Part shown: piece after piece, positions 1-24,000 of the stretch
How positions within the stretch are numbered: position 1 is the stretch's first letter
Layout: the number at the start of each line of letters is the position of its first letter
Assembly: GCA_965198855.1 (NCBI GenBank)
Contig: CBDAPZ010000002.1
Location: 414,613 to 438,612 of the forward strand
Source of the DNA: Acetobacteraceae bacterium
GTDB taxonomy: Bacteria; Pseudomonadota; Alphaproteobacteria; Acetobacterales; Acetobacteraceae
DNA length: 24,000 nucleotides
Direction: 5' to 3'
The notes under the pieces: generated by a model
What the model saw: the letters and a program-made list of their open reading frames with translations, nothing else
The model's database searches: none
What the model was told of the DNA's origin: nothing
Translations under genes and position numbers: made by a program

Positions 1-1
1 G

Positions 2-310
2 AAAAAAGCGCTGCTGGAGAAATTCAAGGCCAAGCCGCCGCCGGATGATCCGGATGTGCTGGCGCGCGCCGCCGAGCGCAAAGCCATTGCCGAAGCGCGC
101 GACCTGCGCGCGGCAGAGCGGCGCGTCGCTAAAGAGGCTGACGACATCCGCAAGGCTGCAGAGCGCGCTGCCGCGGACCTCGAGGCACAGGCACGTGCCG
201 CGGAAGAGGCCGCCCGCGCGGCCGACAAGCTCGTCCGCGACGAGCAGTTGAAAGCCGAACGCAAGGCGGCACGCGACGCACGCTATGCGGCACGCAAGGC
301 GCGGCGCTAA
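2..310 (+). CDS. 3' end of a hypothetical protein with an Ala/Arg/Glu/Lys-rich, coiled-coil-like C-terminus; the 5' end lies outside the window
   Basis: Frame 2 is open from the window edge (KKALLEKFKAKPPPDDPDVLARAAERK...) to TAA at 308-310. Codon usage matches the neighbouring genes. No catalytic motif recognised. Confidence 0.45.
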   Translation, partial: KKALLEKFKAKPPPDDPDVLARAAERKAIAEARDLRAAERRVAKEADDIRKAAERAAADLEAQARAAEEAARAADKLVRDEQLKAERKAARDARYAARKARR

Positions 311-340
311 GAAGGCGTTCTGACCGGCTGAAAGAATCCC

Positions 341-724
341 ATGCGTAAAATCCTGACAGCCTTCCTTGTGCTCAGCCTTCCCTCCTGCGCCATGATGGGC
401 CCGCACCCTTCCAGCCCCGGTTACCTGGTGTTCTTCACCGAACATTCAGCCGCCATCGACCCGCCGGCGGCTGCCGTGATCGCGCAGGCTGCAGCCGCAG
501 CCAAGGCGACCCCGGGCCAGTCCGTTCTGGTGCGCGGCTACACCGACAGCGCAGGCAATCCCTCTGCCGACGTAACACTCTCGCAGAGCCGCGCTCAGCA
601 CGTCGCCGACGCCCTGGTCGCCGACGGCGTCGACCCGCAACGTATCACCCGCCAAGGCCGCGGCCAGACCGGCGAAGATCCAGGCGTCGCCAGCCGCCGC
701 GTAGAAATCGACATCGGCAGCTAA
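341..724 (+). CDS. OmpA-family (OmpA/MotB C-terminal domain) peptidoglycan-binding lipoprotein
   Basis: N-terminal signal with a lipobox-like LSLPSC. The C-terminal part (VRGYTDSAGNPSADVTLSQSRAQHVADALVADGVDPQRI...SRRVEI) matches the OmpA-like domain pattern. Confidence 0.8.
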   Translation: MRKILTAFLVLSLPSCAMMGPHPSSPGYLVFFTEHSAAIDPPAAAVIAQAAAAAKATPGQSVLVRGYTDSAGNPSADVTLSQSRAQHVADALVADGVDPQRITRQGRGQTGEDPGVASRRVEIDIGS

Positions 725-737
725 AGAAACGCCGGGG

Positions 738-778
738 GACTGGGGGAGGGGCTTCCCTCCCCCAGTCTTTCTTGTTTT
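738..778 (+). terminator. Rho-independent terminator after the OmpA-like gene
   Basis: Perfect 13-bp GC-rich stem, gactgggggaggg (738-750) / ccctcccccagtc (755-767), with loop gctt, followed by a T-rich run tttcttgtttt. Confidence 0.7.
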
Positions 779-788
779 GTAGGGACGA

Positions 789-1922
789 ATGCCCCTCCTG
801 ATCACCAGCCTCGACCGCTACGTCCTGCGTCAGCTTTTGACGGCGCTGGTCGCCGTCACCACGGCGCTGGTCGCCCTGATATGGCTCACCCAGTCGCTGC
901 GTTTCGTCGAACTCGTGGTCAATCGCGGCCTGTCGATGCGGGTGTTCCTGCACCTCACCAGCCTGCTCATCCCCGGCTTCGTCGCCGTGATCCTGCCGAT
1001 CACCACCTTCGTCGTGGTCCAATTCGTCTATCAGCGGCTGGCCGGAGACCGCGAGCTGACGGTGATGCGCAGTGCCGGTCTGTCGCAATGGGCGCTCGCC
1101 AGGCCCGGACTGATGCTCGCGGTCATCGCCATGGTGGCGAGCTTCGTGCTCAACATCTGGATCGTGCCCTACACCTCCCAGGCGTTCCGCGAATACCAGT
1201 TCGAGCTGCGCAACAAGGTGGCCGCCTTCCTGCTTCAGGAGGGCGTGTTCACAGCCATTTCCGACCAACTCACCGTCTATGTCCGCACCCGCGACACCGA
1301 CGGCACGCTGCACGGCATCATGGTCGAGGATGACCGGCAGACCAACACGCAAGCCACCATCCTGGCCGAAAGCGGCCGCCTGCTCTCGACCGGCGACACG
1401 CCGCGCGTGCTGCTGGAAAACGGCTCGCGCGAGGAGATCGACAGCAAGACCGGGCGGCTGGATGTGCTGACCTTCGCGGAGGACACGGTGGACCTTGCCA
1501 GCGGCAAGGGCGAGGACGCACAGCGCATCCGCGAGGACAGCGAGATGTCCATGCAGGAATTACTGCATCCGAACCCGGCGGTCGTGCCGGAGCGTGACTT
1601 CGGCAAATTGCTGGTGGAGGCAAATCGCCGTATCACCCAGCCGCTGACAACGGTGGGGTTTGCCATGGTGGCGCTGTTCTTCGTGCTCACCGGCAGCTTC
1701 CGCCGCGCGGGTAATTTCCTGCGGCCGCTGGTCTCCGTGCTGACGATGGTGGGGCTGCTCGCCCTTGGTCTCACCGCCCAATCGCTGGCGACCCGCCACA
1801 CGGTGCTTGTGCCGATGATCTGGGCACAGGCGATCTTGCCGGGCCTCGTTGCCGCCTGGCTGCTGTTCGCGCCCGGTTTGCGCCTGATACCGCGCCTGCG
1901 CCCAGCAGCGCGGACCGCCTGA
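789..1922 (+). CDS. lptF: LPS export ABC transporter permease LptF (YjgP/YjgQ family)
   Basis: 377 aa. N-terminus LDRYVLRQLL..., multi-TM ends with a central periplasmic domain, typical of YjgP/YjgQ. Immediately followed by the paralog lptG and by lptD. Confidence 0.85.
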   Translation: MPLLITSLDRYVLRQLLTALVAVTTALVALIWLTQSLRFVELVVNRGLSMRVFLHLTSLLIPGFVAVILPITTFVVVQFVYQRLAGDRELTVMRSAGLSQWALARPGLMLAVIAMVASFVLNIWIVPYTSQAFREYQFELRNKVAAFLLQEGVFTAISDQLTVYVRTRDTDGTLHGIMVEDDRQTNTQATILAESGRLLSTGDTPRVLLENGSREEIDSKTGRLDVLTFAEDTVDLASGKGEDAQRIREDSEMSMQELLHPNPAVVPERDFGKLLVEANRRITQPLTTVGFAMVALFFVLTGSFRRAGNFLRPLVSVLTMVGLLALGLTAQSLATRHTVLVPMIWAQAILPGLVAAWLLFAPGLRLIPRLRPAARTA

Positions 1923-1928
1923 GGCACG

Positions 1929-3041
1929 ATGCGGTTCGCGGCCACCCTCTCCCTCTATATCGCCCGCCAGTTCATCTCGGCCGCCTTGGCCATGCTGTGC
2001 GCGTTATCGCTGCTCGTGCTGCTGTTCGATTTCATCGAGTTGCTGCGGCGTGCGGCCGAGCGCACCGATGTCGGCCTCTGGCTGATCGTCGGCATCGCCT
2101 TCCTTCGGCTGCCCTACTACATGCTGCAGATCCTGCCCTTCGCGGTGCTGATCGGCGGCATCATCGCCTTCTGGCGCCTGACACGCTCCTCCGAGCTGAT
2201 CGTGGCGCGTGCGGCCGGCGTGTCGGCCTGGCATTTCCTCAGCCTGCCGGTAGCAGGCGCAGTCGGACTCGGGCTGCTGGCGAGCGGCGGTATCTCGCCG
2301 CTCTCCTCGGTGATGTATGCGCGGGCCGAAGCGCTGGACAATATCTATCTGCGCCATACCGGCGGCCCACTGGCGATCGCCAATGGCCAGCTCTGGCTGC
2401 GGCAGGCCGATCACGGGCTCGATCCGCAGGGGGTTGCCATCATCCATGCGCGCCAGGTGGCACTCGAAGGCAAGGTGGTGGCGGCCGGCGATATCAGCGT
2501 GTTCCGCCTGGACGCGGCGGACAAGCTGCTGCTGCGCGTGGAGGCACAACACGCGACGCTGACGAAGGGTTTTTGGGACCTGACCGGCACGCGCACGATC
2601 GAACCCGACCGCATGCCGGTGCAAGTCGGCGCCATGCGCCTGCCAACGGATCTCACCGCGCGCCGCGTGCAGGAGAGTTTCCAATCGCCTGAGACGCTCT
2701 CGGTCTGGGCGCTGCCGAGCTTCATACGGCTGCTGGAGAGTGCCGGGTTCTCCTCCGTACGCCACAGACTGCATTTCCAGTCGCTGCTGGCTTTGCCGTT
2801 ACTCTGCGGTACGATGGCGCTGGTTGCCGCCGGCTTCTCGATGCGCCAGACACGGCGCGGTGGTGTGGCCCGCATGATCGGGTCCGGGGTTGCCGCGGGG
2901 TTCGCATTGTTTACCGTGTCCAAGATCGCCGAGGAATTCGGCCAAAGCGGTGCCGTCCCGGCTGTGCTGGCAGCCTGGGCGCCGGCAATGGCCGGGCTGA
3001 TGATGGCGGTTGCGCTGCTGCTGCATCTGGAGGATGGCTGA
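1929..3041 (+). CDS. lptG: LPS export ABC transporter permease LptG
   Basis: 370 aa. N-terminus LSLYIARQFISAALAML..., second YjgP/YjgQ paralog. Its stop overlaps the lptD start (TGATG at 3039-3043). Confidence 0.85.
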   Translation: MRFAATLSLYIARQFISAALAMLCALSLLVLLFDFIELLRRAAERTDVGLWLIVGIAFLRLPYYMLQILPFAVLIGGIIAFWRLTRSSELIVARAAGVSAWHFLSLPVAGAVGLGLLASGGISPLSSVMYARAEALDNIYLRHTGGPLAIANGQLWLRQADHGLDPQGVAIIHARQVALEGKVVAAGDISVFRLDAADKLLLRVEAQHATLTKGFWDLTGTRTIEPDRMPVQVGAMRLPTDLTARRVQESFQSPETLSVWALPSFIRLLESAGFSSVRHRLHFQSLLALPLLCGTMALVAAGFSMRQTRRGGVARMIGSGVAAGFALFTVSKIAEEFGQSGAVPAVLAAWAPAMAGLMMAVALLLHLEDG

Positions 3042-5320
3042 TGAACGCGGTTGTCAGGGGCAGCCTGCGCTGGTCGCTGCTGGCCGGGCTGTTGCCGGTT
3101 GCGGCATTGGCACAAGCCTACCGTCCGCCCATACAGCATTTTCCCGGCAGCACGACCCATGCCGCCCAGGAGCCGCTGACCGGCAACCAGCCGGTGACCT
3201 TCCAATCCGACACCGTGACCTACGACAAGGAGCATGGGCTGGTCACCGCGACCGGCCATGTCGAAGCTTGGCAGAACGACCACGTGCTGCGCGCAGACCG
3301 TGTGACGTTCGACCGCAACACCAATGTCGTCGCAGGGCACGGCCATGTGGTGATCGTCGAGCCGGACGGGCAGGTGCTGTTCGCCGACTATGCCGAGCTC
3401 ACCGGCGGCATGAAGAACGGCGTGATGACCGCGATGCGTGGCCTGATGGCCGAGAATGCGCGCATCGCCGCCAACGGAGCGCGCCGCATCGAGGGCAAGC
3501 TCAACGTGATGAGCCGCGGCGTCTACACCACCTGCGATCCCTGCAAGGCGCACCCCGAACACGCACCTCTGTGGCAGATACGCGCCTTCCAGATGACGCA
3601 GGATTTGGAGAACAAGCGGCTCGAATACCGGGATTCGTACCTGGACGTGTTTGGCGTTCCGGTGCTGTACCTGCCCTATTTCTCGATGAGCGACCCCTCC
3701 GTGCATCGGCAGAGCGGGTTTCTCATCCCCTCGCTCGGACTGACCGACGAATATCTCGGCAGCTTCATCAAGATCCCCTATTTCTGGGTGATCGACGGGC
3801 AGCAGGACCTTACCATCACGCCGGAGTTTGCCACCAAGGAGGGACCGCAGCTGGAGCTCACCTATCGCCGCGCCTTCGATAACGGCCAGGTGAGCATGGA
3901 CGGCGCTATCGCCTCTGACGAGAGCGGGCTTGCCGGCTATTTCTTCGGCAAGGGAATATTCAACTACAACGACACCTGGCGCTACGGCTTCGACGTCAAT
4001 CTCGGTAGCTCGGTGAACTACCTGCGGGACTTTCAGGTGCCAGGTTACGGCGCCTCCATCCTCTCGAGCGATCTGTTCATTGAAGGATTCGGTGTCGGTT
4101 CCTACGCGAAGCTGTCGGCGAACACCTATCAGGGGCTGAACAGCAGCATCGACCAGAGCCTGCTGCCCTATGTGCTGCCGCGTTATGAATACAGCTATTT
4201 CGGCGAGCCCGATGCGCTTGGCGGCCGGGTGAGCTTCGATACGCTGGCCTATGATATCATCCGCGATGTCGGCACCAACGATCAGCAGCTTGGCGGCCGC
4301 CTGCAATGGGACCGGCCGTTCAACGGCCCGCTTGGCCAGCGCTGGAATTTCACCGCCTGGGCGTCGGGCGTCACCTACAATGCGAATGTGCTGAGCGGCC
4401 AGCCCAACTATGCGGATAATGATGTGGCACGCGGCGTCAGCGGCCAGGTGCAGCTCGCGCTGAAGATGAACTGGCCGTTCATCCGCGACGCCGGAAAGCT
4501 CGGCACACAGATCATCGAGCCGATCGTGCAGCTGATCGCGGCACCGCAGAGCGGCAACAGCCTGCGCAACAACATCCCGAACGAAGACAGCCTGGACTAC
4601 GAATTCACCGACACCACGCTGTTCTCGATGAACCGCTTCAACGGCTATGATCGTTACGATGGCGGCGTGCGGGTGAATTTCGGCATGCGCGGCGAATGGG
4701 ATTTCACCGGCGGCGAGAAACTCGAAGGCCTCATCGGCGCCTCGTGGCAGGAGCACAACGACCTCAACCAGATGCCGCAGTTCCAGCCGATGAACGGTTT
4801 CGACCGCAACGCGCATCTATCCGACATCGTCGGCCGTGGCAGCTTCACGCCGGATAGCTGGTTCGACATCACCGCGCGTGCACGCGTGGATCATCGCGAT
4901 GGCAACATCCATTTCGCCGACATCATCGCCTCGGTCGGCCACCCGATCTTCACCGTGGGCGCCGGGTTCATCTACAGCCAAGATGATCCCTATTACCTCT
5001 ATCTGATGAACTTCAATCTGCCGTCCAGCTTCAACAAGACCAATCCGCTTTACGTGGATTACATCACGCCGCGCGAGGAAGTCTCTCTCAACGCTTCAAG
5101 CCATTTCGGAAAATGGACGGTCAGGGGCAATGCGCGCCGCGATCTCAAATCCGGTGAGATGGTGACGGCCGGCGGTGACATCGCTTGGGAGAACGAGTGC
5201 GTGATCGCCGACGTCTCCGCCTTCCGCCGCTTTACCTCGATCAACTTCGACGACGGCGACACCACGATCCTCTTCACCATCGTGCTCAAAACCATCGGTG
5301 CGATCGGCGTGAACAGCTAG
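3041..5320 (+). CDS. lptD: LPS-assembly outer-membrane protein LptD (OstA/Imp)
   Basis: 759 aa. Signal peptide, OstA-like N-domain (VTYDKEHGLVTATGHVEAWQNDHVLRADRVTFDRNTN), and a large C-terminal beta-barrel region. Synteny lptFG-lptD-surA. Confidence 0.9.
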   Translation: MNAVVRGSLRWSLLAGLLPVAALAQAYRPPIQHFPGSTTHAAQEPLTGNQPVTFQSDTVTYDKEHGLVTATGHVEAWQNDHVLRADRVTFDRNTNVVAGHGHVVIVEPDGQVLFADYAELTGGMKNGVMTAMRGLMAENARIAANGARRIEGKLNVMSRGVYTTCDPCKAHPEHAPLWQIRAFQMTQDLENKRLEYRDSYLDVFGVPVLYLPYFSMSDPSVHRQSGFLIPSLGLTDEYLGSFIKIPYFWVIDGQQDLTITPEFATKEGPQLELTYRRAFDNGQVSMDGAIASDESGLAGYFFGKGIFNYNDTWRYGFDVNLGSSVNYLRDFQVPGYGASILSSDLFIEGFGVGSYAKLSANTYQGLNSSIDQSLLPYVLPRYEYSYFGEPDALGGRVSFDTLAYDIIRDVGTNDQQLGGRLQWDRPFNGPLGQRWNFTAWASGVTYNANVLSGQPNYADNDVARGVSGQVQLALKMNWPFIRDAGKLGTQIIEPIVQLIAAPQSGNSLRNNIPNEDSLDYEFTDTTLFSMNRFNGYDRYDGGVRVNFGMRGEWDFTGGEKLEGLIGASWQEHNDLNQMPQFQPMNGFDRNAHLSDIVGRGSFTPDSWFDITARARVDHRDGNIHFADIIASVGHPIFTVGAGFIYSQDDPYYLYLMNFNLPSSFNKTNPLYVDYITPREEVSLNASSHFGKWTVRGNARRDLKSGEMVTAGGDIAWENECVIADVSAFRRFTSINFDDGDTTILFTIVLKTIGAIGVNS

Positions 5321-5386
5321 GGTTTGGGGCGTCGGCACCGTTCCCCCAATCTTCCTTCCTTTGCTTTTTTGATGTATCAGCCCCGC

Positions 5387-6673
5387 ATGCGCCAGATTTT
5401 TGCTGCCCTTCTCCTCGCCAGCGTCCTGGCGCTCCCCGCGGTCGGCCTGCACGCCCAGGCCCAGCTCGATTCGCCGGACGGCATCGCCGCGGTCGTCAAT
5501 GGCGACGTGATCACCCGTGCGGACGTGGATAACCGCGCCCGCCTGTTTGCGCTCACGACCGGCCAGCCCATTGCGCCGGACGTGCTCAAGCTGCTGCGCC
5601 CGCAGATCCTGCGCCAGCTGGTCGATGACCGTCTGAAGATGCAGGAGATCCAGCGCCGCAAGATCGCCGTTCCGGACATCGATGTCGCGCGCGCCATCGC
5701 CGATATCGAGCATCGCAACCACCTCCCCGAGGGCGGCCTGCAGCAGAAGCTCACCGGCCAGGGTGTGACGCCATCCACCCTGATCGCCCAGATCCGCACC
5801 CAGCTCGGCTGGACCCGCGTGCTGCGCCAGGAACTGCAGGAGCGCGGCCGCATCTCGCCTAACGAGATCGCCGAGCAGGAAAAGATTTTCAAGAACCAGA
5901 CCGGCCAGCCGCAATATCGCGTCGGTGAGATCTTCGTCGCCGCCGAGGATCCCTCGCATCTGGCGAGTGCCAAGAAATTCGCCGATACCGTGATCCAGCA
6001 GCTGCATGCCGGCGCCCCATTCGGCATCGTCGCCGCCGAATTCTCGCAGAGCCAGACGGCGCTCGAAGGCGGCTCGCTGGGCTGGGTGCGCGCCGACCAG
6101 CTGGATCCGAAAGTTGCCGAGTTGGTGGCACAGATGCCAGTCGGTGCGGTGAGCAACCCGGTCAAGGTCGCCGGCGGCTTCGACGTGGTAACGCTGCAGG
6201 AGAAGCGCACTGTGGGCTCGGACTTGGCCACGGTGCTCGCATTGCGACAGGCTTTCTATCCGTTCCCCACGGCGCTCGATCCCGCCAACCCGACTCCTGC
6301 GCAACGTGCGGCGCTGACCTCGGGCCAGGCGCTGAGCAAGAGCGCGCATAGCTGTGCGGATATCGAAGCCGCCAACAAGGCCTCCGGCAACCAGCGGCCG
6401 AGCGATCCGGGTGCCGTGCGGCTGGACCACCTGACCGGACCGATGCAGGCATTGCTGGGCGGGCTGGAGCCAGGCCAGGCAAGCAAGGCGATCGTGACCC
6501 AGGAAGGCATCATGGTGGTGATGGTCTGCTCGAAGGAGCAGAAGAACCTTGCGGTGATGACGCGTGACGATATCGCGAACCAGCTACTCGAGGAGCGGGT
6601 CGAGTTAGCGTCACGCCAGTTGGAGCAGGATCTGAAGCGGCGTGCTTTGATCGATATGCGGTCGTCTACATAG
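5387..6673 (+). CDS. surA: Periplasmic chaperone / peptidyl-prolyl isomerase SurA family
   Basis: Signal peptide MRQIFAALLLASVLALPAVGLHAQA, then a SurA N-domain-like region (IAAVVNGDVITRADVDNR) and a parvulin-like segment. Located downstream of lptD. The start is ambiguous (TTG 5324, ATG 5372 or ATG 5387). Confidence 0.8.
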   Translation: MRQIFAALLLASVLALPAVGLHAQAQLDSPDGIAAVVNGDVITRADVDNRARLFALTTGQPIAPDVLKLLRPQILRQLVDDRLKMQEIQRRKIAVPDIDVARAIADIEHRNHLPEGGLQQKLTGQGVTPSTLIAQIRTQLGWTRVLRQELQERGRISPNEIAEQEKIFKNQTGQPQYRVGEIFVAAEDPSHLASAKKFADTVIQQLHAGAPFGIVAAEFSQSQTALEGGSLGWVRADQLDPKVAELVAQMPVGAVSNPVKVAGGFDVVTLQEKRTVGSDLATVLALRQAFYPFPTALDPANPTPAQRAALTSGQALSKSAHSCADIEAANKASGNQRPSDPGAVRLDHLTGPMQALLGGLEPGQASKAIVTQEGIMVVMVCSKEQKNLAVMTRDDIANQLLEERVELASRQLEQDLKRRALIDMRSST

Positions 6674-6788
6674 TCTGCTGCAAATAGAGACAGGAAGCTT
6701 TCCCGCAGATTTCGCAGATATATACAGATGATTGAATATACCTGCGACCGTGTTTCGGTCGGTAAGCTTCAATCTGGATGTTTGAAGG

Positions 6789-6863
6789 CTGTCGCAGATT
6801 TAACCGGCAGCGGTGCTTAGGACCAAAAGTTTTTTGGTTCTTTTTTTCAAAAAAGAACTGCTT
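6789..6863 (-). repeat. AT-rich nested-palindrome element, copy A (core plus type-2 arm)
   Basis: aaaagttttttggttctttttttcaaaaaagaactgctt matches copy F2 (23337-23377) with 1 mismatch in 41 nt. The upstream ccggcagcg and ctgtcgc words are shared with the core of copies C and F. Confidence 0.8.
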
Positions 6864-7051
6864 GCTTCGATCATTGTTTCTCCGCTAGCGCCGCTAGTTC
6901 CAAGCGGCAAGCTTGTTCGAGTTGCCGATTGACTATCCACGAGCGTCCAGATGATTGGTGCGGCTATGGTGTGATAGCCCTGGCGCAGCACATTTCCGAT
7001 TGCCGACACCCAGGGCCAAGGTATGGCGCGTAGGAAGAGCGCGTCAAAAGC
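6800..7051 (-). pseudogene. Truncated, catalytically degenerate HepT (DUF86/HEPN) toxin remnant downstream of MNT
   Basis: The frame after the MNT stop reads AFDALFLRAIPWPWVSAIGNVLRQGYHTIAAPIIWTLV. This aligns to the DUF86 pattern IPWrdIaGmRNrLvHeYfgvDldivWdtv with R->G and H->Q at the Rx4H motif. About 80 N-terminal residues are absent. The 3' end (SSSFLKKRTKKLL) is encoded by repeat copy A. Confidence 0.45.
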
Positions 7052-7345
7052 TCAGAATACGCGCAGTGCCGCGGCTTCGATGGTCGGGCGTAATAGCCGA
7101 TGCAGCGAATCCCGCGTGGTGATGTCGGCGTGGCGACCTAGTATGTCGGTCACGCGCTCCTGCACATCAACGAGGTGCATCAGGCCGAACGTGCCACGCT
7201 CGTAGTCTAACAATAAATCGGCGTCGGAGTTCTCCCTTGCCGTGCCGGCAAGTGTCGATCCAAAAAGATAGAGCTGCTGGATGCCGAGCTGCTTCAGCTC
7301 TGCTTCATCTGCCTTCAACTTCGCAACTGCGGCCGCGCGATCCAT
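7052..7345 (-). CDS. Minimal nucleotidyltransferase (MNT/MntA-type antitoxin-like) protein
   Basis: 97 aa with the motif LYLFGSTLAGTARENSDADLLLDY (GS-x10-DxD) typical of MNT-family nucleotidyltransferases. Confidence 0.8.
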   Translation of the reverse strand: MDRAAAVAKLKADEAELKQLGIQQLYLFGSTLAGTARENSDADLLLDYERGTFGLMHLVDVQERVTDILGRHADITTRDSLHRLLRPTIEAAALRVF

Positions 7346-7374
7346 GGCTGCTTGTATACCCCGACCGACGCACG

Positions 7375-7866
7375 CTATGCCACTTCGATCTCGGTCAGCC
7401 CCTCGCTGAGCACCGCGACCAGATCATCACGTGCCAACGCGATACACCCTTCGGTCGGTGTGAAATCCGGACCGGCAATGTGCAGGAAAATGGCCGAGCC
7501 ACGGCCACGCGCGACCGGCGTGTCGTTCCACCCCAGAACACCGACCAGGTCGTACACCGCGTCACGCCGCCAGAGCTCTTCGTAATGCGCTTCGTGCGGC
7601 AAGCGCACCATCCTGTTATAGTCGCGATGGGCAGGATCGTCGCACCAGCCATCCTCCGGCGCGATCGGCTCGACCGGCACCTCGCAGCGGGGGCGCGCGA
7701 TGCGGTCGGCACGATACAACACGCGCCTTAGCGGCAGCACGCCGATCGGTGTGCCGCCATCGCCTTCCTCCTTGTGCAGAACCAGGCCGCGGCGGCCTAA
7801 AGCGGCGCGGCATAGTCTACGGCCCAGTATCAGCCGGCCATCGGCGAAAACGCGTGCCCTGCTCAT
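7375..7866 (-). CDS. L,D-transpeptidase (YkuD) family protein
   Basis: 163 aa. The C-terminal SAIFLHIAGPDFTPTEGCIAL matches the H...G-C catalytic signature of YkuD domains. The start overlaps the ribA stop (ATGA at 7863-7866). Confidence 0.75.
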   Translation of the reverse strand: MSRARVFADGRLILGRRLCRAALGRRGLVLHKEEGDGGTPIGVLPLRRVLYRADRIARPRCEVPVEPIAPEDGWCDDPAHRDYNRMVRLPHEAHYEELWRRDAVYDLVGVLGWNDTPVARGRGSAIFLHIAGPDFTPTEGCIALARDDLVAVLSEGLTEIEVA

Positions 7867-9077
7867 CCGAGCAGGTGGCCGAACCTGCGCGCTTTCGTTT
7901 CTAGATACAGGTCGTTTTCGCCATTGGCCGCGATCGCGTGGCTCACACGGCCCACGATCTCGATGCCATGCGCCGACAGACCGGCGATCTTTTCCGGGTT
8001 GTTGGTCAGCAGCCGCACGCGGCGCATGCCAAGTTGCTTCAGCATGCTCGCGGCAGCGACAAAACTGCGCTCATCCGCCCCAAAGCCCAATGCGCTATTG
8101 GCGTCCAGCGTATCGAGTCCCGCATCCTGCAGGGTATAGGCGCGCAGTTTGTTCACCAGACCGATGCCGCGCCCCTCCTGCGCCATGTAGAGCAGAACCC
8201 CTGCCCCTTCGGCCGACATGCGGCGTATCGCCTGGTGAAGTTGCGGCCCGCAATCGCATCGGCGGCTGCCGAGCAGGTCGCCGGTGAAACACTCCGAATG
8301 CACGCGGGTCAGCGGTGCCTCTGCCGTTTCGGGCCGCCCGATCAGGATGGCCAGATGCTCTATACCGCCATCGGGCGGGCGGAAGGCCACAATGCGCGCG
8401 TTCTCCGCGTCATCCAACGGCACCCGTGCTTCTGCCGCCTGCACCAGGAACAGCCCTGCATCGGCGGGATGGCGCAACACCGCTTGGGCATTGACACGCA
8501 AGAGCGCGCCGCCAGTCTCCGGCAGAATGCCGGTGCGCACCAGCATGGCCGGCAACAGACGGGCGAGTTTGGCCAGTTGCAGCGCCGCTTCGGCCAGAAC
8601 CGGCGGCACTGTGCAACCGATGACCGGCCTGAGCTGGTTCTTCGGCGCCTGCAGCACGGTGGGGTCGGCTAACCCGCGCAAGCTCGCGACGCTCAGTTGG
8701 CCTGCGTCGAGCGGCAATGCCGCGATGTCGGCGGTGCCCGCGAGCGGCGTTGCCCCAATCCGGCCCGCCACCACGCGCGACAGCGCCAGCAGCAGCATCG
8801 GCGGGGTGGCCGCCGCATCGCCCGCAGCGGCGACGGCCAGGCATTCCGCCAGCGTATCCGTATTGGGGGTTTCCGCCGGCAATGCCACGATCGCCTCGCC
8901 ACCAGCCTCGATCACCACAGCCACGCCGCGACGGATTTCGGCCACCGCGCGGTGCACCGCGCGAGCATCATGCGCCATGTCCATGGACGCCTGTGGCAGC
9001 GCGGAAGAGCGAAAAGGCGTGTGGTTCATGGAAAGCTGGCAGTCCTGAGCGATGGAGGCACTGCTTAGGTCGGCCAT
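7863..9077 (-). CDS. ribA: GTP cyclohydrolase II (RibA) with a ~200-aa N-terminal extension
   Basis: The C-terminal half (RVHSECFTGDLLGSRRCDCGPQL...EGRGIGLVNKLRAYTLQD...RVRLLTNNPEKI) is a classic GCH-II. The N-terminal half (AEIRRGVAVVIEAGGEAIVALPAE) only loosely resembles RibB. The start codon is uncertain. Confidence 0.85.
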   Translation of the reverse strand: MADLSSASIAQDCQLSMNHTPFRSSALPQASMDMAHDARAVHRAVAEIRRGVAVVIEAGGEAIVALPAETPNTDTLAECLAVAAAGDAAATPPMLLLALSRVVAGRIGATPLAGTADIAALPLDAGQLSVASLRGLADPTVLQAPKNQLRPVIGCTVPPVLAEAALQLAKLARLLPAMLVRTGILPETGGALLRVNAQAVLRHPADAGLFLVQAAEARVPLDDAENARIVAFRPPDGGIEHLAILIGRPETAEAPLTRVHSECFTGDLLGSRRCDCGPQLHQAIRRMSAEGAGVLLYMAQEGRGIGLVNKLRAYTLQDAGLDTLDANSALGFGADERSFVAAASMLKQLGMRRVRLLTNNPEKIAGLSAHGIEIVGRVSHAIAANGENDLYLETKARRFGHLLG

Positions 9078-9316
9078 CCTGCGCCGTAAACAAGATCGCG
9101 CTTCGCGCCGGCAAGCTATGTTACGTGACGTTCTGTGATGACCATCGTCACGATATCCCTGGTAACACAGCTGTGATACAGTGACATTGCTGCCGGGTAT
9201 GATGGCCTAACCTCATCGTTTCGCAAAAAGTTTTGCAACCGATCCGGCGCCTGCGGGCTTACCAGCGTGAATGCAATACGCGTAGCCGCCCCTGGCCCGC
9301 GAGCTGGAGAAAAGTG

Positions 9317-10027
9317 ATGGCGGGCGAGCGCCCCATCTTGATTGTAGACGACGACGCTTCCCTGTTGGAGGAGCTCGCAGCCCAATTGCAAGTCGACGGC
9401 GAATTCAGTGCAGATGAAGCGTCCTCGGTCAGTCAGGCGGAAGCCAAGCTGAAGCAAAAGGAGCAACGCTACGACGCGATCATCCTTGATGTCAGCCTAC
9501 CCGATGGCGACGGCCGGGATTTTTGTGCAAACCTGCGCAAGCAAGGCCTGCGCATGCCCATCATCATGCTCACGGGCTCGGATGAGGAAGCCGATGTAGT
9601 GCGCGGGCTGGAATCCGGTGCAAACGACTACATTGCCAAGCCATTTCGGCTGAACGAGCTGCTGGCAAGGTTGCGCGCACAGCTGCGCATCTTCGAAAAT
9701 TCAGAAGATGCGGTGTTCACCATTGGGCCTTACACCTTCCGGCCGTCAGCGAAACTGCTGCAGGAGCCGCTTCGCAATCGCCGCATCCGCCTGACTGAAA
9801 AAGAAGCGGCGATCCTGAAATTCCTCTATCGGGCTGGTACCAAACCGGTCGCGCGACAGATCCTTCTCAACGAGGTGTGGGGCTACAACGCGGCCGTCAC
9901 CACGCACACGCTGGAAACGCATATCTATCGCCTACGCCAGAAAATCGAACCGGACCCGGCAAATGCCAGGTTACTGGTGACGGAAGGTGGCGGCTATCGC
10001 CTCGATCCCGAAGCGGCGGTCAACTAA
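9317..10027 (+). CDS. OmpR/PhoB-family response regulator (receiver plus winged-helix domains); no adjacent histidine kinase
   Basis: ILIVDDD...AIILDVSLPDGDG...MLTG...KPF receiver motifs, and C-terminal LTEKEAAILKFL...VWGY...TLETHIYRLRQK. ATG at 9317 is preceded by ggaga (9306-9310). Confidence 0.85.
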   Translation: MAGERPILIVDDDASLLEELAAQLQVDGEFSADEASSVSQAEAKLKQKEQRYDAIILDVSLPDGDGRDFCANLRKQGLRMPIIMLTGSDEEADVVRGLESGANDYIAKPFRLNELLARLRAQLRIFENSEDAVFTIGPYTFRPSAKLLQEPLRNRRIRLTEKEAAILKFLYRAGTKPVARQILLNEVWGYNAAVTTHTLETHIYRLRQKIEPDPANARLLVTEGGGYRLDPEAAVN

Positions 10028-10034
10028 GCCTGCC

Positions 10035-10832
10035 TTAGGTCTCCGCCAACTCGAGCAGGACAGGGACATGGTCAGACGTTTGTGGCCAGTCCCTCGCTTC
10101 CTGCAAAATTTCATAGCTCTTGAGGCGGCCGGTGAGATCCGGCGTCACCCAGATATGGTCAAGCCGGCGGCCGCGATTCGATAATTGCCAATCCCGGTTT
10201 CGATATGACCACCAGGTGTAGAGTTTTTCGCTCTCTGGCACGAAATGCCGGATCCCGTCGTAGAAGCCGGTAGCACGCAGCGCGTCGAGATGCGCAATCT
10301 CGATCGGCGTATGGCTCACCACGCCCATCAGCTGTTTGTGGCTCCAGACATCATGCTCGAGCGGTGCGATGTTGAGGTCGCCCACCAGCACGCTGCGCGG
10401 CCGCACACCGTTGGTCGCAAACCAGGCAGTGGCCTCGGACAGAAAATCCAGCTTGTGGGCGAATTTGACGTTTACGCTGCGGTCGGGGACGTCGCCGCCC
10501 GCCGGCACGTAAAAACAATGCAGCTCGATCGGGCCGCCCGCCGCACTCACCTTCACCTGCAGATGCCGGCAATCGCCCTTGCTGCACCAATCCGGGGCCG
10601 CCTCCTGCACCATCTCCCGACGCGAAAGGATGGCGACGCCGTTATAGCCTTTCATGCCGCGACGGGCGACGTAGGGGTAACCCAACGCCGCCGGCGCCGC
10701 GTCCGGAAACAACTCGTCCGGCACCTTCGTTTCCTGTAGGCAGATCACATCCGGATCGAGGGCGGCGATCAGCCGCTCCAACAGGCCAAGACGCAGGCGG
10801 AGCGAGTTGATGTTCCAGGTGACGATTCGCAT
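10035..10832 (-). CDS. xthA: Exodeoxyribonuclease III
   Basis: MRIVTWNINSLRLRL...VICLQETKV...SDHVPV, the canonical EEP/Xth family pattern. The upstream extension of the ORF to 10868 is unlikely to be real. Confidence 0.9.
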   Translation of the reverse strand: MRIVTWNINSLRLRLGLLERLIAALDPDVICLQETKVPDELFPDAAPAALGYPYVARRGMKGYNGVAILSRREMVQEAAPDWCSKGDCRHLQVKVSAAGGPIELHCFYVPAGGDVPDRSVNVKFAHKLDFLSEATAWFATNGVRPRSVLVGDLNIAPLEHDVWSHKQLMGVVSHTPIEIAHLDALRATGFYDGIRHFVPESEKLYTWWSYRNRDWQLSNRGRRLDHIWVTPDLTGRLKSYEILQEARDWPQTSDHVPVLLELAET

Positions 10833-10888
10833 GCACAATGGCGTGCCCCAGCCGCGCTTGCATGACAAGGCAGGCGCCTAGGCATCTG

Positions 10889-11557
10889 ATGCACTGGTCG
10901 CCGATTTCGTTCTCAGGCCTGCCGGGCGCGTTCCTCCTCGGGCTGCCGGCGCTGCTCTCCATCGTCAATCCGCTCGGCTCGGCGCTGATCTTCAACCAGG
11001 TGCTCGGCGACCGCAGCCACGCCGAGCGCGCCCAGCTCGCCCGCACGGTCGCGTTCTACAGCGCCATCGTGCTGATGGTGGCGCTCTGGGCCGGCGATGC
11101 GATCCTGAATTTCTTCGGTGTCACCCTCAGCGCCCTGCGCCTTGCCGGCGGCCTTGTCGTGGCCACACGGGCCTGGGCACTCCTCAACGCCCCAGAAGAA
11201 AGCGAAGCGCGTAAGGAACAACAAGCCAACGCCGCCCGCCTCTCCGGCGATGTCGCCTTCTACCCGCTGACCATGCCCTTTACGACCGGCCCGGGCAGCA
11301 TCGCCGTCAGCGTGGCCCTCACCTCCGCGCGCCCCGAAAGCGGCGCAGGCTACGCCGCCTTCATGCTGGGCCTGACCGCCTCCGCCATCGTCGTCTGCCT
11401 ACTGACCTGGATCTGCTACCGCTCGGCCGATTTCGTGGTCGACCATCTCGGCGCCTCAGGCACACGCGTGGTGAGCCGCTTGGTGGCCTTTCTGCTGCTG
11501 TGCATCGGCACCCAGATCATGCTCAACGGCCTGCACGACGTGGGGCTGTTCAGGTAA
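10889..11557 (+). CDS. MarC family (UPF0056) integral membrane protein
   Basis: Multi-TM protein with an N-terminal LLSIVNPLGSALIFNQV motif typical of MarC/UPF0056. Start chosen at ATG 10889; 10838 and 10862 are also possible. Confidence 0.7.
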   Translation: MHWSPISFSGLPGAFLLGLPALLSIVNPLGSALIFNQVLGDRSHAERAQLARTVAFYSAIVLMVALWAGDAILNFFGVTLSALRLAGGLVVATRAWALLNAPEESEARKEQQANAARLSGDVAFYPLTMPFTTGPGSIAVSVALTSARPESGAGYAAFMLGLTASAIVVCLLTWICYRSADFVVDHLGASGTRVVSRLVAFLLLCIGTQIMLNGLHDVGLFR

Positions 11558-11644
11558 TGGCGGGTCTGTCGCCCAGCTTCTAGGCCAAGGGGCTTTGCCC
11601 CCCAGCGGGGTCGAGTGGCAGAGCCCTGGCCTAAAAGCTGGGCC

Positions 11645-12457
11645 TCAGCTCGCCATCGCCTGTTCAAGCCGCCCGCCGACGCGGATCGGGGCGATGCGTT
11701 TGGCCAGGCCGGTCTGGTCGTTTGTTTCCACGAACACGCCGCAGATCGTCGCTTCGCCATCGGCTGGGGCCAGGCGTTCGCCTGGAAGCTTGCGCCAGAA
11801 GCGGGCGGCGGCAACGCCCTTTTCCATGCCGATGACGCTGTCATAGTCACCGCACATCCCGGCATCGGTGAGGTAGGCGGTGCCGCCCGGCAGGATCTGG
11901 TGGTCGCCGGTTGGCACGTGGGTGTGGGTGCCGACGACGAGGGAAATCTTGCCGTCGAAGGAGTGGCCGTAGGCCAGTTTCTCGGAGGTGGCTTCGCCGT
12001 GGATGTCGGCCACGATCGCGTCCACGGTGGCGCCGAGGCGGTATTTGCCGAGCAATTCCGCGGTGAGGCGGAACGGGTCGTCGGTGGGTTCCATGAACAG
12101 CCGGCCCATCACCTGCAGCACCAGCACGCGGCGACCGGTGGCGAGCGTGACGAGGGTCGAGCCATGGCCGGGCGTGCCGGGTGGAAAGTTGAGCGGGCGG
12201 ATGAGGCGTGGCTGGGTTTCAATGTAGCCGGCGAGTTCGCGCCGGTCCCAGGCGTGGTTGCCCAGTGTGAGCACGTCGGCACCCGCGGCAAACAGCGCGT
12301 CAGCCATGGCCGGGGCGCAGCCGAAGCCATGGCTGGCGTTCTCCACATTCACCACGGCGAGATCCAGGCGCAGGCTTTCGCGCAGCCTTGGCAGCGCTGC
12401 CTCCACCGCCTGGCGGCCGGCGCGGCCGACGATGTCGCCCAGGAACAGGATACGCAT
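11645..12457 (-). CDS. YmdB-like (TIGR00282) metallophosphoesterase
   Basis: MRILFLGDIVGRAGR...VVNVENASHGFG...LGNHAWD...GTHTHVPT, the calcineurin-like metallophosphoesterase motifs in YmdB order. Confidence 0.8.
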   Translation of the reverse strand: MRILFLGDIVGRAGRQAVEAALPRLRESLRLDLAVVNVENASHGFGCAPAMADALFAAGADVLTLGNHAWDRRELAGYIETQPRLIRPLNFPPGTPGHGSTLVTLATGRRVLVLQVMGRLFMEPTDDPFRLTAELLGKYRLGATVDAIVADIHGEATSEKLAYGHSFDGKISLVVGTHTHVPTGDHQILPGGTAYLTDAGMCGDYDSVIGMEKGVAAARFWRKLPGERLAPADGEATICGVFVETNDQTGLAKRIAPIRVGGRLEQAMAS

Positions 12458-12530
12458 TGATCTCACTTACCCGCTGATTGAGCTGTTCTATAGGGCGGGT
12501 GAGAAGCTGTCGTGATCACGTGAGGGCGAG

Positions 12531-12578
12531 AGGAAGAAAGAATCTTCTTTTTTGAAAAAAAGAAGCAAAAAACTTTTG
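12531..12578 (+). repeat. AT-rich nested-palindrome element, copy B (type-1-like arm)
   Basis: aggaagaaagaatCTTCTTTTTTgAAAAAAAGAAGCAAAAAACTTTTG: a purine-rich lead-in, a ~10-bp A/T stem, then the 6-1-6 mini-palindrome CAAAAAACTTTTG. It directly abuts the TAA stop of the phosphoesterase gene (12579-12581). Confidence 0.75.
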
Positions 12579-14771
12579 TTATGGTAACCAATTGGGGGCA
12601 AAAGGTAATCCGGGCGAAACTATCGGGCGCGGGTTGAAGTCGGAGGGCGGTGGGTCAATCTCGCTCCCCGGCTTCAACCCCTTCGGATAGTCGGTCGGCA
12701 GGATGCCGAGCGTGCGGCAGCCTTCGCCACCATCATGCGGCAGAGTGGTCACGCCTTCGATCGTCGCCAGGCTCGCGGGCAGCGGCGGGATGCGGCCCAG
12801 CAGGCGGTCATTGTCGAAATCCTCGAACAGATCGCCCATCGGCACCATGTCGTCGGCCGGGCCGAGATCGCGCTGTTTGCTGCCATCCGGTGCGCTGATC
12901 TGCTGCAGGGCACGGGCGCGCTTCTCGTCGGGCAGGTCGGCCAGCGGCGACAGGCCGAAAAGTTCGTCGATGAAGCGGATCACCGCGCTATGCTCGCTAT
13001 AGACGTGCGAGACGGCATGCGCGGCGCTGAACGGCGAGATCACCAGTGCTGGGATGCGAGGGCCGCCGGTCAGCGGCAATCCATCCGGGCCCCAGCTACG
13101 GAAACGTTCCGGCACATGGTCGTAAAACCCATCCGTCTCGTCATACGTGACGATGATCGCGGCATGCGGCCAATAGGGACTGTTGGCGATCGCGTTGACG
13201 GAATCCGCAATGGACGCCTCGGAGATCTGCGAGTCGGAATAGCCGGGATGGTCGTCATTTCCGGCGAATGTCGCGCGTATGTCGGGGTTGGGATTGAGCG
13301 TCTTCAGCCCGTCATTATTGTAGTAGCCGCCGCGTACGTAGAACACGCCGGAGCCGGGCAGTCGATGCGCTGCGAGATCGGCATAGAAATCCTGCAGCGA
13401 ATGCATGTGCGCGATCTCTGCGGGATTGTCGCCGACATAGCCGAAATATTGCGGGCCGTTATGGTGTATGATGTAGGAGGGATGTGACGTGCCGGCGGGC
13501 TCGAGATTGATGGTGGCATGGCTATCGAACGGCTCGGGTCCGTAACCTTGCTGATACCAGCCCCAACCGACCTGAGCCTGGGTGGCGATCACCGGGATGT
13601 CACGCTCTATGTCGGGGAGATCGGTTTGCGGGTTTTCATCCTGCTTGACGATGTCGTTGACGGATTTCCCCATGAACGACAAAGGCAGCGAGGCAAAGGT
13701 GAGCGGCGGCATTGCCTGGCTGAACGGCTTTGCGTTGTAGGGGCCTGGCGTACCTCTCAGGTGAACATGGGTGAGTTTCTCGCCTTCGATCGGTGCCATC
13801 GGCGGCGGTGCCGTGACGGAAGGCCCGAAACTCTCCATGCCGGGCCCATTGGGTGGTTTGGCACCAGGCGAGATGTCGCCGACGCTGCCGGCAAAGGGCG
13901 GGCTGTCGTTTACGTTCGGGATCTGCTGACCATCGGCCAGGTTCTTGCCTGTTTTGTCAGGATGCAGCGCCCATTGTGTCTCGCCGGTCTGGCCGGCGAC
14001 CATGGCGATGGCGTTCGGCGTCGATGGGCCGACCGTGGTCTGATGAAAATTGTCCATCAGCGTGAAACGATCGGCAAGCTGCCAGAGAAACGGAATGGTG
14101 TCGCAATCGACATGGGCGACGATCAATTCACCCATCTGCTTGGTCTCGAGTGTTGGCGTGCCGGTGATTGGCGCACCGTCGCGCAGCACCAGGTCGGCGA
14201 CCGCGGAATTGTCGTTCTTGAAGGCCAGGCCTTCCATGTTGGTGACGTAGGAGTCGTTCTTGGAATGACGCCTGGTGGCCATATCGCTGTGCTCGGCGGC
14301 GACCATGCCTTCACGCGAGTGATCGACGGAGGCCACATCCTCCGGATAGAGCGGAACGGTCTTGCCGGCGCCGTTCTGCAGAGTGCGCGGGATGAGGAAC
14401 GGCGTGATGGTGGAGAAACTGCCATCGGTGTTCCACAGTATCTGACGGAAGCTTCCGCTTTTGTTGGCTGCCTGTTGCATGGGGTCGGCAGCATCCGCAC
14501 CGGTGAAGCTGTCGAACAAGCCGTCCGCGCCGGGATAGGTGCCGAAATAATGGTCGAAGGCGCGGTTCTCCTGGAACAGGATGAACACGTATCTGATGTT
14601 CTGCCGGAGCAGGGCCAGCTTGCGCTCATGATCGAGCGCGGACATCGCGGCCGGATCACGCGCAGCCTCGGCGCCCTTGCTTGTGGTCGTCGTGGCGAGC
14701 GTCAGAAGCGGCGGCTCGGCCGCCTGAACGGTCGCGGCCGAGAGGCAGAGAAAGGCGATCAGGCGGCGCAT
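12579..14771 (-). CDS. Secreted phosphoesterase-family protein (PLC/AcpA family, PF04185-like)
   Basis: Signal peptide MRRLIAFLCLSAATVQA. The motif VFILFQENRAFDHYFGTYPGADG is diagnostic of the phospholipase C / acid phosphatase AcpA family. Start set at ATG 14771; the ORF extension to 14957 lacks a signal peptide. Confidence 0.8.
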   Translation of the reverse strand: MRRLIAFLCLSAATVQAAEPPLLTLATTTTSKGAEAARDPAAMSALDHERKLALLRQNIRYVFILFQENRAFDHYFGTYPGADGLFDSFTGADAADPMQQAANKSGSFRQILWNTDGSFSTITPFLIPRTLQNGAGKTVPLYPEDVASVDHSREGMVAAEHSDMATRRHSKNDSYVTNMEGLAFKNDNSAVADLVLRDGAPITGTPTLETKQMGELIVAHVDCDTIPFLWQLADRFTLMDNFHQTTVGPSTPNAIAMVAGQTGETQWALHPDKTGKNLADGQQIPNVNDSPPFAGSVGDISPGAKPPNGPGMESFGPSVTAPPPMAPIEGEKLTHVHLRGTPGPYNAKPFSQAMPPLTFASLPLSFMGKSVNDIVKQDENPQTDLPDIERDIPVIATQAQVGWGWYQQGYGPEPFDSHATINLEPAGTSHPSYIIHHNGPQYFGYVGDNPAEIAHMHSLQDFYADLAAHRLPGSGVFYVRGGYYNNDGLKTLNPNPDIRATFAGNDDHPGYSDSQISEASIADSVNAIANSPYWPHAAIIVTYDETDGFYDHVPERFRSWGPDGLPLTGGPRIPALVISPFSAAHAVSHVYSEHSAVIRFIDELFGLSPLADLPDEKRARALQQISAPDGSKQRDLGPADDMVPMGDLFEDFDNDRLLGRIPPLPASLATIEGVTTLPHDGGEGCRTLGILPTDYPKGLKPGSEIDPPPSDFNPRPIVSPGLPFAPNWLP

Positions 14772-14977
14772 CGTCGGTGCCTTTCGTTGCTTCACGGAGT
14801 GCCAGCGAAGCGCACTCGCTTCAAGCACACGCGCATAGCTGTTTCGACACATGACCCGAGTAAGGCAATTTGCGCAATTATGCGTAATGCAGATCACATT
14901 GACGTGTCGTAATGCAACTTGTGCCCAAAATTTGAGCGCGGGCGTCGCAAAGACCACGCAGAATTCCGTCCTGCAAG

Positions 14978-14993
14978 CGGCACAATTCTTGAA
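14978..14993 (+). promoter_or_regulatory. Possible sigma54 (-24/-12) promoter for glnK-amtB (weak -12)
   Basis: cGGCACaattcTTGAa has correct GG-to-G spacing (12 nt), but the -12 element reads GA instead of GC. It lies ~50 nt upstream of the glnK ATG. Confidence 0.3.
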
Positions 14994-15041
14994 ACGACTT
15001 TGCCTGTGCCGCGCTGAACGCGGCCTGGAGGGGAAGTTGGA

Positions 15042-15380
15042 ATGAAGTTGGTGATCGCCATCGTCAAACCTTTCAAGCTCGATGATGTACGTGAGGCCCT
15101 TACCCCGCTTGGGGTGCAGGGACTGACCGTGACCGAGGTGAAGGGGTTTGGACGGCAGAAGGGGCAGACGGAAATCTACCGCGGTGCCGAATACCGCGTG
15201 CAGTTCGTGCCCAAAGTGAAGATCGAGGTCGCGATCCCCGCAGACCAGGCCGATGCCGTGATCGAGGCGATCATCCGCTCCGCGCAGACCGGCAAGATCG
15301 GCGACGGCAAGATCTTTGTGCTCGATCTCGAGCGTGCGGTCCGTATCCGCACCGGCGAGACCGATGCTGCTGCTCTCTGA
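15042..15380 (+). CDS. glnK: P-II nitrogen regulatory protein
   Basis: 112 aa, MKLVIAIVKPFKLDDVREAL...TVTEVKGFGRQKGQTEIYRGAEY (T-loop Tyr51). Sits 11 nt upstream of amtB. Confidence 0.92.
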   Translation: MKLVIAIVKPFKLDDVREALTPLGVQGLTVTEVKGFGRQKGQTEIYRGAEYRVQFVPKVKIEVAIPADQADAVIEAIIRSAQTGKIGDGKIFVLDLERAVRIRTGETDAAAL

Positions 15381-15391
15381 AAGGATTTGAG

Positions 15392-16879
15392 ATGAAGTTC
15401 TCCGCCCTCAAGGCGCGATTGGCGGCACTTGTGCTGGTGGCGCCGCTGCTGTTCACCGGTGTTTCGGCCTTCGCCCAGGCACCCGCGCCCGATGCCACTC
15501 CGCCTGCCGCAGCAACCCCGGCACCCGCCACACCCGCACCGGCAGCAACACCGGCACCGGCCACAGCGGCACCCGCCGCAGCAGCCCCCGCAGGCCCAGC
15601 CAAGCCGCCCGCCTATGACCATGGCGATACCGCCTGGATGCTCACCTCCACAGCGCTCGTGCTGATGATGACCATCCCAGGCCTCGCCCTCTTCTATGCC
15701 GGCATGGTCCGCCGCAAGAACATCCTGGCCACCGTGATGCAGAGCTTCGCCATCACCGCGCTCATCACCATCGTCTGGACCGTGATCGGCTACTCGCTCG
15801 CCTTCACCAACGGCACCGGCGCTTCGGCACCCTATATCGGTGACCTCTCGCGCCTCCTGCTGCACGGCCTCGAAGCCAATTTCTCCAAGCAGGACGACAC
15901 CGGCTTCATCCTCGGCGCCGGCGTCCCCGGCGTTACCCCGGTGCCCTACACGATCCCTGAGAGCGTCTACATGATGTTCCAGATGACCTTCGCCATCATC
16001 ACCCCGGCGCTGATCGCCGGCGCCTTCGCAGAGCGCATGAAGTTCTCCGCGATGTGCATCTTCATGGTGCTCTGGTCGATCTTCTCCTACTCGGCCATCG
16101 CCCACTGGGTGTGGGCACCCACCGGCTGGCTGTCGACCATGGGCACGCTCGACTATGCCGGCGGCACCGTGGTGCACATCAACGCAGGTATCGCCGGCCT
16201 CATGTGCTGCCTGGTGATGGGCAAGCGCCGCGGCTACGGGCATGACAACATGTCGCCTTACAACCTCACCTACGCGGTGATCGGTGCTTCCCTGCTCTGG
16301 GTCGGCTGGTTCGGCTTCAACGCAGGCTCGGCCACCAGTGCCGGCGGCCGTGCCGGCATGGCGATGACGGTCACCCAGATCGCCACTGCTGCTGCGGCCC
16401 TCGGCTGGATGTTCGCCGAGTGGATCGTCAAGGGCAAACCCAGCGTGCTGGGCATCATCTCCGGCGCCGTTGCCGGCCTGGTCGCCATCACGCCCGCTTC
16501 GGGTTTCGTGCTCCCGGGCGGCTCGATCATCATCGGTGTTGCTGCCGGCGTGATCTGCTTCCTCTCGGCCTCTTACCTCAAGCACCTGCTGGGCTATGAC
16601 GACAGCCTCGACACCTTCGGCGTGCACGGCGTCGGCGGCATCGTCGGCGCGCTGCTCACCGGCGTGTTCGCGTCCGCCACCATCGGCGGCACCGACGGCT
16701 CGATGGCGCAGTTCATCATCCAGTGCAAAGCCGTCGCGGTCACGCTCATCTGGAGCAGCCTGGTTTCGCTGGTTCTGCTCTACGGCCTCAAATTCACCAT
16801 CGGGCTCACCGTCAGCCCCGATGAGGAAATGGAAGGCCTCGACACCGTCCTGCACGGCGAAAGCATCGGCGGACATTAG
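15392..16879 (+). CDS. amtB: Ammonium transporter AmtB with a Pro/Ala/Thr-rich N-terminal linker
   Basis: 495 aa. Signal peptide, a ~45-aa PA-rich segment, then Amt/MEP motifs (DTAWMLTSTALVLMMT..., DYAGGTVVHINAG, FGVHGVGGIVGALLTG). Confidence 0.92.
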   Translation: MKFSALKARLAALVLVAPLLFTGVSAFAQAPAPDATPPAAATPAPATPAPAATPAPATAAPAAAAPAGPAKPPAYDHGDTAWMLTSTALVLMMTIPGLALFYAGMVRRKNILATVMQSFAITALITIVWTVIGYSLAFTNGTGASAPYIGDLSRLLLHGLEANFSKQDDTGFILGAGVPGVTPVPYTIPESVYMMFQMTFAIITPALIAGAFAERMKFSAMCIFMVLWSIFSYSAIAHWVWAPTGWLSTMGTLDYAGGTVVHINAGIAGLMCCLVMGKRRGYGHDNMSPYNLTYAVIGASLLWVGWFGFNAGSATSAGGRAGMAMTVTQIATAAAALGWMFAEWIVKGKPSVLGIISGAVAGLVAITPASGFVLPGGSIIIGVAAGVICFLSASYLKHLLGYDDSLDTFGVHGVGGIVGALLTGVFASATIGGTDGSMAQFIIQCKAVAVTLIWSSLVSLVLLYGLKFTIGLTVSPDEEMEGLDTVLHGESIGGH

Positions 16880-16896
16880 TTAAGGCCCACTGCTTC

Positions 16897-16936
16897 CGGA
16901 CCCTGGCATAAAAACTGCTACGCACCAGGGTCCGGC
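16897..16936. repeat. Perfect 11-bp inverted repeat flanking the glnII promoter
   Basis: ccggaccctgg (16897-16907) and ccagggtccgg (16926-16936) are exact reverse complements separated by 18 nt. It starts 18 nt after the amtB stop. Confidence 0.85.
16904..16919 (+). promoter_or_regulatory. Sigma54 (-24/-12) promoter for glnII
   Basis: TGGCATaaaaacTGCT: GG at 16905-06 and GC at 16917-18, exact 12-nt spacing versus the consensus TGGCAC-N5-TTGCW. Lies ~78 nt upstream of the glnII ATG. glnII is NtrC/sigma54-dependent in rhizobia. Confidence 0.55.
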
Positions 16937-16995
16937 GTGTGCGTCAGCGCGGGCAGAATTGAAACTTTCGGCCATGACACATGGGAAGGTCACTG

Positions 16996-18039
16996 ATGAG
17001 TAAGTACAAACTGGAGTATATCTGGCTCGACGGGTACACCCCCGTGCCAAACCTCCGAAGCAAAACGCAGATCAAGGAATTTGCGGCATTCCCGGCCCTC
17101 GATGAACTGCCATGGTGGGGCTTCGACGGTAGCTCCACGAAACAGGCCCCCGGCGGCAGCTCCGACTGCCTTCTCAAACCGGTCGCTGTCTACCCCGACA
17201 GCACCCGCCTGAACGGCGCATTGGTGATGTGCGAAGTGATGCTGCCCGACAAAGTAACGCCGCATCCGTCCAACGGACGCGCCACCATCCTCGACGATCC
17301 CGGCGCCTGGTTCGGCTTCGAGCAGGAATATTTCCTCTACAAGGACGGCCGGCCCCTCGGCTTCCCGACCGCCGGCTTCCCCGCGCCGCAGGGCCCGTAC
17401 TACACCGGCGTCGGCTACAGCAATGTGGGCGACATCGCACGCAAGATCGTCGAAGAACATCTCGACATCTGCCTTGATGCCGGCATCAACCATGAAGGCA
17501 TCAACGCCGAAGTGGCAAAAGGCCAATGGGAATTCCAGATCTTCGGCAAGGGCTCTAAAAAAGCCGCCGACGAGATGTGGGTCGCCCGCTACATCCTGCA
17601 GCGCCTCACCGAGAAATACGGCCTGGACGTCGAATATCACTGCAAGCCGCTCGGCAATTCCGACTGGAACGGCTCTGGCATGCACGCGAACTTCTCCACC
17701 ACCTACCTGCGCGAGACAGGCGGCAAGGAGTATTTTTTAGCGCTGATGGCAGCTTTCGAGAAAAACACGAAAGAACATATCGCCGTCTACGGTCCGGACA
17801 ACCATATGCGCCTGACCGGCCACCACGAGACGCAGTCGATCGACCAATTCAGCTGGGGCATCGCCGATCGCGGCGCCTCCATCCGCGTGCCGCATAGCTT
17901 CGCCAATAACGGCTTTCGCGGCTATCTGGAAGATCGCCGCCCGAACTCGCAAGGCGACCCATACCAGATCGCCTCGCGCATCCTGGAGACCATCGCTTCG
18001 GTCCCTACGGATGCCGAGGCGAAAGTCGCTGCGGAGTAA
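16996..18039 (+). CDS. glnII: Glutamine synthetase type II (eukaryote-like GSII)
   Basis: MSKYKLEYIWLDGYTPVPNLRSKTQI...FGFEQEYFL...NAEVAKGQWEFQI...GSGMHANFS. GSII-type length and motifs. RBS gggaagg upstream of ATG 16996. Confidence 0.9.
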   Translation: MSKYKLEYIWLDGYTPVPNLRSKTQIKEFAAFPALDELPWWGFDGSSTKQAPGGSSDCLLKPVAVYPDSTRLNGALVMCEVMLPDKVTPHPSNGRATILDDPGAWFGFEQEYFLYKDGRPLGFPTAGFPAPQGPYYTGVGYSNVGDIARKIVEEHLDICLDAGINHEGINAEVAKGQWEFQIFGKGSKKAADEMWVARYILQRLTEKYGLDVEYHCKPLGNSDWNGSGMHANFSTTYLRETGGKEYFLALMAAFEKNTKEHIAVYGPDNHMRLTGHHETQSIDQFSWGIADRGASIRVPHSFANNGFRGYLEDRRPNSQGDPYQIASRILETIASVPTDAEAKVAAE

Positions 18040-18046
18040 ACAGAGA

Positions 18047-18072
18047 GGCCGGGGTTTTCCCCGGCCTTTTTT
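18047..18072 (+). terminator. Rho-independent terminator of glnII
   Basis: ggccgggg (18047-18054), loop tttt, ccccggcc (18059-18066), followed by tttttt. Confidence 0.85.
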
Positions 18073-18078
18073 ACATCA

Positions 18079-18160
18079 GGATAGAAAGATCTTCTTTTCT
18101 GAAGAAAAGAAACAAAAGACTTTTGCGTTGCTGTCGCGGCTCTATCCTTCAGCGCACGCT
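18079..18160 (+). repeat. AT-rich nested-palindrome element, copy C (long form: type-1 arm plus core)
   Basis: GGATAGAaagATCTTCTTTTCTGAAGAAAAGAAaCAAAAGACTTTT...TCTATCCttCAGCGCACGC. The 36-nt arm differs from copy F1 at 1 position. The GGATAGA/TCTATCC closing inverted repeat and the CAGCGCACGC tail are conserved. Confidence 0.85.
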
Positions 18161-18195
18161 TCCCAACACTTGGGGTTGCGTCTCGTTTTAACCAC

Positions 18196-18312
18196 GTAGA
18201 AACGAAGACACAAAGGAATTCACAAGGAAGACAGATCAGAACCTGCGCCCGTCGAAAGACCGGGCATCAACCTCTTCGTGTTTCTTTTTGTGCCTTCGTG
18301 TCTTCGTGATTA
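18196..18312. repeat. ~115-bp imperfect long inverted repeat (MITE-like or structured-RNA-like)
   Basis: acgaagacacaaagg (18202-18216) versus ccttcgtgtcttcgt (18293-18307), 14/15 complementary. Secondary pairing cacaa/ttgtg. Apical hairpin gcccg-tcgaaagac-cgggc (18247-18265). Confidence 0.6.
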
Positions 18313-18342
18313 GATCTTACCGTCTCGCCTGCGCCGCAGGAT

Positions 18343-18379
18343 CAAAAAAGGGGGAGCACAAACGGCTCCCCCTTCTTTT
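18343..18379 (-). terminator. Rho-independent terminator of the porin gene (potentially bidirectional)
   Basis: gggggagc (18350-18357) / gctccccc (18365-18372). On the minus strand the stem is followed by ttttttgat; on the plus strand by ttcttttg. Confidence 0.75.
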
Positions 18380-18424
18380 GGCGTCGGAATGATAGGTGAG
18401 CCAACCCTACATTTTGTGTTTGTC

Positions 18425-19666
18425 TTAGAAGATAACACCGGTCTCAAGCATCCCCCGCACCTGAGTCTTATCCGCTCCGTCACTCCCGAAACCATCACCA
18501 TCCGTCAGATCCTGCACCGACACGACCGAGAGATCCGCGCGTGCGAAGAACCGGTTATAGGTGAAGGTAGGTGTGACCGTGAACGAGAACGCGCCGCTGC
18601 CCGGACCGTAGAGCAGGTTGGTGCCGTCCGGATTGAACCGGCCGCCCGAGGTCTTGATGTATTCCCCGCGTCCACCGAGCGAGAACATAGGGCTGATCAC
18701 GTAGTTTGCGATCACAGCACCGCTATAGGTGTTGGCGCTCTTGAGAATGCCGAGCGAAGCGTCTCGGTCGACGTGGCTGAACTGCACGTATGGCGTGATG
18801 GTCAGCGGCGCGTTGTTGTAGGTGTAGATCAGGTTGTAGATCGAACTGTTGTTCTGCGCCGTCGGTGTCGTATCGCCCGGCACCGGGCCGGTATGGCCGA
18901 CATTGCCGCCGGCCGCGAACACCAGCGTGTTGGTCGGGTTGATCGTCCAGGTGGCCGACCCGGTCACCCAGTTATAGCGGTTCGAGTAATAGCCGTCGGT
19001 CAGCGAAACGCTGAAGGCGACGGGTCCCATCGTATAGTTCGCCTGCACGCCCCGGCTGACGGCCGGTTCCTGGTTCCAGAGAAGACCACGCTCGATATCC
19101 ACATTCTCGAAGCTGAAGGTGTATTCGGCGCCGATCAGCGTCGGCAGCTTGCCAGCCTGGATGGAGAAGGTATCGGTCGGAACGATCTTCAGGAATGCTT
19201 GCGGCACAGCACTGAAGAAATTGTTCAATGCATTCGCGGAATCGGTAAGATGGCTGTAAGGCGTGCCGAGAATGGGAAGCGAGTAGTCGCCGGCCTGCAC
19301 ATAGAACTGCACCAGGCCGTCGATCTTCTGCAGGATGATCTGGCCATTGCTGAGATCGAGCAGCCCGGTCTTGTCGCTCTCCACCCTGTTGCTCTGCACG
19401 ATGCCGAGGCCGGACAGAACGCCGTCGACATACCACTTGCCGAGCGGGCCGACATCGAGTGAATACGGCACCGCCTGGAACGCGAGCGACGGGCCCATGC
19501 CGGGCACCGGCAAGGTAACGGTTGCCGGTGCGGCAGGCGCTGGCGTGGGCGTTGCAGCAGCGGTCGCAGCCGGAATGGGTGCAGCGGGAGTCTGCGCGAA
19601 CGCAAAGCCCGAGAAGCCGACAATGGCTCCTGCGAACGCTGTGCCGGCTGCATGTTTTCTAACCAT
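18425..19666 (-). CDS. Outer-membrane beta-barrel porin (family uncertain) with a Pro/Ala/Thr-rich N-terminal linker
   Basis: Signal peptide MVRKHAAGTAFAGAIVGFSGFAFA. Alternating amphipathic Tyr/Gly-rich strands. C-terminal ...ETGVIF with a terminal Phe typical of OMPs. RBS gagga upstream of ATG 19666. Confidence 0.7.
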   Translation of the reverse strand: MVRKHAAGTAFAGAIVGFSGFAFAQTPAAPIPAATAAATPTPAPAAPATVTLPVPGMGPSLAFQAVPYSLDVGPLGKWYVDGVLSGLGIVQSNRVESDKTGLLDLSNGQIILQKIDGLVQFYVQAGDYSLPILGTPYSHLTDSANALNNFFSAVPQAFLKIVPTDTFSIQAGKLPTLIGAEYTFSFENVDIERGLLWNQEPAVSRGVQANYTMGPVAFSVSLTDGYYSNRYNWVTGSATWTINPTNTLVFAAGGNVGHTGPVPGDTTPTAQNNSSIYNLIYTYNNAPLTITPYVQFSHVDRDASLGILKSANTYSGAVIANYVISPMFSLGGRGEYIKTSGGRFNPDGTNLLYGPGSGAFSFTVTPTFTYNRFFARADLSVVSVQDLTDGDGFGSDGADKTQVRGMLETGVIF

Positions 19667-19735
19667 ATCGTTTTTCCTCAGACCAGTTTGGCAGCCCGGC
19701 TTTGCCGGCCCGCGTTTTATCGACAGGCGAATAAA

Positions 19736-19751
19736 AGCACATGCTGTGCCG
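19736..19751 (-). promoter_or_regulatory. Sigma54 (-24/-12) promoter for the porin gene
   Basis: The minus strand reads cGGCACagcatgTGCT: GG (19750-49) and GC (19738-37) with exact 12-nt spacing. Lies ~70 nt upstream of the porin ATG. Confidence 0.5.
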
Positions 19752-19957
19752 GGCGCTCGCAAATTCGTGATAATTTGGCAACATCTCGATTTGTAACGCC
19801 AGAAATGCCGTCGGAACGGTGCGAATGGCATGCGATCCATCACGGCAAGATGAACCAGACGACGTTTTTCAAGCGATAAGATGTCGCGCCCGTTATTTAG
19901 ACAGCGGATTATTGCGCGAATGCGCGCTCGTTGGGCAGAAAATGGATCGTTTTGCGG

Positions 19958-20011
19958 CAGAAAAAGAAATGTTTTTTCTGAAAAGAAGAACCAAAAGACT
20001 TTCAGGTCTTA
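19958..20011 (+). repeat. AT-rich nested-palindrome element, copy D (degenerate arm)
   Basis: cagaaaaagaaatgttttttctgaaaagaagaaCCAAAAGACTTTcaGGtcTTA. Its reverse complement cTAAGACCtgAAAGTCTTTTGG parallels cTTAGGACCAAAAGTTTTTTGG of copy A. It contains the hydrolase TAA stop (20009-20011). Confidence 0.6.
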
Positions 20012-20887
20012 GACGTGTGACTCTGCGGCTAGGAAGGTCTCTACGGCAGACATGAACTCGGCGGGGCGGTCATGGTGTACCCAGTGGCCGGCGCCTTCGA
20101 TCAGGGCCAACTTGGCGTTGCGGAAGTTGTTGATCCTACCGTCGGCCGCCGGGTTCGATGCCCAGCTCGCACTTCCATAGACGAGAAGCACAGGGCAGAT
20201 AATGCGCGCCCAGAGCTCGATGATCTCGCCGCGCGACAAATCTACCGGCGGCCAGGATCGCAGATAGGGATCGAACTTCCAGACGTACGACCCGTCGGCA
20301 TTTTGCCGCGCGCCATGCACGGTGAGGTGACGCGCCAGTTCGGCGCCGAGATGCTGATTTTGCTGGTGCATGCGTTCTACGGCGTCGTCGAGCGTCGCGT
20401 AGCCATGCTGCGTGTGCGATTCGAGCTTTCGCTGTTCCTCCATCCAGCCTTGCAGCCTGGTCTCGATCGGCGTTGCTGCAAGCTTCTGTGCGGCCGCCGG
20501 TGACGGCCCCAGCCCTTCGATACAGACGAGCCGGTGGATTTTCTCCGGATACAGTCCGGTCATCCGCAGAGCGATATTGCCGCCGAGCGAATGCCCGATC
20601 AGGGTTACACTCGAGACGCCGAGATGCCGTATCAACTCGGCCAGATCGAAAACGAAATTGATTACCGTATACCCGCCCGCATCTGCCCACCGGCTATCGC
20701 CATGTCCACGCAGATCGGGTGCGATCACATGAAATTGCGCGCTGAGTTTTCGCGCCACATCATCCCACGCGCGCGCATGGTCGCGCGCACCATGAACGAG
20801 AACCAATGGCGGCGCGTGCTCATTGCCCCAGTCTACATAGTTCAGCATCAGCCGCTGCGATCTGAATGTAGCCCTCTTCGGCTCCAT
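20009..20887 (-). CDS. Alpha/beta-fold hydrolase
   Basis: LNYVDWGNEHAPPLVLVHGARDHARAWD...APDLRGHGDS...GHSLGGNIAL (nucleophile elbow GxSxG)...GAGHWVHHD. ATG 20887 is preferred over TTG 20908. Confidence 0.8.
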   Translation of the reverse strand: MEPKRATFRSQRLMLNYVDWGNEHAPPLVLVHGARDHARAWDDVARKLSAQFHVIAPDLRGHGDSRWADAGGYTVINFVFDLAELIRHLGVSSVTLIGHSLGGNIALRMTGLYPEKIHRLVCIEGLGPSPAAAQKLAATPIETRLQGWMEEQRKLESHTQHGYATLDDAVERMHQQNQHLGAELARHLTVHGARQNADGSYVWKFDPYLRSWPPVDLSRGEIIELWARIICPVLLVYGSASWASNPAADGRINNFRNAKLALIEGAGHWVHHDRPAEFMSAVETFLAAESHV

Positions 20888-20916
20888 CACCGCGAGCCGC
20901 TCGCACAAGCGAGCAG

Positions 20917-20984
20917 GAAAGCCGTTTTTTGCTTCTTTTCTTCAAAAAAGAAGGCCTGTTCTTTCCGCCGAAAAAGAACCAGTA
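20917..20984. repeat. AT-rich nested-palindrome elements, copy E (two back-to-back arms)
   Basis: E1 (minus orientation): gccgttttttgCTTCTTTTcttcaaAAAAGAAGg (stem 20932-39 / 20946-53). E2: ctGTTCTTTccgccgaaAAAGAACcag (20956-20982). It lies between the divergent hydrolase and peptidase starts. Confidence 0.65.
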
Positions 20985-21043
20985 AACCGCAGCGTCGGTG
21001 GGCTGAGCGCATGTTACAGCCAGAATGTTTTACGCGAGGGATT

Positions 21044-23257
21044 ATGGCAAGAGTCGGATTGCTGCTGGCATCGTCGGTTTTGGCTTGGGCGTCGGTGGCG
21101 CGGGCGGAAGAGGCATGTTTCACCCTGCTCGCGAAGACGCAGAATTACGGGCTGGGCATGCCACGGCATGTGGTGCCGGAGCCTGACGGCCGGCACGTGC
21201 TGTTCCTGCGCAGCGGCCCGGAGAACACCGAGCTGCGGTTCTATGAGTTCGACTCCGCCACCGGCGCCGAGCGCGAGCTGGCCAAGCCGGCCGCACAATC
21301 CGGGCCGTTGAGCACGGAGGAGAAGGCCAGGCGGGAGCGGGCGCGGGTAACGATGTCCGGCATCGTCGATTACGCGCTGTCGGAGGACGGCAAGACGGTG
21401 CTGGCGAGCCAGGGCGATCACCTGGAGCTGGTGACCCTGCCGGATGGCAAGGCATCGGATGTCCCTGGCAAGGGCTGGATCGCCCCGCGGCTTTCGCCGG
21501 ACGGTCAACATATCGCCGTGGTGAAGGCGGGCGACCTGCACGTGGTGGAGAGTGCCACCGGCAAGGAGGCGGCGCTCACCACCGGCGCCACCGAAACGCT
21601 GACGCGGGGCCTTGCCGAGTTCGCAGCGGCCGAAGAGCTCGATCGCCCGGATGGCGTCTGGTGGTCGCCGGATTCCCAGAAGCTGCTCTATGAGGAAGCC
21701 GATAGCGCCGCGGTGGAAAAGCACTTCATCGCCGATCCCGGAAATCCGTCGCGTGCGCCGGTCGAGTTCCGCTATCCGCGCGCCGGCACCGAGAATGCAA
21801 AGGTGCGGCTGGGGCTCGTCGCGCGCACCGGCGGGCCGACCATTTGGGTCGATTGGGACAGCACGGCCTACCCGTATCTCGTGCGCGTGGTCTGGCCGAA
21901 ATCCGGCAAGCTGAGCCTGGTGGTGATGAACCGGGAGCAGACGATCGAGAAGGTATTGGCGGTGGACCCTTGGACCGGCCACACGCAGGCGCTGCTCACC
22001 GAGACGGACAAGGCGTGGGTGAACGCCAACCCGATGTATCGGCCGAGCTTCGACGGGAAGGATCTGCCGCACTGGTTGCCCGACGGCTCGGGGTTCCTCT
22101 GGGCGGCCGAACGCGACGGCTATTGGCGCCTGGAGCTGCACCATGCGGACGGATCGCTGGACCACGCGGTGTCGCCGGCGGGTAGCTTCCGTTTCGACGC
22201 GCTCGACGACGTGGATATGTCCGACACCAAGAGCGTGGTGGTGACGGCGAGCCCGGAACGCACATCGTTCGGTATCTATCGTCTGCCGCTCGCCGGCGGC
22301 GCGCCGGTGAAGATGGGTGACACGACGGGCATGCACACGGCGGTGTTTGGGCAAGGCGAGCACAGCCTGTTCGCGGACCGCATGTCGCTCGCCGACGGCA
22401 CTGCCGGCACCGCGCTGCGCAAAAACGACGGCAGCCTGGTCGCCATGGTGCCAAGCCGGGCCGCAACACCTCCTTCCATCCCGAAAGTGCAGTATCTGAC
22501 GGCAGGTTCGCAGAATTTCGATGCTTTCGTGCTGCGCCCGGCAGGTTTTCTCGCCGGCCGTAAATATCCCGTCATACTCGCTGTCTATGCGGGACCCACG
22601 CTGAAGAACGTGGTGAACGCGCCGCGCGCCTTGCTCGAGGATCAATGCCTCGCCGATCACGGTTTTATTGTCGTCACCCTCGATGGTCGCGGCACGCCCG
22701 GGCGCGACCATGATTTCGAACGCGCCGTCAAAGGCAATCTGATCGATGCCCCCCTCGCCGACCAGATCGATGGGCTAAAAGGTCTTGCTGAAAAGGTGCC
22801 GGAAATGGATCTTTCCCGTGTGGGCGTAGAAGGTTGGTCATTCGGCGGCTATTTCACCGCCATGGCGATGACACGCCATAGCGACGTGTTTGCCGCGGGC
22901 GTCGCAGGCGCGCCCGTTGTCGATTTCGAGGATTACGACACGGCCTATACCGAACGCTTTCTCGGAACGCCGCAGGCGGCGCCACAGGCCTATCACGTCA
23001 GCAATGTGCTGACATATGCATCAGGTTTGAAAAATCCACTGCTAATTTTCCATGGTTTGACCGACGACAACGTGTATTTCGAAAATACCGTGAAGCTCAC
23101 GCAGGCACTGCTCGCAGCAGGCAAATCGTATCAGCTCGTATTGCTACCGGGCACACATATGCTGACGGATCCGGTTTTGCGTGCACGCGTCAATGAGATG
23201 CGTGCGACGTTCCTGCAGGAAAAATTGGGAACACAGGAAGGGAAGAAGCAAGGATAG
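21044..23257 (+). CDS. S9-family serine peptidase (DPP-IV-like N-terminal propeller plus prolyl-oligopeptidase catalytic domain)
   Basis: Signal peptide MARVGLLLASSVLAWASVARA after RBS gaggg. Catalytic GWSFGGYFTAMA (GxSxGG), then ...HGLTDDNV...PGTHM (Asp/His). The ORF-track start at 20534 overlaps the opposite-strand hydrolase and is rejected. Confidence 0.85.
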   Translation: MARVGLLLASSVLAWASVARAEEACFTLLAKTQNYGLGMPRHVVPEPDGRHVLFLRSGPENTELRFYEFDSATGAERELAKPAAQSGPLSTEEKARRERARVTMSGIVDYALSEDGKTVLASQGDHLELVTLPDGKASDVPGKGWIAPRLSPDGQHIAVVKAGDLHVVESATGKEAALTTGATETLTRGLAEFAAAEELDRPDGVWWSPDSQKLLYEEADSAAVEKHFIADPGNPSRAPVEFRYPRAGTENAKVRLGLVARTGGPTIWVDWDSTAYPYLVRVVWPKSGKLSLVVMNREQTIEKVLAVDPWTGHTQALLTETDKAWVNANPMYRPSFDGKDLPHWLPDGSGFLWAAERDGYWRLELHHADGSLDHAVSPAGSFRFDALDDVDMSDTKSVVVTASPERTSFGIYRLPLAGGAPVKMGDTTGMHTAVFGQGEHSLFADRMSLADGTAGTALRKNDGSLVAMVPSRAATPPSIPKVQYLTAGSQNFDAFVLRPAGFLAGRKYPVILAVYAGPTLKNVVNAPRALLEDQCLADHGFIVVTLDGRGTPGRDHDFERAVKGNLIDAPLADQIDGLKGLAEKVPEMDLSRVGVEGWSFGGYFTAMAMTRHSDVFAAGVAGAPVVDFEDYDTAYTERFLGTPQAAPQAYHVSNVLTYASGLKNPLLIFHGLTDDNVYFENTVKLTQALLAAGKSYQLVLLPGTHMLTDPVLRARVNEMRATFLQEKLGTQEGKKQG

Positions 23258-23390
23258 ATCTTCTTTTCTGAAGAAAAGAAGCAAAAGACTTTTATGTCGC
23301 GTTGCGGTTCTATCCGGCAGCGCACGCCATAGAAATAAAAGTTTTTTGGTTCTTTTTTTGAAAAAAGAACTGCTTTCCTTTTTTTATCCT
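23250..23390. repeat. AT-rich nested-palindrome element, copy F (full composite: type-1 arm, core, inverted type-2 arm)
   Basis: F1: GGATAGATCTTCTTTTCTGAAGAAAAGAAGCAAAAGACTTTT (23252-23294). Core: atgtcgcgttgcggtTCTATCCggCAGCGCACGCcatag. F2: AAAAGTTTTTTGGTTCTTTTTTTgAAAAAAGAACTGCTT (23337-23377). Outer inverted AAGGATA (23250-56) / TATCCTT (23384-90). Confidence 0.85.
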
Positions 23391-23809
23391 TGCCATTGCA
23401 ACCGTGGCGCCTCAATAGCCGGACACCGATCCATCACGACAGTCACTCCAGCCTTGCGTGCCTCTGCCGCCGCAGCTTTGTTCACCACGCCAAGCTGCAT
23501 CCACAGGGTCTTGGCGCCAAGCCGTGCCGCTTCGGTGGCTACCGGGCCGACGCTCTCCGAGGCACGGAACACGTCTACTAGGTCGAGCGGGCCGGCTTCT
23601 TCCAGTGAGGCAACCACCGTCTTGCCGTGGATCGTCTGGCCGGCGAGCACCGGGTTGACCGGCACCACGTCGATTCCGCGGGCGAGCCAGAAACCCATCA
23701 CGCCGTAGGAGGCGCGCTGCGGCCTGTTGCTGGCGCCGACGAGGGCGACGCGGCGTGTGCGGGTGAGGATTGCGAGGATCTCGTCGTCGGTGAGGGCGTC
23801 GATGGGCAT
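23384..23809 (-). CDS. CoA-binding domain protein (YccU/YneT-like)
   Basis: 141 aa from ATG 23809: ILTRTRRVALVGASNRPQRASYGV...VVPVNP...VDVFR...LWMQLGV, a typical CoA_binding_2 pattern. The upstream part of the 198-aa ORF is not protein-like. Confidence 0.8.
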   Translation of the reverse strand: MPIDALTDDEILAILTRTRRVALVGASNRPQRASYGVMGFWLARGIDVVPVNPVLAGQTIHGKTVVASLEEAGPLDLVDVFRASESVGPVATEAARLGAKTLWMQLGVVNKAAAAEARKAGVTVVMDRCPAIEAPRLQWQG

Positions 23810-23852
23810 GGCGTGGCTTCCGGTGGGTGTCGGCTTAGAGTAACGGGGCGGC

Positions 23853-24000
23853 ATGTTCCGCCCCAAGATGCTTTCCGTCGTGGCATGGCTTGCCCTGCTA
23901 TGCGCCCTGATCCTGCTGGGCTGGTGGCTGCCGAACCGTCTGCAGAACCCTGGTGTGGGCACGCAGGTGGCCAAGTTCAACAGCCTTTCCTATGCGCCGT
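23853..24000 (+). CDS. 5' end of a membrane-anchored protein (possibly glycoside hydrolase-like); continues beyond the window
   Basis: ATG 23853 opens MFRPKMLSVVAWLALLCALILLGWWLPNRLQNPGVGTQVAKFNSLSYAP, with one N-terminal TM helix, open to the window end. The functional assignment is a weak recollection only. Confidence 0.4.
   Translation, partial: MFRPKMLSVVAWLALLCALILLGWWLPNRLQNPGVGTQVAKFNSLSYAP

Follow-up and report, generated by a model that had tools for sequence, protein, structure and literature searches.

A palindromic repeat of Acetobacteraceae occupies the spacer between two convergent genes and probably encodes the ends of both

Several small inverted-repeat elements, namely the Correia elements of Neisseria, ERIC/IRU and the Rickettsia palindromic elements, form long mRNA hairpins and can act as terminators or promoters or join ORFs; none of them is known to have sequence similarity to the Acetobacteraceae repeat described here. 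Repeats that supply stop codons are also known, in the form of the GTAG REPs and the Coxiella QMITEs. The REP, BIME and REPIN repeats of E. coli, Pseudomonas and Stenotrophomonas (Di Nocera et al.) are imperfect palindromes of small size that number in the hundreds; they occur singly or as inverted doublets of fixed spacing, are extragenic and mostly 3' of genes, and are kept at orthologous sites. The present repeat resembles them in all these respects. Unlike them, it has an A/T-rich stem in a 63-65% GC genome, leads of variable length of the type (NAAG)n and a terminator-like centre, and its arm positions -4 to -1 follow G-S-N-S (GCAG, GCGG, GGCC, GATC), with neither GTAG nor CGTC as the consensus; CGTC REPs are missing from Acetobacteraceae (PMC3733652). 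In Coxiella burnetii, QMITE1 and QMITE2 are non-autonomous palindromic repeats that reach into the 3' ends of functional genes, over a few bp or up to about 50 bp; in Coxiella Dugway an indel joins enhC to a QMITE2 copy that provides 33 C-terminal residues, and in RSA 493 a stop immediately precedes the element (PMC5896051).

The window analysed here is a 24,000-nt stretch of an Acetobacteraceae genome, in which a peptidase gene and a gene for a CoA-binding protein converge (Table 1). The peptidase starts at the ATG at 21044 with a signal-peptide-like N-terminus and matches the Pfam families DPPIV_N (3e-50) and Peptidase_S9 (7e-43), and the CoA-binding protein matches CoA_binding_2 (2e-35). 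Both genes have the CAA-GGA-TAR ends of the original prediction, aag caa gga TAG for the peptidase and tgg caa gga TAA for its neighbour. The 126-bp spacer (23258-23383) is a full-length composite copy of a high-copy repeat: the arm pattern TTCTTTTYTSAARAAAAGAANCAAAARAC matched at 23261-89 on the plus strand and at 23341-69 on the minus strand, as well as at five further arms of the window, and gave no match in shuffled sequences. The composite element predicted between these genes was thus found. The spacer and the last codons of both genes probably constitute a single full-length copy of a palindromic repeat, lineage-specific and of high copy number, with the build of a REP doublet (REPIN) or a MITE.

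Table 1. Position and strand of the gene ends, repeat parts and further arms of the window.
Feature	Position	Strand	Remark
S9/DPP-IV-type peptidase gene	21044..23257	+	737 codons + stop
C-terminal extension TQEGKKQG, eight codons	23231..23254	+	ACA 23231-33 sits where relatives have a stop
Left (G-type) arm lead, purine-rich CAGGAAGGGAAGAAGCAAGGATAGATC	23234..23260	+	contains peptidase TAG 23255-57
9-nt inverted repeat, left copy GCAAGGATA	23248..23256	.	predicted to pair with 23385-93 when either strand folds
Left-arm hairpin C-TTCTTTTC-TGAA-GAAAAGAA-G	23260..23281	+	arm core pattern 23261-89
Centre, imperfect GC-rich hairpin closed by CTTTTAT...ATAAAAG	23289..23341	.	A-tract left, TTTTTTGG right; other strand mirrored
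Right (C-type) arm core TTCTTTTTTCAAAAAAAGAACCAAAAAAC + hairpin	23341..23369	-	pattern match
Right-arm lead TAAAAAAAGGAAAGCAG (read inward)	23370..23386	-	outer TAA 23384-86 is the CoA-binding gene stop
9-nt inverted repeat, right copy TATCCTTGC	23385..23393	.	exact inverse of GCAAGGATA
CoA-binding protein gene	23384..23809	-	141 aa; ends ...PRLQWQG-stop
Solo C-type arm	6829..6857	-	
Solo G-type arm (copy B of the original prediction)	12545..12573	+	
Truncated paralogue, G-arm + half centre	18078..18165	+	directly after canonical terminator
Degenerate arm, 3 mismatches	19971..19999	+	adjoins alpha/beta hydrolase gene stop
G-type arm, divergent hydrolase/peptidase intergenic region	20924..20952	-	same site has arms in L200 and L203

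The repeat is abundant in Acetobacteraceae and apparently undescribed, as none of four 18-20-nt arm-hairpin strings was found in open-access papers. A scan of public genomes returned at least 119 eight-kb blocks with arms, almost all from Acetobacteraceae among the matches listed, and including cultured Gluconacetobacter, Roseomonas and Acidiphilium. In 1.35 Mb of sequence, 300 arms were detected, nearly all of them from this family, and a plasmid collection yielded two copies, both unannotated. The window contains seven arms against none expected, and these seven are the copies counted for the source genome. Arm density in this clade reached 14 per 50 kb (1 per 3.6 kb), compared to 2 per 440 kb at distant loci of the CoA-binding gene.

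Each arm consists of a purine-rich lead in which the unit NAAG is repeated two or three times, whose length changes by 4-nt steps and whose consensus at -14 to -1 is AAGNAAGSAAGSNS, followed by an A/T hairpin of 10 bp that carries TGAA in its loop. The hairpin covaries: among 65 distinct arms the closing pair was CG in 32 and GC in 25, the loop-closing pair was UA in 49 and CG in 13, and the covariation score was reached by none of 500 shuffles. Arms were found in 69 composites compared to 162 solo copies, with a core-to-core spacing of 79-83 nt in 17 of the 23 exact arm pairs. A composite is about 125-135 bp long, has arms and leads as inverted repeats and lacks coding capacity. For the spacer copy, the left-arm lead is homologous to the L213 lead AAGGAAGGCAAGATC, and the right-arm lead to the C-arm lead of L203, TAAAGAAGGCAAGCAG, where the neighbour is the peptidase.

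Between the inverted arms, the family centre comprises a GC-rich hairpin, with CUUUU:AAAAG as its closing pairs, that is preceded by an A-tract and followed by a U-tract; the predicted energy had a median of -19.3 kcal/mol over 134 folds, and each of these had 5-7 U among the 8 nt after the hairpin. Such a predicted arrangement on both strands, between convergent genes, is like that of bidirectional intrinsic terminators, from which it differs in lying inside a dispersed repeat of ~125 bp, which has A/T hairpins and purine leads in addition and of which many copies are solo arms without the GC hairpin. These folds suggest that the centre may terminate transcription in both directions, and the long hairpin may protect the 3' ends. 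The centre of the spacer copy, which carries a clade-specific GGTTCTATCCGGCAG motif common to the window, L203, L206, L207 and L213, folded at -17.1 kcal/mol on the plus strand and at -11.1 kcal/mol on the minus strand, the latter being weak (z 0.15). A simple terminator scan returned no terminator in the spacer, and Rfam gave no match across the window, where generic long-hairpin (miRNA-precursor) matches at E up to 1 were far under threshold. The arms alone were also considered as terminators and discarded, as they have A/U-rich stems and no inward U-tract, and a canonical GC-rich terminator adjoins the 18078 copy.

Pairs of centres at least 70% identical made up 41% of those within a genome versus 15% of those between genomes (p = 1e-14), and the element probably spreads or is homogenised within genomes. 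No partner for such spreading emerged near the arms: clustering of 2,261 ORFs from arm-bearing blocks (0.9 Mb) gave ordinary gene families, transposases were not enriched in the same 0.9 Mb, and tblastn with an IS200 TnpA query found nothing. A search with an E. coli sequence detected one REP-associated tyrosine transposase in the 1.35 Mb (L031 2587-3126; NCBIfam NF047646, 192 bits). Its presence in a carrier genome agrees with the view that the repeat is a REPIN which such an enzyme mobilises in single-stranded form, with the arm hairpins as the recognised REPs, and so do the doublets of fixed spacing, the covarying arm hairpins, the maintenance of copies at orthologous sites and the minus strand of the spacer copy, for which the predicted fold is a cloverleaf, as has been proposed for the recognition of REPINs (PMC3116915). 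However, that transposase has another REP at its flanks, GC-rich and of the GTAG type, neither a GTAG nor a CGTC tag is present in the arms, and REP families are usually genus-specific, whereas a 29-nt core of this repeat is identical across genera; we regard this mode of movement as unlikely. The family joins tetranucleotide leads and a terminator-like centre to a hairpin that is A/T-rich in a genome of high GC content, and its orientation changes at orthologous sites; with the cultured carriers Gluconacetobacter liquefaciens DSM 5603, Acidiphilium sp. PA and Pseudoroseomonas cervicalis it provides a workable system in which to ask whether dispersed palindromes persist because they act as terminators.

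The association with gene ends holds across the family. Stops of incoming ORFs fell at 4-6.5 per nt at positions -24 to -8 from the hairpin, compared to 0.06-0.8 farther upstream. TAA accounted for 34% of the stops near arms and for 14% elsewhere, and a last codon of the form NAG was found in 23 of the 99 arm-abutting genes versus 55 of 912 others (p = 2e-7). Ten ORFs stopped at the TGA of the loop, and six ran through AAGCAAG and terminated with a TAA in position -7. At least one gene 3' end was flanked by 35 of the 38 classified composites, the other three lying between divergent genes, and on the P. cervicalis plasmids the composites occupied gaps between PGAP-annotated CDSs. As copies sit against gene ends, the lead's outer edge is where an incoming gene usually has its stop codon. 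This association, family-wide and sharply positioned, distinguishes the repeat from the Coxiella QMITEs, which are also unrelated in sequence and host. For annotation, it means that repeat sequence makes up many 3' ends of genes in these genomes, along with short C-terminal tails and some regions around starts, and that stop-codon calls and C-terminal variation between orthologues are to be read with the repeat in mind.

The excess of TAA near arms would also be produced by a MITE of the TA-specific IS630/Tc1-mariner type, which would insert at TA and duplicate it; on each side, the TA and the purine that opens the inverted repeat would then recreate a TAA or TAG. TA is present at both boundaries of the spacer copy (TA-GATC...TTTTTT-TA) and at both lead edges in several other composites. 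However, 39 of the 121 abutting stops were TGA, and the lead-edge T fell from 30% with an incoming gene to 8% without one; it therefore depends on the gene context, and the stop is not a fixed part of the element. The lead, varying in length by 4-nt steps, has no fixed terminus, and neither a transposase in the arm neighbourhoods (0.9 Mb) nor a clean empty site was found. As the edge T tracks the gene context and TGA edges are common, a TA target was rejected as the leading mechanism, and we consider it distinctly improbable.

The site of the spacer copy was compared among relatives. The element was present between the peptidase and CoA-binding genes in each close relative whose spacer was in hand (L203, L205, L206, L207, L212 and L213). 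The original prediction had the element inserting into, or replacing, the ends of both genes; its occurrence in all these relatives speaks against this, and the peptidase would instead have lost its own stop and run into a repeat already there. The element at this site is a long resident and not a recent insertion. The two genes of L200 have no element between them, and an all-against-all search of flanks recovered no clean empty site and no target-site duplication. The orientation of the element is opposite in two clades, the copy of the window being turned round with respect to one group of relatives. The C-arm lead adjoins the CoA-binding gene here but the peptidase in L203, and is conserved all the same, terminal TAA included; thus at this site the stop triplet moves with the element. 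A broader reading, which is unlikely, would make the repeat a cassette for gene ends that propagates itself, works in either orientation and has been adopted family-wide. It would give the abutting genes a stop, termination in both directions and a hairpin that protects the 3' end, would flip or re-insert in place and would remodel C-termini through 4-nt changes of the (NAAG)n leads and occasional stop loss.

Function in either orientation might equally be expected if nothing spread at all, and the palindromes were gene-end signals evolved by the host, as two-way terminators or protein-binding sites kept at each site by selection. The terminator anatomy of the centre and the scarcity of composites between divergent genes are in keeping with this, as is the conservation of the arms between window and relatives, ~90% against 73-80% for the flanking coding DNA. 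Against it, centres are more alike within than between genomes, and the paralogue at 18078 has the same clade-specific centre and lead variant as the spacer copy. Moreover, orthologous sites differ in state, with one site holding a composite in L203 and a solo arm in L201 and L207 besides the absence in L200, and some arms lie upstream of genes or after a canonical terminator. A purely host-evolved signal is accordingly quite improbable, and a dispersed palindromic repeat remains the preferred reading.

The orthologous loci settle the peptidase side. In the closest relative, L212/L213, which has the same orientation, the gene ends ...CTC GGG TGA (KLG-stop), directly followed by the lead AAGGAAGGCAAGATC and the hairpin. 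In the window, ACA stands at the position of this TGA, and the frame continues CAG GAA GGG AAG AAG CAA GGA to the TAG. The peptidases of L203, L206 and L207 end in EKLH, AKLK or EKLK followed by TAA, and most of 30 orthologues terminate one residue past a conserved ...L. By this alignment, the last eight codons of the peptidase and its TAG lie within the purine-rich lead of the element, and the predicted resemblance of this tail to the lead-in of other copies was confirmed. The native stop would have been lost, TGA in the nearest relative being ACA here, after which the peptidase would read eight lead codons up to the TAG of the lead variant GGATAG, a variant also present in a paralogue. In the latter, the truncated 18078 copy, the lead is AGGATAGAAAGATC (18078-91) with GGATAG at 18079-84, as had been predicted for the start of copy C. 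The change resembles that of Coxiella enhC and QMITE2, being the same kind of stop loss and reading into a repeat.

The claim that the element encodes the last residues and stops of both genes thus held for the peptidase, whereas the CoA-binding side is ambiguous. Orthologues of the CoA-binding protein are conserved up to ...MDRCPxIExPRL and variable beyond. Two of them, P0007 (GKQGLLF-stop) and P0003 (...TQAVPF-stop), enter the element and stop at the TGA of the hairpin loop. In the window, the gene would take its stop from the TAA that ends the other lead, and the two codons before it are most probably lead sequence as well, so that the element probably encodes the last two residues and the stop; two alignments are possible, however, and under one of them GGA TAA derives by mutation from GGA TGG of the native gene. 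In a metagenome scan with this protein, the relatives among the matches listed were distant, with at most 73% identity.

The two gene ends, predicted as exact inverted copies of 8 nt, are indeed exact inversions, but over 9 nt. Such a match is improbable in random sequence and not unusual within the repeat family: a string of at least 9 nt was common to both leads in 8 of 67 composites, and leads paired randomly across different composites shared one in ~11% of cases. That the QG-stop is native to both genes and the inverted match a chance event beside an unrelated spacer is highly improbable, and largely refuted for the peptidase, for although lead-lead matches of at least 9 nt occur in about 11% of composites and one CoA alignment permits a native GGA, the proposed alignment of C-termini found the QG end in none of 30 peptidase and 33 CoA-binding orthologues, the stop of the relatives' peptidase lies eight codons earlier and the peptidase tail aligns with the lead that follows it. 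Homogenisation between the two arms was also considered as the source of the identical 9-mers and set aside, as same-composite rare variants numbered 45 against 35.9 expected (P = 0.07).

The suggestion that these ends form the outermost inverted repeat of the element did not hold, as CAAGGATA was missing from all other copies read and occurred in 2 of 296 arms, both of the spacer copy. The shared GCAAGGATA would combine the usual vocabulary of the leads (GCAAGG) with a local GGATA variant. GGATA is the portion of the match specific to this spacer copy, and AGGATA was found in 6 of the 296 arms, 3 of them within the window.

Two inverted 29-nt cores lie in the 126-bp spacer between the convergent peptidase and CoA-binding genes, and five further core copies were found in the window, with none in shuffled sequence. 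Each arm opens with a purine-rich lead, read inward, usually of two or three NAAG units (consensus at -14..-1, AAGNAAGSAAGSNS); after the lead comes a 10-bp hairpin (loop TGAA), then an inner part, SCAAAARACTTTTG. This hairpin covaries: among 65 distinct arms, its closing pair was C-G in 32 and G-C in 25, and its loop-closing pair U-A in 49 and C-G in 13. None of 500 shuffles gave as high a covariation score, and the signal collapsed in slid registers. The positions of these and other features are collected in the table.

Genes, repeat parts and other features located in the window and in retrieved loci
Locus	Positions	Strand	Feature	Detail
Window	21044..23257	+	S9/DPP-IV-type peptidase gene	Pfam DPPIV_N + Peptidase_S9; ends aag caa gga TAG (stop 23255-57)
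Window	23384..23809	-	CoA-binding protein gene	Pfam CoA_binding_2; ends tgg caa gga TAA (stop 23384-86)
Window	23261-89	+	29-nt core	Left arm
Window	23341-69	-	29-nt core	Right arm
Window	23248-56; complement 23385-93		Inverted match of gene ends	GCAAGGATA
Window	18047-18072		Canonical intrinsic terminator	GGCCGGGGTTTTCCCCGGCC + T6; follows gene ending 18039
Window	18078		Truncated paralogue of the repeat	Lead variant GGATAG
Window	6800-6874	-	24-codon ORF	MIEASSSFLKKRTKKLLVLSTAAG
Window	15503-15593		Imperfect tandem repeat	In ORF 15095-16879
Window	20958-20979		Arm hairpin with GC-rich insert	GTTCTTTCCGCCGAAAAAGAAC
L201	~1400-1450		Arm hairpin with GC-rich insert	CGGAGCCCGCCCTGCGGG
L200	5462-5938		DUF29 gene	Start overlaps CoA-gene stop
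L031	2587-3126		REP-associated tyrosine transposase	NCBIfam NF047646, 192 bits
L031	2510-3175		Transposase region	
L031	2513; 3157		Inverted GC-rich GTAG REPs	GTAGGGTGGGGTGC

Both genes end with the codons originally predicted. Their origin was followed at the syntenic locus of metagenomic relatives (pirin, glycosyl hydrolase, CoA-binding gene, peptidase, alpha/beta hydrolase), whose CoA-binding proteins are ~80-84% identical to that of the window. In the nearest clade (L212/L213), with the element in the same orientation, the peptidase ends CTC GGG TGA, directly followed by AAGGAAGGCAAGATC and the hairpin. At this stop site the window reads TTG GGA ACA, then CAG GAA GGG AAG AAG CAA GGA TAG ATC and the hairpin. 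As ACA replaces the TGA of L212/L213, the native stop has been lost and eight lead codons are translated. At L203, L206 and L207, a peptidase C-terminus of EKLH, AKLK or EKLK is followed by TAA and then the lead. Most of 30 orthologues read end one residue past a conserved L, and none has the QG ending. The claim that the element encodes the last residues and stop of the peptidase was thus borne out. The TAG is part of the lead variant GGATAG, common to the truncated paralogue, which is directly preceded by a canonical terminator and not by a gene. Ordinary terminators are therefore in use too in these genomes.

For the CoA-binding gene the case is less direct. Its relatives end GMG-TGA, GMK-TAA or GIK-TGA, with the lead directly after. 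In P0007, another relative, the gene reads GGA AAG CAA GGC CTT CTT TTC TGA (GKQGLLF*), stopping at the loop TGA, and in P0003 it runs through the lead (CAA GCG GTT CCT TTT TGA). A block, [G/C][G/A]A(A)TGG, is common to the window, L203 and L213; in the window CAA GGA TAA comes next, and these codons therefore stand where relatives have lead. A MAFFT alignment instead paired the window GGATAA with the GGATGG of L213, and because of this different pairing, a lead origin of the last codons, as the shared block suggests, is rated as probable.

The two gene ends had also been taken as exact 8-nt inverted copies forming the outermost inverted repeat of the element. They are exact, but the match is 9 nt long, and it is no family terminus: CAAGGATA occurs in 2/296 arms, both in this composite. 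The shorter GCAAGG is present in 74/296 arms, and the two leads of a composite have at least 9 nt in common in 8/67 cases, against ~11% of randomly paired leads. Because of these counts, the match is explained as standard lead vocabulary joined to a local GGATA variant. A family-wide test for homogenisation of a composite's arms, based on variants present in both, gave no significant result (P = 0.07).

Across the family, genes commonly stop in the lead. For long, high-GC3 ORFs reading toward an arm, stop density was 4-6.5 per nt between -24 and -8 relative to the core, compared to 0.06-0.8 farther upstream, and 99 of the 121 ORFs open to -30 stopped in the lead. The loop TGA was the stop for 10 of the 121, and a TAA at -7, after read-through of AAGCAAG, for 6, much as in the window peptidase. 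TAA made up 34% of stops near arms versus 14% elsewhere, and NAG was the last sense codon in 23/99 arm-abutting genes versus 55/912 others (p = 2e-7). Where a gene runs into the arm, 30% of arms have a T at the lead edge; without a gene the figure is 8%, and the T is no fixed part of the element. Composites were rare between divergent genes (3/38 classified); in two Pseudoroseomonas cervicalis plasmids (NCBI PGAP annotation), an unannotated composite takes up the space from one annotated CDS to the next. Gene starts also lie against the repeat: many genes (L058, L018, L034, L032 and others) start 11-30 nt past the pyrimidine-rich outer lead edge with no Shine-Dalgarno between, for example an ABC permease, CTGCTTGCTTTCTT-ATG.

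The centre between the arms varies in sequence and is usually predicted to form a GC-rich hairpin closed by CUUUU:AAAAG, with A-rich sequence before it and 5-7 U within the next 8 nt on both strands (median -19.3 kcal/mol, 134 folds). Its predicted anatomy is that of a two-way intrinsic terminator. The window copy has a weaker centre (-17.1 and -11.1 kcal/mol); its whole plus strand is predicted to fold into a single long hairpin (-62 kcal/mol, z -5.9), and the minus strand into a cloverleaf whose closing stem is the 9-10-nt outer repeat. In the L212/L213 composite, both arms have GCA in place of GAA at the hairpin's inner foot; this breaks the local hairpins and keeps arm-to-arm pairing.

In the peptidase-to-CoA-gene direction, the window element is colinear with those of L212/L213 taken likewise, and with those of L203, L206 and L207 taken the opposite way, CoA gene first. 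The lead of the C-type arm, on the right in the window, is kept with its terminal TAA (TAAAAAAAGGAAAGCAG in the window, TAAAGAAGGCAAGCAG in L203) beside different genes, and therefore the stop triplet travels with the arm. Protein identities group the window with P0003 and place the opposite-orientation loci in another group, and one event suffices to explain the difference; inversion in place, excision followed by re-insertion, or separate insertions may account for it. A second site varies in orientation and also in state: L203 carries a composite there, L201 and L207 a solo arm. In L200, no element lies between the CoA gene and the peptidase; a DUF29 gene is found there, and the CoA-binding protein has a 17-residue tail. 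For the peptidase the original prediction was essentially correct, and for the CoA gene probably so; it was wrong on the status of the 8-mer and on history, which it gave as an insertion into or replacement of both gene ends.

When one genome per species was scanned for the exact pattern, at least 119 eight-kb blocks matched, nearly all of those listed coming from Acetobacteraceae or Rhodospirillales MAGs, with a few cultured carriers among them (Gluconacetobacter, Roseomonas, Acidiphilium). Exact cores also turned up in MAGs under the labels Oscillospiraceae, Clostridia, Eubacteriales or Acidobacteria (L021, L026, L050, L080, L073), likely as mis-binned contigs or chance A/T-rich matches. In 1.35 Mb, 300 arms (up to 3 mismatches) were found, 162 of them solo and the others in 69 inverted pairs; 17/23 exact pairs were spaced by 79-83 nt. 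Density reached one arm per 3.6 kb in the window's clade, with two in 440 kb around distant CoA-gene homologues.

Centres resembled each other more inside one genome than across genomes (p = 1e-14), which indicates spread or homogenisation inside lineages. In 0.9 Mb, no transposase enrichment was found near arms, and the single REP-associated tyrosine transposase found, in L031, is bracketed by GTAG REPs, a second repeat system unrelated to the A/T-rich arms of that genome. Hence the element works like a REP doublet or a MITE, with a centre resembling a terminator, and may belong to one of these families. Palindromic repeats supplying gene ends are already known: GTAG REPs supply TAG stops (PMC3733652), and Coxiella QMITE2 gives EnhC its C-terminal extension after an indel (PMC5896051). 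The repeat itself is apparently a new family of this known kind; no Rfam family matched it, nor did four 18-20-nt arm-hairpin strings match in the open-access literature searched.

Among minor features of the window, the 24-codon ORF is almost wholly a solo arm, with a GGAGAA Shine-Dalgarno 3 nt upstream, and probably arose by chance. The tandem repeat encodes a stretch rich in Ala, Pro and Thr within the N-terminal region of its ORF.
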